From Candidatus Latescibacterota bacterium (GTDB lineage Bacteria; Latescibacterota; UBA2968; GCA-2709665), in assembly GCA_965116875.1 (NCBI GenBank), contig OZ220733.1:1728001-1792000 (forward strand): a stretch of DNA of 64,000 bases. Reading direction: 5' to 3'. A program made the translations under genes and the position numbers. Below the pieces are notes generated by a model. The model ran no database searches. It was not told where the DNA came from and saw only the letters and a list, made by a program, of their open reading frames with translations. Shown here in pieces: positions 1 to 64,000 of this stretch; within the stretch, counting starts at the first letter, position 1; every line of letters begins with the position of its first letter.

Positions 1-1
1 C

Positions 2-424
2 CTGGCGCTGCGCTGCGCGGACCGGATTTATCTCCTGCCGTCAGAAGGCGCATTGCAGACCGGCGCGCCCGAGGACTTGGTCCTCAACGGCGCATTCGAA
101 CGGGCGTTCGGGTCCGATGGCGTTCGTTTCGACGCTGATTCGGGCGCGTTTAGGCTTAGGCCGGAACGTGGCCGGTTCACGGTCGAAGTTACGGGAAAGG
201 GCCGGCACGCGTATTGGACGAAGCGAGCGCTGGAGAGAGCGGGATTTCAGGTGAGTGGCGTGGCATCCGGGCGCCGCATCGACGTTTTGGACGGCGAAAC
301 CGTCGCCTGGCGGTTCGAAAGTGGGGAAACCGCGATTACATTCTATTCCATTTACGACTTGATCACATCGATCAAATGCGAATATGGAATAGATGCTCGA
401 CAGGAATCAGGAAAAACGGGATGA
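2..424 (+). CDS. Fe3+-siderophore/cobalamin ABC transporter ATP-binding protein, C-terminal part (5' truncated by window edge)
   Basis: Frame is open from base 2 (LALRCADRIYLL...GAPEDLVL), the post-H-loop segment of FecE/BtuD-type ATPases; its stop overlaps the permease start (ATGA at 421-424). Confidence 0.75.
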   Translation: MALRCADRIYLLPSEGALQTGAPEDLVLNGAFERAFGSDGVRFDADSGAFRLRPERGRFTVEVTGKGRHAYWTKRALERAGFQVSGVASGRRIDVLDGETVAWRFESGETAITFYSIYDLITSIKCEYGIDARQESGKTG

Positions 425-1488
425 CGTCGGTACAGAGAGACGAAGCACGGGAGGTACCGCGACGCACGATCATCGTGCCGGGATTGTTCCTGCTGCTGTT
501 GATCGCGTTCGGCCTGAGCCTGTCGTTCGGATCGGTCCGCATTCCGCTGGCCGGACTGTTCGACGTTCTCCTGGGAAGGGAGGCGGGATCTCCCGCATGG
601 CCCATCATCATTCACACGATCCGTCTGCCGCGGGCGATCACGGGTGTGCTGGCCGGGGCCGCGCTGGCCGTCAGCGGGCTTCAGATGCAGACGTTATTCC
701 GCAATCCACTCGCCGATCCGTTCGTGCTCGGCATCAGCGCCGGCGCCAGCCTGGGCGTCGCCATCGTGGTGTTGACGGCGGGCGCGGCCGGCAGCGCGCT
801 GATCGCGGGACTCGGCTTGCTGGGGGACCTCGGCCTGGTTGTGGCGGCAATCCTGGGCGCCGCCGTCGTGCTGGGGTGCGTGCTGCTGGTGTCCCGCAGC
901 GTGAGCAGCGTGATGACACTACTCATCCTGGGCCTGATGTTCGGATACGCGGCAGCGGCGCTCGTCAGCATTTTGATCTACTTCAGCGTTCCCGAACAGA
1001 TCCAGTCGTACATTCTGTGGACCTTCGGCAGTTTCGGCAGTGTCACGTGGCGCCAGATACCGGTACTCGTCTGCACGACGCTGTTCGGCCTCCTGCTGGC
1101 GCTGCTGTGCATCAAGCCTCTCAATGCGCTCCTGCTGGGAGAAAACTACGCCAGAAGCATGGGGCTCAACGTAAAGCGCGCCCGCCTGTGGATCCTGGTA
1201 AGCGCGTCCGTTCTCGCCGGCGCCACCACCGCCTTCTGCGGGCCCATCGCGTTCCTGGGTCTGGCCGTGCCGCACCTGTGCCGCAGTCTCCTGCACACGT
1301 CGGACCACCGCGTACTCATGCCCGCCGTCATCTGCCTCGGCGCCACCCTCGCGCTGCTGTCCGATCTGTTCGCCCACCTGCCGGGGAGTCAGTACGTGCT
1401 TCCGCTGAATGCGGTGACTTCCCTCATCGGCGCGCCCGTGGTCATCTGGTTCATCCTGCATCGCAGAAACCTGAGCCAGACGATTTAG
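421..1488 (+). CDS. FecCD/BtuC-family iron/cobalamin ABC transporter permease
   Basis: Motifs IRLPRAI, QTLFRNPLADPFVLGISAGA, LLLGENYARSMG and GPIAFLGLAVPH; ATG at 421 is translationally coupled to the upstream stop. Confidence 0.93.
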   Translation: MTSVQRDEAREVPRRTIIVPGLFLLLLIAFGLSLSFGSVRIPLAGLFDVLLGREAGSPAWPIIIHTIRLPRAITGVLAGAALAVSGLQMQTLFRNPLADPFVLGISAGASLGVAIVVLTAGAAGSALIAGLGLLGDLGLVVAAILGAAVVLGCVLLVSRSVSSVMTLLILGLMFGYAAAALVSILIYFSVPEQIQSYILWTFGSFGSVTWRQIPVLVCTTLFGLLLALLCIKPLNALLLGENYARSMGLNVKRARLWILVSASVLAGATTAFCGPIAFLGLAVPHLCRSLLHTSDHRVLMPAVICLGATLALLSDLFAHLPGSQYVLPLNAVTSLIGAPVVIWFILHRRNLSQTI

Positions 1489-1554
1489 CGAATTGAAATC
1501 AACAGGCGGGGGCTTACATGGATGGACAGGATATTACAATCAATCGATTCCTCG

Positions 1555-3250
1555 AACAGAGATATCGAGAGGGTGGAGCGGACATTCCTGTCTGCTCACG
1601 TTCATAGACCCAGGGCCTCACAATCCATTTTCCAAACACACCCGCGACTCGCCGCCGTCTTCGCCATGGGAAAACGGATAGCGCTATCTATGGGATGACA
1701 CGAGCGCCTTGCCACCGAAGGCAATCCGCCCTCAATCACGACCTGATCTACCAGTCTTCGGAGCGAGGGCATCCTGCCCTCGAATTTCGCGTGACCCATC
1801 AATACCCGACCCAGGGGCTTATTGTTTCCTTTACATCCGAAGTCACATTGATTATGACGGCGCCAGAGCCTCGCCATTTAGCCGTCGAGGGCAGGATGCC
1901 CTCGATCCAGCGAACGCCAATCGCACCTGTTTCAGGGCAGATATCGAAAGGGTGGAGCGGACATTCCTGTCTGCTCACGTTCATAAACACAGGGCCTCAC
2001 AATACATTAACCGTACACGCCCCGTCTCGCCGCCGTCTTCGCCATAGAAAAAGGGATAGCACTGTCTATGGGATGACACGTGCGCCCTGCCACCGAAGGA
2101 AATCTGCCCTCAATCACGACCTGATCTACCTGTCTTCGGAGCGAGGGCATCCTGCCCTCGAACTTCGCGTGACCCATCAATATCCGACCCGAGGGCTTAT
2201 TGATTCCTTTGCATCCGAAGTCACATTGATAATGACGGCGCCAAAACCTCGCGATTTAGCCGCCGAGGGCAGGATGCCCTCGCGCCAGCGAACGCCAATC
2301 GCACCTGTTTCAGGGCAGATATCGAAAGGGTGGAGCGGACATTCCTGTCTGCTCACGTTCATAGACCCAGGGCCTGACATTCCATTTTCCAAACACGCCC
2401 GCGACTCACCGCCGTCTTCGCCATGGGAAAAAGGATAGCGCTATCTATGGGATGACACGTGCGCCTTGCCACCGAAGGAAATCTGCCCTCAATCACGACT
2501 TGATCTACCAGTCTCCGGAGCGAGGGCATCCTGCCCTCGAACTTCGCGTGACCCATCAATATCCGACCCGAGGGCTTATTGATTCCTTTGCATCCGAAGT
2601 CACATTGATAATGACGGCGCCAAAGCCTCGCGATTTAGCCGTCGAGGGCAGGATGGCCTCACTCCAGCGAACGCCAATCGCACCTGTTTCAGGGCAGATA
2701 TCGAAAGGGTGGAGCGGACATTCCTGTCTGCTCACGTTCATAAACCCAGGGCCTCACAATCCATTTTCCAAACACGCCCGCGATTCGCCGCCGTCTTCGC
2801 CATGGGAAAAAGGATAGCGCTATCTATGGGATGACACGTGCGCCTTGCCACCGAAGGAAATCTGCCCTCAATCACGACCTGATCTACCAGTCTTCGGAGC
2901 GAGGGCATCCTGCCCTCGAATTTCGAGCAACCGACGAATTTCTACTTCAAGGTCAAGCCCTTCCATTCCATCCGTAACCACATCTGGTGTGACGGCGCCA
3001 GAGCCTCGCGATTAAGCCGCCGATGGCAGGATACCCTCGCGCCCGGGAACACCAACCGCACCTGTCTCAGGACAGATATCGAGAGGGTGGAGCGGACATT
3101 CCTGTCTGCTCACGTTCATAAACCCAGGGCCTGACAATCCATTTTCCAAACACGCCCGCGACTCGCCGTCGTCTACGCCTTTGGAAAAAAGTAGGCGTGA
3201 TTTACAGGACGACCTGAGGCGGGCAGACAGGAATGTCCGCCCCACCTTCA
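1555..3250. repeat. Tandem array of ~4.5 units of 378-379 bp built from REP-like palindromes (A: GGGTGGAGCGGACATTCCTGTCTGC; B/B': GGAGCGAGGGCATCCTGCCCTCG and its inverse)
   Basis: The anchor GATATCGARAGGGTGG recurs at 1561, 1940, 2318, 2697 and 3075, and the intervening sequence is also near-identical between units. Confidence 0.93.
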
Positions 3251-4510
3251 GATCGGCTTCTTCAAATGCTCGACTATACCCCTCACGCTGCACTCCGGCT
3301 TGGTCACGTCAAACGGAACACAGGCCAACGTTAGCCCTTCGTCAAATTCGTAATGTAATGGATCTTTAAATTGATCCGTCTTAGGGTAGACAAGCGCGAG
3401 CTTCCTGCATTTGTATTTCTTGCCGTAAGCAAACATCTGGTACATATCTGCCTGTTCGACGCCGTGTTTCGGATCACTATCCATTCCGTTAATTTCCTTC
3501 CATTTCGTGTCCAGAATCAATCGAATTCCATCATGACCCGTCAGACAGATGTCCGGCTTCATAAAAAAGACCTTCTTCTGGCCAATAGACGCCAGTTGTC
3601 TTGACGGTCCTTGCTCGCTCACCTTGAATTGATGCTGATGTCGCCGGAAACTGGCCGCAACAAAGTCCTCGAATATCTCCCACATCGGAAAAAGCAGCGC
3701 CTGGTTGACGTGTTTGCCTGCATACGTGGTCAGGCCTTGATTGAAGAGAAACAGCTCCACCCATTGCATCACCGGATCGTAATGTTGTATCGTACGGTCC
3801 ACCTGATGCCGGTCCCAGTCGCTTTTGTGGTTCGTGGAACGCGGTATTTCGGAAAAGCCAACGCGCATCTGATGGAGCAACTGCTGGTTTCTCGGCTGGC
3901 GTACCGTTCCGGTCAGTTTGTCAATCGTGCTATGAATCAGTCGGTTGGCGGGACGATTGGCGCTGAACTCATCGTAACGAACGTAAAATCGCGCTCGATT
4001 GGATGCGTTTTCACGGATGTGTTGAGGGAACAGTATCCGCCCCCGGAGGCAGGGCAGGTTGTCCTCCACGGATTTATAGTGACGGGCAAGACCGCGCTGT
4101 GTGAGCGTGACGAGGTTGTTCAAGAACAGGTGGACGAACACCTCCAGCATATTGAAGCGCCGCACAGCATTGATCTGAGTCACGTTAAACACGGCCTGCG
4201 ATTTGAAACCGCGCCACGTGCGGAGCATGGAATAAAAAATCCGTTTCGTTTCGGACTTATCTTCGTCGTCATTGACGAAATCCACCTTGGGCAGAATTTC
4301 AAGCACCGTTCTCTTGCGTGTCTCGATAATTCCGACGTGGTTTCCGGCAAACAACCTGCCGTACCTATCTTGTAGCACCGGCCTGTAGTTGCCGGGGACA
4401 TCGTGTTTATTCTCCCGAGCGAATTCCTTCAAGTCCTTCAGATCGCCCGTACTCAGGTCGGTCAGTTCTTCGTGTTCTTTAACGACCAGTGGTTTGTTTC
4501 CTGGCGGCAT
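3248..4510 (-). CDS. mcrC: McrC-family PD-(D/E)xK restriction endonuclease subunit
   Basis: NHVGII...LEILPKV N-terminus, LLFPMWEIFEDFV, catalytic MKPDI...ILDTKWK...ADMYQMFAYG; lies directly downstream of mcrB. Confidence 0.9.
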   Translation of the reverse strand: MPPGNKPLVVKEHEELTDLSTGDLKDLKEFARENKHDVPGNYRPVLQDRYGRLFAGNHVGIIETRKRTVLEILPKVDFVNDDEDKSETKRIFYSMLRTWRGFKSQAVFNVTQINAVRRFNMLEVFVHLFLNNLVTLTQRGLARHYKSVEDNLPCLRGRILFPQHIRENASNRARFYVRYDEFSANRPANRLIHSTIDKLTGTVRQPRNQQLLHQMRVGFSEIPRSTNHKSDWDRHQVDRTIQHYDPVMQWVELFLFNQGLTTYAGKHVNQALLFPMWEIFEDFVAASFRRHQHQFKVSEQGPSRQLASIGQKKVFFMKPDICLTGHDGIRLILDTKWKEINGMDSDPKHGVEQADMYQMFAYGKKYKCRKLALVYPKTDQFKDPLHYEFDEGLTLACVPFDVTKPECSVRGIVEHLKKPI

Positions 4511-4512
4511 GG

Positions 4513-7068
4513 TCAGGAGCCCGGTTCGGCTTCAGGGGTATCTTCTTGTGGTGGTTTCCCGCCGTAGATCGACTGGTAGTTCGCAGGATCCGTCCATTTG
4601 CTATTGGCGGCGGGCAAGAATTCATAGACGTTCTTTTCTTCATCAATCAATTGCTGTTCGCTTCGCAGATTTTCCGGGATTTCACATTCTACGATAAACC
4701 CGTTGCGATTCAAGACCAGATCGATTTTCTCCCAGTTGTCGTAAAAGTACTCCTGAAGAAGGGGTAAGATTCTATTCCTGAATCTCTCTTCAAGTGATTT
4801 CAAGCCATCAATATTCATGAAATACGTGTGCCCGATTTGATGTTCGCGATCGAGCAGGAAACGGATGCGTTCATTCATAACCTTTAGCAATTCCTGACAA
4901 TTGATACCTTCGATATCGTCTGGAACGAGCGTTGGATCTGGCATCATCTCGACAAAATCGAACCGTCGCCGCAGTGCGGTATCCAACAGGGCGATTGACC
5001 GATCGGCGGTATTCATGGTGCCGATGATGTACAGATTGTCCGGCACTCCGAAATCCTCTCCGGAGTAAGGGAGCGTGGCGGTCGTCTCATCATTTCCACC
5101 GATCCGCTTGGATTCTTCGATTAGCGTGATCAACTCGCCGAAGATCTTGGCGATATTGCCACGGTTGATTTCATCGATGATCAGGACGTAGTTCTGTTTC
5201 GCTACAGACACCGGCCTTTCTGTTGTCCATTCGTTATCGTGGAATTCTTTCACTCTTTTAAACAACTCGAAATAGTATCTCGCATTTCCGTGATAACTCT
5301 TCCCTGATCTATAGGTGGGTTTGATATCTTCCTTCGTCTTTACCTCGCCATTGTAAAAGGCGTCGTAATCTCGTTTTATCATCTTCTTAGACAGTCTCTG
5401 ATCCGTTAACGTACCGCCAAGCTGTACTGATTGGAAACTGCCCCTAGACCAATGTATCTTGGCAATCGTGACGCCACTCTTGTGATCATGAGGGAAAAGC
5501 TTGATTTCATCTTCTGATTCAAGCCTCTCGGCGATCGACACTGCAAAAGCCTCAATTAGCTCGTCTACATCCCATGAATCACCACTCATTTTCTCAGATT
5601 GCATTCTGTTTTCATCGGCAAGAAAGGCGATTTCCTTGAAGACGCCGTCGGAAAGCTCATACTCTACACTTTCTTCGCCGGCGCCAGTAAGAACAGGCCT
5701 GATGCCCTCGATAAAGTCCTCGTAGTTGTAGTTCTGGTGAAACGTCACCATTTCAATCTGGCCATTCTTCTTCAGTTTATCGAATCGTTGCATCTTGGCT
5801 TCACGGTCTTCCTTGCTTTCCATTTCGAGCTGGCCCACTGGTTTGTTGTCAATGATCGCCAGTGCGTGATTGACGGTGTGCCATGTCTTGCTCGTCCCCG
5901 GAGGGCCATACAGGATCTGATTCAAAGGATGTGGGTTTTTCATGGGCTCTCTCTTGTTTCCTATCAGCAAATCGATAAGATTAAAAGTTGGTTTGTAAGC
6001 ATGTGTTTCCTGAAATGCCTGATACGTCTTCCAGTCCGGTTTGATTTTTTCCAGAGCGTTCTGTCGCGTCTTCGTCGACAGGTCTTCGTTGCCCTTGTTT
6101 ACCCACAGGACGTGAATCCGACTGTCCCTGTTTTTTCCCAGTTCGGCATATTCGTTCTCCTGTACAACTCCAATTGCCCTTCCCTTTTGCACTCCGGTCC
6201 TTACGAGGACAATATCGCCCCTCTCCGGTTCAGTTAGCGGATAGCTACCTTCTTCGTCCCATGATTTTCCGGGCCCCGGTCCTCCCGCATAGACCCAGTT
6301 GTTTTCCTTGAAGCTGCCGTCACGGTTTTCCCAGTAATCACCGCCCTCAGGATCGAATACGTTCGTGCTGATATGATAACAGCTATCGCTCACTTGGATT
6401 CGGAACTTATCAGGCGTGGTCGGTTTTGTCAGATAGAGGAACATATTGATTTCGAAAGGCTGGCACCCCGGAAACACTTTTTTTGCTCTATTGAGAAATG
6501 ATCGATACGCCCCGTAGCCGCCAACCTCTATTGCCGACGGGATCGGCAGACTCAGAGCTTCAAGCAGTTCCGGTGATGCGCTATCAACCGGTAGAAAATA
6601 ATGGGGATTGATCAGAAAAAGCGCGTGGGTTAGTTTAGTGATCTTTACTCCTTTAATGCCCAAGACATTCAGGAAGTCATCCGGGTCTATCTCAGGACGA
6701 TTCTTCGCAGCCTGCCGAAACAGGCGCCATAGTAACGCTGACTGAGGATCCTCTTCATCGTAAAATAACACGCCAAAATTGGTACGTGGAAAGACGTAGT
6801 CTTCGTCGACATCTGTATTTATTCGTTCGATTTCGAAGACGTCGCTAACGCTTTCGTACACTGGTCTCCACTTTTTCGGGGTGTTTTTGAAAGCCAGGAA
6901 GTAAAAGAAAGAAAATGGATTGATCGCCTCAGCGCCATATTGGAGCAGTGAGGGCTTCCCTCCCCACTCCACTTGCATGGCTTTCTCGACGAGAAAATCT
7001 TCCCGACCTTCCTCGATTCTCTCTGCCAATTTTTGAAACCACGGTACCCAATCGTAAATTTCCTTCAT
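4513..7068 (-). CDS. mcrB: McrB-family AAA+ GTPase (modification-dependent restriction) with long N-terminal recognition region
   Basis: LNQILYGPPGTSKT, TFHQNYNYEDFIEG, LIIDEINRGN and GTMNTADRSIALLDTALRRRF (NxxD). ATG 7068 has a GGAG RBS; the ORF track extends the frame to 7182. Confidence 0.92.
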   Translation of the reverse strand: MKEIYDWVPWFQKLAERIEEGREDFLVEKAMQVEWGGKPSLLQYGAEAINPFSFFYFLAFKNTPKKWRPVYESVSDVFEIERINTDVDEDYVFPRTNFGVLFYDEEDPQSALLWRLFRQAAKNRPEIDPDDFLNVLGIKGVKITKLTHALFLINPHYFLPVDSASPELLEALSLPIPSAIEVGGYGAYRSFLNRAKKVFPGCQPFEINMFLYLTKPTTPDKFRIQVSDSCYHISTNVFDPEGGDYWENRDGSFKENNWVYAGGPGPGKSWDEEGSYPLTEPERGDIVLVRTGVQKGRAIGVVQENEYAELGKNRDSRIHVLWVNKGNEDLSTKTRQNALEKIKPDWKTYQAFQETHAYKPTFNLIDLLIGNKREPMKNPHPLNQILYGPPGTSKTWHTVNHALAIIDNKPVGQLEMESKEDREAKMQRFDKLKKNGQIEMVTFHQNYNYEDFIEGIRPVLTGAGEESVEYELSDGVFKEIAFLADENRMQSEKMSGDSWDVDELIEAFAVSIAERLESEDEIKLFPHDHKSGVTIAKIHWSRGSFQSVQLGGTLTDQRLSKKMIKRDYDAFYNGEVKTKEDIKPTYRSGKSYHGNARYYFELFKRVKEFHDNEWTTERPVSVAKQNYVLIIDEINRGNIAKIFGELITLIEESKRIGGNDETTATLPYSGEDFGVPDNLYIIGTMNTADRSIALLDTALRRRFDFVEMMPDPTLVPDDIEGINCQELLKVMNERIRFLLDREHQIGHTYFMNIDGLKSLEERFRNRILPLLQEYFYDNWEKIDLVLNRNGFIVECEIPENLRSEQQLIDEEKNVYEFLPAANSKWTDPANYQSIYGGKPPQEDTPEAEPGS

Positions 7069-7194
7069 TGGATTGTCTCCATACTTTGGATGAATTGCAT
7101 AACAAAATGTACTGGAATTGAAAGCGAGAGTACGTTGCCTTTGGTCCCGGCAACAGTCGATCGTGCTCTCGACATATGGCAAACCGTTCTGTAT

Positions 7195-8945
7195 GACTCC
7201 GGAGCGAGGGCATCCTGCCCTCGAATTTCGCGTGACCCATCAATACCCGAACCAAGGGCTTATTGATTCCTTTGCATCCGGCATAACTCTGTCCAAGAAC
7301 CGTAAGATTCCTGGAGATGAGGTCCGAAAAGTGGATTCCGTTCGCGATTATGGACGGCTTTGACCTCGACAACGAAAATCGGGTTGCCATGGGTTCGCGT
7401 CTGTCGCAGGGCTTCTCACTCTGAACGGAGTCGAAGCATATTTCGCCGCTTCCGTATCGCGCTGGAGGCGGACGTGCTGCCTCCCGGGTATTGAGACATG
7501 CAGATCGCGCGGGAATGATGCGATGCTGCAGTAGATCCTTCGTCGGCCTGGCACCCCATCGGGATGACCGTGCGAAGAACGTGTGACGGACGCGTTTCGC
7601 CTATGTCGTGCGCAGGCCTCCTCTGGATGACAGCGGGAAGCATCGTGCTTGGCTATCGGCCAGCATGTCATTCTGAGCGGAGTCGAAGAATCTCCCGTCT
7701 CTTCGATTGAACGTGTCGCACATGGCTTCTGAAGACGAACGTGTGCGCGGACGCTTTGCCAGACATTCTGCCTCATCTGCATAACATTCGGCCGCAAGTG
7801 AGAAGGATACATTTCGCCAATGGCTGAGGAAGAGTTTTCCATCCGTATACTTCGCGCGATTCCGTGACTTTCGTAGTGAATCAAACCCGTTTTTGGACAG
7901 GCGTGATCCGAAATAACATCGAGAATGACGGCGCCAGAGCCTCACGATTTAGCCGTCGAGGGCAGGATACCCTCGCTCCCGGGAACACCAACCGCACCTG
8001 TCTCAGGACAGATATCGAAAGGGTGGAGCGGACATTCCTGTCTGCTCACGTTCATAAACCCAGGGCCTTACAATCCATTTTCCAAACACGCCCGCGACTC
8101 GCCGCCGTCTTCGCCATGGGAAAAACGAAGGCGCTTTCTACAGGACCACCTGAGCCGGGCAGACAGGAATGTCCGCCCCACCTTCAGACATGCTACCACA
8201 CCTTTTCAAATCACCTCTTCCAAATCATCCTGGACGGCAGTGATCGGACCTGAAATCCTCCCCTTACGGTTCGCCAGGAACGACGGCGACAGAGCCTCGC
8301 GATTGAGCCGTCGAGGGCAGGATGGCCTCACTCCAGCGAACGCCAATCGCACCTGTTTCAGGACAGATATCGAGAGGGTGGAGCGGACATTCCTGTCTGC
8401 TCACGTTCATAAACCCAGGACATCACAATCCATTATCCGGACACACCGCGATTCGCCGCCGTCTTCGCCATGGGAAAAACGAAGGCGGAATCGACAGGAA
8501 CACCTGAGCCGGGCAGACAGGAATGTCCGCCCCACCTTCAGACGCGCTTCTTCACTTGTCCAAGATCGTCGTTTCCGAATTATCACATATCCGACCTTGA
8601 ATCTTCTTCTCACGGGTCGTCAAGAACGACGGCGCCAGAGCCTCGCAATTGTGCCGTCGAGGGCAGGATGCCCTCGCTCCAGGGAACCCCAACCGCAACG
8701 GTCCCAGGTCGGTTTCTATACTGGAGAGCGGTGACGCAAAAGCATATTTCGTCGATCATGCACCTTGCGTTCGGTTCAACGTTGAATTCCCCCCACCGAA
8801 TCAGCCGTCGCCGGACCCTTCGACACCCTTCGACAGGCTCAGGGCAAGTGCTCAGGGGCCGGCTCGGCTTCTGCGACTCCCCCTCAAGGGGGGAGTGATT
8901 TGACCGTCAAGCGGACCGCCGAGTGCTGACAGCTGAATACTGCAA
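7195..8945. repeat. Mosaic repeat field: further A/B units (7199-7280, 7925-8700), a nested inverted D-family composite (~7400-7830), C-type CTTCGACAGGCTCAG and an ACTCCCCCTCAAGGGGGGAGT palindrome
   Basis: Direct similarity to 1555-3250 and, as reverse complement, to the repeats around 45900-48390. Confidence 0.85.
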
Positions 8946-8954
8946 GCTGATTAC

Positions 8955-9575
8955 TTATATCAATCCCTTCTCCGTCGCGATTGCGACCGCTTCGGTGCGG
9001 TTTCCGGCGCCGAGTTTGGCGAGGATTTCGCTGACGTGGAATTTGACGGTGCGTTCGGAGATGTAGAGCCGGTCGGCAATTTCCTTGTTCAGCAGGCCCG
9101 TGGCAATCAGCTTCAGCACTTCTGTCTGCCGCGTTGTCAAGCCATCCGGATCGTTGAGGCTGTCCAGAAATCTGGCAGCGACCGCCGGCGCCAGTAACGA
9201 ACCGCCTTCATGGACCACTCGCACGGCGCGAAACACGTCCTCTCTCGGCGCGCCCTTGAGCAGATAGCCCTTTGCCCCGGCGCGCATGGCCGAGACAATG
9301 CGTTCGTCCGTATCGAAGACCGTGAAGACGATCGTCTTCGCCCGGACATCCATTTCCTTCAGGCGCCGGAGGGTCTCGATGCCATCCACTCCGGGCATCT
9401 CCAGGTCCAGCAGCAGGACGTCAGGGTCGCAATCGGCCACCTTTCGCAGCGCCTCCTCCCCATCGCCGGCTTCTCCCGTCACCTCGAAATCGGACTGCGT
9501 ATTTAACATCGCGGCCAGGCCGTCACGCACAACGGGGTGGTCGTCCACAACAAGTATGCGAATTTGCGCACTCAT
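8955..9575 (-). CDS. NarL/LuxR-family DNA-binding response regulator
   Basis: VVDDHPVVR, DVLLLD, GAKGYLLK receiver domain; HTH LNKEIADRLYISERTVKFHVSEILAKLG. Confidence 0.95.
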   Translation of the reverse strand: MSAQIRILVVDDHPVVRDGLAAMLNTQSDFEVTGEAGDGEEALRKVADCDPDVLLLDLEMPGVDGIETLRRLKEMDVRAKTIVFTVFDTDERIVSAMRAGAKGYLLKGAPREDVFRAVRVVHEGGSLLAPAVAARFLDSLNDPDGLTTRQTEVLKLIATGLLNKEIADRLYISERTVKFHVSEILAKLGAGNRTEAVAIATEKGLI

Positions 9576-10750
9576 GCCGCCACCTGCGAGGGAATGCGAA
9601 TCTCCAGTCGGGTACCGCGACCGGGCGCGCTGTCAAGGGTAAGCGATCCCCCCAACAATTGCGCCCGCTCACTCAGGCCCGCGAGTCCATGTCGACCCTG
9701 AAAGGTGTCTGCAGGTTCGAATCCGCAACCGTCGTCTTCAACGATAAGCTCCGCGTAAGCGGGCGTCGACGTCAGTCTGAGGCGCGCCCGGTTTGCGCGT
9801 GCGTGTTCCACGACGTTGTTCAACGCCTCCTGCGCCATGCGATACAGACCGGATTCGAATCTGGCGGCAAGAGGATGTCCGCCAACGCATTCCACGCTGA
9901 CGTCCAGGCCTGCCTCGTTTCCGATCGCCTTTCCGAGATCTTCCAATGCCCCTTGCAGCGAGCGATTCTCGAGCGGGGCCGCCCGGAGGTCCAGTACCGC
10001 CCGGCGCGCATCCTCGAGATTGCCGCGAGCCAGCATCATTGCGCCGCGCACAACCTCGGACAGCTTTTCGCGATCCGTATCGTCGTCAAGCAGCGCGTCC
10101 AGCGTTTCCAGCCGCATCAGAATCGCGGCCAGATTCTGACCGAGCGTGTCGTGAATCTCCCTTGCGAGTCGGAGACGCTCATTCGCGACGCCGGTCTCCA
10201 CGCTCTGCTCATATAGACGCGCCCGTTCAATTGCGATGCTGGTCAGATCGCCCACCGTATTGAGCAGCCGCAGATCCTCGGACGAAAGTTCGCGCCACTC
10301 CACGCTCGCCACGTTCAATACACCCACTCGCTTTCGGTTTGCATACAACGGAATGCTCGCGTGATAACGCAGACCCTCCGTTCCTTCAACAAGCCCCTTC
10401 AGCCGGCTGCAGGCCACGACGTTCACGTTCGCGGCCCCCTTCAGATCTCCTTTCCGGTATGTATCCAGGCAATAGCACCATCCGCCCATCTTGACCGGAT
10501 TGTCCTGCAACGCGGGAGGCAGATTCTGCGCGGCGGCCAGGTACGGCTCACCCGTCTCTTCGCTCATGAGCCAGATCCAGCTTGTACTCAGGTCGAGCAG
10601 TGCGGCAACCTTACGAAGCGTTGCTTCCAGGGCCTGGTCGAGATCTACGGACCGGTTCAGTGCGTGCGCAATCTCGTTCAGAACCGTGAGTTCGCGATTG
10701 CGCTGTCCCAGTTGATCGGTTGGCATCGGCAACTTGTCTTGATCGGGCAT
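9572..10750 (-). CDS. GAF-domain sensor histidine kinase (HisKA_3/NarX-like)
   Basis: N-terminal GAF with Cys/His residues (CYCL, ACSRL, HASIPL), H-box ERLRLAREIHDTLGQ, QEALNNVVEHA, DDGCGF, GLAGLSER. Confidence 0.93.
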   Translation of the reverse strand: MPDQDKLPMPTDQLGQRNRELTVLNEIAHALNRSVDLDQALEATLRKVAALLDLSTSWIWLMSEETGEPYLAAAQNLPPALQDNPVKMGGWCYCLDTYRKGDLKGAANVNVVACSRLKGLVEGTEGLRYHASIPLYANRKRVGVLNVASVEWRELSSEDLRLLNTVGDLTSIAIERARLYEQSVETGVANERLRLAREIHDTLGQNLAAILMRLETLDALLDDDTDREKLSEVVRGAMMLARGNLEDARRAVLDLRAAPLENRSLQGALEDLGKAIGNEAGLDVSVECVGGHPLAARFESGLYRMAQEALNNVVEHARANRARLRLTSTPAYAELIVEDDGCGFEPADTFQGRHGLAGLSERAQLLGGSLTLDSAPGRGTRLEIRIPSQVAA

Positions 10751-10793
10751 TGGGTCTCGATTCGCGTGAATGCTTTGCCAAAATATCTCCTGT

Positions 10794-11900
10794 TCAGGGC
10801 AAAATCAAGTGCAGATCGCCAAACTCGTGCCACAGATACCCTTCGTTGAGCGCCGCTTCGTAGGTCACCCGCAGATGATCCAGGCCCGTCAATGCCTGCA
10901 GCATCGATAGATGGGTGGCGCTCGGTTCGTGCATCCCGGTCAACAGGCCGTCTACGATCCGCATCGGCCGTTCGGGCGAGATCAACAGCGTCGTCCATCC
11001 TTCGCCCGGGTAGACCCGTCCGGTTTTATCGGCTACAGTCTCCAGCGCGCGGACCACCGTGGTGCCCACAGCGACAATCCGCCCGCCGTTTCTGTGTGCG
11101 TTGTTGATCACCCGTGCAGTCGGTACCGGAACGCGGTAGTACTCTTCGTACGGCGGCTCATCGGACTCAAGACTCGCGACTCCGGTGTGCAGGATCAGCG
11201 GCGCAATCTGAACGCCCTTCGCCACCAGGTCGGTGATGACCCGGGGCGTGAACGCGCGGCCGGCCGACGGCATTTCGGCGCTGCCCGCCTCGGTCGCGTA
11301 TTCGTTCTGGTAAACCTCGATCGGCCAGTTGTCCCGAACGTAACCATACCGAATGGGCGCGCCGTATACGTCAAGGTACGTGTCAACGTCGTAAGGCAAA
11401 TGTAACGTTGCGATCCACAAACGAACGTCAGCGTCTGGATCGCCCCTGTGTTCAGGCCTGTAGGGCGCGTGCAGATGCGCCGATCCGTCACCGGGCAACG
11501 CCAACACCTCGCCCGGACGCGCCCGAAGAAAAGGTCGCCCGGCGTCCGATGTGCGCACTTCAACAACCCACATCTCAGCCGGCAATTGCGTGGACAAATG
11601 CAGCCTCAACTCCGGACCGTCGGGCCGGGTAACCGGCAATGACGCTTTGCGGGTACCGCTGGTATTGATCACCACCACGTCACCCTCATGAAGCACACCG
11701 GGCAGATCACGAAATGCGACGTGTTCAATTGAATCATCGCTTCGCCGCGAGACCATCAACCGTACCGCGTCCCGGCTGAGGCCGCGAGCTTCCGGCGGTT
11801 CGCCCGCCTCAAGGCGCGACGGGAGTTCAAAGGCCAGGGAGTCCAGCTTTGAATTCACGTTCGCAACGGGCAGAACCGTATTGGCCCTTGTATCAATCAT
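10794..11900 (-). CDS. QueA-family (SAM:tRNA ribosyltransferase-isomerase-like) protein, divergent subtype
   Basis: GDVVVINTS, YQNEYA...GSAEMPSAGRAFT, AVGTTVVRALE, YLWHEFGD; ATG 11900 follows AAGGGGG. Confidence 0.85.
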   Translation of the reverse strand: MIDTRANTVLPVANVNSKLDSLAFELPSRLEAGEPPEARGLSRDAVRLMVSRRSDDSIEHVAFRDLPGVLHEGDVVVINTSGTRKASLPVTRPDGPELRLHLSTQLPAEMWVVEVRTSDAGRPFLRARPGEVLALPGDGSAHLHAPYRPEHRGDPDADVRLWIATLHLPYDVDTYLDVYGAPIRYGYVRDNWPIEVYQNEYATEAGSAEMPSAGRAFTPRVITDLVAKGVQIAPLILHTGVASLESDEPPYEEYYRVPVPTARVINNAHRNGGRIVAVGTTVVRALETVADKTGRVYPGEGWTTLLISPERPMRIVDGLLTGMHEPSATHLSMLQALTGLDHLRVTYEAALNEGYLWHEFGDLHLILP

Positions 11901-12058
11901 AGGAATCCCCCTTTTCAGCCATCCACCAGGATTCGTGTGTTTTCGTGGACGATCAATCGAATACATGAAACTTGACAAAGGCGATTCAACTGCGAATTAC
12001 CAGGATAAACCAGGTCGCTGGCATCGAACGGGACCTCTCCCCCCAGCCGCCCGACCAC

Positions 12059-12189
12059 CGGGTGAGACGTGAAACGGGAGAGGGTAGAGATGACCAGCCT
12101 TGCGGGGTTTCCTCTCGTGCCGGAGGCAAGGAGGGACAACATGCCGGGCGAGGATTTCTTCTCCCGTCTCACCTCTCCCTTCTACCCGC
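12059..12189. repeat. E-family ~130-bp element: inverted heptamer arms (AGACGGG/AGAGGGT) around a conserved core CCTTG...TCTCGTGCCGGAGGCAAG
   Basis: Same core and arms at 17007, 22328, 23854, 26171, 31068 and 42753. Confidence 0.8.
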
Positions 12190-12239
12190 TTTCAGGTTCT
12201 TTACGGCCAATTTGACTGTTGTCTTTTTTTGAATTGAGG

Positions 12240-12941
12240 TCAACTCGTGACCTCGGAGAATGACTCTCGCGCCGCGTAGCGCCCACTCTCGTGCGATCCT
12301 TCCAGCAGTTCCACAAATCCCGCCACGCTCGTCTCCGGCAGGGGGCGATCGCTGATATCCTCTCCGGGAAACGCTTCCTGATGCATCCGGGTCCGCATAT
12401 CGCCGGGATCGACCCAATAGATCCGCCAGTCCGGACGTTCCGCCGCGAGCACGTTTGAAAGCTGTTCAAGCGCCGCTTTGGACGAACCGTATCCACCCCA
12501 GCCCTCGTACGCCTCACGGGCCGCGTCGCTCGTCACGTTGATCACACGAGCGCCCGGTTTCAGCGCCTCACGAACGGCCTGAAGCACGCCCAGCGGCGCA
12601 ATAACATTGGCGCGATACACGTCTTCCAGGGAATCGAGTGGATAATCGAGCAATTCCGGCTGTGGACTCGGACCCAGCATGCCGGCATTGTTGACCACGG
12701 CATCCAGCCCCCCGGCTTCATGCACGGCCCGAGCCAACTCCAGACGATGTTTGGATTCCGTGACATCGCCTGGAATGGCGATCACTTCTGTCGATTTTTC
12801 GAGTTCCTCGCGCGCGGCTTCGAGCGCCGCCGCACCCCTGGCGTTGATGACCAGGCGCCATCCGTGCCCCGCGAGTTCTCGAGCGAGCGCAAGTCCCAGG
12901 CCCCGGGATGCGCCGGTGATTAGCGCTGTTCGCATTGACAT
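12240..12941 (-). CDS. Short-chain dehydrogenase/reductase (SDR)
   Basis: TGASRGLG, NNAG, catalytic YGSSK, DPG. Confidence 0.95.
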   Translation of the reverse strand: MSMRTALITGASRGLGLALARELAGHGWRLVINARGAAALEAAREELEKSTEVIAIPGDVTESKHRLELARAVHEAGGLDAVVNNAGMLGPSPQPELLDYPLDSLEDVYRANVIAPLGVLQAVREALKPGARVINVTSDAAREAYEGWGGYGSSKAALEQLSNVLAAERPDWRIYWVDPGDMRTRMHQEAFPGEDISDRPLPETSVAGFVELLEGSHESGRYAARESFSEVTS

Positions 12942-13016
12942 GTTCGACCTCCTTTGTATCTGATGTGTTTGCTGTCTGGACCGCCTTGTCTTGTCGTGGC
13001 TGAAATTTAGATAAAC

Positions 13017-13044
13017 AAAAAGCCCTCCGCATCGAACGGAGGGC
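13017..13044 (-). terminator. Putative intrinsic terminator downstream of the heparinase-like gene
   Basis: 8-bp stem GCCCTCCG/CGGAGGGC followed by TTTTGTTT on the minus strand. Confidence 0.55.
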
Positions 13045-13054
13045 GTGTTTGCGT

Positions 13055-13072
13055 CCTGTACTATTGGACAGG
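13055..13072. promoter_or_regulatory. Candidate response-regulator operator (CCTGTAC-TATT-GGACAGG) upstream of the SDR-QueA-like-kinase-RR operon
   Basis: Imperfect 7-4-7 inverted repeat about 115 bp upstream of the SDR start; assignment to the NarL-type regulator is inference. Confidence 0.35.
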
Positions 13073-13194
13073 GAGAACCTGCCTATGCCATCAGCGTATC
13101 CGAGATAACCACAGCTGCCGGGTGCTGGCTGAGAAGAGTTATAATGAGCTGGTGAGGGTCCGGATCGCCGTGGTGTCGCGTTGTGGTGTCCACC

Positions 13195-15912
13195 TCAAAA
13201 CCCCGAAAACTTCGCTTCGCCGATCGACGTGAGCGAGCGGTCGGCGGTGTGAGCGAAGGCCGAGGTCCGGATGCGGTAACGCACCGTTCCCGGGATCTCC
13301 CGATGCGGGAAGAACAGATGGCGCATGCCATCGCTGTTGACGTCGAATCCGGGGTCGGCGTCCAGCAACACGTGGGTCTCCCCACCTTCGAGCGACACTG
13401 CCCGCACCCGGCACCCCCGGGTCGATCCATCGCCGAACGTCACGATCGCGGTTGCCCCTTTCAATGCTTCACTTTCCGGCAATTCGCCGGCAACGACCAG
13501 ACCGTCATACTCCGCGCCGGATTCCTTCCTCAATGTACCCGTCACCTCGCCCACATAGGCGCCGGCGGCTTCCAGGGATGCCTGTTTCCACTTCAGGCGG
13601 GTCCCGCCCCAGAGGCCCATCATTTCCGGCAGGCCGTTCCGCACCCTCACGAACCCCACTTCGCCATCCAGCGAGAGTTCTGCCATGGATATACCGCTGT
13701 CACCCGATCCTGTCCGATACACGATATAGTCGACAACGCCGTGATGTCTCACCGTGATCCCCACCGCGTCGCCATCCATCTTCTCAAGTCGCACGTCGTC
13801 TACGAACGGTTCTCCGTCAAACGGTTCGTGTACCGCGGCGAACAGACTCGACAGCGGCGCGGGACCCTTCCGGCGCAACAGGAAGATGGGCATCCGAAAC
13901 CGATCCTGGAGCGCATCGTTCTCCTCCGCCCTGCGAAACGACATGGCATCCCCCGCGAACACATCCGCGCCCGCCTGTCCGGGAATATGCGTCCGCACCG
14001 CCACGGGTGAGTCGTCAATGTTGAACGTGATCGACAAATCGTCCGAAACCGCGCCGCCCGATACATTCTGAAAATACGCATAGGCGACATTCCGGCCTTC
14101 GGCGTCGCCCCGGTCCGACTCGCCGGTGGGAAGCCGGACGTCCACGCCCGGAAGCATGTTTTCACCGTAGGACGCAAGTGGAACGCTGACCGTCGCGTCC
14201 CCGTCCGCATCCGCGTCCCCGTGCAACGCCCAGTCGTGCTGCGAGCCACCGGTCACGTGAAACAGGTCCACCGCGTACACATCCGATTCTCCGGCGTTCA
14301 CCAGAAGCAGCGCGCGCCGGTAGACCTGCGCCAGCCCGGGGTACGCCGCCTCCCCGCTCGCTTCCACCCACTTCACCACATCGAAATCCGGTTCGAAGGC
14401 CAGCAGCCGCCCGTCCGAAGGTCCCTGTCTGCCGCCTGAATACTGCCGCTGCTCATCGATAACCACCGTATTGTGACACAGCGTGCTCGTACTCCACACC
14501 CGGTGCCGCGTGTGGGTGTACCCGACGTCCGGCAACAGTTCGCGCCCCTTGGCGAACAGAACCATGTTCAGATTGTCCGCGTGCTGGTGCCCGTATCCGC
14601 CCGAAAAGTGAAGATGAAGCTGCACCTGTTCGTCGGCCATGCCACGCCCCAGCCACGCGTGTCCGACTCCCGCCAGTAATGTGGAAGCCGAGCGTTCAGG
14701 TACCTTCAGGTTTCTGAAGTGCGCCCAGTTGTCGTGCATGGTCATCTGCCGCCCGTCGGGATACCGGCAGATTTCCAGGATTCGCTCTGCACTGGCGATC
14801 ACAGGGATGTCCCGTGAAAGGTCCAGGTTGTCCAAACGGGTCCCGCTCTCCGGATGGACATAGCCCGGCGGGTCGCTATAGCCCCGTACTGCACGGAATA
14901 CCCTGTTCATGCCGCCCATCGTCATCTGATGATACCCTACGCTGCCCTCCATCCAGAACCCGTCTTCATAGAACATCCGCCTGAACAGTTCCCGGCCTCG
15001 CCTTACGCCCTCGTGCACCAGCCCGGGATCTGACAGGACTCGTCCGATCGCAATGTACCCTTCGTATATACGGGGACCCGCATTGCCGTAAACGATCCCG
15101 TGAAACTGGTCCTGTCGAATGGCGCCGCGGAAGAAGTCGTTCTCGATGCGCGCCTTTACGTCCGCCCCCACCTCGTCCGAGAGTCGCTCCAGTTCGCCGC
15201 TGTCGTAGATCGAATCGTACGCGAACACCAGGTTCGTGGGCATCTCGTCGTGGCGCCACCGCCCCCATTTTCCGCCGCCATTGGGATACGGCGGCTCGGT
15301 TGCGAAACCCTTCGGCCTGTGCGGCCAGTCGCGGCTCACGAGGAATCCCGGATAGTACCGTGCGAACGCATCCAGAATCAACACGGCGCGGCGTGCGTAG
15401 GCCGGATCGCCCGTCACCTGGTAGAGTTCCCCAAGAATCTGCGCGATCCGCGAAAAATACGATCGCGCTTCACGCCATCCCCGGGCCGAAAACAGGTACC
15501 TGTACCCGGTCGCGTCCTCCCAGTAGGGATACGCCACCTCCACGCCCACCGGATTCACCACCTTCATCACCCGATCTTCGGGAAACTGATCGTTCGGAAA
15601 AACCATGTCGCAGAATCGGCATTTCACCCGGTGCGGATCGGATATCGACCATCGCAACTGCCCCTCCTGCGTCCCCTCGTCGCAGTTCGGGCAGCCCATG
15701 AAACGAAAGCCGGTTTTGTCAGGAACCAGGGCCACCATGTCGGCTTCGGGCATCGCCATCACCCTCGAAACCACGCGCTTCAACACGGCGACGCGTTTCG
15801 CCGACACCTCAACCGGATAGACCGGGCGGGTTGGCTCAGCCAGCGCCGACCGCGCCCAGCCCAGGGCAATCAAGCAGCACAACGTCAGCGTCAACACGTC
15901 AATAACGTCCAT
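13195..15912 (-). CDS. Secreted heparinase II/III-like polysaccharide lyase
   Basis: Signal-like MDVIDVLTLTLCCLIALGWARSALA after an AGGA RBS; DGFWMEGSVGYH, GHQHADNLNM, LLPDVGY and STLCHNTVVID motifs; N-terminal CPNC...CRFC. Confidence 0.8.
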   Translation of the reverse strand: MDVIDVLTLTLCCLIALGWARSALAEPTRPVYPVEVSAKRVAVLKRVVSRVMAMPEADMVALVPDKTGFRFMGCPNCDEGTQEGQLRWSISDPHRVKCRFCDMVFPNDQFPEDRVMKVVNPVGVEVAYPYWEDATGYRYLFSARGWREARSYFSRIAQILGELYQVTGDPAYARRAVLILDAFARYYPGFLVSRDWPHRPKGFATEPPYPNGGGKWGRWRHDEMPTNLVFAYDSIYDSGELERLSDEVGADVKARIENDFFRGAIRQDQFHGIVYGNAGPRIYEGYIAIGRVLSDPGLVHEGVRRGRELFRRMFYEDGFWMEGSVGYHQMTMGGMNRVFRAVRGYSDPPGYVHPESGTRLDNLDLSRDIPVIASAERILEICRYPDGRQMTMHDNWAHFRNLKVPERSASTLLAGVGHAWLGRGMADEQVQLHLHFSGGYGHQHADNLNMVLFAKGRELLPDVGYTHTRHRVWSTSTLCHNTVVIDEQRQYSGGRQGPSDGRLLAFEPDFDVVKWVEASGEAAYPGLAQVYRRALLLVNAGESDVYAVDLFHVTGGSQHDWALHGDADADGDATVSVPLASYGENMLPGVDVRLPTGESDRGDAEGRNVAYAYFQNVSGGAVSDDLSITFNIDDSPVAVRTHIPGQAGADVFAGDAMSFRRAEENDALQDRFRMPIFLLRRKGPAPLSSLFAAVHEPFDGEPFVDDVRLEKMDGDAVGITVRHHGVVDYIVYRTGSGDSGISMAELSLDGEVGFVRVRNGLPEMMGLWGGTRLKWKQASLEAAGAYVGEVTGTLRKESGAEYDGLVVAGELPESEALKGATAIVTFGDGSTRGCRVRAVSLEGGETHVLLDADPGFDVNSDGMRHLFFPHREIPGTVRYRIRTSAFAHTADRSLTSIGEAKFSGF

Positions 15913-16009
15913 GAGACCACTTCCTTTCAATGACGCATTCGAAGGCCACTTTCGAATCCTGCGAAACACCGTCCACGGCACTTCGCGGTCCGGCTGAATG
16001 TCTCTGTCG

Positions 16010-16990
16010 TTATCTGGCAGCATTCGTTCGGACCAGCTTCCAGACGTCCGGAAACATGTTGTTGCCCGCCACCATCCAGAGCGCATCGTCGTAGACGAAT
16101 ACACTGGCGGCGTGGCGCGGGGCCCACGGCGTATCCGGCAGTTCGGTCCAGTTCACCCCGTCCGGGCTGTACCACACGTCGTTCCGGTTCCAGCTGCCGG
16201 TCGCCTCGTCCATCGAACGATGGGCCGCCTCGTGAAAGCATCCCTCCATCACCCATAATTTGTCGTCCCACACGCCAACGTCGTGATACTGTCTGGGAGC
16301 CCAGGGCGCCGCACGGGTATGCAATTCCCAGTTGACGCCGTCGGCGGTGCTCCATACGTCGCCGAACATCTTCCGGCTGTTGATACGCGGCGTATCGTAC
16401 GTCCCTCCGCCCAGAATCCAGATCCGGTCCCGAAAAACGGCGCTGCCGCCGATCATTCCGCGTTCTTCCCACGGCGCGTTTTCAACCACCCGGTTCCAGG
16501 TCCGGCCATCCGCCGAATTCCACACGTCGTTGAAAAAGACCTCCTTCTCATCCGCGAATTGGGGGATGGTCTGCCCGCCCATTACCCAGATTCTGCCGTC
16601 GTGGACCGCTGTATAGTGCAAGACCCTCGGGCCCCAGGGCACGGGGTCGCAGATCAGTTCCCAGGCGATGCCATCCGCGCTGCGCCAGACGTCGTTCTGA
16701 TAGTGCCCCTGGTTGCAGTCCCCTCCCACGATCCACATCCGACCGTCATGAACGGCGTAACCGGCCGTGTGCCGCCCCTCCCAGGGCGCCTCCTCGTTCA
16801 CTTCGATCCAGGTTTCGCCGTCGATCGAACACCACACCTCGCTGTTGCAGATGATTGGAAAATTGACCTTGTCACCAGGATTCCACCCGCCCAGCAGCCA
16901 CATCTTGTCCTGAAACACCAGCGCGCCCGCGCCGTCCCGCCCCGCGAAGGCGGCATTTTCCGTTACGCAAATCCATTCGTAATCGGGCAT
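16010..16990 (-). CDS. Kelch-like beta-propeller repeat protein
   Basis: Repeats of [V/M]W[L/I][L/V]GG...NDVWxSxDGxxW...APW. Confidence 0.85.
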   Translation of the reverse strand: MPDYEWICVTENAAFAGRDGAGALVFQDKMWLLGGWNPGDKVNFPIICNSEVWCSIDGETWIEVNEEAPWEGRHTAGYAVHDGRMWIVGGDCNQGHYQNDVWRSADGIAWELICDPVPWGPRVLHYTAVHDGRIWVMGGQTIPQFADEKEVFFNDVWNSADGRTWNRVVENAPWEERGMIGGSAVFRDRIWILGGGTYDTPRINSRKMFGDVWSTADGVNWELHTRAAPWAPRQYHDVGVWDDKLWVMEGCFHEAAHRSMDEATGSWNRNDVWYSPDGVNWTELPDTPWAPRHAASVFVYDDALWMVAGNNMFPDVWKLVRTNAAR

Positions 16991-17006
16991 GAAAACCTCC
17001 TGAATA

Positions 17007-17137
17007 AGGGGAGACGGAAGACGGGAGAGGGTAGAGATTACCTGCCTTGTCAGGTTTCTTCTCGTGCCGCAGGCAAAGAGGAATGAAATATCGGGCGAGG
17101 ATTTCCTCTACCGTCTACCCTCTACCGTCTCCCCGCC
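17007..17137. repeat. E-family element
   Basis: GGGAGACGGAAGACGGGAGAGGGTAGAG...core...CTACCGTCTACCCTCTACCGTCTCCCC. Confidence 0.8.
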
Positions 17138-17143
17138 TTTCTC

Positions 17144-18199
17144 CTACCACCCCTGCCGCCCCACGTAAAGTCCCCGGTTCTTCATCGGCAGTCGGACCCG
17201 CACGCCGCCCAGACGGTGGGACTCGATGAATCCCATCACCATCTCCTGGCTTCGCCGCGCCAACTGGACGGGACCCGATGTTTCCCGTCCCGTGTCCAGC
17301 GCTTCGGCAATATCCCGGAGACCGTTCACCGTGCCACTCTCGATCGACACCTCGGGAAACGGCTGTTCCTCCAGCATATGCCTCACGCCGCAGGCCTTCC
17401 GGTATTGGCAGTTCATCCCGTTGTCGTACGTCCTCAGCTTACCCTCGGAGCCGCACAGCTCGAATTCAGTTCCGCTCCCGCCCACTGTATAACCAAGGAC
17501 GCCGTTGTGAAACCGGACGAATCCGGCTGCCACTCCCGGGTCCACGTTCAACCGGTTGTCCTCCCAATCCGCGTCCTCACAGACGATGGTTCCCTGGACG
17601 AAATCAATCTCCGGATCGCCCGCCAGATACAACATCATATCCGACCCGTGGGTAAGTCCCCACAGCGCGGAGGTCACACCCTGCTGTACGATCACGGCCT
17701 GAACCGTTCCCAGGTCTCCGGCGTCGGCCAGTTCCCGCATCTTCTGATAAACCGGAATATATCGACGTTGGGTGCCATAGTTGAACTTCGTCCCGTTTTT
17801 CTCCACTGCCGCCACCATCGCGTCCGCCTCCTCCATCGAACAGCAGAGCGGCTTCTCGCAATAGATCCCCCTGACCCCGTTTTCGGCCGCGAAGACGGCC
17901 ATCTCCGAGTGGGTCGCCGGGCGCGTGGCGATACACGCGATATCCGGCTTCTCCTTGTGGATCATCTCCCGGTAGTCGGTGTAGCAGACCGGCACGCCGT
18001 ACCGGTCGCGAATCGACTCCGCCTTTTCGGCCACCACGTCCGAGACTGCCACCAGGTCCGTCCGCTCGCAGGCCACGGCGGCCGCCGCGTGCGAGTACGG
18101 GATCCAGAGGTGGCTGTTGGGATGGTCGCGCACCTCGTCATCGATCGTCGCCCCCATCCGCCCGCATCCGATCAACACTGTCCGATATCGATCCGCCAT
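17144..18199 (-). CDS. Gfo/Idh/MocA-family oxidoreductase
   Basis: LIGCGRMG Rossmann fold, IYCEKPL. Confidence 0.92.
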   Translation of the reverse strand: MADRYRTVLIGCGRMGATIDDEVRDHPNSHLWIPYSHAAAAVACERTDLVAVSDVVAEKAESIRDRYGVPVCYTDYREMIHKEKPDIACIATRPATHSEMAVFAAENGVRGIYCEKPLCCSMEEADAMVAAVEKNGTKFNYGTQRRYIPVYQKMRELADAGDLGTVQAVIVQQGVTSALWGLTHGSDMMLYLAGDPEIDFVQGTIVCEDADWEDNRLNVDPGVAAGFVRFHNGVLGYTVGGSGTEFELCGSEGKLRTYDNGMNCQYRKACGVRHMLEEQPFPEVSIESGTVNGLRDIAEALDTGRETSGPVQLARRSQEMVMGFIESHRLGGVRVRLPMKNRGLYVGRQGW

Positions 18200-18224
18200 T
18201 TTCCTATCCTCGTGATCGTGAACG

Positions 18225-19841
18225 TTACTCCACCGCGTTGGACTGCATCTCCGCCCTCAGGGGCCCGAACATGCCATGCCCCCATTTGAGATCCGCGTCC
18301 TGCACCATCTTCTCCGCTTGCCCGGGTCGGAGCGGCGCCGTACCCAGAATCCGGCCGTCCTGCGCGATGCTTATCTGATCGGATCCAATGGCAAACTCCA
18401 GCTTCGTCGGCTTTCCCGTCCAGGCAACGGGCACGGAAACGCTGCCGGGTTTTCTCACCCGGTAGACCTTCCGGTACTGGTCCCACACCTCGTCGTCGTG
18501 CAGGAACGAATGCCGCATGTCTCGAACGGGACAACCCTTTGCGCTCACCGAGAGGTAGAGCGCGTCGCCCATGGGCGCCAGACCGGTCACGCGCTGCCCC
18601 CAATCGTTGATCACCAGGTCGGTACCGTTTTCCTCGTTATAGGCGACCACCCGGTCTTCGTAGGGATGGTTCATGTTGTTCGTAATCTGCGGTTCGCGGA
18701 ACATCCGTTTCACAAAATGCCACGCGTCCGCGTGCGCGTCGTACCGCCACAGTTCCGACCAGGGCCATACCCCCACGTAGAGGTCCCCCCCGTAAATCGT
18801 CGTAGTCTGCGCCTCGCGCACGCTGCCGGACACGCCCGGCATCACGGGAGGATCGCCTTCCAGATGGCGCAACTCCCTGCCGTCGTACCGGAACAGGTTT
18901 CCGGTCGGGTACTGCGCGATCAGCAACTCGTCGTACCAATTCAACATTGAATAGAGCTGAAAACTCACGCCAGCCAAGGAAGCCCGTACGATCTTCCATT
19001 CGGACCCGTCGAATACGTACACGCCCCCCATGTTGGAGGAATTCACGATCTCGTCTCCTAGTTGTCCGATGGAGAACGGCGTTTCCTGTGGATACTTGAG
19101 ATCCAGGGTCACTGCTTTGTCCAGGTCCACCGGTCCGCTTCCCGGCGTCCACGGCACCGCATAGAGGGTGGTATAGGGTGGGTCCGAATCCTGGTCTTTG
19201 TGGAAAAACGTAAGGGCGCCAAGCGCGTAATAGAAATGGTGATAGCGTCCTCTCGCGGGTTTATCCAGGACCCTCTCGCCGTCGTACGTGGCCACGCTCT
19301 CCTTGAACTGGAACACCTTCCCTGCAATCCGCATCTTTCCGTCGCCGCTTACGGTTTCGCCCACGCCGAAACTCTCGTCCGCCTGCCAGGAGCCCGACTC
19401 GTCGTCCCACCACCGCGCGGTCCTGTCCTGGTGATAGCTGCACGAGTACACCCTGCCGTCCAGATCGAACAGATAGCTCCCCCCGTCCTCCGTGGATGGC
19501 GGCAGGGTCTCGAATTGCGGCTCCGCCACGTCGTCGCGCACGAAGAACTGCAGCGTGAACCGGTCCATTCTGAACGCGGTGTTGTAGACGCCCACAAATC
19601 CCGCCCCCAGAACCGCGCGACCATCCCCGTCCCGGGCTTCGAACAACGAACCCCAGTTCTGTCCCAAGTCCCGGCCGAAATCGATCGTTGTTTCAATTCG
19701 CATGATATGTGTCTCCCCGGCATGCCCCGGCAGCGGCCAGAGCAGCAATGTCGCAAGCATCCAGTGCATTGCAAACGAATTCTCCGCGGTTAGATATCTC
19801 GTCGCCCGATCCCATTCTGCGACACTGCCGTCTGACGCCAT
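18225..19841 (-). CDS. Hypothetical secreted protein with beta-propeller-like repeats
   Basis: Long ORF with host-like codon use; hydrophobic segment MLATLLLWPLPGHAG near the N-terminus (true start may be ~19769); GGVYVFDG/GNLFRYDG repeats. Confidence 0.7.
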   Translation of the reverse strand: MASDGSVAEWDRATRYLTAENSFAMHWMLATLLLWPLPGHAGETHIMRIETTIDFGRDLGQNWGSLFEARDGDGRAVLGAGFVGVYNTAFRMDRFTLQFFVRDDVAEPQFETLPPSTEDGGSYLFDLDGRVYSCSYHQDRTARWWDDESGSWQADESFGVGETVSGDGKMRIAGKVFQFKESVATYDGERVLDKPARGRYHHFYYALGALTFFHKDQDSDPPYTTLYAVPWTPGSGPVDLDKAVTLDLKYPQETPFSIGQLGDEIVNSSNMGGVYVFDGSEWKIVRASLAGVSFQLYSMLNWYDELLIAQYPTGNLFRYDGRELRHLEGDPPVMPGVSGSVREAQTTTIYGGDLYVGVWPWSELWRYDAHADAWHFVKRMFREPQITNNMNHPYEDRVVAYNEENGTDLVINDWGQRVTGLAPMGDALYLSVSAKGCPVRDMRHSFLHDDEVWDQYRKVYRVRKPGSVSVPVAWTGKPTKLEFAIGSDQISIAQDGRILGTAPLRPGQAEKMVQDADLKWGHGMFGPLRAEMQSNAVE

Positions 19842-20803
19842 CAGAATGCCAGGACAACCTTGACCGCACCCTCCCTTTCGGGATGCTCGAACGCCAGATC
19901 GAATGCGTCCTGAATCTTTTCAAACGGTAACAGGTGCGTGAGAATCGGCCGAACGTCCAGCCGGCCCTGGGAGATCCAGTCCAACGCGGCCGTATAGTCC
20001 AGGCCCGGATTCGGTCCGACCGACGTGACGATCTGCAGTTCCTTCCGGAACATCTCCATGAACGCCAGGGTCATCCGTCCCTCGGCGTTCTCCTTGTTCG
20101 GCACGCCGAAATACACCAGCGTGCCGTCCTGGCGCAGCAGATCGCCGCACAGGTTGAACGTCGACTCCCTGCCCACGGCCTCCACGGCCAGGTCCACCAT
20201 TTCCCCGCCGGTGATCTCCGAAACCGCCTCCGGGAGATCGCACGTCTGCGGATTGACGGTATGGGTCGCGCCCATCTCCGGCGACACGGCCAGCCGGTGG
20301 GGCAGCGGGTCCACGCCGATGATGTATCTTGCGCCCAGGTTGCGCAACGTTGCGTTGAACAGTTGACCCACCGGTCCCTGCCCCATGACCAGCGCCTTCC
20401 GGTTGATCACGTTTCCCAGCTTGTAGAAACAGTGGATCACCGTGCCCAGCAACTGGCTCATCAGAGCGACCTCCGGTTCGAGGTCCATCGGCAGTTTGAC
20501 GCACCCCGCGGGGTCGGCCAGCACGTATTCCTGGAACAGGCCCCGGTCGAAGCCCCACAGAAGCACCCTGTCGCCGGCGTCAAATGCGCCCGACGGGCAG
20601 GCCTCTACGATACCCAGTCCTTCGTGTCCGGTCTGTCCCAATCCCATCGGATAGGACGCGCCAATGCCGTGGAACGCCGGTTTGTCCGTGCCGCAGATCC
20701 CCGCCCGCTCCAGACGCACCAGCATCATTTCCTTCGTTGCCGAGGGTGTCTCCACGTCGGCGATTTCCCACCGCTTCGGCGCGACCAGCCTAGCCGCTTT
20801 CAT
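19841..20803 (-). CDS. Zn-dependent medium-chain (sugar/polyol) dehydrogenase
   Basis: GICGTD, GHE, VMGQGPVG. Confidence 0.92.
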   Translation of the reverse strand: MKAARLVAPKRWEIADVETPSATKEMMLVRLERAGICGTDKPAFHGIGASYPMGLGQTGHEGLGIVEACPSGAFDAGDRVLLWGFDRGLFQEYVLADPAGCVKLPMDLEPEVALMSQLLGTVIHCFYKLGNVINRKALVMGQGPVGQLFNATLRNLGARYIIGVDPLPHRLAVSPEMGATHTVNPQTCDLPEAVSEITGGEMVDLAVEAVGRESTFNLCGDLLRQDGTLVYFGVPNKENAEGRMTLAFMEMFRKELQIVTSVGPNPGLDYTAALDWISQGRLDVRPILTHLLPFEKIQDAFDLAFEHPEREGAVKVVLAF

Positions 20804-20841
20804 CTATCCTGACCCTTCTTTCATTTATTGTGATTCAACGT

Positions 20842-20978
20842 CTAACAGTCCGTTGTTAAAGTCGCTCTGCAGGCGAGGCTTGGTGTCCCGTCCTGTGATT
20901 CGGCGAGGGAGCGCAACGCAGGTTTTCGACCGCAAGGGCCGGCCGTAGCCCGGATGGGCTTTAACGACGGGCCGCTAG
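20842..20978. mobile_element. 137-bp MITE-like element with imperfect terminal inverted repeats
   Basis: CTAACAGTCCGTTGTTAAAG ... CTTTAACGACGGGCCGCTAG (16/20 inverted match); the right end overlaps the TAG stop of the upstream gene. Confidence 0.65.
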
Positions 20979-22231
20979 TCCCAAACCGGCCAATCCTGAC
21001 TCTGCAGCCGCTTCCACAACCCGTCGAACCGCTCGCTGCCGTCGTCCTCCCACTCCTCCAGCCGGACGCCGGGCGCAAAGGACTCATCCACACCCTGCTT
21101 CATCAATCGCTCGGCCTGCTGCAGATTCCGATAATAGTGCCTGACGCCGCCCGGAAACGTCACCACCGAAAGATGCCGGGACCATTCCGCCGCCGGCGTC
21201 TCCCGGTAATTCGTCACGGCATCCTCATCCAGCGACACACCCAGGCCGGGCGCTTCCGGGACCTTCATGAAGCCGCGCTGGATTGGGTGCGGGTCCACGA
21301 TCAGATCGTCCTCGTAGGAATGACTGGCGGTCACCCCCGGCAACGTCGCCGTGGGCATTACCGCACCCAGATGAAGCGCAAATGCAGTCGTAATGCCCGT
21401 TCCCACGTATTGCAGCAGGATGGGCGTATTCGCCGCGGCGAACGTCCATCCGGCCGCCAGCGCGTCGCGGACGCACTCGTGGCTGCACAGCGCGCCTTCG
21501 AAGTCGCCGGCACGAAGCCCCGTCCACGGCCCGGACGGCTGTCTCGAGGCCGCCTCGGACAGCACGCGCACGCCGTGCAGATAGAACGGGATGCGGATCT
21601 CGGCGTGCAGCCTCCGCCACCCTTCGACATCGTATGCGAAGATCGGTTCCTCGACGCCCTTCACAACCGGAATCTCCTCCAGCGCCCGCAGCACGGGCAG
21701 GGCCTTTTCCACGCAGATCAGTGCGCCATTGAAGTCGAATTCCACACGGAAATCCGGCGGCGCCACCTCCTGAATCGCCTGCGCGCATTCCACCACGTCG
21801 TAAAACGCGCGCGCCTTGCACTTCAGCCCGCGGTACCCGCGACTCGCCGCCACCCGGACTTCCGCCGCCGTATCCTCCGGGGACATGCTCGGCATCCACC
21901 ACCCCATCGCCACCCATTGACGCGCCTGCGGTCCCATCACCTTCCACGCGGGCAGGCCCAGGTGCTTCCCCATAAGATCGTAGCACGCCATATCCAGATT
22001 GAAACGCCCCTGGCCCATCACGTGGTCGAATGGATCGGCGCCTATGTAGGCATCCAGAGCTTCCCGCCCGATCGGCGGACCGGGATTCTCGCCCAGCCCC
22101 TCGAGCCCGGTATCCGTGCGAAATTTGTAAACCGTCACTTCCTCAGACATCGCGAAATGATGGTATGCCTTGCGGATTCGGGCTTCATACGGGACGCGTA
22201 GCGGAATCACTTCGATTTCCGTAATCTTCAT
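20975..22231 (-). CDS. Mandelate racemase/muconate lactonizing enzyme (enolase superfamily) protein
   Basis: MKITEIEV, TDTGLEGLGE, DMACYDLMGKHLGLP, KCK, DFN, EEP. Confidence 0.9.
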   Translation of the reverse strand: MKITEIEVIPLRVPYEARIRKAYHHFAMSEEVTVYKFRTDTGLEGLGENPGPPIGREALDAYIGADPFDHVMGQGRFNLDMACYDLMGKHLGLPAWKVMGPQARQWVAMGWWMPSMSPEDTAAEVRVAASRGYRGLKCKARAFYDVVECAQAIQEVAPPDFRVEFDFNGALICVEKALPVLRALEEIPVVKGVEEPIFAYDVEGWRRLHAEIRIPFYLHGVRVLSEAASRQPSGPWTGLRAGDFEGALCSHECVRDALAAGWTFAAANTPILLQYVGTGITTAFALHLGAVMPTATLPGVTASHSYEDDLIVDPHPIQRGFMKVPEAPGLGVSLDEDAVTNYRETPAAEWSRHLSVVTFPGGVRHYYRNLQQAERLMKQGVDESFAPGVRLEEWEDDGSERFDGLWKRLQSQDWPVWD

Positions 22232-22327
22232 CTCGATCTTCCTTGTCGGCAATGGCCGGCTGGACCGCCACCTGGGCCCGTAAACCTACAACGCTTGAAT
22301 TCCGCCATATCCGATGGTATATATAAA

Positions 22328-22530
22328 GCGGGGAGAGGGAAGACGGGAGAGGACCACACCACCTCCCACAACCTGGTGAGACGGGAGCCGGGAGACGGGA
22401 GAGATTACCTGCCTTGTGACGATTCTTCTCGTGCCGGAGGCAAGAAGGGATAAAATATCGGGCAAGGGCTTCTTCTCACGTCTCCCCTCTCCCGTCTCCC
22501 CGCATTTCTTCTACCTTCTTCCTTCTACCT
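22328..22530. repeat. E-family element plus CTTCTAC/CTTCTTC heptamers
   Basis: Core GATTACCTGCCTTGTGACGATTCTTCTCGTGCCGGAGGCAAG with inverted arms. Confidence 0.75.
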
Positions 22531-22557
22531 TTTTATTGCCTCTTAAAAGGTGTTCCC

Positions 22558-22725
22558 ATGCCCCCGCGCCTCGTCTACTTCAACGGCAGCTACGTTAGCG
22601 AACGGGACACCCGCGTCTCCATTTTCGATTCGGCCCTGATGTTCGGCGACATGGTATTTGAAATGACCCGTTCATTCAAGCAAAAACCCTACCGCCCGCG
22701 CAACCACCTGGAGCGCCTCATCGTC
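22558..22725 (+). pseudogene. 5' fragment of class IV (branched-chain/D-amino-acid) aminotransferase
   Basis: VYFNG...VSIFDSALMFGDMVFEMTRSF...HLERL is the IlvE/Dat N-terminus; similarity ends after ~55 codons, immediately before the next gene. Confidence 0.8.
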
Positions 22726-22751
22726 CAAACCTATCACACGGAGCCACATCC

Positions 22752-23735
22752 ATGCCGTCATACCGAGCGGCCCTCATCGGCTGCGGCAACATCTCCGGCC
22801 GCCACGCGAGAGCCTACCAGGCACAGGGCAACGTCGAGCTTGTTGCCGCCTGCGACATCAACCCGGAAAACCTGAACAGAACCTGCGACGAACTCGAGAT
22901 TCCGGGTCGATACGCTTCTCACCAGGACCTCTTCAGTGATGAGCCCGACGTCGATCTCGTCAGCGTATGCACCTTCCCGAAAGTTCACGCGGAGCAGACC
23001 ATCGCCGCCGCCAACGCGGGTGCGAAAGGCGTATTGTGCGAAAAGCCCATGTGTCTGAGCCTGGACGAGGCCGACGCCATGATCCGGGCCTGCAGGCGGA
23101 ACGATACGCGCCTTGTCATTGCCCATCGCCACCGCCAAAGCCCCAACTTCAACAAGGCGCGGCGTCTCATCGCCGACGGCGCTATTGGTGAACCCCGCCT
23201 CATCTGGAGCTATCTGACCAGTTGCCTTGTGGACAACGGCACCCACATTGTCGATATGATGCGCTACCTTCTCGGGGATCCGGAGGCGGACTGGGTGATG
23301 GGACAGGCCTCCCGCAAGCGCGACACCCTGTATCAGGGCTCCCCCGCCGAAGAGTCCAGCGTGGGGCTGGTCGCGTTCAGGACCGGGACACGCGCGGTGG
23401 TGGAAATGGGGGAAAGGACGCCGAAAGACGGGTTCCGCTTTCGCGTTCTGGGAAGCGAAGGGACGATTGACGCCGCTCTCGACGAAGCGGTCCTCACGGA
23501 CAGGAACGGCATCACCACATTCAGGGAAGAACCCAGACCGGGATTCATCGAACAGACGCGCGAATTGATCGCCTGGGTGGAAGGGGGCCCCGAGCACCGG
23601 AGCAGCGACGGGCAGGGACGGGCAGCAACCGAACTCCTGATGGCCATGCACGAGTCCGCCCGCACACGCGAACTGATCGAACTGCCGCTTGAGATCGGAT
23701 ACGATCCCATGAAAAGACGGGTAGAGGGGCGCTGA
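22752..23735 (+). CDS. Gfo/Idh/MocA-family oxidoreductase
   Basis: LIGCGNIS, VLCEKPM, DNGTHIVD. Confidence 0.92.
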   Translation: MPSYRAALIGCGNISGRHARAYQAQGNVELVAACDINPENLNRTCDELEIPGRYASHQDLFSDEPDVDLVSVCTFPKVHAEQTIAAANAGAKGVLCEKPMCLSLDEADAMIRACRRNDTRLVIAHRHRQSPNFNKARRLIADGAIGEPRLIWSYLTSCLVDNGTHIVDMMRYLLGDPEADWVMGQASRKRDTLYQGSPAEESSVGLVAFRTGTRAVVEMGERTPKDGFRFRVLGSEGTIDAALDEAVLTDRNGITTFREEPRPGFIEQTRELIAWVEGGPEHRSSDGQGRAATELLMAMHESARTRELIELPLEIGYDPMKRRVEGR

Positions 23736-23759
23736 CCTCTCCCCCCGGCCCCCTCAGAC

Positions 23760-23975
23760 AAAGCTGTCAGCTATCAGCCAAAAGCAATAGGCCAAAACCA
23801 AAACCAACATCCACATCTCCCCGAATTCCCTGCCTACGGCGTGTTCCTTAAAAGCGGGGAGACGTGAGACGGAAGAGGGGAGAGATCGCCTGCCTTGTGA
23901 GTTTTCTTCTCGTGCCGGAGGCAAATCGGCAATGGCTTCTTCTCCCGTCTACCGTCTACCCTCTCACCGCATTTC
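23760..23975. repeat. GCTGTCA/GCTATCA heptamers and E-family element between convergent genes
   Basis: Sequence similarity to the other E copies. Confidence 0.7.
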
Positions 23976-23977
23976 TT

Positions 23978-25750
23978 CTACCTTTTTCCTTCTACCTTCC
24001 TTGAAGACGGCGCTGCCTTCGGGGTGGCTTTGGTGTAGAGCCCGCCCCGACTCCGGTCGTAGATGACCTCGATACTTCCGTTTTTCGAAACCAGGCGCGG
24101 CACGTTGTTGGACTTCTCATCGCGGTCCGGTCCACGCATCACCGCAAGCTGCGCCTCGTCCATCCCCTCCAGAAGGTCCCCCCATCGTTCCTCCGGCGTC
24201 GCCATCGCCGCGCCCCCGTTGAAGTGCCGGGAGGAGTACCGCGTGAGAATGACGCGGCGGGGGACGTCGCTTTTCCATGCCAGCGCGCCGTGCGCCTGTG
24301 GGCCGTCCATGAAGAAAATGACGTCCCCGGCCTTCGTCAGCGGATGCGTCACCAGCCCCTTGTCGTCGTCACAGGTCCAGACGCCCTTCGGGATCCCGTA
24401 CTGCGCCTTGTGGCTACCCGGCACGCAGGCAAACCCCCCGTCGTTTACGGTGACGTCCCTCAATTGCCATGCCACACCCACGGACGGGCCTCCCAGCGCA
24501 TAGCTGCGGCCGTTCTGGAAGGTATAGTTGCGGGATGGGCTCAACGGCTCGTTCCCGCCATGAAGGAAGTGTCCCGCGCCTCCCCTGGGCGTACAGATCG
24601 CCTCAAAACCCGTACACCGGAAGCCCTTCCCGCCCATCCAGGTGAGGCGGTGGACCACCGCCGGGTGGGCGAGCATCTTCCTGAACGGCTCGCACCAGGG
24701 CCTGGGCATCTCCAGCAGGCCGGCTATGGTGGGCCGCCCGGTCCCGGCCAGGCTCTTTGACCCCATGGCGAGGTCCACGCTTTCAACCACGATACGGTCG
24801 GAAAACCGGTCGACCGCTTCATTCGCCAGCGCCAGGTCCTCCGGCGTCATCACGTTCCGGAGGACGAGATGACCGCACAGGTCCCAGAAATAGAACTCCT
24901 TCTCGTCGATGGTCGAATCCGGATTCCTGATATAGATGGACGGGTGGGACAGATCGGGTTCCGGGTCCACCCAACAGGTCTCCCCATCCGAGCTGAGGGT
25001 GGGAGGCGGGTCGGTTTCGCTATAGCCGGGCTTGTGAAGCATTATGCGCTGCTCCGGCGTCAATTGCTCCATCCATTCGGGTTGGTCTTCCCTCCGGGTC
25101 TTCGGCCCGGTGCCAGTGGACTGCACCGCCGCGTGTCCCGCGTAATTGTACTGGAGCAGCCGCTGGGGGCGCTCCCGCGATCCGGGACGTACGCCCTGCA
25201 GCAGGGTCGCCGCGCACAGCAGCAGGTCGCCCGCCACCAGCGCCGGCTGCACGGTGAGTCCCAGGTCGTCCCTCCCGGTCAGCACGTCTTCAGGGGTTTC
25301 GACGTTGCTCTTGTGGCTGCACGGGACCAGGGAAAATCCGCCGTCTCCCGCGCTCGCATCGGACAGCGCCCAGATGGCGTGTATTCCCTGGCAGTGACGT
25401 CGGCCGTTGAGGATGTAGTAAGCCCGGCCTGCGTCCATCGGCTCGTTGCCGCCGGCGAGGCCGCCGCTGTTTGCCTCCGCACTGCCGATCAACTCCGGTT
25501 CGCTGTCCAGCCGGAAACCGTATCCGATCAGCTGGTTCAGGTAATTGACCAGCAGGGGATGGACCATCAGGTCGCGGAACGGCTCCCGGTGCGGCGCGGG
25601 CCATCCCAGCATCCCGTTCGCCCGGTCCTCCTGCCCGAGCGCCCGATTGCAGGCGTCGACCTCTTCAGAAGTCAAGACGCCCCTCAGAATCAGGTAGCCC
25701 GAGATATCGAAACAGTAGTTCTCCTCGTGGCTCATCTCCAGCCGGTCCAT
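23978..25750 (-). CDS. Tandem two-domain phytanoyl-CoA dioxygenase (PhyH)-family protein
   Basis: Two repeats of FD(I/L)xG(Y/H)L(I/V)LRxV...GGFxxVPxSHK; ATG 25750 follows AGGAGG. Confidence 0.88.
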   Translation of the reverse strand: MDRLEMSHEENYCFDISGYLILRGVLTSEEVDACNRALGQEDRANGMLGWPAPHREPFRDLMVHPLLVNYLNQLIGYGFRLDSEPELIGSAEANSGGLAGGNEPMDAGRAYYILNGRRHCQGIHAIWALSDASAGDGGFSLVPCSHKSNVETPEDVLTGRDDLGLTVQPALVAGDLLLCAATLLQGVRPGSRERPQRLLQYNYAGHAAVQSTGTGPKTRREDQPEWMEQLTPEQRIMLHKPGYSETDPPPTLSSDGETCWVDPEPDLSHPSIYIRNPDSTIDEKEFYFWDLCGHLVLRNVMTPEDLALANEAVDRFSDRIVVESVDLAMGSKSLAGTGRPTIAGLLEMPRPWCEPFRKMLAHPAVVHRLTWMGGKGFRCTGFEAICTPRGGAGHFLHGGNEPLSPSRNYTFQNGRSYALGGPSVGVAWQLRDVTVNDGGFACVPGSHKAQYGIPKGVWTCDDDKGLVTHPLTKAGDVIFFMDGPQAHGALAWKSDVPRRVILTRYSSRHFNGGAAMATPEERWGDLLEGMDEAQLAVMRGPDRDEKSNNVPRLVSKNGSIEVIYDRSRGGLYTKATPKAAPSSRKVEGKR

Positions 25751-25869
25751 TTCCAACCTCCTATATCGTGTACACATTCCAGAAGCCATTATAATATGCA
25801 GTAGCCATGATACTTGTCGAAAATCGAAGGTGTCAACAGAAAACGGGACGCGCCGCTCGCAGCGATCAG

Positions 25870-26530
25870 TCGTTAGCTGTCAGCTCTCAGCCGTCAGCTA
25901 AATCCGGTCTACGATACGGACAGGCGATATCGATCCGCGGATGTCCGGTTTTTTGTAGGGGCGACCGGCCGGTCGCCCCTACAGAACAAATCACGCGCGG
26001 TTTTATGCGCAGCCACGAGGATTATCCCTGAAAATGCAACAACAGCGAAGCGAGGCCAGGATGGCCTCGCTACGGTACCATGCATTCACGCAACGGCCTG
26101 CGGGGGCCGCCCCGAAAAGTGTTACCGATGTGCCCGAACAGATGTTACCCTGGGAAACGGTCTACCAAGAGCGGGAAGACGTGAGAGGGGAGAGGGGAGA
26201 GATTGCCTGCGTTATGAGGTTTCTTCTCGTGCCGGAGGCAAGGAGGTGTAACCGATCGGGCAAGGGCTTCTTCTACCGTCTACCCTCTCCCGTCTCACCG
26301 CCTTCGGGCAACCACAAGGGTTGCCCCTACGAATGCAATGACGGCGTTCCGAGGGCAGGATGCCCTCGCTCCGGGGAGCGGAAGACGGGAGAGGATAGAA
26401 GGAAGCGGACCGCGCCGCCCTGGTCTCGCGCCCTCTTTCGTGATCCATTTCTGTATATCCGTTAGCGAATATCCGGCTTCGAGGATGTCATATGGAAAAG
26501 TTATCTAACCTTCTTCCTTTTTCCTTTTTC
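25870..26530. repeat. Repeat mosaic: GCTGTCA heptamers, perfect 30-bp GTAG-REP palindrome (25954-25983), B-type REPs, E element, GGGCAACCACAAGGGTTGCCCCTAC
   Basis: Palindromes read directly; partners occur elsewhere in the window. Confidence 0.8.
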
Positions 26531-26558
26531 CTTCTTCCCTCTTTGAAAGGAATTCACC

Positions 26559-27521
26559 ATGTCTGATTTGAAAGCGGCGGTGATCGGTTGCGGCGGCCAT
26601 GCGCAGTCGCATTTGCAGATGATCGCGGACGAACCGAGGCTTCGGCTGGCGGGCATCGCGGAACTCGACGAAGAGCGGTTGCGCAGGAACCGTTCCGAAT
26701 GGGCCCCCGAGCAGGCCTTTGTCGACTATCGACAGATGCTCGACGCATGCGCGCCGGACGTCGTTTACGTTGTCACGAATCCCGGGCACCTGCTCCCCAT
26801 CGTTCTCGATTGCCTGGACAGGGGTATCCACACGTCGGTGGAGAAGTCGCCTGGAATGGACACAGGCGAGACCGAGCAGATGGCGCGCGCCGCCCGGGAG
26901 AGCGCGGGCAAGGGCATCGTGTCCTTCAATCGTCGATACTATCCCCATGTGCTCGCTGTCCGGAGGCGCATCCAGGCCGGCGGAGGCGCGGTACACGTCG
27001 CGGCCACGTACAACAAGCCGTTATCCCGGTTTAAAGCCGCAACGCCCGACCCGGTGATCTGCGACGCCATCCACCACGTGGACCTGATCCGCTGGCTGGC
27101 GGGTTCCGGTCCGGAGGAAGCGGCGATACCCGTGGAGGTGAGGGGCATGGTGCAGGACGGCGAGCGCCCGGTATGCCATCGCCACAATGCCGTGGTGCGT
27201 TTCGACACGGGCGCATTCGGCGTCCTGATGAGCCACTATGGCGTGGGCTTTCGCATTCAGCGGGCCGAGGTGCACGGGGAGGACCTGTCGGTCTATCTGG
27301 ATCTGACGAGGGCGCCGCGGGTGGAAGGATATGAGCGGGGCGAGCCGTTTTCAGTGGGGGACGACGAAATCGAGGCCGTGGGCGGGGCAGGCTTCAACGA
27401 GATCGTCCACTTCGTCGACTGCATTCTGGAAGACCGCACGCCATGGTCAACCCTGGACGACGCCGTCCACACCATGCGCCTGTGCGAGGCCATCCGCGCC
27501 GGGCATCAGGGGACGTTGTAG
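26559..27521 (+). CDS. Gfo/Idh/MocA-family oxidoreductase
   Basis: VIGCGGHA, VEKSPG, FNRRY, AIHHVD. Confidence 0.92.
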   Translation: MSDLKAAVIGCGGHAQSHLQMIADEPRLRLAGIAELDEERLRRNRSEWAPEQAFVDYRQMLDACAPDVVYVVTNPGHLLPIVLDCLDRGIHTSVEKSPGMDTGETEQMARAARESAGKGIVSFNRRYYPHVLAVRRRIQAGGGAVHVAATYNKPLSRFKAATPDPVICDAIHHVDLIRWLAGSGPEEAAIPVEVRGMVQDGERPVCHRHNAVVRFDTGAFGVLMSHYGVGFRIQRAEVHGEDLSVYLDLTRAPRVEGYERGEPFSVGDDEIEAVGGAGFNEIVHFVDCILEDRTPWSTLDDAVHTMRLCEAIRAGHQGTL

Positions 27522-27605
27522 GGGTACGGCCCTCGTGGAGACCCTCGCGCGGGGTTGGTGAATCGCAGGGTATGGCTGGCGTGGTGTGAATGGGTACCAG
27601 ACGCT

Positions 27606-30023
27606 CTACTCGTACCGCAACGCGTCCACGGGATTCGCCAGTGCGGCCTTGACTGACTGTGCGCCCACGGTCAGCATTGCGATCCCGAGCGCCAGAACGC
27701 CGCAAAGAATGAAGACCTCGGGTTCAGGATCGATCCGATAGGCGAAATTCTGCAGCCACCTGTTCATCACGTAGTAGGCGACCGGCCACGCCAGCAGATT
27801 GCCAACCAGAACAAGCTTCGCGAATTCACTGGAGAGCAGGAGAGAAAGACTTGAAACCGAGCCCCCAAGGACCTTTCGGATGCCGACCTCCCTGGTTCGT
27901 CGTGTCACGGACAGTGATGCCAGCCCGAGCAGTCCCAGACACGAAATCAGGATCGCGAATAGAAACGTATAACCGGTAACCCTGAACCATCGATCTTCAT
28001 TCCGGTACTGGTTGGCGAGACTATCTTCCAGAAAGGAATAATGAAAGGGCTCGTCAGACGCCACTTTTTCCCACGTCTTCTCAAGAAACGCGATCGTACT
28101 GGCAATGTCCTCGGGCTGGATCCGGATAAGAACGAAGGGTCCGAATGCCCTGGGTCCACTGTGCAATAACAACGGCTGAATCTCCTTGCGCATGGAATCG
28201 AAATGGAAGTCCCTTACAACGCCAGCGATGGACGGTTCTCCCAGGTTCCGCCACGCTAGATTTCTCAAAATCCTCCCAACCGGTTCCGTCCAGGCCAGCA
28301 TCCCAGCCAACTTCTCATTCACAAGCGCATACGATGTAGAATCGGTGGAGGACGCTGGTGGGATATTGCGCCCTGCAACGAGCTGAATTTCCAGGGTCTC
28401 AAGGTAGTCGCGGTCGATCTGGATCACCCGGACATTGAGACGCTCGCCGTTTTCCTTTTCCATGGGTATGATGTTGTACCCGGTTGTAAACGCCCGATCA
28501 CTGATGGTTGCGCTGACAACCCTTGGGGATCTGCCGATTTCCGCCTTGTAACGAGCACTGACAGCGTCTGCATTACTCACCATGGCACGAACAACCACCA
28601 GCTGTTCTTCGCGGTACCCCAAATCCTTGTCTCTTACGTAGCTGAGCTGTCGAAACATCATCGCTGCGCCGATCATCAGTGCGATCGACAGAGCATATTG
28701 TGCGACGCCTAGCGCCCTTGAACCTGCGTTTCGCCTTCCAATCCGCACTTGTCCTTTGAGCACATCAACTGTATGGAGCCCGGGCAGAACCAGAGCCGGA
28801 TAGCTGCCCGCTGCCAGTCCAACGATTAACACCATAACCGACAGCACCAGCGATGTTCCCCAACCGTCCAGGTAGGGGATGCTCAGATTCTTGCGCGCGA
28901 GCCCGTTGAAGACAGGAAGGAACATCTCGGCGAGGGCGACAGCCATCGCCAGGGCAATCAGGCTCAATAGCAAAGCCTCACCCCAAAACTGCCCCATGAG
29001 CTGCACCCGCTGCGCACCCATCGCTTTGCGCATTCCGACTTCCCGAGCGCGTCCTACGGACCGGCCGACTGCCAGGGTCATGTAATTGATACCCGCGATT
29101 GCAAGCACCAGAAGGGCAAGCCCGAAGAGTATATAGGAATAGAATATGTTGCCCGCGGCTTCGTACGAATTGCCTCTGACGTCAGCATTCAGATAAACGT
29201 CCTGTAGCGGCTGGAGGCGTAACAACATCCCACCATCCGTGGGTCCCACTCGACCGTGTTCTTTCAAGAGCCCGATCCTGTCCCCCAGGTGCTTCTTGGC
29301 AAAGGGCGGAAACGCGGCTTCCAGCGACTCGGATTCCTGGGTTTCCATCAATTGTACGTATACAGAGGCACTCCCGCCCGTGCCATCCCTGTTTATTGGA
29401 TAGTTGCCGTGGTACTCAATGGGGATAAGTAAACTGAACCTCAGGCTAGAGGTCTCGGGAACGTCCCGCATCACCCCTGTAACGGCGAATGGCTTGCCCC
29501 CAAGCAGCAACGTTTTATCTAGCGCGGCAGGGTAGCCGCCGTCCAGATTTCCAAAGAACTTGAGGGAAACTGTCTCGCTTATCACGACCCCGTCGAGCCG
29601 CTGGAGGGCCGTCGCAGGGTCTCCAGCCAGGAGCGGAAATGAGAACATCATCAGAAAGTCCGGTTCCACCATGCCGAAGGATTCCTGAAAGAAGATCTTC
29701 TCACGGGATACCTGCGTCCGTGAGCGAATGAACCCGCTCGCCCGCTCGATTCCCGGGAATTCCTCCTTCAGCGATGCTGCAAGAGATGGAGGATGAAGGG
29801 TGGAATATCCGACGCTGCCGTCAGGCCTGGTCTCCCTCACGATCACCCGGAAGATATTGTCAGCATTCTCGTGGAAGGCGTCGTACTGCCACTCATGCCG
29901 GACGTAGAGAAAGATCAGGATGCAACACGCAATGCCGATCGCCAGTCCGAACACGTTGATGAACGCGTACAGCTTCTGTCGGAGCAGGTGCCGCACGGCC
30001 ACGATCAGATAGTTACGGAACAT
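27606..30023 (-). CDS. MacB/FtsX-family ABC exporter permease (duplicated-domain, ~800 aa), paralog 1
   Basis: MFRNYL...INVFGLAIG, REVGMRK, RTREVGIRKVLG, C-terminal ANPVDALRYE. Confidence 0.93.
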   Translation of the reverse strand: MFRNYLIVAVRHLLRQKLYAFINVFGLAIGIACCILIFLYVRHEWQYDAFHENADNIFRVIVRETRPDGSVGYSTLHPPSLAASLKEEFPGIERASGFIRSRTQVSREKIFFQESFGMVEPDFLMMFSFPLLAGDPATALQRLDGVVISETVSLKFFGNLDGGYPAALDKTLLLGGKPFAVTGVMRDVPETSSLRFSLLIPIEYHGNYPINRDGTGGSASVYVQLMETQESESLEAAFPPFAKKHLGDRIGLLKEHGRVGPTDGGMLLRLQPLQDVYLNADVRGNSYEAAGNIFYSYILFGLALLVLAIAGINYMTLAVGRSVGRAREVGMRKAMGAQRVQLMGQFWGEALLLSLIALAMAVALAEMFLPVFNGLARKNLSIPYLDGWGTSLVLSVMVLIVGLAAGSYPALVLPGLHTVDVLKGQVRIGRRNAGSRALGVAQYALSIALMIGAAMMFRQLSYVRDKDLGYREEQLVVVRAMVSNADAVSARYKAEIGRSPRVVSATISDRAFTTGYNIIPMEKENGERLNVRVIQIDRDYLETLEIQLVAGRNIPPASSTDSTSYALVNEKLAGMLAWTEPVGRILRNLAWRNLGEPSIAGVVRDFHFDSMRKEIQPLLLHSGPRAFGPFVLIRIQPEDIASTIAFLEKTWEKVASDEPFHYSFLEDSLANQYRNEDRWFRVTGYTFLFAILISCLGLLGLASLSVTRRTREVGIRKVLGGSVSSLSLLLSSEFAKLVLVGNLLAWPVAYYVMNRWLQNFAYRIDPEPEVFILCGVLALGIAMLTVGAQSVKAALANPVDALRYE

Positions 30024-30358
30024 TCAGATTCCTCAAGGACCCTGAGTCACATCTGTCCAAAATCGTCGTTTCCGGTTTATTTCGTGTCGGGCCTTGAATC
30101 TTCTCCTTACCGGTCGCCGCAGGATCTGGTAAGACTCGGTAGTCCCCACACCGGAAACGAGCCCCCTCCGTCCGAAGGCAATCGGCCTGGGGGGCACCCT
30201 TCGACAGGCTCAGCACAGGCAACGAACGTCATTGAGCCTGCACCCTGAGGCTGTGGCTCTTGCGTCGCGCCCTGAGCCGCTCCCTGAGCTTGTCGAAGGG
30301 TCGGCGAAGGATTGTGCATCGGTGTCGATCTATTTCCGCGACGGGTCATTGATCCCAG

Positions 30359-31048
30359 CTAGTTCGGCGCTTGTTCCTTGATGTTCTCCGATACGACGTG
30401 GCCGTCGAACAGGTGAACCACGCGGTGCGCGAATCCCGCGTCGTGTGCCTTGTGCGTGACCATGACGATCGTCGTTCCGTTCTTGTTCAGTTCGGTCAGC
30501 AGTCCCATTACCTCGTTGCCGTTGGCGGAGTCCAGGTTCCCCGTAGGCTCGTCCGCAAGGATGATCTTCGGATTCGAGATGACCGCCCGCGCCACGGCCA
30601 CGCGCTGCTGCTGTCCGCCCGACAACTGCTGCGGGAAGTGCTTCTCGCGGTGCTTGATGCCCATATACTCCATGGATTCGTCCACGCGCTTCCTGCGTTC
30701 TTTGGACGGCATCTTCAGGTACAGGAGCGGCAGTTCGATATTTTCGGCCACGGTCAGTTCGTCGATCAGATTGAAGCTCTGAAACACAAAGCCGATATTC
30801 TCTTTCCGGGTATCGGCTCTCTGCCGCTCCGTGTGTCCGGAGACCTCCACGTCATTCAGGAAGTATTCTCCATCGGTCGGGTTATCCAGCAGCCCCAGTA
30901 CGTTCAGCAGTGTGGACTTGCCGCAACCCGACGGCCCCATCACAGCCACGAACTCGCCTTCGCTGATCTCCAGGTTGACGTTGCGCAGCGCGGTCGTTTC
31001 GACTTCTTCCGTTCGGTAAACCTTCTGTAAATCGACCGTTTTGATCAT
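30359..31048 (-). CDS. ABC transporter ATP-binding protein (MacB/LolD type)
   Basis: GPSGCGKS, LSGGQQQR, ILADEPTGNLD, VTH; start MIKTVDL after AGGAG. Confidence 0.95.
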   Translation of the reverse strand: MIKTVDLQKVYRTEEVETTALRNVNLEISEGEFVAVMGPSGCGKSTLLNVLGLLDNPTDGEYFLNDVEVSGHTERQRADTRKENIGFVFQSFNLIDELTVAENIELPLLYLKMPSKERRKRVDESMEYMGIKHREKHFPQQLSGGQQQRVAVARAVISNPKIILADEPTGNLDSANGNEVMGLLTELNKNGTTIVMVTHKAHDAGFAHRVVHLFDGHVVSENIKEQAPN

Positions 31049-31067
31049 CGCGAGACTCCTTATGAAA

Positions 31068-31395
31068 GGGTAGACGTTAGACGGGAGACGGTAGATGAAA
31101 TGAGTGCCTGTTCGGTCTGTTAACCATATCGACAATTTATACGTAATCGGCACAAGTCATGATTGATATACTTTCTGTCAGTCCTGGCAGTAACGCGATG
31201 TGGCAGAGTTCCATCATCGCGTTCAGGCTCTATCCTTTTTGACCCGCCACTGGACGAGGTAGCGAGGTTCTTTCTCCTACGTCTTACCGAGGTTTGAGAT
31301 GACCCGCCTTGTAGGGCCTCAATTTATGCCGGAGGCATTAAGGTAGAACAAATCGGCAAAGATCTCATCTTCCGTCTACCCTCTCCCGTCTCACC
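31068..31395. repeat. Expanded E-family element between hlyD-like gene and ATPase
   Basis: GTAGACGTTAGACGGGAGACGGTAG...TGCCGGAGGCA...CGTCTACCCTCTCCCGTCTCACCG; the arm includes the upstream gene's stop. Confidence 0.65.
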
Positions 31396-32845
31396 GCTGT
31401 AGAACCAGCTTATCGATTTCCTCATAGTTCTCATACGACGAGGTCACGACGCGCTCTCCCGGCGCCAGACCCTCGAGCACTTCGAAATACTCCGGGTTCT
31501 GGCGTCCGATACGGACATCGCGCCGCACGGCCAGATCTCCCTCCACCACGAAGACCCAGTTGCCGCCGGTGGTCTGATAGAATCCGCCCCTCGGCAACAG
31601 CAGCGCTTCTTCCGGCGCGTCCAGCTCCAGTCGAATCTGCTCCGTCTGTCCGCGGCGGATGCTTCGAGGCGCTTTGCCCACGAAAACCATGTCGACCTCG
31701 AACTGCCCCTCCTTCACCTCGGGAAAGACCCGGCGGATTTTCAACTCGAAGATCTCGTCGTCGATATCGATGGTCCCCCTGAGCCCCGTTGTAATCCTCG
31801 TGATGTAGAACTCATCGATGGCCGCGCGCATCTTGTACGCGTCCAGAACGTCGACCTGACCGATGCTGGTTCCCTTCCCGATCAACTTGCCGATCTCGGC
31901 GTTGAGTTGCGACAACTGACCGCCGATCGGCGCGCGGACGGTCAGGTTTCTCAACGGACGGCGCACGTCATCCAGTTGAAGCTGCAGGCTCTGTGCGCGC
32001 TTCTGCAGGGCCGCGAGTTCATTGGCGCGATACATGGAGTCGCGGCGAATGGTCTCCACCATGAACACCTTGAGTTTCTGCGCGTGTTCGTACTTTTCTC
32101 TTGCCTCGTTGAATTTGTCTCGCGAGGCGAGGTTGTTCTCGAACAGCGCTTTCTCTTTCCGGAAGTCGCGTTCCGACTTCTGAAGTTCCAGTTCGATATC
32201 CATCAGGGAGCGCTTGCGCTCGATATCCTGGATCTCCTGGTTCAGACGGGTGTTTTCCATCCTGTTGATCTGCTCGAACAGCTGTGCCTCCTGGCTCAAC
32301 ACGGTCTGTTCCAGCGTGGGGTTCGACATCCGCAGGATTGGCGTGCCCTGGTCGACCATCGCTCCCACTTCCAGGTAAATCTCTTCCACCTGCCCGCCCT
32401 CCAGTGCATCCAGGTAGTGCGTCTGAATGGGCATCACCGTTCCGCGCTGCGGGATGAACTCCTGGAAGGGACCGATGGTGACTTCGGATATCGTGATTCG
32501 CTCCGCCTGCACGTTCAGCCTGGCGCTGTGGTCGCCGAAAATGGCCATATAGAACACCAGCCCCACAAAACCCGCGACCGCCCCCGCGGTGATGATGCGC
32601 TTCGGCGTCCACAGCTTCTTCTCGATCCTGCGGTCCATCCCGCCGGATGGCGTCTCCCGTTCAGACGCGGAGGCGCCCGGATTCACGAAACCGGGAACAG
32701 GTTTGTCTCCACCAACGGAGTCCGCCGGACCTTGAGACGCCTCCCGATCGGAACCCTGCCGATCGGACGCCGCACCGGTGCGATTCAGCCGCAGCACGCG
32801 TCCCTTGTCCTTTTTCGGTTTTTGCTCTTCCATCGTTTGACTCAA
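31391..32845 (-). CDS. HlyD-family efflux periplasmic adaptor (membrane fusion protein)
   Basis: GMDRRIEKK, single TM helix, EGGQVEEI lipoyl half, coiled coil, LLPRGGFYQTTGG, VLEGLAPGERVV. Confidence 0.92.
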   Translation of the reverse strand: MSQTMEEQKPKKDKGRVLRLNRTGAASDRQGSDREASQGPADSVGGDKPVPGFVNPGASASERETPSGGMDRRIEKKLWTPKRIITAGAVAGFVGLVFYMAIFGDHSARLNVQAERITISEVTIGPFQEFIPQRGTVMPIQTHYLDALEGGQVEEIYLEVGAMVDQGTPILRMSNPTLEQTVLSQEAQLFEQINRMENTRLNQEIQDIERKRSLMDIELELQKSERDFRKEKALFENNLASRDKFNEAREKYEHAQKLKVFMVETIRRDSMYRANELAALQKRAQSLQLQLDDVRRPLRNLTVRAPIGGQLSQLNAEIGKLIGKGTSIGQVDVLDAYKMRAAIDEFYITRITTGLRGTIDIDDEIFELKIRRVFPEVKEGQFEVDMVFVGKAPRSIRRGQTEQIRLELDAPEEALLLPRGGFYQTTGGNWVFVVEGDLAVRRDVRIGRQNPEYFEVLEGLAPGERVVTSSYENYEEIDKLVLQR

Positions 32846-32893
32846 CGTCCTCTGAAACGCCGACCTCCAGCACTGCCGGATTTCAGGCCGCCG

Positions 32894-33505
32894 CTATGCG
32901 CTCCTCTCCATTCCCTGCCGCTCGACCTCCCGCCTCAACCCCTGCCGCCCCCTGTACATCCAGACCTTCAGCGTTCCCATCGGTACCTGCAATTCCTCGG
33001 CGATCTCATCGTAGGACCGATCCATAAGATAATGCAGACAGACCGCCTCGCGGTGACGTTCCGGCAGCGCATGGATGCTCCCCTTCACGATTTCCCCGCG
33101 TTCCTTTCGGACCATCGCCATTTCGGGATCTTCGCCAGCCGCCGGCAGCCAGCGCGCCTGGATCGCGGGCGCGGCATCCTCAAGGTCGTGCAACCAGGTC
33201 TTCCGCTTTTTCAATGAACGCAGATGATTCGTAGACTCATTCAAAGCGATGCGCGTGAGCCACGTGGTGAATGCAGCATGCCCGCGAAATCCGGCCAGCC
33301 CCAGAAAGGCCTTGATAAAGACCATTTGAACCAGATCCTCGGTCTCGTCCGGGTTCTCGGAATCCCGGCGCACAATTGCACACACCCGGTCGCGGTGCGC
33401 CCTGTAAAGGTACGTATAGGCCCACTCGTCACCTGAAAGCGCCCGATCGATCAACTCCGCGTCGGTTTCAGGCGCGACGTCCAGGTTCCTGCAATCACAT
33501 TTCAT
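32894..33505 (-). CDS. ECF RNA polymerase sigma factor
   Basis: EDLVQMVFIKAF, FTTWLTRIALN (region 2); SYDEIAEELQVPMGTLK (region 4). Confidence 0.9.
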   Translation of the reverse strand: MKCDCRNLDVAPETDAELIDRALSGDEWAYTYLYRAHRDRVCAIVRRDSENPDETEDLVQMVFIKAFLGLAGFRGHAAFTTWLTRIALNESTNHLRSLKKRKTWLHDLEDAAPAIQARWLPAAGEDPEMAMVRKERGEIVKGSIHALPERHREAVCLHYLMDRSYDEIAEELQVPMGTLKVWMYRGRQGLRREVERQGMERSA

Positions 33506-33575
33506 CTCATCGGAAATTGTATACACTCCTTCTTGTATCGAATTTACGGAATTTGACGACCTGGCGGATTTATAA

Positions 33576-33692
33576 AGCGACAACCGTGCCAACAACCATT
33601 TCTATATATTTTTCAACTATTTAGCGCTATTCCTCCCGAGAGCGTGACAAACAAGTGTTCGTTTTTGATACACTAATGTCCGAAAACGAACA
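33576..33692 (-). promoter_or_regulatory. Sigma54 promoter (TGGCACGGTTGTCGCT) with AT-rich IHF-like tract and two TGT-N10/11-ACA enhancer boxes
   Basis: GG-N10-GC at 33576-33591; boxes at 33656-33672 and 33677-33692. Confidence 0.75.
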
Positions 33693-33718
33693 GTTTGACG
33701 ATACCGGCAGAGCAAGTT

Positions 33719-36067
33719 TCACTCCGTACGCAGCGCATCCACCGGATTCGCCCACGCGGCCCGGATGGCCTGAAAGCTCACGGTCAGCAGCACGGCCAGA
33801 AGCACGAACGCACCGCCCAATGCAAAGGTCGGAATATCCGGGTCACTACGGTACGCGAAATCCTGCAGCCATCGATCCGTCGCATAGTACGCCGCGGGGA
33901 AAGCAATGAGACTCGCAATGACAACAAGCTTAACGAAGTCCCTGGATAACAGGGCGACGATTCCGGAACCACGAGCGCCCAGGACCCGCCGGATCCCGAT
34001 CTCCCGGGTCCGCCTGGCCACTGCAAGGGCTGTGAGTCCGAACGCACCGAGGCATGCGATGAAGACCGCAAGCAGCGCCGCGTACCCCACGATCCGGTTC
34101 CATCGCTCTTCGTTCCTGTATTGGGCGTCTACTTGATCGTCAAGAAACGAATAATGAAACGCGTTGCCCGGCGCCACCTTCCGCCACTTCTCCTCCAGGA
34201 AGGCCAACGCAGCGGAGACGTTCTCAGCACGGATCCTGACAAGCATGTTTCGAGACGCACGTGGAATGAAGGACAATACCATGGGTCCGATCGTCTCGTG
34301 CAAAGAGCAAAAATGGAAGTCGTTGACTACACCGATTACGGTGAAGTCCCGGTTGTTTCTGCGCAGTATCCTGCCCGCGACCGCTCCCTTCCATCCGAAA
34401 CGGCGGACAAGGGTCTCGTTGACGATCAGGGACCGCGATGAACCCCGCCTCACCGGATCGAAATCGGCCCCTTCCACGAGTCTGACGCCCATGGTCTCCA
34501 GGAAATTGTGGCCGACTCTGACATCTTCGACATCGATTTTTTCGCCTTCATATTCTACGATATCATGGTGCTGCGTCCTGTTGCTCAGCATGTGACCTGT
34601 CGTTGTTACCCCTTGTATCAGATGGTGCCGTATCAATTCGTTCCTGTACACCTCGTGCAGTTGTAAATCCGGCCGCCGCGGATCAATTGCCTGGATGCTC
34701 ACAAGATGTTCACTATCAAACCCCAGCGGTTTCGTCCTCAGGTACTCCACTTGCCGAACCATCACCAGCGCACTGACAACCAGGAAAATGGAAAGCGCGA
34801 ATTGCAATATCACGAGCGCCCGGCCGAGACGGTTCGTCCCTCCCTGCATGCTACGGCCTTTCAAAGCCACGGCGGGCTGGGCGGCTGACAGCACGAAGGC
34901 CGGGTAGCCGCCCGCCGCGAGTCCGACGGTCACAGCCAGTCCGATAAGAAAGGCCACGCCCGCGCCGTCCGCCTGATCGCCCAGGGAGAGGTCCTTGACC
35001 ACAGCGCTATTGAAAACCGGAAGGAAGAGTTCCGCGACACACACCCCGGCAACCAGCGCCAAAACGCTTAATGCCATCGATTCTCCAAGGAATTGCGTCA
35101 CCAGCTGTTTCCGTGATGCGCCTGTCACCTTTCGCATCGCCATCTCCCGGTCGCGAGAAAACGACCGGCCCACGGCGAGGGTAATGAAGTTCACGCAAGC
35201 AATCGTCAGGACGAGGAAGGCGATACCGAGAAGAATATATGAAAGCGCCGGATTTCCTGCTCCGGCGGGTCCCCGCTTACTCCGGTTGAGATGCATCTCC
35301 AGCAGCGGCTGCAAGCCCACTGACTCGTCCCACCGTTCTCCCCGTCGTGTCTTCAGTACCTTCGAAAGCGAATCTTCCACTTCTGCCGGACGCACGTGTT
35401 CCGGTAGAAATGCAAACGTCTGGATTGCGCTCATGGACCATGACGGTCCTATCGACTTGCTTCTGGCGGCAAACGGGTACAGAAAATCGAAACGGATGCT
35501 GGAGTTCCCGGGAATGGATTTCGCGATCCCGGTGATAACGAAATCCCGCACCACCGGCGGTCGTCCGAAAAATTCGAGCGTAAGTGCTTTTCCGATAGGA
35601 TCTTCGTCCCCGAAATATTCCCGCGAAGCGACCTCGGTGACGACAAGAGAGTATGGATCATTCAAGACCGTCATCGGGTCTCCTCGCAACAGGGGAAAAG
35701 TGAACACATCCAGAATCGCCGGGTCGGCAGCTCTGAAACTTGCGTGTATTTTCCGATCCTGATACTTCGCGGACAATACGCCCCCAGGCCCAACCCTGGC
35801 GGTCCGAGCGCCCGGAATCGCCGCCTCCAGCGCCGGGCCAAGGGGGGCGGGGGTCATGCTCCTCGCGCCTGTACGATCAACGATATAGGCCCGATAGATT
35901 CGATCCGCGTTCTCGTGGAATGTGTCGTACGTCCACTCGTTCCGTACGTACAGGAACGTCAGAATGCAAAATGCGATCCCGATCGACAGGCCCGCCACGT
36001 TGATCAGGGAATAAACCTTGTGCCGCATGAGATTGCGATACGCAACGATCAGGTAATTTCTGAGCAT
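33719..36067 (-). CDS. MacB/FtsX-family ABC permease, paralog 2
   Basis: Same architecture as paralog 1; ends ANPVDALRTE. Confidence 0.93.
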   Translation of the reverse strand: MLRNYLIVAYRNLMRHKVYSLINVAGLSIGIAFCILTFLYVRNEWTYDTFHENADRIYRAYIVDRTGARSMTPAPLGPALEAAIPGARTARVGPGGVLSAKYQDRKIHASFRAADPAILDVFTFPLLRGDPMTVLNDPYSLVVTEVASREYFGDEDPIGKALTLEFFGRPPVVRDFVITGIAKSIPGNSSIRFDFLYPFAARSKSIGPSWSMSAIQTFAFLPEHVRPAEVEDSLSKVLKTRRGERWDESVGLQPLLEMHLNRSKRGPAGAGNPALSYILLGIAFLVLTIACVNFITLAVGRSFSRDREMAMRKVTGASRKQLVTQFLGESMALSVLALVAGVCVAELFLPVFNSAVVKDLSLGDQADGAGVAFLIGLAVTVGLAAGGYPAFVLSAAQPAVALKGRSMQGGTNRLGRALVILQFALSIFLVVSALVMVRQVEYLRTKPLGFDSEHLVSIQAIDPRRPDLQLHEVYRNELIRHHLIQGVTTTGHMLSNRTQHHDIVEYEGEKIDVEDVRVGHNFLETMGVRLVEGADFDPVRRGSSRSLIVNETLVRRFGWKGAVAGRILRRNNRDFTVIGVVNDFHFCSLHETIGPMVLSFIPRASRNMLVRIRAENVSAALAFLEEKWRKVAPGNAFHYSFLDDQVDAQYRNEERWNRIVGYAALLAVFIACLGAFGLTALAVARRTREIGIRRVLGARGSGIVALLSRDFVKLVVIASLIAFPAAYYATDRWLQDFAYRSDPDIPTFALGGAFVLLAVLLTVSFQAIRAAWANPVDALRTE

Positions 36068-36238
36068 GGGTCCCGTACCTTTATGGGAGTGATGCGGACG
36101 TGAAACGAGCCGTTGCGTTCATTTTCACTTATTTTGTAGTGACGTTCAGGAAGCGGGTGTGAAGGTGGGACGGACGTTCCTGTCTGCCCACATCGGCGCG
36201 CGACCCTGGCCGCACTCCGGTCTCGTAACGCTTTCGGC

Positions 36239-36630
36239 TTATCGCGCCTTCAGTCGAATCGATCCGTTCACGGTTTTCAGGTGAATCAGTTCCCCGCCGC
36301 CGTTGATGACGCCGTCGTCGGATTCAGGCGCGACGTCCAGGTTCCTGCATTCACATTTCATCTCATCGGAAATTGTATACACTCCTTCTTGTATCGAATT
36401 TGCGTATTTTGACGACCTCGCGGATTGATAAAGCGACAACCGTGCCAACAATCATTTCTATATATTTTTCAACTATTTAGCGCTATTCCTCACAAGAGCG
36501 CGACAAACAAGTGTTCGTTTTTGATACACTAATGTCCGAAAACGAACAGTGTCGGCGATACTGACAGAGCAAGTTTCACTCCGTACGCAGCGCATCCACC
36601 GGATTCGCCCACGCCGCCCGGATGGCCTGG
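36239..36630 (-). pseudogene. Chimeric duplication remnant: permease 3' tail + sigma54 promoter + ECF sigma 5' end fused to DUF4097 3' end
   Basis: 36320-36630 is a near-copy of ~33465-33772; 36239-36318 is a near-copy of 37863-37942. Confidence 0.85.
36432..36548 (-). promoter_or_regulatory. Second copy of the sigma54 promoter plus enhancer boxes
   Basis: TGGCACGGTTGTCGCT at 36432-36447; boxes at 36512-36548. Confidence 0.75.
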
Positions 36631-36660
36631 AGCGCGATGGCGTGTCAGCTCACTTCGTGT

Positions 36661-37572
36661 TTATTGAGCCATCAGCCGCTCAATGGCTTCGTCCAATATC
36701 CTGTGCGTCGTGGGGCTGCCTCCAACCTGATCGTATACCACCTCTCCGCTTGGATTGATGATGACGTTTCTGGGAAGCGCATTCCCGAAAATTTCTATAA
36801 CCGTTTCGTTGTACAGTGCCTGGGTGTATGCAAAATTGCGACTTTCGAGGAACCGCGAAAGGTCTTCTCTTTTATCGGTCGCAATGGCAAGGAATGAAAT
36901 ACGGTCATTGCCGCTGAATTTCTCTACCAGTTCATTCAACCCGGGCATCTCGGCAATACACGGCGAACAGGTGGTGGCCCACCAGTTGATCACCACGAAT
37001 TCGCCTCTCAGATCCGCGATTGCCAGAGAATCGCCGTTGAGAAGCTGTACCCGGAAGTCCGGGATTTGAGTCTGCCACTTCAGCCGATTATCGTCGGCCT
37101 CGCCTGATTCGTCTCCTCGAACCGAAGCGGAATACGTTTGGTCTTCCTGTCTGTATAACAGCAGTCCGTGGGAGAGTATGACCCGGATCTCGACGTTGAC
37201 GGTTCCCTGAGTTGCGCCAAGTGTCTTCAGGTCAACCGATCCGCTGTAGAAGTCCGAATCGCCCCGCTTCATTGATCCGGTGGTCATCCTGACGTTTCCT
37301 ATATTGTCAAGGCCAGCCACCCAGAACCGGTCCTTGCTCTTGCCATCCTTCCCCCAGACGACAACCACGGATCCTGTAGCGCCTTCCACGTTGATCTGCG
37401 CCTGCTTTATATCGGTCCAGGAAAGTCGGTTCAAAGGCGAGATTTCTGGTGCACCGTCCACGAAAAAGGATGCGAAAAACGTCTCCGGCTTCTCGGCAGC
37501 CCGGGTCTCACCGTCGTGGAGGGTCAGCGCGAGCAGGGAGCAGATGCCAACCACCAGTACCGTTCTGACCAT
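36661..37572 (-). CDS. Secreted TlpA-family thiol:disulfide redoxin with N-terminal extension
   Basis: Signal-like MVRTVLVVGICSLLAL; VVINWWATTCSPCIAEMP; cis-Pro ALPRNVII. Confidence 0.85.
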   Translation of the reverse strand: MVRTVLVVGICSLLALTLHDGETRAAEKPETFFASFFVDGAPEISPLNRLSWTDIKQAQINVEGATGSVVVVWGKDGKSKDRFWVAGLDNIGNVRMTTGSMKRGDSDFYSGSVDLKTLGATQGTVNVEIRVILSHGLLLYRQEDQTYSASVRGDESGEADDNRLKWQTQIPDFRVQLLNGDSLAIADLRGEFVVINWWATTCSPCIAEMPGLNELVEKFSGNDRISFLAIATDKREDLSRFLESRNFAYTQALYNETVIEIFGNALPRNVIINPSGEVVYDQVGGSPTTHRILDEAIERLMAQ

Positions 37573-37862
37573 GATATATCCCCTTACGTAGCGTTTAGCC
37601 TCAATTCCGCAAGAGCCGCAACGCGGCACCGCGACGAAACCTTTCGAAACGGGCCGAAATGGTCGTCATGAAGGACATTTTTTCCGTTCACGTACAGTGT
37701 CCTGGTGTATCCTGGAAATCAGCAGTTTAATCGCCTTTATTAACTCGCACATATTCGAATTAACATCCCCGAAAAATGATGAATCAAGGTTAGAGACGTC
37801 TATCAAGAAAGCAATCGTTATGACGGCGCCGGAAGCACTACCGAAGGCCGGACGCTTCCGAC

Positions 37863-38687
37863 TTATCGCTCCTTCAGCCGAATCGACCCGTTCACCGTCT
37901 TCAGATGAATCAGTTCCCCGCCGCCGTTGATGACGCCGTCGACGGACTTGCTGATGAGGCCCTTCACGGTAACCGGAAAATCCGTATTGATCTTCCCGTT
38001 CACCGTGGATGCTTTCAGGTTTGCATTCAGCCCTTTTGGCAGCGTCGCCTCGATACCGCCGTTCGTCGTTGCGGCGCGGATCTCGTGCTGTTGTTCGCCG
38101 CTCCCGCCAACCGCCACCTCGATGCTTCCGTTCGTCGTTTTCGCGTTGATTGGACCCAGGACGTCAGAGAGCCCGATTTTTCCGTTTGTCATCCCCGCCC
38201 GAATCGATCCAACGATGCGAGCAAGCCCGATCCGGCCGTTGGTCGTCTTTGCATCGACGGCGCCGGAAATATCCTTGACCTCTATGGTTCCATTGATCGT
38301 TTTCAGTTCCAGATCCATCATCTCAGGTACGTTAACTGTATAGGCGACGCTGACGTTCCGGTTCCTTCCTGGCTTTTTGGGTGCGTCCGTGCGGATATCG
38401 ATCCCCTGCTCGGTCCGGTCGAACTGCACCGTGGACTTCTCCAGAAGCCTCCTCGCCTCGTCTTCGCTTTCGGCACGTGCGCGCTTGACCGCCTTCATCT
38501 TCACTTCGTGCCGGTCCCAGGAATTGACCGATATATCCCCGTTCACGTTGACAATGGCGAGTCGTCCCCCCGGCGCAACCTCGACGGAACGCTCGACGAC
38601 CTCCTCTTCGACGACCTTCCCCGCGCCGCAGCCGGCGGGCAACAGACTAATGCTGAACGTCGCGATCAGAATGCAAACCGGTCTCAT
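37863..38687 (-). CDS. DUF4097-type beta-strand-repeat lipoprotein
   Basis: Lipobox-like LPAGC; repeated TxNGxI motifs; GGAGG RBS. Confidence 0.85.
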   Translation of the reverse strand: MRPVCILIATFSISLLPAGCGAGKVVEEEVVERSVEVAPGGRLAIVNVNGDISVNSWDRHEVKMKAVKRARAESEDEARRLLEKSTVQFDRTEQGIDIRTDAPKKPGRNRNVSVAYTVNVPEMMDLELKTINGTIEVKDISGAVDAKTTNGRIGLARIVGSIRAGMTNGKIGLSDVLGPINAKTTNGSIEVAVGGSGEQQHEIRAATTNGGIEATLPKGLNANLKASTVNGKINTDFPVTVKGLISKSVDGVINGGGELIHLKTVNGSIRLKER

Positions 38688-38766
38688 GCGGCAGCTACCT
38701 CCAGGTTGGGTTGTCGAATAAACCTTTTCTCGAGAGTCAGGAATTTTGTCCAAAATGCCGTTTCAA

Positions 38767-38907
38767 TTACCGTGGGTTGTATTTCTCGACAAACCTCTCC
38801 ACAGCTCTCACAAACCGGAAAGCCAATAGCAGGCCGTAGATGACCACTGCCGCGACCAAACCCATATATATGACGCCCATCATGGGAATCCATTCCGTAT
38901 GTAACAT
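38767..38907 (-). CDS. 46-aa single-TM small membrane protein
   Basis: GGAGG RBS then MLHTEWIPMMGVIYMGLVAAVVIYGLLLAFRFVRAVERFVEKYNPR; co-oriented within the operon. Confidence 0.65.
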   Translation of the reverse strand: MLHTEWIPMMGVIYMGLVAAVVIYGLLLAFRFVRAVERFVEKYNPR

Positions 38908-38998
38908 TGTTCCGTCCTCCGCAAAAAAGGGTCGATGACGTCGGTACGTGAAAGGCTTACTTGAAGAGAAAATACGCGAGTCTGAACGGTTCTGCAGC

Positions 38999-41362
38999 TT
39001 ATTCGTACCGCAATGCATCCACAGGGTTCGCACGGGCCGCCCGGATCGTCCGGGCACTCACCGTCAGCAGCACGACCGCCAGCGTCAGCAAACCTCCCAG
39101 AACGAACGTACCCACTCCCGGTCCGATACGATACGCGAAATCCCGCAACCACCGATCCATCGCCCACCAGGCGACCGGCCACGCGATTACATTCGCAACC
39201 CCCACCAGCAGCACGAACTCACGCGATAACAGACTCACGACGTCCGTCACACTTGCGCCCGATATTTTGCGGATGCCGATCTCCTTCGTCCGCCGGGTCA
39301 CGGCAAAAGCCGTCAATCCAAACGCCCCCAGACAGGCAACAAAAACCGCAAACATCGTTCCGTACACGATTATTCGATGCAGTCGCTCTTCGGTTCGGTA
39401 TTGGCGATCGATGCTTTCGTCGAGAAATGAATAGTGAAATCCCGGAGACTGTGTGACGGCTTCCCATCGATCCTTCATATATGCCAGTGTGCCGGGGATA
39501 TCTTCGGGGCGTACCCGCACCAGCAATCGGCGGAATTGATAATCCGGCTCGCATTTCAGGAGTGCGGGGCCGATCTTGTGGTGGAGAGATCGAAAATGAA
39601 AATCCCTCACCACCCCGATCACCGTCATTTCATTGAAAAATTTCAATGTTTTTCCGATCGGCGACCCCGGTCCCATTTGCCTGGCCAGCGTTTCGTTGAT
39701 TATCACGGACGCAGCAACGTCGGTCCCAAGATCCCGTGAATAATTCCGACCTTCGATCACTTCGATGTCCAGAGTCGGCACAAAGTCGTAATCAACGAAG
39801 AAGATCTCCACGCCCTTGAGGCCGATACCATCGTAAGATACACCACCGCGCGACTGTTGTCTGTTGTCCATCAGGTGGAACATTCCGGTCACGCCGAGAA
39901 TCGCGTGATGAGACAGGAGCGCGTCCCGATAGGTTTCAGCGCCATTGTTCTCCAGGTCTCGCAGCTTGCCGAGTTGACCGACGGCGATCAGGTGTTCACT
40001 GTCGAAGCCGAGAGGTTTTGCCCGCAGATGATCAAGCTGAAAGGTCACGATCAGGGCACAGATGACCAGAGCCGCGGACATCGCGATCTGGAAGACCAGG
40101 AGAAATCGGCCGAAAAATCCGGCGCCGCCAATTCTCAATCTGCCTGTCAGCACGTGAATCGGCATGAAACCGGAGATGACAAACGCCGGGTAGCTGCCGG
40201 CAAGCAATCCTACAACCAGGGCCAGACCGATCAACGCCGCAAATGCCGTTCCATCCAGATTCGCAACCAATGAAAGTTCCTGGTCCATCAAGCTGTTGAA
40301 CAACGGCATCAGCACTTCTGCCAGCACAAGGCCGACCAACAATGCGATAAGACTCAGGAGTATCGATTCCAATAGAAATCGCACAATGACCTGAGGTTTG
40401 TGCGCGCCAACCACCTTTCGTATACCAACTTCCCGCGCCCGGGATGGCGACCGTGCCAGCGCGAGGGTCGTAAAATTCACGCACGCGATAAATAGCGTCA
40501 GAACAGCAACACACAGCAGAATGTAGCCATATGCTGGGTCCGTGGCAGGTTCGGACGCACCGATATTCGGACTGAAATGCACATCCGCGAGCGGCTGCAG
40601 TTTCATTTCTTCCTTTTCACCCATGATGGGCCACGACCATTTCACGAAACGCGGGAACAAGCCTTCCAGCCCCGCAACGTCGATCTGATCGCGCAACAAC
40701 ACGTAGATGCTGGTATTGCTTACCATATTCCACGTGTTGAGCGCGTCCTCAACGTTCTCATAGGGCTGCAGACAGTCGAACTGAATGCTGGACGTTGAGG
40801 GAATATCCTTCAGGATGCCCGTAATCAGGGCCTGGTGCGCTTCTGAGTCTCTGGTAAATGATATCGATTTACCTATTGGATCTTCTCCACCGAAGTATCT
40901 CCGAGCCATTTTTTCCGTTATGACGATGGCATCCTTGCGATCAAGCGCTGTTTCCAGGTCGCCCTTCAACATCGGAAATGTAAAGACATCCCGGAAACCC
41001 GGATCGACATATGCAATTCGTGCCCGAAATGAACGGTCTTTGGTTCTGAATGTGTGAGACGTGTAGTAAATTCTCACCACCCGTTGCATTTGTGTGGGAA
41101 ATGCTTCCGCCAACGCAGGACCGAGAGGTCCCGGCATCGTCGCCATGGCGACACTTCCCCCGCCCGCTTCTCCTCTGCTGTACACGCGATATATCCGTTC
41201 TGCTTTTTCGTGAAATGCGTCAAAAGACCATTCGTGCCGCACATACAGAACCGCCAGAATGGAAACAGAAATCCCAATCGCCAGCCCGACGACATTGATC
41301 GCCGAATACGCCTTAAAGCGCATCAGGTTCCGGTATGCTGCGATCAGGTAGTTACGAAACAT
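38999..41362 (-). CDS. MacB/FtsX-family ABC permease, paralog 3
   Basis: MFRNYL...REVGIRK...RTKEIGIRK...ANPVDALRYE. Confidence 0.93.
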   Translation of the reverse strand: MFRNYLIAAYRNLMRFKAYSAINVVGLAIGISVSILAVLYVRHEWSFDAFHEKAERIYRVYSRGEAGGGSVAMATMPGPLGPALAEAFPTQMQRVVRIYYTSHTFRTKDRSFRARIAYVDPGFRDVFTFPMLKGDLETALDRKDAIVITEKMARRYFGGEDPIGKSISFTRDSEAHQALITGILKDIPSTSSIQFDCLQPYENVEDALNTWNMVSNTSIYVLLRDQIDVAGLEGLFPRFVKWSWPIMGEKEEMKLQPLADVHFSPNIGASEPATDPAYGYILLCVAVLTLFIACVNFTTLALARSPSRAREVGIRKVVGAHKPQVIVRFLLESILLSLIALLVGLVLAEVLMPLFNSLMDQELSLVANLDGTAFAALIGLALVVGLLAGSYPAFVISGFMPIHVLTGRLRIGGAGFFGRFLLVFQIAMSAALVICALIVTFQLDHLRAKPLGFDSEHLIAVGQLGKLRDLENNGAETYRDALLSHHAILGVTGMFHLMDNRQQSRGGVSYDGIGLKGVEIFFVDYDFVPTLDIEVIEGRNYSRDLGTDVAASVIINETLARQMGPGSPIGKTLKFFNEMTVIGVVRDFHFRSLHHKIGPALLKCEPDYQFRRLLVRVRPEDIPGTLAYMKDRWEAVTQSPGFHYSFLDESIDRQYRTEERLHRIIVYGTMFAVFVACLGAFGLTAFAVTRRTKEIGIRKISGASVTDVVSLLSREFVLLVGVANVIAWPVAWWAMDRWLRDFAYRIGPGVGTFVLGGLLTLAVVLLTVSARTIRAARANPVDALRYE

Positions 41363-41614
41363 CAAATCCCTCTTTGAAACCGCCGGGCGGCGACAATCAT
41401 CTACCCTGTAAAATCACACGTAATCTTCATCGAAGCTCGCTTCCGCCACTTCGCCAGTTCCCTGTTGAGATCAGCATCGTCTCTCGATCAGGAAAACACA
41501 AGTTCTCACCAGGTGTCTGGCTGGTACTGTGCGAATTGTCCACGCGCCACATGGCCGGCCGATACGGCGCGAGTTCGGCGCGCCGGAATCCAGTGGCTCT
41601 CCGGTTGTGACCGC

Positions 41615-42019
41615 TTAGAATAGCCATGTGCCTGGATTCGGGTAGGCCTCGCCTCGCAGGTCGTACATCAGCCCCTTTGTGCACCGGACGATAGTCCAGA
41701 TCACGCCGAATATCCACCCGGCTGAGCCTGCCGCAATCATCAGGCCCATCAGGCCGAAATCGTCAGAGAACACAAACCCGATCGAGGAAACAATGGCCGC
41801 GAAGGCGATCAGGATGTAAAGCCATCCAATCCAGAACGTCCGAATCTGAAACCGATAGTGCGAAACCAGCCCATCCGGCGCATCCGATCGGCACACATAG
41901 GCCAGGACGACACCCGCCAATCCTCCGATAGGACCGATAAAGAACTCGGCCAGGAATAGTATGTAGACGACCCTTGCGGCGGAAATGGTATCCAGATGTC
42001 TCAGTACCGTATCAGGCAT
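41615..42019 (-). CDS. DUF4870-like integral membrane protein
   Basis: VVYIL...GVVLAYV...SHYRFQIRTFW...IVRCTKGL...YPNPGTW; AGGAGG RBS. Confidence 0.8.
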   Translation of the reverse strand: MPDTVLRHLDTISAARVVYILFLAEFFIGPIGGLAGVVLAYVCRSDAPDGLVSHYRFQIRTFWIGWLYILIAFAAIVSSIGFVFSDDFGLMGLMIAAGSAGWIFGVIWTIVRCTKGLMYDLRGEAYPNPGTWLF

Positions 42020-42093
42020 GGTGTCCTCCTATCGGGAACGACACCCATGATCGAACGATGGGAATTGTGGGGCCTCCCGGCGGTTTATCCTCT

Positions 42094-42210
42094 TGCGATT
42101 ATCGTGCCATGAATTCAACTTATTAAATAACAATTATATATGTAATCCTTGTCCAATGACGCTGTTCGGCAAGTGTTCGAAAATGATACACTATTGTCCG
42201 AAAACGGACA
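42094..42210 (-). promoter_or_regulatory. Sigma54 promoter (TGGCACGATAATCGCA) heading the exporter operon, with enhancer boxes
   Basis: GG-N10-GC at 42094-42109; TGTTCGAAAATGATACA at 42174-42190 and TGTCCG-AAAA-CGGACA at 42195-42210. Confidence 0.78.
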
Positions 42211-42613
42211 CTGCGACAATACTCAGGACTATTTTCCGTAAAGCAGCTCATCACCTCGAAAATCTCGCGTCTCACATCTTGCCTTTTTTTCGTCCTTCTT
42301 CCTTCCTCCTTCTCCCGGCTCTTGGCGAACCGCCCCTACAAATGCCTCCATCCGCAATATTGATATTGCCTTATTATGCGCCGTCGTTGCATTTGTAGGG
42401 GCAACCCTCGTGGTTGCCCGCCTTTAGCGATCGCCCACATAACGGCACAGACATCGCCGATAGATTTCGCTTGGCCATATTGCTTACGGTGTTAGCTGAA
42501 GGCTGATAGCTGACGCCTGACGGCAGGTTTTGATTTCCTGGAACAAAACCACACGGAAAACGATCAAATCCATGAAACCAACGATGTACTTACTTCAAAA
42601 GGGGGTGGTGACC

Positions 42614-42688
42614 GTGCCACAGATCAAACGGCGAAGACGCCGCCCGAGGCTCATATTCGTCAAGGGTCAACGGCGACCAAAGGGATAA
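42614..42688 (+). CDS. Candidate 24-aa Arg-rich peptide (MPQIKRRRRRPRLIFVKGQRRPKG)
   Basis: AAGGGGGTGG SD before a GTG start; followed by a terminator; an in-frame ATG also lies at 42572. Confidence 0.35.
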   Translation: MPQIKRRRRRPRLIFVKGQRRPKG

Positions 42689-42700
42689 TTTAGCGCAAAG

Positions 42701-42736
42701 AACCACCGGTCCTGGAGAGAGGCCGGTGGTTTTTTT
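42701..42736 (+). terminator. Rho-independent terminator
   Basis: ACCACCGGTC/GGCCGGTGGT stem followed by a T tract. Confidence 0.75.
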
Positions 42737-42752
42737 CATACGACCCTCCGCA

Positions 42753-42888
42753 AGTGGGTAGACGTAAGACGTGAGAGGGTAGAGATTGCCTGCCCGGTGG
42801 GGGTTTCAGTTCGAGCCATCGGCAAACAGGTGTAGCCTGTCGGGAAAGGATCTCATCTCCCGTCTTCCGTCTTACGTCTCCCCGCTTT
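42753..42888. repeat. E-family element overlapping the MFS 3' end
   Basis: The arm AAAAGCGGGGAGACGTAA encodes the last codons KSGET* of the MFS gene. Confidence 0.7.
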
Positions 42889-44038
42889 TAGGTATTTTCC
42901 ATACCAGCAGAACGCCGGCGATCATCAGAGCCGCGCTGACTTCGAATGCCCGCCGAAGGCCATAGGCGTCGCCCATCATACCCAGCAGCAGCATTGCCAG
43001 CCCCCGAAGCGCAAATCCCCCGCCCATATAGATCCCGTTGGCGAACGCCCGGTTCTCCGGGCAGCTTTCCTGCACCATCGCCATGACCACGGGACCCGTC
43101 GACAGCGCGACAAAGCCCAGGACGACCAGGACCGGGAACAGAAACCATCCCTGGCTGTCGAGAAAGACGAAGAGCAGAATGGGCGTCGCGATCATCGAAC
43201 AGCCCAGCACCCGCCTGCGTCCCAGCCTGTCGCTCACCCATCCGCCGATCAGCGCCCCCGCGATGCCCGCGCCTTCGAGGACCGAAAGGGACGCGCCGGC
43301 CAGCCACAGGCTCGCGCCCTCTTCGCTCAGGAACGTGGGAAGGAATGCGGTGAGCGAAGCCATCGTAAACGCGCGGACGAACACGATGCCGGACAAGGGT
43401 ACCATAACGGGCGCCATACGTTTCAGGGCGGACCGCCATGGCAGCGCCCTATAGAACGAAAACGCCTGCGCCGAAACACGCCTCATCCGAAACAACAGTA
43501 CGAGTGAGGCCACTACGCCCGCGGGAATCAGATAGGCCGTTCCGGCAACCCCCCACACGCCAACGACGCTCACGATCAGAATCGGCCCCAGCGTGCGGCC
43601 GAGTTCACCGCACAGCATCCAGATGCCCATGCCGCGACCCAGGTTCGGTCCGGACAGGGTTCCCGCCATCGCCGGTCCAACCGCGTGGAAGGCCGCGGAA
43701 CTGAAGCCGACGATCAACAGGAGCGCGACGAGCGTCGAGTACCCGCCCGCCACGCCGAGCAAACTCATCGCGATGCCCGTGACCGCGGGTCCGAGAATGA
43801 CGAGAAAGCGCAGATTCGAGCGGTCCGCCCGAAGTCCCACGATCGGCTGAAAGACCGACGGCGCCTGTCTCACGACCATCAGCATGCCGGCCTCGGTCTT
43901 GGTCAGAGACATGGTCTGAATGAAGACCGGCAGCAGGGGCGCGAGAAATCCGCTGTACGTATCGTGTACGGCGTGCCCGCCCGAAAGCATGAGCACGTCG
44001 GTGGTCTGGAAACGCTCTTCCTGCCGTTTCTGCGACAT
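42872..44038 (-). CDS. MFS transporter (Fsr/fosmidomycin-resistance-like)
   Basis: HAVHDTY..FLAPLLP, FQPIVGLRADR, SAAFH, GWVSDRLGRR; 12-TM pattern. Confidence 0.9.
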   Translation of the reverse strand: MSQKRQEERFQTTDVLMLSGGHAVHDTYSGFLAPLLPVFIQTMSLTKTEAGMLMVVRQAPSVFQPIVGLRADRSNLRFLVILGPAVTGIAMSLLGVAGGYSTLVALLLIVGFSSAAFHAVGPAMAGTLSGPNLGRGMGIWMLCGELGRTLGPILIVSVVGVWGVAGTAYLIPAGVVASLVLLFRMRRVSAQAFSFYRALPWRSALKRMAPVMVPLSGIVFVRAFTMASLTAFLPTFLSEEGASLWLAGASLSVLEGAGIAGALIGGWVSDRLGRRRVLGCSMIATPILLFVFLDSQGWFLFPVLVVLGFVALSTGPVVMAMVQESCPENRAFANGIYMGGGFALRGLAMLLLGMMGDAYGLRRAFEVSAALMIAGVLLVWKIPKSGET

Positions 44039-44278
44039 TGACTTCTCAAAATAAAAAGCGGTCCTGAATGACCGCTTTTCAAGCCTCTTCAATTCACAAA
44101 GCGGGAATTGACATGGATGGACAGAATAAAGTCACAAACGCAGGAAAATCGCCCGCGATTGCGGATTGCCCCAATGAATCCATGGACCGCAGACCGCGCA
44201 ACAACAATGTAGCCAACCTGATTCCATAACGTCAAGCTTGAAATCGTCCCTGGCGTCGCTCCCTGACGGCGCACCGAC

Positions 44279-45652
44279 TTATACGCGTACCCAGTACAGG
44301 TGGTTGTCTATTGTCTCGCCCTCAACCGTGTATCGGGAATCGCCCAGCGTGTAGATGAAGGACGGACGGGCGCCTGGCGGGATGGGATTGGCGCCATTCG
44401 TGCGTTCCAGGGAAGACATAAGCTGACCCTGTTCAGGGTCGAATGCCAGCACCTCACGCGGCGTGAATGTCTCCCCGTAATCGGACGATTCGAGCCAGAC
44501 GATCCGCGAGAGTTCCGGATGGTCGCGCAGCCAGAAGGAGGGCAGGCCATGGATGCCCGGGGCCCAGTTCTCATCCGGGTGCCCCAGGGCAACGATTTGG
44601 GCGAGAATGCACAGGACGTCGTCGGACGTTATGACCGGCTTGAAGGCGAGTACCCCCCAGCCGGGCCAGTGCGACGCCACGGCCTCGCCTAACGGCAGTC
44701 CGCGCCACCTCCCGGCGTCCGGCGTCTTCAGGAAAACGCGACATGGCGTGGGTGTGTGGCGGACGTAGCCGACGTAGGGACGGTCCTTCGAGTCGACGGC
44801 CAGGCCGCAGTGGTGAATGCCGGGCTTGGGGTTGTCGCTCTCGCCCTCCTCCAGCAGGTCAAGCGTTTCCGGCGTTGCCGGAAGCGGAACCGGCGTCCCG
44901 TCGTCCTTCTGCCAGGTGCAGCCGAAGTCGAGGGAACGCATGTAGCCCACGGCCTGGTACAGACCGGCCACGTCGCGTGAGTGCTCCCCCGCATTCGCCC
45001 TGCGCCCCAGGAAAAAGGCCATGCTCATATGCATTGTCTTCCGGTCCGGGCCCCAGGCCACGTCGTTGTTCATGCCGGTGTACCCGGTGAATCGCCGTTG
45101 CCGGGTCACGATCAGGCCGCGGCTTTGCCACGGCTCGGCAGTCGGTTTCTCCCACAATTCCATGCCTTTGTGGTCGCCGTCGCGGGCGAAGAGGTGAAGC
45201 GCGTCATCGGGGCCGCACAGGAGTACGGGATAGGTGTTTCGGCCGAAGGCCTCGACGGAGGTCCAGGCAGACGCATCGTGCGGACGCAGCGATCGCTGGT
45301 ACTGCAGAGGCGAGTTGTGCCCGCCCATGACCATGTGGAGGTAACCCTTGCTATCAACCGCAAGGGTGGGACGGGAATGCTCGTCGACGCCCTCGGCCAG
45401 GATGGGGCCGCCGGTCCACCGGTCCGTTTCATGATCGAGCGTGCGTACCCGTGCGAAGTACCTCTGATCGTACGAGTCCTGCCAGGCAACGTGGGTTTTT
45501 CCGCGGCAGGCAACGATCTTGTTCCCCGGCCCCTGGCTTGCGCGTTCGCCGGCGATCACGGACAGCAAGGCGTCGCCGCGTTTGCGATCGGCAGCGGCAA
45601 ACGGGTCGTCCACGTCGCAGTTCCTGATACGTTCGAACAATTCAGCTTCCAC
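44279..45652 (-). CDS. BNR-4/Asp-box beta-propeller protein
   Basis: DEHSRPTLAVDSKGYLHMVMGGHN, SLDFGCTW, SSDYGETF; GTG start after GGAGG. Confidence 0.8.
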   Translation of the reverse strand: MEAELFERIRNCDVDDPFAAADRKRGDALLSVIAGERASQGPGNKIVACRGKTHVAWQDSYDQRYFARVRTLDHETDRWTGGPILAEGVDEHSRPTLAVDSKGYLHMVMGGHNSPLQYQRSLRPHDASAWTSVEAFGRNTYPVLLCGPDDALHLFARDGDHKGMELWEKPTAEPWQSRGLIVTRQRRFTGYTGMNNDVAWGPDRKTMHMSMAFFLGRRANAGEHSRDVAGLYQAVGYMRSLDFGCTWQKDDGTPVPLPATPETLDLLEEGESDNPKPGIHHCGLAVDSKDRPYVGYVRHTPTPCRVFLKTPDAGRWRGLPLGEAVASHWPGWGVLAFKPVITSDDVLCILAQIVALGHPDENWAPGIHGLPSFWLRDHPELSRIVWLESSDYGETFTPREVLAFDPEQGQLMSSLERTNGANPIPPGARPSFIYTLGDSRYTVEGETIDNHLYWVRV

Positions 45653-45689
45653 TTGCTCTCCTCCCTTGCTGTTCATCGTGCGCGATTTG

Positions 45690-46061
45690 CAATAACCATC
45701 GGCGAAATCTGTCGGTCAGGTGTCGGTACAAGTTGCCATCGCGAGGAAGCGTCTGCGTAAGAAAGCCTGGTGCGGGCATTTCGACATTTCGACACCCTTC
45801 GACAGGCTCAGGGACCGAGCTCAATGCAGGCATGCTTGCTTCGACAAGCTCAGCACAGGCAATGACCACGCGTGGATATGCGATCTTAGACGTCGCTCAG
45901 AACGACATGCTGGCCTATAGTTAAGCACGACGCTTCCCGCTGTCATCCAGAGGAGGCGGAAGTTAAGGTGGGGCGGACATTCCTTTCTGCCCGCATGTCG
46001 ACGAATCGTCCGCGCACAAGTTTGTCTACAAAAGCCATATGCTACACGTTCGAGCGAGAAG
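45690..46061. repeat. D/C/A composite repeat forming the left flank and target of IS copy 1
   Basis: CTTCGACAGGCTCAG, GCTCAGAACGACA, TGTCATCCAGAGG, GGTGGGGCGGACATTCC, GCTACACGTTCGAGCGAGAAG. Confidence 0.85.
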
Positions 46062-46148
46062 TCACTATGTTAAAATGAGTTGAGCCTCAGCTTGTGAGAG
46101 TATACTTTGCCTTTGCCCGTAACAAACACTTTCACAAGGAGGCTCGTG

Positions 46149-47219
46149 ATGGCAAGGTATACCGTTGAAGCGTGGGATGGCAAGGATCTTTTCGTGGGCA
46201 TCGACATGCATCTCAAGCAGTGGCACGTGACGATTCTCAACGAGGATGGGTTGCGACTGTTCTCCAATCGCATCGCAGGCACAGCAGAGGCGATCGATAA
46301 GGTGTTGAGTCGTTATGGCGAAGCGAAAGAGATCTTTGCGGTGTATGAAGCCGGTTATTTCGGTTTCTGGTTATATGATTTTCTTGTCGATATGGGTGTG
46401 TCTGCTTCGGTGACGCCGCCGAGCCTGATCCCGAGCCAGAGTGGGAATCGGGTCAAGACGGATTCCATCGACAGCTTCAAGCTGGCGGATTATCTGAGGA
46501 CGGACCTGCTGGCATCGATCTATGTGCCGACGCATGAAGAGCGGTGCCACCGCCAAGTGAGTCGTCGCCGCCGGCAGTTCATCAAGGATCGGGTGCGTGT
46601 ACAACTACGGATCAAGGCCGAACTGCGGTATATGGGTTTGTATGTGCACGAAGAATCCAGAGGGACGTGGTCTGACAAGTTCGTGACCGCACTGCGTGGT
46701 GTGGACCTGGGGGAGCCGTGTGCGCAGGAAAGCTTCGAGAACATGCTGGAACAATACGATGATCTGTGTGAACTGGTGGGGCGCCAGACGAAAATGCTGT
46801 GGGAGCTTGCGCAAACAGACACGTATCGGGATCGGGTGGCGATCCTGACGTCGATCCCGGGCGTGGGATGCTTGTCTGCCATGGAGATCCTCCTGGAACT
46901 GCAGGATGTGGCGCGCTTCAAGAACGCAGATGCGCTGGCGGCCTACGTGGGGCTGACGCCCGGCCAGCACTCGTCGGGCGAGCACGTGAGGCACGGGCGC
47001 ATCACCCGCCAGGGAAAGCCCATTGTACGTGCGTTACTTACCCAGGCGGCCTGGCGCCTGATCGAGAAAGATCCCGCGATGCAGGAAAAATACGAACACT
47101 TGAAGGTGCGTGCCGGTGGCAAACGCGCCATCGTCGGTGTTGCCAGAATCCTGGTGGGCCGTATGCGCAGGATCCTGCTGAATGGAGAGCCCTATCAGCT
47201 GGGCCTCATCGCCGGGTGA
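46149..47219 (+). CDS. IS110-family DEDD recombinase/transposase
   Basis: VGIDMH, YEAG, KTDSIDS (RuvC-like DEDD); SIPGVG; GLTPGQHSSG (catalytic Ser); AAGGAGG RBS. Confidence 0.95.
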   Translation: MARYTVEAWDGKDLFVGIDMHLKQWHVTILNEDGLRLFSNRIAGTAEAIDKVLSRYGEAKEIFAVYEAGYFGFWLYDFLVDMGVSASVTPPSLIPSQSGNRVKTDSIDSFKLADYLRTDLLASIYVPTHEERCHRQVSRRRRQFIKDRVRVQLRIKAELRYMGLYVHEESRGTWSDKFVTALRGVDLGEPCAQESFENMLEQYDDLCELVGRQTKMLWELAQTDTYRDRVAILTSIPGVGCLSAMEILLELQDVARFKNADALAAYVGLTPGQHSSGEHVRHGRITRQGKPIVRALLTQAAWRLIEKDPAMQEKYEHLKVRAGGKRAIVGVARILVGRMRRILLNGEPYQLGLIAG

Positions 47220-47254
47220 ACACACGGTCGCAACAGATGCCTGCGCACGCACCG

Positions 47255-47425
47255 CTTTTGATCGCGGAGTACAGGGGACGGCGCCTACCGTCTTGTAGAC
47301 CCACAGGGTACTACGTAAGTGAAGTTTGCACGCCCCGTCCCCTATCGCACGGCTCCGGATAAATGACATGTCAGCGCCTGCACCAGGCGACTACGAATAG
47401 TAGATTGGTAGCGTTGCCCCAGCAT
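47255..47425 (+). ncRNA. Putative bridge/seek RNA of IS copy 1
   Basis: Stem GGGGACGG/CCGTCCCC encloses CTACCGTCTT (9/10 match to the target bottom strand); a second loop holds ATAGTAG, matching the donor junction. RNA limits are approximate. Confidence 0.7.
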
Positions 47426-47641
47426 CTGAGGCCATCCAACAGAGAACACCGTACGCCTGGTCCCTACTGCTGTCGTGCGGCAGGGAACCATTCAGGCCTC
47501 AATGACGTTTATTTCGTTCATTCCGACACGCTCGACGAGCGTGTCGGAATGAACGCGTCGCATAGGTACGCATAATGGTAGAGTAACCCCAGCATCTGAG
47601 GCCAACATATGGTCGTTTTCTCTTGACTTTTAACATAGTAG

Positions 47642-48393
47642 ACGGGAGATTCTTCGCTCCGCTCCGAATGACATGATGGCCGATAGCCGAGCACGATGCT
47701 TCGCGCTATCATCCAGAGGAGGCCGGGGTGCAACGTCTAGGAAACCCATCCGTGACACGTAAGACCAGATCGTCAAGCAGACGAGTCCCCCAGGCCGACG
47801 AAGGATCTACTGCAGCATGGGATGATGTCAAAGCGTCTGGCATTCGGTCCGCCAACAAATGCAGCACAATACCGCTTTTGCTTTGACTCCGCTCAGAATG
47901 ACAGACTTTGCAATAACCACTCGCGAAATGTATCGGTCAAGTGTCGGAACAAACGTTCATGCGGAGGAAGCCGAAAGGCAGTCGAAGCCTCCGCGCACGA
48001 GTTTGTCTACAAAAGCCATATGCTACACGTTCGAGCGAGAAGACGGGAGATTCTTCGCTCCGCTACGAATGACATGACTTGCAACAACCATTGGCGAAAT
48101 GAACCGGCCAGATCTTCGCTCCGCTCTGAATGACATGCCGGCCGATCGTCAAGCCCATTGCTTCCCCCTGCCATCCAGAGGAGGCCTGCACACAACGTCC
48201 AGGAATCACATCCGTTACTACGTGAGACCAGATTTTCGTGCAGAGGCGTCCCCAGGCCGACGAAGGATCTACTGCGGCATGGGATCATCCCCCGCGATTT
48301 GCACATGGCGACGCCTGAAAGGCAGCACGAAGACCAAGCGTCCGCGCACAAGTTTGTCTATAAAAGCCATATGCTACGCGTACGAGCGAGAAG
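47642..48393. repeat. Composite D repeat between the two IS copies, containing an empty target (AG core 48041-48042)
   Basis: GCTACACGTTCGAGCGAGAAGACGGGAGATTCTTCGCTCCGCTACGAATGAC. Confidence 0.85.
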
Positions 48394-48480
48394 TCACTAT
48401 GTTAAAATGAGTTGAGCCTCAGCTTGTGAGAGTATACTTTGCCGTTGTCCATAACAAACACTTTCACAAGGAGGCTCGTG

Positions 48481-49551
48481 ATGGCAAGGTATACCGTTGA
48501 AGCGTGGGATGGCAAGGTTCTTTTCGTGGGCATCGACATGCATCTCAAGCAGTGGCACGTGACCATTCTCAACGAGGATGGGTTGCGACTGTTCTCCAAT
48601 CGCATCGCAGGCACAGCAGAGGCGATCGATAAGGTGTTGAGTCGTTATGGCGAAGCGAAAGAGATCTTTGCGGTGTATGAAGCCGGTTATTTCGGTTTCT
48701 GGTTATACGATTTTCTTGTTGAAATGGGTGTGTCTGCTTCGGTGACGCCGCCGAGCCTGATCCCGAGCCAGAGTGGGAATCGGGTCAAGACGGATCCCAT
48801 CGACAGCTTCAAGCTGGCGGATTATCTGAGGACAGGCCTTCTGACATCGATCTATGTGCCGACGCATGAAGAGCGGTGCCACCGCCAGGTGAGTCGTCGC
48901 CGCCGGCAGTTCATCAAGGATCGGGTGCGTGTACAACTACGGATCAAGGCCGAACTGCGGTATATGGGTGTGTATGTGCCCGAAGAATCCAGAGGGACGT
49001 GGTCTGACAAGTTCGTGACCGCACTTGGCGGTGTGGACCTCGGGGAGCCGTGTGCGCAGGAAAGCTTTGAGAACATGCTGGAACAATACGATGATCTGTG
49101 TGAACTGGTGGGGCGCCAGACGAAAATGCTGTGGGAGCTTGCCCAAACAGACACGTATCGGGACCGGGTGGCGATCCTGACGTCGATCCCGGGCGTGGGA
49201 TGCCTGTCTGCCATGGAGATCCTCCTTGAGCTGCAGGATGTGGCACGCTTTGAGAGCGCAGATGCGCTGGCGGCCTACGCGGGGCTGACGCCAGGCCAGC
49301 ATTCGTCGGGTGAGCACGTGAGGCACGGGCGCATCACCCGCCAGGGGAAACCGATGGTGCGTGCGTTACTCATCCAGGCGGCCTGGCGCCTGATCGAGAA
49401 AGACCCCGCGATGCAGGAAAAATACGAACGCATGAAGGTGCCTGCCGGTGGCAAACGCGCCATCGTCGGTGTTGCCAGAAACCTGCTGGGCCGAATGCGC
49501 AGGATCTTGCTGAATGGAGAGCCCTATCAGCTGGGCCTCATCGCCGGGTGA
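48481..49551 (+). CDS. IS110-family DEDD recombinase/transposase (copy 2)
   Basis: Same motifs as copy 1; intact frame with roughly 15 amino-acid differences. Confidence 0.95.
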   Translation: MARYTVEAWDGKVLFVGIDMHLKQWHVTILNEDGLRLFSNRIAGTAEAIDKVLSRYGEAKEIFAVYEAGYFGFWLYDFLVEMGVSASVTPPSLIPSQSGNRVKTDPIDSFKLADYLRTGLLTSIYVPTHEERCHRQVSRRRRQFIKDRVRVQLRIKAELRYMGVYVPEESRGTWSDKFVTALGGVDLGEPCAQESFENMLEQYDDLCELVGRQTKMLWELAQTDTYRDRVAILTSIPGVGCLSAMEILLELQDVARFESADALAAYAGLTPGQHSSGEHVRHGRITRQGKPMVRALLIQAAWRLIEKDPAMQEKYERMKVPAGGKRAIVGVARNLLGRMRRILLNGEPYQLGLIAG

Positions 49552-49586
49552 ACACACGGTCACATCAGATGGCTGCGCACGCACTG

Positions 49587-49756
49587 CTTTTAATCGCGGA
49601 GTACGGGGACGGCGCCTCCCGTCTTGTAGACCCTCAGGGTACTACGTAAGTTGAGTTTGCACGCCCCGGCCCCTATCGCACGGCTCCGGATAAATGACAT
49701 GTCAGCGCCTGCACCAGGCGACTACGAATAGTAGATTGGTAGCGTTGCCCCAGCAT
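49587..49756 (+). ncRNA. Putative bridge/seek RNA of IS copy 2
   Basis: CTCCCGTCTT (49616-49625) is the exact reverse complement of target AAGACGGGAG; ATAGTAG at 49728-49734. Confidence 0.72.
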
Positions 49757-49972
49757 CTGAAGCCATCCAGAAGGGAATACCGTACGCCTGGTCCCTACTG
49801 CTGTCGTACGGTAGGGAACCATTCAGGACTCAATGACGTTTATTTCGTTCATTCCGACACGCTCGACGAGCGTGTCGGAATGAACGCGTGGCATAGGTAC
49901 GCACAATGGTAGAGTAACCCAAACATCTGAGGCCAAGATATTATCCTTTTCTCTTGACTTTTAACATAGTAG

Positions 49973-50405
49973 ACGGGAGATTCTTCGCTGCGCTCCGAGT
50001 GATTTGACTCGCAACAGCCATTGCCGACGTGAACCGGCCAGATCTTCGCTCCGCTCTGAATGACATGCTGGCTAATAGCCGAGTACGATGCTTCCCGCTG
50101 TCATCCAGAGGAGGCCTGGGTGCAACGTCCAAGAAACACATCCGTTACGCCTGAGATCAGTTTTTCACGTAGAGAAAGCCCCAGGCCGACGAAGGATCTA
50201 CTGCGGCATTGGATGATTGCAAAGCGCCTGGCATTCGGTCCACCAACAAATGCAGCACAAAACCGCTCTTGCTTCGACTTCGCTCAGAATAACACGCTGG
50301 TCCATAGTCAAGCGCATTGCTTCCCGCTGTCATCCAGAGGACTTGCCCTGAGCCTGTCGAAGGGGCCTGGGTGAAGGTGGGGCGGACATTCATGTCTGCC
50401 CGCTC
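49973..50405. repeat. D/C/A composite repeat ending at the permease 3' end
   Basis: Same modules as the other composites. Confidence 0.85.
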
Positions 50406-50409
50406 TCAC

Positions 50410-52755
50410 TCATACCGCAGCGCGTCCACCGGATTCGCGGGCTGCCCGGATAGTCTGGATGACTACGGTCAGTTGCACCGCAAGCAGCAACAATACACCC
50501 CCCAATAAAAAGGTGGGAATGTCCGGTCCAATCCGGTACGCGAAATCCTCTAACCATCGTTCCGTTGCGTAATACGCCGCGGGGAACGCGAAGAGACTCG
50601 CAATGACCACAAGCTTTACGAAGTCCCTGGATACCAGGACGACAATCCCGGATCCACGAGCGCCCAGGACCTTTCGGATCCCGATCTCCTTGGTCCGCCT
50701 GGACACGGCAAGAGCCGTGAGCCCAAACGCTCCGAGGCAGGCGATTATGACCGCAATCAGCGCACCATACCCGATAATTCGGTTCCATCGCTCTTCTTTT
50801 CTGTACTGCCCGTCCACTTCATCGTCGAGAAACGAAAACCGAAACGCACGGCCTGGCGCAACCTCGCGCCACTTCTCCTCGAGGTACGCCAGCGTACCAG
50901 GGATATCATCACCGCGGATCCTGACGAGCATTTGGTAGGATGCGAACGGGCTCAGGGTCAACACCGCTGGTCCGATCGTGTGGTGCAGGGAGCGCACATG
51001 GAAGTCCCTTACGACTCCGATAACCGCAACATCCCGCTTGTTCATGCGCAGCATTCTGCCAACGATTGGCATGTCCCAGCCCAGGTGTTTGACCAGGGCC
51101 TCGTTCACGATAATGGACGCGTGTGAAGCAGGTTTCAGCGAATCGAAGTCCGAACCTTCCAGAAGTGAGATATCCATCGTCTTAAGAAAGTCGTAGCCGA
51201 CGTTTACTTGCTCGACGTCCATTTTCTCGCCCTCGTGCTCAATAATCCCCTTGTACCTCGTCCTGTTGCTTAGCGCGTGGAGGGTGGTTGTAATCGCCAG
51301 CACATTGGGGTTCTGCATCAACTCGTTTTTGTACACCTCGTCTAGACGCGAGTCCGCCTGGAGCGGGTCCGATGTCGTAATGCGCAAGAGGTGTTCACTG
51401 TCGAAGCCCAGAGGTTTCGTCTTCAGGAAATCAAGTTGCCGAACCATCGCGAGCGCACTGATAACCATAAAGACGGAAAGCGCGAATTGCACCACGACCA
51501 GCGCCCGCCCGAAACGGTTCGGCCCTCCCAGCCTGATGCGGCCTTTCAAGGCCGAAGCCGGCTGAACACCTGACAGCACGAAGGCCGGGTAGACGCCTGC
51601 GGCCAGTCCAACGGCCGCAGCCAATCCAAGCAGAACGGCCGTGCCCGAACCGTCCGCCTGATCGAACAGAGCGATGTCTTTCGCCACAATGTCTTTGAAA
51701 GCCGGCAGGAGGAATTCCGCCAGGCCCGTCCCGGCTAACAGTGCCAGAACGCTTAATAGCATCGATTCTCCTAGAAACTGCATCACCAGTTGAATTCGAG
51801 ACGCACCAGTCACCTTTCGCATCACCACTTCCCGGTCGCGTGAGAATGACCTGCCCACGGCAAGGGTAACGTAGTTCACACAGGCGATCGTCAGGACGAG
51901 AAGGACGATACCGAGAAGAATATAAGAGAATGCCGGATTTCCTGCTCCCATTGGACCCCGGCTACCCCGGTTGAGATGCATTTCCAGTAGTGGCAGGAGG
52001 CCAATCGAGCGGTCCAACTGTTCTACCATCCATGGCGGGAGCGATTTTCGGAGCAATTGCGAAAACCGTTCGTTGAGTTCCGATGTACGTTCTTTTTTCG
52101 AGACCATTACGTACGTTTCGACATCACTAATATTCCAACCCCTCGTGTAGCCTCTGCTGGCAAAAGGCGCGAGGAAATCGAACCTGATGCTTGAGTTCTT
52201 GGGGGCGGACTTGGCAATGCCGGTAACAACGAAATCCCGCACGGCCACCGGAGGACCCGATAGATTCACGGAAAGGACTTTGCCCAGGGGATCTTCGTCG
52301 CCAAAATATCTACGCGCCGTGGACTCAGCGATCACTACGTTGTATGGATCGTCCAGCACAGTAGCCGGGTCGCCTTTCAGCAGGGGAAAGGTGAACACCT
52401 CAAGGATCGCCGGATCGGCGAAGTAGAAACTTCCCCTGAGTGACCGGTCCCCATCTTTTACAGATGAAGCGCCCCTGCCAATCCTGACGGACCGGACGTC
52501 CGAGAATGCCTCTTCAAGCGCCGGTCCCAATGGATCGGGAGTCTCACCTCCCGGTCCCATCCGGGATTCGACATAGACCCTGAATATTCGATCGGCGTTT
52601 TCGTGAAACGCGTCGTAGGTCCACTCTTGACGGACATACAGGAACGCCAGCACGCAGAACGCTATCGCGATGCCCAGACCCACCACGTTAATCGCGGCAT
52701 AGAGCGGATGCCGCAACAGATTGCGCCAGGCCACCTTGAGATAATTCCAGAACAT
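50410..52755 (-). CDS. MacB/FtsX-family ABC permease, paralog 4 (2-nt deletion alters the last 10 residues)
   Basis: Close to paralog 2; the canonical ANPVDALRYE* (stop at 50406) is out of frame. Confidence 0.9.
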   Translation of the reverse strand: MFWNYLKVAWRNLLRHPLYAAINVVGLGIAIAFCVLAFLYVRQEWTYDAFHENADRIFRVYVESRMGPGGETPDPLGPALEEAFSDVRSVRIGRGASSVKDGDRSLRGSFYFADPAILEVFTFPLLKGDPATVLDDPYNVVIAESTARRYFGDEDPLGKVLSVNLSGPPVAVRDFVVTGIAKSAPKNSSIRFDFLAPFASRGYTRGWNISDVETYVMVSKKERTSELNERFSQLLRKSLPPWMVEQLDRSIGLLPLLEMHLNRGSRGPMGAGNPAFSYILLGIVLLVLTIACVNYVTLAVGRSFSRDREVVMRKVTGASRIQLVMQFLGESMLLSVLALLAGTGLAEFLLPAFKDIVAKDIALFDQADGSGTAVLLGLAAAVGLAAGVYPAFVLSGVQPASALKGRIRLGGPNRFGRALVVVQFALSVFMVISALAMVRQLDFLKTKPLGFDSEHLLRITTSDPLQADSRLDEVYKNELMQNPNVLAITTTLHALSNRTRYKGIIEHEGEKMDVEQVNVGYDFLKTMDISLLEGSDFDSLKPASHASIIVNEALVKHLGWDMPIVGRMLRMNKRDVAVIGVVRDFHVRSLHHTIGPAVLTLSPFASYQMLVRIRGDDIPGTLAYLEEKWREVAPGRAFRFSFLDDEVDGQYRKEERWNRIIGYGALIAVIIACLGAFGLTALAVSRRTKEIGIRKVLGARGSGIVVLVSRDFVKLVVIASLFAFPAAYYATERWLEDFAYRIGPDIPTFLLGGVLLLLAVQLTVVIQTIRAARESGGRAAV

Positions 52756-52879
52756 CGACCGACTCCTCGCGTATTGGTTCCGTCAAGAATACTTCTTAGT
52801 CACGTGTGCCTCAAACTGTCGACCTGAGAAAGTGTCCGCGCATATAGGTTTGCCGGCCGAAGAACTCCTGGGACAATCA

Positions 52880-53113
52880 ACAAGTCACGGGAGATTCTTC
52901 GCTACGCTACGAATGACCTGACTTGCAATAACCATTGTCGAAGTGAACCGGCCAGATCTTCGCTCCGCTCTGAATGACATGCTGGCCCATAGTCAAGCGC
53001 GTTGCTTCCCACTGTCATCCAGAGGACTTGCCCTGCTTGTGCTGAGCCTGTCGAAGCGAGCCTGTCGAAGGGGCCTGGGTGAGGGTGGGGCGAACATTCC
53101 TGTCTGCCAGCCT
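52880..53113. repeat. D/C/A composite repeat
   Basis: ACGGGAGATTCTTCGCT...GCCTGTCGAAGGGG...GGGTGGGGCGAACATTCCTGTCTGCC. Confidence 0.85.
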
Positions 53114-55501
53114 CTACTCATACCGCAGCGCGTCCACTGGATTCGCCCCCGCTGCTTTCCACGTCTTGTAGCCCACTGTAAGAAGCGCAATGCTCAACGA
53201 CAGCAATCCCCCCAGAACAAACGTCGGGATCGCCGGATCGACCCGGTACGCGAAGTTCTCCAGCCACCTGTTCATTGCATAATAGGCAATCGGCCAGGCG
53301 ACGAGATTGGCAATCCCGACAAGTGCAACATATTCCCTGGACAAGAGCAAGACAACGTTGGTAACGGATGCTCCCACCGCTTTCCGGATACCGATTTCCT
53401 TAGTCCTTTGTTGCACGCTGATAGACGCCAGGCCGAACAGACCGAGACCTGCCACGACGATCGCCAGAACCGAGAAACCGCCGAACAGCATCCCCAGTCG
53501 AACTTCCGCCCGGTATAGCCGGTCAAAAGACGTGTCCAGGAACGAATATTCGAACGGGGAATTCGGTACGACTTCATGCCATTGGGATCTGAGAAAGTCC
53601 AGCGTGCCTGGAACATCGTCCGGGCGTATCCGGATGGAAATGTAGTCTCTTGTCCACCCCCCGCCCATCATGATCACAAGCGGTTCAATCTCATGATGGA
53701 GAGACTTGTAATGAAAGTCCCTGACAACCCCCACCACGTCTCCCTGGAGTCCCGCTTTCATCATTTCAGCACCTTCTCCATATACGTCCATTCCAATCTG
53801 TCTATTCGCACATGAAGTCCATCCTAAATTCCTCATCGCTGCTTGATTCAGCATAAATGCGCCCTTGCGATCGCTTGCAACCTCATCAGACAATGCCCTT
53901 CCCTCCAATACTTCAATACCGAACGTCTCGATAAACCCGTGATCCACGTACATCACATTCATCAGCACACCATCTTTGAATGCACCATCCGTGAGGGGAA
54001 AAAACACATTGCCGGGCATCACCCCGCCTGGCACAGTCGAAGAGGCTGTTACATTCAGTACGGCGCTGTGTGCCAATACCATATTTCGGTAGCGCCGCTC
54101 CGGCTCGCCGCCGCGGTTCGGCATGACAACGATATGTTCCTTTCGAAATCCAAGACGCCTGTTTCGAACATAATCTGCCTGGTCATAGATCAGACCGGTC
54201 CCAATGACCAGAATGACGGATATTGCGAACTGAACAATAATGAGCGTCTTTCGCAAACCGCATCGCTTCGAACCGGCGTCCATCACCCCTCTAAATACCA
54301 GGACGGGTTTAAGCGACGAGAGAAAAAACGCGGGATAGCTCCCGGAGAACAAGCCAGTAAACAGCGCAATGCCGATCAAAGCCAGCAAAACGTCCCGGCT
54401 TTTCAGGAAATCAACGACCAGGTCGCGTTCGACAAAGGCATCAAATGACGGAAGCAGAATCTCCACCATCACACCGGCGATAACAATGGCAATTGAAGTC
54501 AGCAACGTCGATTCGCCCAAGAACTGAGCGATCAACTCGCCCCGGTTTGCTCCGACCACTTTCCGCAGCCCGATCTCCTTTGCGCGGTACTCCGAGCGGG
54601 CGGTCGAAAGGTTCATAAAATTGATGCACGCGAGCAGCAAGACGAGAAAGGCGATGGCGAGAAAGAGAAAGACATAGCGGATGTCCCCGTTGGGACTGAT
54701 TTCAAAATCCAGGTTTGAGTGAAGATGAATATCGGTCACAGGCTGCAGAAAGAGTTTCAAACGTATACCCGCGGCTTCCATTTGTGCTCCGAGGTGTCTC
54801 TCCGTAAAATCCGGCAACTTGGTTTCAACCTCGTCGGCGGCCTGCGTGGCCTGCAGGAGCAGATAGGTATAGAAGTCTATACTTAGCCAGCCCTTGCTGA
54901 TGTCAAGCGATGCCAGAAAGTCGAACTGTAAATGCGATCTGTGTTTTGAGTTCCTCAACACTCCCGTAATCTTATACGTATTGCCGCCCAACGAAAGCGT
55001 CTGCCCCATCGGATCCTCGTCTCCGAAATATTTAAGAGCCATCGCATCCGTCAAGACAATGGAATTGGGTTCCTGGAGTGCGGTTTGAGGATCACCTTTG
55101 CTCAGGGGAAAATCGAAGACCTGGAAGACGTTTGCATCCACGAACAGGACGCCTCTTTCGTAAAAACGACGCTGCTGATTTGCAACCAGCGTCTTTTCAT
55201 CCTTCCGGTGAAACCTAACCGCGTCTTCTACTGACGGGAATTCCTGAACGAGAGTTGAAGCCATCGGGAATGATGTAAGGGCGAACCGACCGGGCACCCC
55301 TTCCGATTGTATCTCTGCGGCGAGTCGGAAAATCCGATCCGCGTTCTCATGGTGCCGGTCATAGCTCAATTCATCCTGAACGTACAGAAGAATAAGGATG
55401 CAGCAGGCCATGCCGATTGCAAGACCAAGGATGTTGATCACCGAGAATACCTTGTTCCTCAACAGATTGCGAATGGCGACTTTCAGGTAGTTTGAGATCA
55501 T
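53114..55501 (-). CDS. MacB/FtsX-family ABC permease, paralog 5
   Basis: MISNYLKVAIRN...ANPVDALRYE. Confidence 0.93.
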   Translation of the reverse strand: MISNYLKVAIRNLLRNKVFSVINILGLAIGMACCILILLYVQDELSYDRHHENADRIFRLAAEIQSEGVPGRFALTSFPMASTLVQEFPSVEDAVRFHRKDEKTLVANQQRRFYERGVLFVDANVFQVFDFPLSKGDPQTALQEPNSIVLTDAMALKYFGDEDPMGQTLSLGGNTYKITGVLRNSKHRSHLQFDFLASLDISKGWLSIDFYTYLLLQATQAADEVETKLPDFTERHLGAQMEAAGIRLKLFLQPVTDIHLHSNLDFEISPNGDIRYVFLFLAIAFLVLLLACINFMNLSTARSEYRAKEIGLRKVVGANRGELIAQFLGESTLLTSIAIVIAGVMVEILLPSFDAFVERDLVVDFLKSRDVLLALIGIALFTGLFSGSYPAFFLSSLKPVLVFRGVMDAGSKRCGLRKTLIIVQFAISVILVIGTGLIYDQADYVRNRRLGFRKEHIVVMPNRGGEPERRYRNMVLAHSAVLNVTASSTVPGGVMPGNVFFPLTDGAFKDGVLMNVMYVDHGFIETFGIEVLEGRALSDEVASDRKGAFMLNQAAMRNLGWTSCANRQIGMDVYGEGAEMMKAGLQGDVVGVVRDFHYKSLHHEIEPLVIMMGGGWTRDYISIRIRPDDVPGTLDFLRSQWHEVVPNSPFEYSFLDTSFDRLYRAEVRLGMLFGGFSVLAIVVAGLGLFGLASISVQQRTKEIGIRKAVGASVTNVVLLLSREYVALVGIANLVAWPIAYYAMNRWLENFAYRVDPAIPTFVLGGLLSLSIALLTVGYKTWKAAGANPVDALRYE

Positions 55502-55529
55502 GGCATCTGTCTGCCTTGCGTCAACCTGG

Positions 55530-56447
55530 CGCGGCTTCGCTATGGTCAGCTGTGACTGAATCCGAAAGGCCGACGAAGCCTCTGCGCAGGTAAGCCAAAT
55601 GCGGGCATTTCGACAAGCTCAATGACCACGCGTCGATATGCAATCTTCGGCGTCGCTCAGAATGACACGCTCGCCGATCGTCAAGCACGATGCTTCCCGC
55701 TGTCCTCCAGAGGAGCCCCCTGGGCCGACGAAGGATCTACTGCGGCATGGGATGATGCCAATGCGTCTGGCATTCTGCCCGCCAACAAATGCAGCACAAA
55801 AACCGCTCTTGTTTCGACTTCGCTCAGAATGACATGCTTTGCAAAAACCATTGGCGAAACCTGTCGGCCAGGTGTCGACACAAACTGTCGACCTGAGGAA
55901 GCCGGTGTGAGGGTGGGGCGGACATTCCTGTCTGCCTGCATGCGGCGGAAGCGTCCGCGCAAAAGTTCGTCTACAGAGGCCATATGCTCCACGTCCTGTC
56001 GAGACGGGAGATTCTTCGCTCCGCTCTGAATGACATGCTGGCCCATAGCCGAGCACGATACTTCCCGCTGTCATCCAGAGGACTTGCCCTGCTTGTGCTG
56101 AGCCTGTCGAAGCAAGCCTGTCGAAGGGGCCTGGGTGCAACGTCCAGGAATCACCTCTGTTTCACATGAGACCAGATTGTCATCCTAAGGAAGCCGGAAG
56201 GCAGTCGAAGCGTCCGCGCACAAGTTTGTCTATAAAATCCATATGCTACACGTTCGAGCGAGAAGACGGGAGATTCTTCGCTGCGCTTTGAATGACTTGA
56301 CTCGCAACAACCATTGGCGAAATGTATCGGTCAGATCTTCGCTCCGCTCTGAATGACATGCCGGCCGATAGTCAACCAAGATGCTTCCCGCTGTCGTCCT
56401 GAGGAAACCGGTGTGAGGGTGGGGCGGACATTCCTGTCTGCCCGCTC
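55530..56447. repeat. Long D/C/A composite repeat with empty IS target (56264-56265)
   Basis: Multiple modules shared with 45690-50405. Confidence 0.85.
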
Positions 56448-58826
56448 TCACTCATACCGCAACGCGTCGACTGGATTGGTGCACGCAGCTCTCCAAGCCC
56501 GGTGACTCACGGTGGTCAACGCAATAAACAACGCCAGAAAACCACCCATGACAAAAGGCCAAACATCCAGATCTATGCGATATGCGAAATTCTGTAACCA
56601 CGCGTTCATTGCATAATATGCAATTGGCCACGCAATGAGATTCGCAAGTCCGATAAGCAGGACGAATTCTCTGGACAATAGCAGAACGACTGTGGAAACA
56701 GACGCTCCAAGGACCTTTCTGACGCCGATCTCCTTGATACGCTGTTGCGCGCTGAATGAAGCCAGACCAAACAGCCCAAGACTGGCAATAAGAATGGCGA
56801 GGAGAGAGAACAGTCCAAACAATTCGCCAATCTGTTGTTCTGCGCGATGCAGTTTGTCGTAATCGTCGTCCAAAAAGAAATAGTCGAACGGTGTATTCGG
56901 CGCAATTTCACCCCACTCTGCCTCCAGAATCCTGAGTGTACCTGCGATGTCATCAGAACGAATCCTGATAACGAAATACTCAAACCAAGTTTCCAGCGTT
57001 GTGATTATCAGAGGTTCGATTTCATGATGCAAAGACTGATAGTGAAAGTCCTTAACAACGCCGACAACCTTTCCTCTGTATTCTACCTCAATTTCGTTGC
57101 CCTGTGGCCATATTTTCTCCAATTCCTTACCAATGCACGAAGTCCAACCGAATTTTCGCCTGGCAGCTTGATTGAGGATAAGTTCGCCACGATTGTAACG
57201 CGAAATGTCTTTTGAGAATTCTCTGCCTTCTGTGAGTTCAAGTCCAAGTGTGGAGACGAATTCGTTGTCAGCCACGACCTTGTTAATCCCAAATCCATCC
57301 TCAGATGTGCCATCACCGGGAGACCGAAACAGACCGGTGGGAATTGGCCGACCAGGCAAACTTGAAGTCGTCGCAGTGCTCAATACATTTGTATACTCTG
57401 ACAATTTCGATTTGTATCGCTTTGTCGCTTGTATTCCGGGGTAAGGCAATACAACGACCTGTTCTTTATTGAAACCCAGTTTTTTGTTTCTGATGTAATC
57501 CGACTGATTGTAAACGACAATCGTCCCGACAATGAGAATTACCGAAATGGCAAATTGAAACACGACGAGGGATTTGCGTGAACCGGACTTCTGCAACCCT
57601 GTCTCCAGTGTGCCTTTTACGACCCTTGCTGGCTGAAATGCCGAGAGAATCAAGGCTGGATAAATCCCGGAAAGCGAACCTGCAAACAACGTTACCCCAA
57701 TCAAGACCAACAACACATGCAAAGTTCCCGCATAATCCAAATCCAATTTGCGGGATATAAGGGCGTTAAACGCAGGAAGTGAGACCTCAACAAGAACAAC
57801 CGCCAAAAATGAGGCAAACACCGCCAGCAGGATCGATTCACCCATAAACTGACGAAAAAGCTGTGAGCCGTTGGCGCCCACGACCTTTCGCATACTCACT
57901 TCTTTTGAGCGAGCCGTTGAGCGAGCCGTCGAGAGATTCGTAAAATTGACACAGGCCAATAGCAGCACAAAAAAGGCAATGATCAGGAAGAGATAGACAT
58001 AGCGAATATCGCTGTTGGAGCTCATTTCCCACTCCAGGCTGGAATTCAGATGAATATCAGCCAGTGGTTGCAGGAAGTAGCTGATTTGTAAACCTGCAGC
58101 TTTGGTCTGTCTCCCAATGTGCCTCTCGGTAAAATCAGGTAACTTCGTTTCTAACTCGTCAGCAGCACGGGTGTCTTGCAAGAGCAGATAGGTGTAATAA
58201 TCGTGGGCAATCCATTCCTTGCTCTTGATGGGCGATGCCAGAAAATCGAACGTTAAATGGGTATTGTGGGCGTGGTCCTCCAGAATACCAGTTATCTTGT
58301 ACGCTTCATCCTCCATTGCAAGCGTCTGCCCCATTGGATCCCGGTCGCCGAAATATTTCCACGCCATCTCTTGTGTGAGAACAATGGAATTGGGTTCCAG
58401 CAGTGCCGTTTGAGGATCCCCTTTGCCCAGTGGAAAATCAAAGACGTGGAAGACATTTGCATCGGTAAACAAGACATTACTTTCGTAGAAATGAACCTGC
58501 TGGTTTCCAACAAGCGTCTTTTCATTGGCTTTCAAAAAACGGACTGCATCTAACACTTCGGCATAGTCTTCGACAAGTGCAGGTCCCGTTGAAAATGGCG
58601 ACATGGCAACCTGACGCACGACCCCTGCGACCTTTGCGGTTGTAGCAAGCCGATAAATGCGGTTGGCGTTTTCATGGTGCCGGTCATAGCTCAGTTCATC
58701 CTGAACGTAGAGGAGAATGAGCATGCAGCAGGCCATGCCGATTGCAAGACCGAGGATATTGATGGCCGAAAATGTCTTGTTCCTCATTATGTTGCGAATG
58801 GCGACTTTCAGGTAATTCGCAATCAC
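56448..58826 (-). CDS. MacB/FtsX-family ABC permease, paralog 6 (more AT-rich)
   Basis: GTG start after AGGAGG; ends TNPVDALRYE. Confidence 0.93.
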   Translation of the reverse strand: MIANYLKVAIRNIMRNKTFSAINILGLAIGMACCMLILLYVQDELSYDRHHENANRIYRLATTAKVAGVVRQVAMSPFSTGPALVEDYAEVLDAVRFLKANEKTLVGNQQVHFYESNVLFTDANVFHVFDFPLGKGDPQTALLEPNSIVLTQEMAWKYFGDRDPMGQTLAMEDEAYKITGILEDHAHNTHLTFDFLASPIKSKEWIAHDYYTYLLLQDTRAADELETKLPDFTERHIGRQTKAAGLQISYFLQPLADIHLNSSLEWEMSSNSDIRYVYLFLIIAFFVLLLACVNFTNLSTARSTARSKEVSMRKVVGANGSQLFRQFMGESILLAVFASFLAVVLVEVSLPAFNALISRKLDLDYAGTLHVLLVLIGVTLFAGSLSGIYPALILSAFQPARVVKGTLETGLQKSGSRKSLVVFQFAISVILIVGTIVVYNQSDYIRNKKLGFNKEQVVVLPYPGIQATKRYKSKLSEYTNVLSTATTSSLPGRPIPTGLFRSPGDGTSEDGFGINKVVADNEFVSTLGLELTEGREFSKDISRYNRGELILNQAARRKFGWTSCIGKELEKIWPQGNEIEVEYRGKVVGVVKDFHYQSLHHEIEPLIITTLETWFEYFVIRIRSDDIAGTLRILEAEWGEIAPNTPFDYFFLDDDYDKLHRAEQQIGELFGLFSLLAILIASLGLFGLASFSAQQRIKEIGVRKVLGASVSTVVLLLSREFVLLIGLANLIAWPIAYYAMNAWLQNFAYRIDLDVWPFVMGGFLALFIALTTVSHRAWRAACTNPVDALRYE

Positions 58827-58839
58827 GTTGTGCTACCTC

Positions 58840-59403
58840 CTGCGGCTTCGTTATGCCCGGCTGCGACCGTAGCCGTCAAGCCAACGACGCGTCCGCGCAC
58901 GAGTTTGTCTATAAAGGCCATATGCTACACGTACGAGCGAGAAGACGGGAGATTCTTCGCTCCGCTACGAATGACATGACTTGCAATAACCATTGGCGAA
59001 ATGAACCGGCCAGATCTTCGCTCCGCTCTGAATGACACGCCGGCCGATAGCCGAGCACGATGCTTCCCGCTGTCGTCCTGAGGAAACCGGTCTGAGGGTA
59101 GGGCGGACATTCCTGTCTGCCTGCATCGCAGTCCGTCTGCGCTCTGGCTGTCATCCCGAGGAAGCCGAAAGGCAGGCGTTGGGTCCGCGCAGGGAAGCTT
59201 AGTGCGGGCATTTCGACAAGCTCAATGACCACGCGTCGACATGCGATTTTGACTCCGCTCTGAATGACATGCTGGCCGATAGCCGAGCACGATACTTCCC
59301 TCTGTCCTCCAGAGGACTTGCCCTGCTTGTGCTGAGCTTGTCGAAGCAAGCCTGTCGAAGGGGCCTGGGTGAGGGTGGGGCGGACATTCCTGTCTGCCCA
59401 CTC
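58840..59403. repeat. D/A/C composite repeat with empty IS target (58943-58944)
   Basis: Shared modules. Confidence 0.85.
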
Positions 59404-61794
59404 TCACTCATAACGCAGCGCGTCGACTGGATTCGCCCCCGCTGCTTTCCACGTCTTGTAGCCCACTGTAAGAAGCGCGATGCTCAGCGACAGCAATCCT
59501 CCAAGAAAAAATGTTGGGAACGCCGGATCGACCCGGTACGCGAAGTTCTCCAGCCACCTGTTCATTGCATAATAGGCAATCGGCCAGGCGACGAGATTGG
59601 CAATCCCGACAAGTACAACATATTCCCTGGACAAGAGCAAGACAACGTTGGTAACGGATGCCCCCACCGCTTTCCGGATACCAATTTCCTTGGTCCTTTG
59701 TTGCACGCTGATAGACGCCAGGCCGAACAGACCGAGACCCGCCACGACAATCGCCAGGATGGAAAACACGCCGAGAAGCGTCCCAAGTCGAGCTTCCGTA
59801 CGGTAAAGCTGATCGAAAGACGTGTCCAGGAACGAGTATTCAAACGGCGAATTCGGCGCTACTTCCCGCCACTGCGTTTTCAGGAAATCCAACGTGCCAG
59901 AAATGTCCTCCGGACGTATCCGGATCGACAGGTAGTTTACCCATCCCCTGTCTACCAGCATGATCACGAGCGGTTCGATTTCGTGATGCAGTGATTTGTA
60001 GTGAAAGTCCTTCACAACGCCCACGACGTCTCCCTGGACGTTCACTTTTAATTGACCGCCTTCCGGATAGACATGCGCCAGTTTTTTGTTTTCACAGGAC
60101 GTCCACCCCAATTTCCGCATGGCGGCGTCATTGAGCATGAATGTCCCGATTCGGTCGCTTCTGAATTCCTTCGAAAAGGCACGACCCTCCAATACTTCGA
60201 TTCCAAATGTCGAGATGAACCCGTGACCCGCGAATACCACGTTGAATACCGACGCATCGCTGCTGCGGCCCTCGATGACGGGGCGAAAGAAGTGACTTGC
60301 GATCATCCGACCAGGCACGGTCGACGAAGCAGAGGCGTCCAATACCGAACTGTATGGCGTCACCGCGTTCTTATATCGCTTCATGGCATCTGGATCACCG
60401 TAGGGCATTACGAGCACGTGCTCCTTTTGGAATCCCAATCGCATGTTGCGTACGAAACTCGCCTGGTCATAGACCACTGCCGTCCCAATCACAAGTACGA
60501 TTGAAATGGCAAACTGAACGACGACAAGCGTCCTTTGCAGACTCAGTTTGTTGGAACCGGCACGCGCCAAACCTTTCAATGCGGCAACCGGCTGAAAGGA
60601 GGAGAGAAACAGGGCGGGATAGCTACCGGACAGAACTCCTGTAAGCAGCACAATGCCAATGAAGCCCACCAGGAGTCCACTGCCTCGCAGATACTCAAGA
60701 TTCAGGCTACGTTCAGTAAAGGCACTAAACGTGGGTAGGGCAGTTTCGACGAACACGACGGCGACAACTGTGGAAATCGCAGCTGTAATGGTCGAATCGC
60801 CCAGAAACTGAAAAATCATCTGTCGTCGTTTTGCCCCGACCACTTTCCGCAGTCCCACCTCCCTAGACCGGTACGTGCAATGGGCGGTCGAAAGGATCGT
60901 ATAATTGATGCACCCCAGCAGCAACACAAAAAACGCGATTGCGACGAACAGGTAGATATATCTGATGTCCCCGTTTGCACTGACTTCATATTCCAGACTG
61001 GAATGCAAATGAATATCGGTCAACGTCTGCAGGAAGGGTTTCATCTGCACCCGCCTGGCTTTGTCTCTTTCGCGAAGATACCGCTCGACAAAATCGGGCA
61101 ATGCCCGCTCCAATTCGGACGCGGCATTTTTGTCTCTCAAGAGCAGATAGGTATAATAGCTGTGAGCAATCCAGCCGTCGTCGTCACTTTCTATGGGCGT
61201 TGCCAGAAAATCGAACTGTAAATGAGTGTTGTACGTGGGTTCTTCCAGGATGCCGGTTACCTTATACAATTTCCGGTCCACCGAGAGAGGCCGCCCGATC
61301 GGGTCGTCGCCGTCGAAGTACTTCCTGGCCATTGCTTCCGACAGCACGATGGAATACGGTTCCCGAAGCGCCGTCTGGGGATCTCCGTTGCTCAGTGGAA
61401 AATCGAAGACCCGAAGGATGTTCGAATCCGTGAACATTACGCCCGGCTCGTAAAAATGGTCGTCTCTGGTTTCAACCAGTGTTTTCTCGCCGATATCCCT
61501 GAAGAACCGCACGGCATCGACAACCATTGGATAGTCCTGCACGAGAGCCGGCCCCATCTGGAACGGCGTAACCGCAATACGATGCGTCTTCCCACTCACG
61601 CTGACCTCATCGGCAAGGCGAAATATCCGATCTGCGTTCTCGTGATGCCGGTCATAGCTCAGTTCATCCTGAACGTAGAGGAGAATGAGCATGCAACAGG
61701 CCATGCCGATTGCAAGACCGAGGATATTGATGGTGGAAAACAGCTTGTTTCTCAACAGGTTGCGAATGGCGACTTTCAGATAGTTCGCGATCAC
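59404..61794 (-). CDS. MacB/FtsX-family ABC permease, paralog 7
   Basis: GTG start after AGGAGG; C-terminus nearly identical to paralog 5. Confidence 0.93.
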   Translation of the reverse strand: MIANYLKVAIRNLLRNKLFSTINILGLAIGMACCMLILLYVQDELSYDRHHENADRIFRLADEVSVSGKTHRIAVTPFQMGPALVQDYPMVVDAVRFFRDIGEKTLVETRDDHFYEPGVMFTDSNILRVFDFPLSNGDPQTALREPYSIVLSEAMARKYFDGDDPIGRPLSVDRKLYKVTGILEEPTYNTHLQFDFLATPIESDDDGWIAHSYYTYLLLRDKNAASELERALPDFVERYLRERDKARRVQMKPFLQTLTDIHLHSSLEYEVSANGDIRYIYLFVAIAFFVLLLGCINYTILSTAHCTYRSREVGLRKVVGAKRRQMIFQFLGDSTITAAISTVVAVVFVETALPTFSAFTERSLNLEYLRGSGLLVGFIGIVLLTGVLSGSYPALFLSSFQPVAALKGLARAGSNKLSLQRTLVVVQFAISIVLVIGTAVVYDQASFVRNMRLGFQKEHVLVMPYGDPDAMKRYKNAVTPYSSVLDASASSTVPGRMIASHFFRPVIEGRSSDASVFNVVFAGHGFISTFGIEVLEGRAFSKEFRSDRIGTFMLNDAAMRKLGWTSCENKKLAHVYPEGGQLKVNVQGDVVGVVKDFHYKSLHHEIEPLVIMLVDRGWVNYLSIRIRPEDISGTLDFLKTQWREVAPNSPFEYSFLDTSFDQLYRTEARLGTLLGVFSILAIVVAGLGLFGLASISVQQRTKEIGIRKAVGASVTNVVLLLSREYVVLVGIANLVAWPIAYYAMNRWLENFAYRVDPAFPTFFLGGLLSLSIALLTVGYKTWKAAGANPVDALRYE

Positions 61795-61819
61795 GTTGGT
61801 ACCTCCTGTGTCGTCACCG

Positions 61820-62290
61820 GTTCGGCTTCGCTATGCCCGGCTGCGACCGAAGCTGTCAACCCATCGAAGCGTGCGCGCAGGGAAGCTTAGTGCGGGCATT
61901 TCGACAAGCTCAATGACCACGCGTCGACATGCGATTTTGACTCCGCTCTGAATGACACGCCGGCCGATAGCCGAGCACGATGCTTCCCGCTGTCGTCCTG
62001 AGGACTTGCCCTGCTTGTGCTGCTTGCACTGAGCCTGTCGAAGTGGCTCGTCGAAGCAAGCCTGTCGAAGGGGCCTGGATGAGGGTGGGGCGGACATTCC
62101 TGTCTGCCTGCATGTCGACGAAGCGTCCGCGCACGAGTTTGTCTACAAGAGCCATATGCTACACGTACGAGCCAGAAGACGGGAGATTCTTCGCTCCGCT
62201 ACGAATGACACGACTTGCAATAACCATTGGCGAAATGTATCGGTCAGATCTTCGCTCCGCTCTGAATGACATGACGTTCGATCGCCATCG
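61820..62290. repeat. C/D/A composite repeat with near-consensus empty IS target (62177-62178)
   Basis: Shared modules. Confidence 0.85.
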
Positions 62291-62367
62291 TTGATATGTA
62301 TCTGTCTCTCGTCGGCTTAGACTAAAATGGTGTGGGAGCCAAAGGGCTGACGAGGGGTCGCCCGCTC

Positions 62368-64000
62368 TTACTCATACCGCAGCGCGTCCACGGGATTCGC
62401 GCGGGCTGCCCGGGTGACCTGAAGGCTCACCGCCAGGAGCACCATGAGAAGCATGAGCCCGCCTCCCAGCAGAAACGTCCCGAGCCCCGGTTCCACGCGA
62501 TACGCAAAGTCTCGCAGCCAGCGCTCGGCCACGAAGTAGGTCGCTGGCCATGCGATCAGAGCGGCGATGCCGACGAGGACCACGTATTCCCTGGTCAGCA
62601 GAGACACGATCCGCGACGTCGGCGCGCCAAGGGTCTTCCGGATCCCGATTTCCTTGGTCCGCCTGGCCACAGTGAGCGACGTCAATCCGAAGGCGCCCAG
62701 GCAGGCGATGAATACCGCGAAAAGAGTCGCGTAACCCGCGATTCTGAACCACCGCTGTTCCTCACGGTATTGACGATCTATTTCCTCATCCAGGAAGTTA
62801 TGGTCAAACGGAACATTCGGTACGACTTCATCCCACTTCTCTCTCAGGAAATCCAGCGTGTCAAAGACGTTCTCCGGACGAATCCGAACCATCAGCAGGA
62901 CCCGGAAGTCCGGCATGGACCTGGCGGATGACGAGGACGCCTGCAATTTCAGCACCGCGGGCCCAATGGTGTGGTGAAGGGACCGGAAATGAAAATCACG
63001 GACGACGCCGATTACCGTTAATTCCTGCCCATCGATTCGAATCGTCTCACCGAGCGGTGATTCCCATCCGAGTCTCTTGGCGAGGGTTTCGTTGACAAGG
63101 ACCGACGTCTTCGCATCGTTTTCCCGTTCGAGATTCCTCCCGTCAGTTAGCCTGATGTTCATTGTTTCGAGAAGTCGCGAATCGCAGAAAATCCTTTCAA
63201 CACCTGCCAAAGTCGTCCCCTTCCAGCTTATGTGAGTATTGTTCCTCATAGAATTGCTAAGACCGTGTGATGTTCTCGTGGATTTCAATACGGAATGGTG
63301 TGGCCGGATTGCTTCCTCGAAGACATTAGCCAATTCCAATCTATCTGATATCCCTAATAGTCGAATGACGACAACATGGCTGGATTCGAAACCAAGCGGC
63401 ATTGATTTCCACGCGCTCATTTGTATTGATGCTATGGTCATGGCTGTCACCAGTGCTGTGGAGATGGCCAGTTGAAATACAAGGAGCGCGCGGCTGAAGG
63501 TCCCCACGCGATCCACCTTGAACCGACCTCTCAACGCATCGACCGGGAAAAAGCCCGACATGAACAACGCAGGGTAACCCCCGGCGAATACTCCCACGAC
63601 CAGCGCCATGACGAACAGAAACACGAGTGACTCAGAATTTCCAAGATCGGACAACGCGAATTTCCTGCTGACCAGGCTGTTGAAACCCGGCATGAACAGT
63701 TCGGCCAGTGCCACCCCGAGCGCGAACGCGATCAACGTCAGCAGGACCGATTCCGCGAGAAACTGCCTCACCAGTTGCGTACGCAGGCCCCCGGCCACCT
63801 TACGCATTCCGACTTCCCGGACACGGGAAAACGACCGGCCGACAGACAGATTCGTATAATTGACTCCCGCCACGACCAGCACGAGTAATGCAATGCCTCC
63901 CAGAAGATGTGAATGGACAGGATTGCCATCGGGGCGCGGTCCCATGCGCCTGCCATCAAAATAAATCTCTCCAAGCGGCTGCAACATCAGCTTACTCAGG
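62368..64000 (-). CDS. MacB/FtsX-family ABC permease, paralog 8 (5' part beyond window)
   Basis: LQPL...REVGMRK...RTKEIGIRK...ANPVDALRYE. Confidence 0.92.
   Translation of the reverse strand, partial: LSKLMLQPLGEIYFDGRRMGPRPDGNPVHSHLLGGIALLVLVVAGVNYTNLSVGRSFSRVREVGMRKVAGGLRTQLVRQFLAESVLLTLIAFALGVALAELFMPGFNSLVSRKFALSDLGNSESLVFLFVMALVVGVFAGGYPALFMSGFFPVDALRGRFKVDRVGTFSRALLVFQLAISTALVTAMTIASIQMSAWKSMPLGFESSHVVVIRLLGISDRLELANVFEEAIRPHHSVLKSTRTSHGLSNSMRNNTHISWKGTTLAGVERIFCDSRLLETMNIRLTDGRNLERENDAKTSVLVNETLAKRLGWESPLGETIRIDGQELTVIGVVRDFHFRSLHHTIGPAVLKLQASSSSARSMPDFRVLLMVRIRPENVFDTLDFLREKWDEVVPNVPFDHNFLDEEIDRQYREEQRWFRIAGYATLFAVFIACLGAFGLTSLTVARRTKEIGIRKTLGAPTSRIVSLLTREYVVLVGIAALIAWPATYFVAERWLRDFAYRVEPGLGTFLLGGGLMLLMVLLAVSLQVTRAARANPVDALRYE

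Follow-up and report, generated by a model that had tools for sequence, protein, structure and literature searches.

The window analysed here, a stretch of 64,000 nucleotides, carries two intact copies of an IS1111-type insertion sequence (IS; c1 and c2), each composed of a DEDD transposase gene and a predicted 3′ bridge/seek RNA. Judging from the sequences, it is very probable that this element is guided by its RNA, and that point mutations in the guide redirected daughter copies among variants of a heptamer repeat. This reading is built on the anatomy of the element, a conserved RNA fold, the register of the guide, the fit between guide alleles and flanks, and one confirmed prediction. By analogy, the RNA is presumed to be made and to act as in ISEc11 and IS621.

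The family is represented in this genome by six copies (c1 to c6), all with intact 356-aa ORFs. Copy c1 (1580 bp) occupies positions 46062-47641 and c2 (1579 bp; 95.2% identity to c1) positions 48394-49972, both on the plus strand; the bounds of c1 could equally be set at 46060-47639, since the core AG is ambiguous. The transposase genes (plus strand, 46149-47219 in c1 and 48481-49551 in c2) encode proteins differing by 18 amino acids. Both contain the domains of a DEDD, RuvC-like transposase, DEDD_Tnp_IS110 (PF01548; 3.5e-19 for c1 and 1.4e-19 for c2) and Transposase_20 (PF02371; 5.2e-27 and 5.8e-28, respectively), with matches exceeding the curated Pfam cut-offs, and the sequence GLTPGQHSSG in the translation fits the C-terminal GL-P----S(t)G motif of IS1111. 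The non-coding stretch located 3′ of the c1 gene (422 nt, 47220-47641) is longer than that located 5′ (87 nt, 46062-46148), as in IS1111. A 12-bp subterminal inverted repeat begins 2 nt inside the left end (ACTATGTTAAAA) and 2 nt inside the right end (TTTTAACATAGT); IS1111 elements are described as having such repeats, 7-17 bp long, together with short terminal extensions (PMC11187229). The left flank of c1, a D repeat, reads ...CGAGCGAGAAG (46051-46061, plus strand) and its right flank ACGGGAG (47642-47648, plus strand). The junction is defined by an unoccupied D-type target between the two copies (GAGCGAGAAG/ACGGGAG, plus strand, 48033-48049; the slash marks the insertion point). Comparison of this empty GAGAAG/ACGGGAG site with the occupied ones revealed site-specific insertion with no target duplication beyond the common core AG, which is found both in the left flank and at the right end of the element. 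Based on the domains, the long 3′ non-coding region, the subterminal repeat and the common AG core, set against the traits of the group listed in PMC11187229 and PMC11208160, the element was classified within the IS1111 group of the IS110 family. An extra ~170 nt of the 3′ non-coding region contains a perfect 41-nt palindrome (47515-47555, plus strand); in c5 this palindrome has undergone two mutually compensating substitutions, 47524 C>T and 47546 G>A.

Searches of genome and metagenome contigs with the transposase identified only proteins of 43-64% identity; these were used for the RNA fold and the guide register, and not as extra copies of the same element. A two-loop fold with four helices is common to 20 related RNAs: 88.8% of its positions are paired, versus 32-45.5% when the pairing partners are slid, and compensatory changes (both sides changed) occur in 15 of 22 pairs. 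Single-sequence fold z-scores were unremarkable (-1.14, 0.03 and -0.58). An Rfam scan of positions 45500-50500 (E<=1) detected no bridge-RNA family and gave one chance lncRNA match only, and no sigma-70-like promoter was found in a promoter scan.

In the proposed mechanism, the transposase would be steered by the RNA from the 3′ non-coding region through two internal loops: (i) a first loop, whose 5′ arm (CUNCCGUCU) would pair with the top strand of the core AG and seven right-flank bases, and whose 3′ arm (..GGAAG or ..GUGAG) has the sense of the left flank and core and hence would pair with the bottom strand, and (ii) a second loop, which would read the joined ends of the element itself. The putative target-binding module of c1 lies at 47273-47343 (plus strand), with an outer stem formed by 47273-47283 and 47331-47343 and an inner hairpin at 47295-47314. 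The putative donor-binding module follows at 47355-47408 (plus strand). Its 5′ arm, UGAC (47364-47367), is complementary, as judged by eye only, to the core G plus the left end TCA, and its 3′ arm, AUAGUAG (47397-47403), equals the right-end sequence; among relatives, GAATAG[T/C]AG tracks the right end CATAG[T/C]AG in 17 of 17 cases, the T/C position covarying. The flanks of the relatives are unrelated, and their loops fit their own flanks in an identical register. A 9-mer complementary to the core and right flank is present in the same loop arm with no mismatches in 5 of 14 relatives and with one mismatch in 4 of 14, while the right guide misfits the right flank (at least two mismatches) in 5 of 14 (the GGCGGCU group). 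The left-guide 9-mer has at most two mismatches in 7 of the 11 relatives with readable left flanks.

The guides of the two copies had been reported to differ in a preliminary description, and they do so by a single base: CTACCGTCTT at 47285-47294 in c1 and CTCCCGTCTT at 49616-49625 in c2 are distinguished by 47287 A versus 49618 C. This base sits in the 5′ arm of the target-binding loop, opposite right-flank position +5. The 5′-arm guide of c1 (CU[A]CCGU-CU-U, plus strand) is complementary to the top strand of AAG/ACGG[T]AG and, as had been observed, is one base off (at +5) from its own right flank, ACGGGAG, whereas that of c2 (CU[C]CCGU-CU-U, plus strand) matches its own right flank, ACGGGAG (49973-49979), at all positions. 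The c1 9-mer, CTACCGTCT, was recovered at the four sites named earlier in arms of the heptamer (E) repeat (17108, 17122, 23949 and 26273), as well as on the minus strand at 31086 and within the IS, giving six occurrences in the window versus 0.20 expected from shuffles; CTCCCGTCT occurs 21 times (0.59 expected). The opposite loop arm, absent from the preliminary description as a point of difference, also varies, with GTAAGTGAAG at 47315-47324 in c1 versus GTAAGTTGAG at 49646-49655 in c2 (both plus strand). In the c1 3′-arm guide (GUAAGUGAAG), which runs in the sense of the left flank followed by the core AG, 47321-47322 correspond to left-flank positions -4/-3. At these two positions the c2 guide (GUAAGUUGAG) mismatches its own left flank (..GAGAAG); this c2 allele is also found in sister-genome runs.

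Position 47287 is occupied by A in c1, c3, c4 and c5 and by C in c2 and c6, and the right flank is ACGGTAG for c3, c4 and c5 and ACGGGAG for c1, c2 and c6. The comparison of guide allele with flanks over all genomic copies that had been proposed gave a fit in five of the six, the only exception being c1 (A allele, G site). Three of the four A-allele copies lie in ...GGGAAG/ACGGTAG sites of heptamer arrays and both C-allele copies in ...AGAAG/ACGGGAG; insertion is not confined to D sites regardless of allele, c3, c4 and c5 being located in E sites. These three are within 33 kb of each other and share 99.5-99.9% identity, and thus count as partly dependent cases. Flank similarity among them is limited to a ~100-bp repeat, which argues for separate insertions and against segmental duplication. 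Duplication was also considered as the source of c1 and c2. Their flanks resemble each other no more than D repeats do in general, with the intervening empty site closer to the flank of c1 than the flank of c2 is; independent insertion of c1 and c2 is the likelier, if unproven, history.

A census of the genome revealed 15 free GAAGACGGTAG and 53 free GAAGACGGGAG sites. With occupied sites added, the probability that three draws all fall on T sites is (18/74)^3 = 0.014, a rough value, because the copies are few and related. Heptamer arrays contain 32 of the 53 free GAAGACGGGAG sites, so the C allele is not D-specific. Retargeting, as suggested in the preliminary description, is strengthened by the three further A-allele copies in ACGGTAG E sites and by a U allele that was predicted and then found (see below), with a refinement as to the two repeat families: the allele change is a shift between heptamer variants, the A allele alone being confined to E arrays. 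All three G-site copies lie in D repeats, yet D repeats make up 13 of 56 GAAGACGGGAG sites, a preference indicating that site choice is not accounted for entirely by pairing over 11 bases.

When 14 further genomes from the same genus were compared, matches to the IS were detected in two sister genomes only, G008 (two truncated remnants) and G010 (ends only, the interior not being assembled). In G010 all four left flanks end in GTGAG, while the right flank is ACGGAAG in three of four cases and ACGGTAG in one. Free TGAGACGGNAG sites of this genome carry A at the relevant position in 6 of 93 cases, and the chance of at least three A flanks in four is ~0.003. From these flanks, and before the interiors were seen, we predicted a U-allele guide, CUUCCGUCU, together with a left guide ..UGAG. 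Public metagenome contigs from runs X1 and X2, aligned to the window, display precisely these changes (47287 A>T and 47321-22 GA>TG). The contigs contain 0.94 and 0.85, respectively, of the sampled words of a G010 flank; the G010 alleles are read from such contigs, in which rare variants are dropped and which could in principle derive from another strain. The single ACGGTAG right flank of G010 is a misfit to the U allele. The IS contig of X3 carries the C allele and continues into ACGGGAG, and X4 covered the flanking repeat only (4 of 29 bins).

The preliminary description had placed the left guide differently, reading it as ACGUAAG with its own AG as core, so that c1 would be aimed at ACGTAAG/ACGGTAG arms. 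We regard this register as very unlikely. The E-arm match on which it drew is real (ACGTAAGACG at 42762 on the plus strand and at 42868-42877 on the minus strand), the genome contains 13 TAAGACGGTAG sites, and a truncated copy in G008, whose guide is lost, directly follows ..GACGTAAG/. However, the core-adjacent part of the left guide is GUGAAG (47319-47324), GUAAG being its distal part only. The 3′ arm ends in AG directly before (G/U)UUGC or UGUGC in all 20 aligned RNAs, and in the 11 relatives with readable left flanks the flank-matching bases are those last bases of the arm; by homology with these 11, the left guide of the present element ends in the core AG directly before UUUGC. Despite the 13 available sites, none of the three A-allele insertions in E sites is at ..GTAAG/, all being at GGGAAG/. 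The register is fixed by G010, in which GA>UG at 47321-22 goes with ..TGAG/ flanks in four of four copies. The left guide of the family matches its own flanks contiguously over GAAG or TGAG only (5-6 of 7 positions overall), and those of relatives over 5-8 contiguous bases; with one base more than most relatives have, the guide is of uncertain distal register. A left guide with a bulged U was also considered. It fits c6, where CGA(U)GAAG would give a seven-base match to the D flank CGAGAAG, yet leaves unexplained the use of AGG-class rather than ACG-class T sites by the A lineage.

Two further readings would remove the guide from target choice. The A/C difference could be neutral drift, the fit of alleles to flanks then being due to shared descent or chance. 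Such an account could draw on the small number of copies (six in this genome), on the incomplete independence of c3, c4 and c5, and on the imperfect fit of the c1 and c2 guides to the sites that these copies occupy. It is nevertheless improbable, and already disfavoured: in separate lineages, each of three different alleles is complementary to the flank base that it faces; the U allele was foretold from flanks before being observed; 9 of 14 relatives, whose targets are unrelated, have the cognate 9-mer in this loop arm with at most one mismatch; and c3, c4 and c5 have no flank similarity beyond the ~100-bp repeat. The transposase protein might otherwise read the heptamer directly, in which case the "guide" would be a mere fragment of target carried inside the element. 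The excess of D sites noted above, which pairing does not fully explain, is in keeping with this, as is the requirement of ISPpu10 for target DNA structure besides pairing, reported in 10.64898/2026.03.19.712850. Across relatives, however, the loop varies with the target while the stems are kept by compensatory changes, and single-base changes in the guide track single-base changes in the flank, which leaves recognition by the protein extremely improbable.

Under retargeting by guide mutation, changes at the right-guide base (C, A or U) and at left-guide positions -4/-3 (GA or UG) would have redirected daughter copies to ...GAAG/ACGGGAG, ...GAAG/ACGGTAG and ...TGAG/ACGGAAG, all degenerate heptamer variants. 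The presence of c1 and c2 in sites that their own guides misfit has three candidate explanations: mutation in place, guidance by the RNA of a sister copy, and gene conversion. For c1, mutation in place, with this copy founding the A lineage, is a reasonable if tentative suggestion. Insertion with a mismatch, or by the RNA-transposase complex of a sister copy, is also conceivable, though somewhat doubtful; the in-trans use of a sister RNA by c1 had been raised in the preliminary description and is possible. It is rather unlikely that c1 is an older resident copy overwritten by gene conversion. Copy c1 has no private substitution. Sites 46464 and 47443 cannot be placed on one phylogeny, and a c2-like patch is present in c5 at 46502-46556, which indicates that recombination among copies blurs the order of events; an attempt to derive founder status for c1 from substitutions was abandoned for this reason. 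More speculatively, the heptamer arrays may form a connected target landscape in which new specificity is acquired one base at a time, along paths that lead in the right guide from C to A or U and in the left guide from GA, perhaps via UA, to UG, with c1 and c2 as founders or trans-delivered cargo. In such a landscape, cognate sites would remain available after nearly every single-base change of the guide, which would make stepwise evolution of specificity possible.

The element shares several features with the seekRNA-encoding IS1111 elements ISEc11, ISPa11 and ISKpn4, as presented in parts of Siddiquee et al. (2024, PMC11187229): (i) a DEDD transposase with the GL-P----SG motif, (ii) a long non-coding region 3′ of the gene and subterminal inverted repeats, and (iii) a segment complementary to the top strand located 5′ of the bottom-strand segment, with an overlap at the insertion point. 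The same source describes natural redirection between ISEc11 and ISXne4 (proteins 28% different, 3 of 13 target bases the same) and redirected insertion of ISEc11 after a guide swap. In contrast to that pair, the present case, known from sequence alone, concerns single-base retargeting among copies of 95-99.9% identity in one genome and a sister, and, unlike in those elements, insertion is into a degenerate heptamer array as well as a second repeat. The bridge RNA of IS621 and other IS110 elements, as covered in portions of Durrant et al. (2024, PMC11208160) and Hiraizumi et al. (2024, 2026), also has a target loop and a donor loop with one arm per strand; a common core dinucleotide and covariation of guide and target across natural elements, with 0-2 mismatches, are likewise reported (PMC11208160). 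Unlike in IS621, the RNA here is located at the 3′ end with reversed arm order, the core is AG and not CT, and the right guide comprises 7 nt plus core, the left guide being weakly matched. ISPpu9 and ISPpu10 of Pseudomonas putida, according to sections of PMC12288879 and 10.64898/2026.03.19.712850, are IS110-family elements with AG at both ends that target dispersed (REP) repeats; they differ from the present element in subgroup and in the repeats used, and those sections make no mention of guide allele series. A limited literature search found no description of a guide allele series within one genome, although the ISfinder-wide tables of PMC11208160 or the logos of PMC11187229 might list the element.

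The mechanism itself is not new. Guide alleles that match their own sites, both in this genome and in its sister, make this a naturally occurring instance of retargeting within an established mechanism. RNA-guided recombinases of the IS110 family are under development as tools for genome writing, and what is known of their natural rules (specificity, mismatch tolerance, action of the RNA in trans) comes mostly from IS621 and a few others. The locus offers a compact natural allele series, with three right-guide and two left-guide alleles and matching flanks, alongside two resident copies that misfit their own sites. It thereby provides minimally different RNA-target pairs ready for IS1111-type tests of single-base discrimination, of what the donor flank contributes to excision, and of cross-talk between co-resident guides. 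The series shows how such elements can change target without a non-functional intermediate and, if trans delivery is true, the guide RNAs of co-resident alleles would act in trans in nature.

Both copies of the element in the window, c1 (46062-47641, plus strand, 1580 bp) and c2 (48394-49972, plus strand), contain an intact ORF encoding a 356-aa transposase (TPase) with the Pfam domains DEDD_Tnp_IS110 and Transposase_20 and the motif GLTPGQHSSG. The gene is flanked by non-coding stretches of 87 nt (5′) and 422 nt (3′), and a 12-bp subterminal inverted repeat (ACTATGTTAAAA / TTTTAACATAGT) is located 2 nt inside each end of the element. Comparison of the occupied sites with an empty target located between c1 and c2 (GAGCGAGAAG followed by ACGGGAG; 48033-48049) indicated that insertion duplicates nothing beyond the shared AG. 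Excerpts of PMC11187229 and PMC11208160 give the same traits as those that define the IS1111 group. All membership features testable at the sequence level were found, and the predicted mechanism is the known one, guided by a bridge/seek RNA. At 47409-47605, the 3′ non-coding region exceeds that of the nearest relatives (L033 and L004) by approx. 170 nt; a direct repeat of approx. 28 nt (GGTAGCGTTGCCCCAGCATCTGAGGCCA and GGTAGAGTAACCCCAGCATCTGAGGCCA) borders this additional stretch, which includes a perfect 41-nt palindrome (47515-47555). In another genomic copy, c5, two changes within the palindrome compensate each other, suggesting selection on the hairpin.

In the predicted fold of the RNA encoded at 47273-47343, the outer stem is followed by a 5′ arm (CCUACCGUCUU), and a 3′ arm (GUAAGUGAAGUUUGCA) precedes the closing stem, with a hairpin between the two arms; a second module, built in the same way, is located at 47355-47408. 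The single-sequence folding energies were unremarkable (z = -1.14, 0.03 and -0.58), and relatives with TPases 43-64% identical were therefore gathered for comparison (G058 was added), from which 20 RNA regions were aligned. RNAalifold predicted four helices, corresponding to the two modules. Pairing was retained in 88.8% of the cells, versus 32-45.5% when the partners were slid by 1-3 columns, and 15 of the 22 base pairs showed changes on both sides.

The loop arms of each relative were compared with its own flanks (14 right, 11 left). A 9-mer complementary to the core AG and seven bases of the right flank (the right guide) sits in the 5′ arm, with no mismatch in five relatives, one in four and at least two in five, the latter being the group with the arm ..GGCGGCU. 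The left guide, a 9-mer with the sequence of the left flank and AG, ends the 3′ arm, immediately before (G/U)UUGC or UGUGC (at most one mismatch in four relatives, two in three and three in four). As reported for IS1111 seekRNAs, the arm matching the top strand lies 5′ of the one matching the bottom strand. The donor loop GAATAG[T/C]AG follows the right end CATAG[T/C]AG in 17/17 relatives. According to this register, position 47287 would pair with base +5 of the right flank, and 47321-47322 would correspond to bases -4/-3 of the left flank. The left arm (conserved CG to UUUGC) has 9 nt, as in L026, versus 8 in most relatives, and it fits its own flanks worse than the arms of the relatives fit theirs.

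As noted in the preliminary description, the guide 10-mers of c1 (47285-47294) and c2 (49616-49625) are not identical; their sole difference is A at 47287 versus C at 49618. The opposite loop arm also differs (GTAAGTGAAG in c1, GTAAGTTGAG in c2). The genome contains six copies of the element. Allele A is carried by c1 (the reference) and by c3, c4 and c5 (99.9, 99.7 and 99.5% identical to it, respectively), and allele C by c2 (95.2%) and c6 (88.9%). The flanks of c1 are ..GAGCGAGAAG (left) and ACGGGAGATTCTTCGC (right); those of c2 are of the same type, as are those of c6, except that its left flank has C instead of G. These sites lie in the so-called D repeat. The three remaining copies (..AGAGGGAAG and ACGGTAGA..) occupy degenerate heptamer arrays (the E family); their flanks are similar only over a repeat of approx. 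100 bp, and so represent three separate insertions. Guide base and flank base +5 are complementary in every copy except c1 (5 of 6). The genome also contains 15 free GAAGACGGTAG sites and 53 free GAAGACGGGAG sites (10 in D repeats, 32 in heptamer arrays and 11 elsewhere). Were the allele irrelevant, the chance of three insertions all falling in T sites would be (18/74)^3 = 0.014. The occupied T sites are all of the AGG-GAAG class (7 sites, including those occupied); the ACG-GAAG class, likewise of 7 sites, has none, which agrees with A and G of the left guide at -7/-6.

Repeats of the E family are composite: two inverted arrays of degenerate heptamers (including GGGTAGA, CGGGAGA, CGTAAGA, CGGAAGA and GGTGAGA) surround a conserved core of approx. 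70 bp (..GATTACCTGCCTTGTGAGG..GGCAAGAAGG..CGGGCAAGG..). They occur at 16980-17140, 22320-22520, 26240-26400 and 42730-42900 of the window and at many sites genome-wide; AAGACGGNAG was counted 156 times in the genome, where base composition alone would give approx. 43. The D repeat (..CAAAAGCCATATGCTACACGTTCGAGCGAGAAGACGGGAGATTCTTCGCTCCGCT.CGAATGACA..) forms local arrays (45885-46061, 47642-48393 and 49973-50340 of the window; 1784262-1792914 of the genome), with three target sites in 2.4 kb of the window, of which one is empty and the others are occupied, and a further four shortly downstream in the genome. The same-genus genome G008 has two degraded remnants of this IS, both within heptamer arrays. 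One (L002, 1501-1654) comprises only IS bases 1-153, directly after ..GACGTAAG, and its left flank TAAG is of a type intermediate between GAAG and TGAG; the other (L022, about 1490-1579) retains approx. 100 nt of the 3′ end of the gene, broken inside the target-loop stem.

The proposal that the A allele fits the E arrays holds, as c3-c5 are inserted inside them. The 9-mer CTACCGTCT is present at 17108, 17122, 23949 and 26273, as well as at 31086 (minus strand) and in the IS itself (6 occurrences in the window versus 0.2 expected). A switch between two repeat families was only partly upheld: ACGGTAG is absent from every D repeat, which confines the A allele to E arrays, but the C allele is not D-specific by pairing, and the event is therefore better termed a shift between heptamer variants. 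It had also been proposed that GTAAG of the left arm matches E arms. ACGTAAGACG is indeed found at 42762 and 42868-42877 (minus strand), but this reading of the left arm was not supported: the bases next to the core are GUGAAG, with GUAAG forming the distal half, and 0/3 E-site insertions follow GTAAG, though 13 TAAGACGGTAG sites exist.

The sister genome G010, of the same genus, is a draft whose contigs break at the IS, so that flanks are readable and the interior is missing. GTGAG terminates all four of its left flanks (as CGTGAG in three and GGTGAG in one), and its right flanks are ACGGAAG (three) and ACGGTAG (one). A occupies the relevant position in just 6 of 93 free TGAGACGGNAG sites, giving a chance of approx. 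0.003 for three of four such flanks. On the basis of these flanks, the right guide was expected to be CUUCCGUCU and the left guide to end in UGAG. Among 14 public runs with a G010 flank (labelled sponge or marine metagenomes), X1 and X2 contained 0.94 and 0.85 of the words sampled from one such flank, and the contigs of X1-X4 were aligned to 47200-47680. X1 and X2 each yielded one IS-length contig (1593 and 1600 nt), with a depth approx. 4× that of the flank contigs (consistent with four copies) and with 47287 A>T, 47321 G>T and 47322 A>G, an exact match to the prediction. The IS contig of X3 carries 47287 A>C with the same TG (the c2 type) and extends 7 bases beyond the IS end, into ACGGGAG; these metagenomic alleles are informative on presence, not absence. 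Together with the fit of allele and flank among the six copies, this result supports natural retargeting through the guide, as proposed earlier.

Two resident copies are at odds with their own sites: c1 has the A allele yet a G site, and c2 has a UG left guide yet a GAAG left flank, mismatched at both core-adjacent bases. The UG allele is not private decay of c2, because X1, X2 and X3 share it. Mutation in place would make c1 the founder of the A lineage, and c1 has no private substitutions. Insertion may instead have been mismatched or trans-guided: the ends and donor loop are near-identical across all copies, so that any copy could be carried by the RNA-TPase complex of any other. Gene conversion could likewise explain the misfit: sites 46464 and 47443 are incompatible, and c5 (L073) has a c2-like patch at the equivalent of 46502-46556, where five clustered sites are in the c2 state; the remainder of c5 is c1-like. 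This patch is probably a conversion tract between copies approx. 1.6 Mb apart.

All three G-site copies lie in D repeats, though these account for 13/56 sites (probability approx. 0.013). Only c6 has a left arm able to fit the D flank past GAAG (CGA(U)GAAG versus CGAGAAG, with a bulged U). According to excerpts of the respective sources, both RNA loops take part in reading excision substrates (PMC13626964), ISEc11 requires a donor flank match to the RNA (PMC11187229), and ISPpu10 requires a target DNA hairpin on top of pairing (10.64898/2026.03.19.712850); any of these properties could be relevant to the misfits of c1 and c2 and to the D-site bias.

Guide-target covariation across natural elements has been published (PMC11208160), as has one natural redirection, ISEc11 versus ISXne4 (PMC11187229), both as seen in excerpts. 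Our limited literature search found no description of a within-genome series of guide alleles; supplements may list related elements. The present analysis adds a fine-grained series of guide alleles among near-identical copies in one genome and its sister, as well as resident copies whose guides misfit their own sites.
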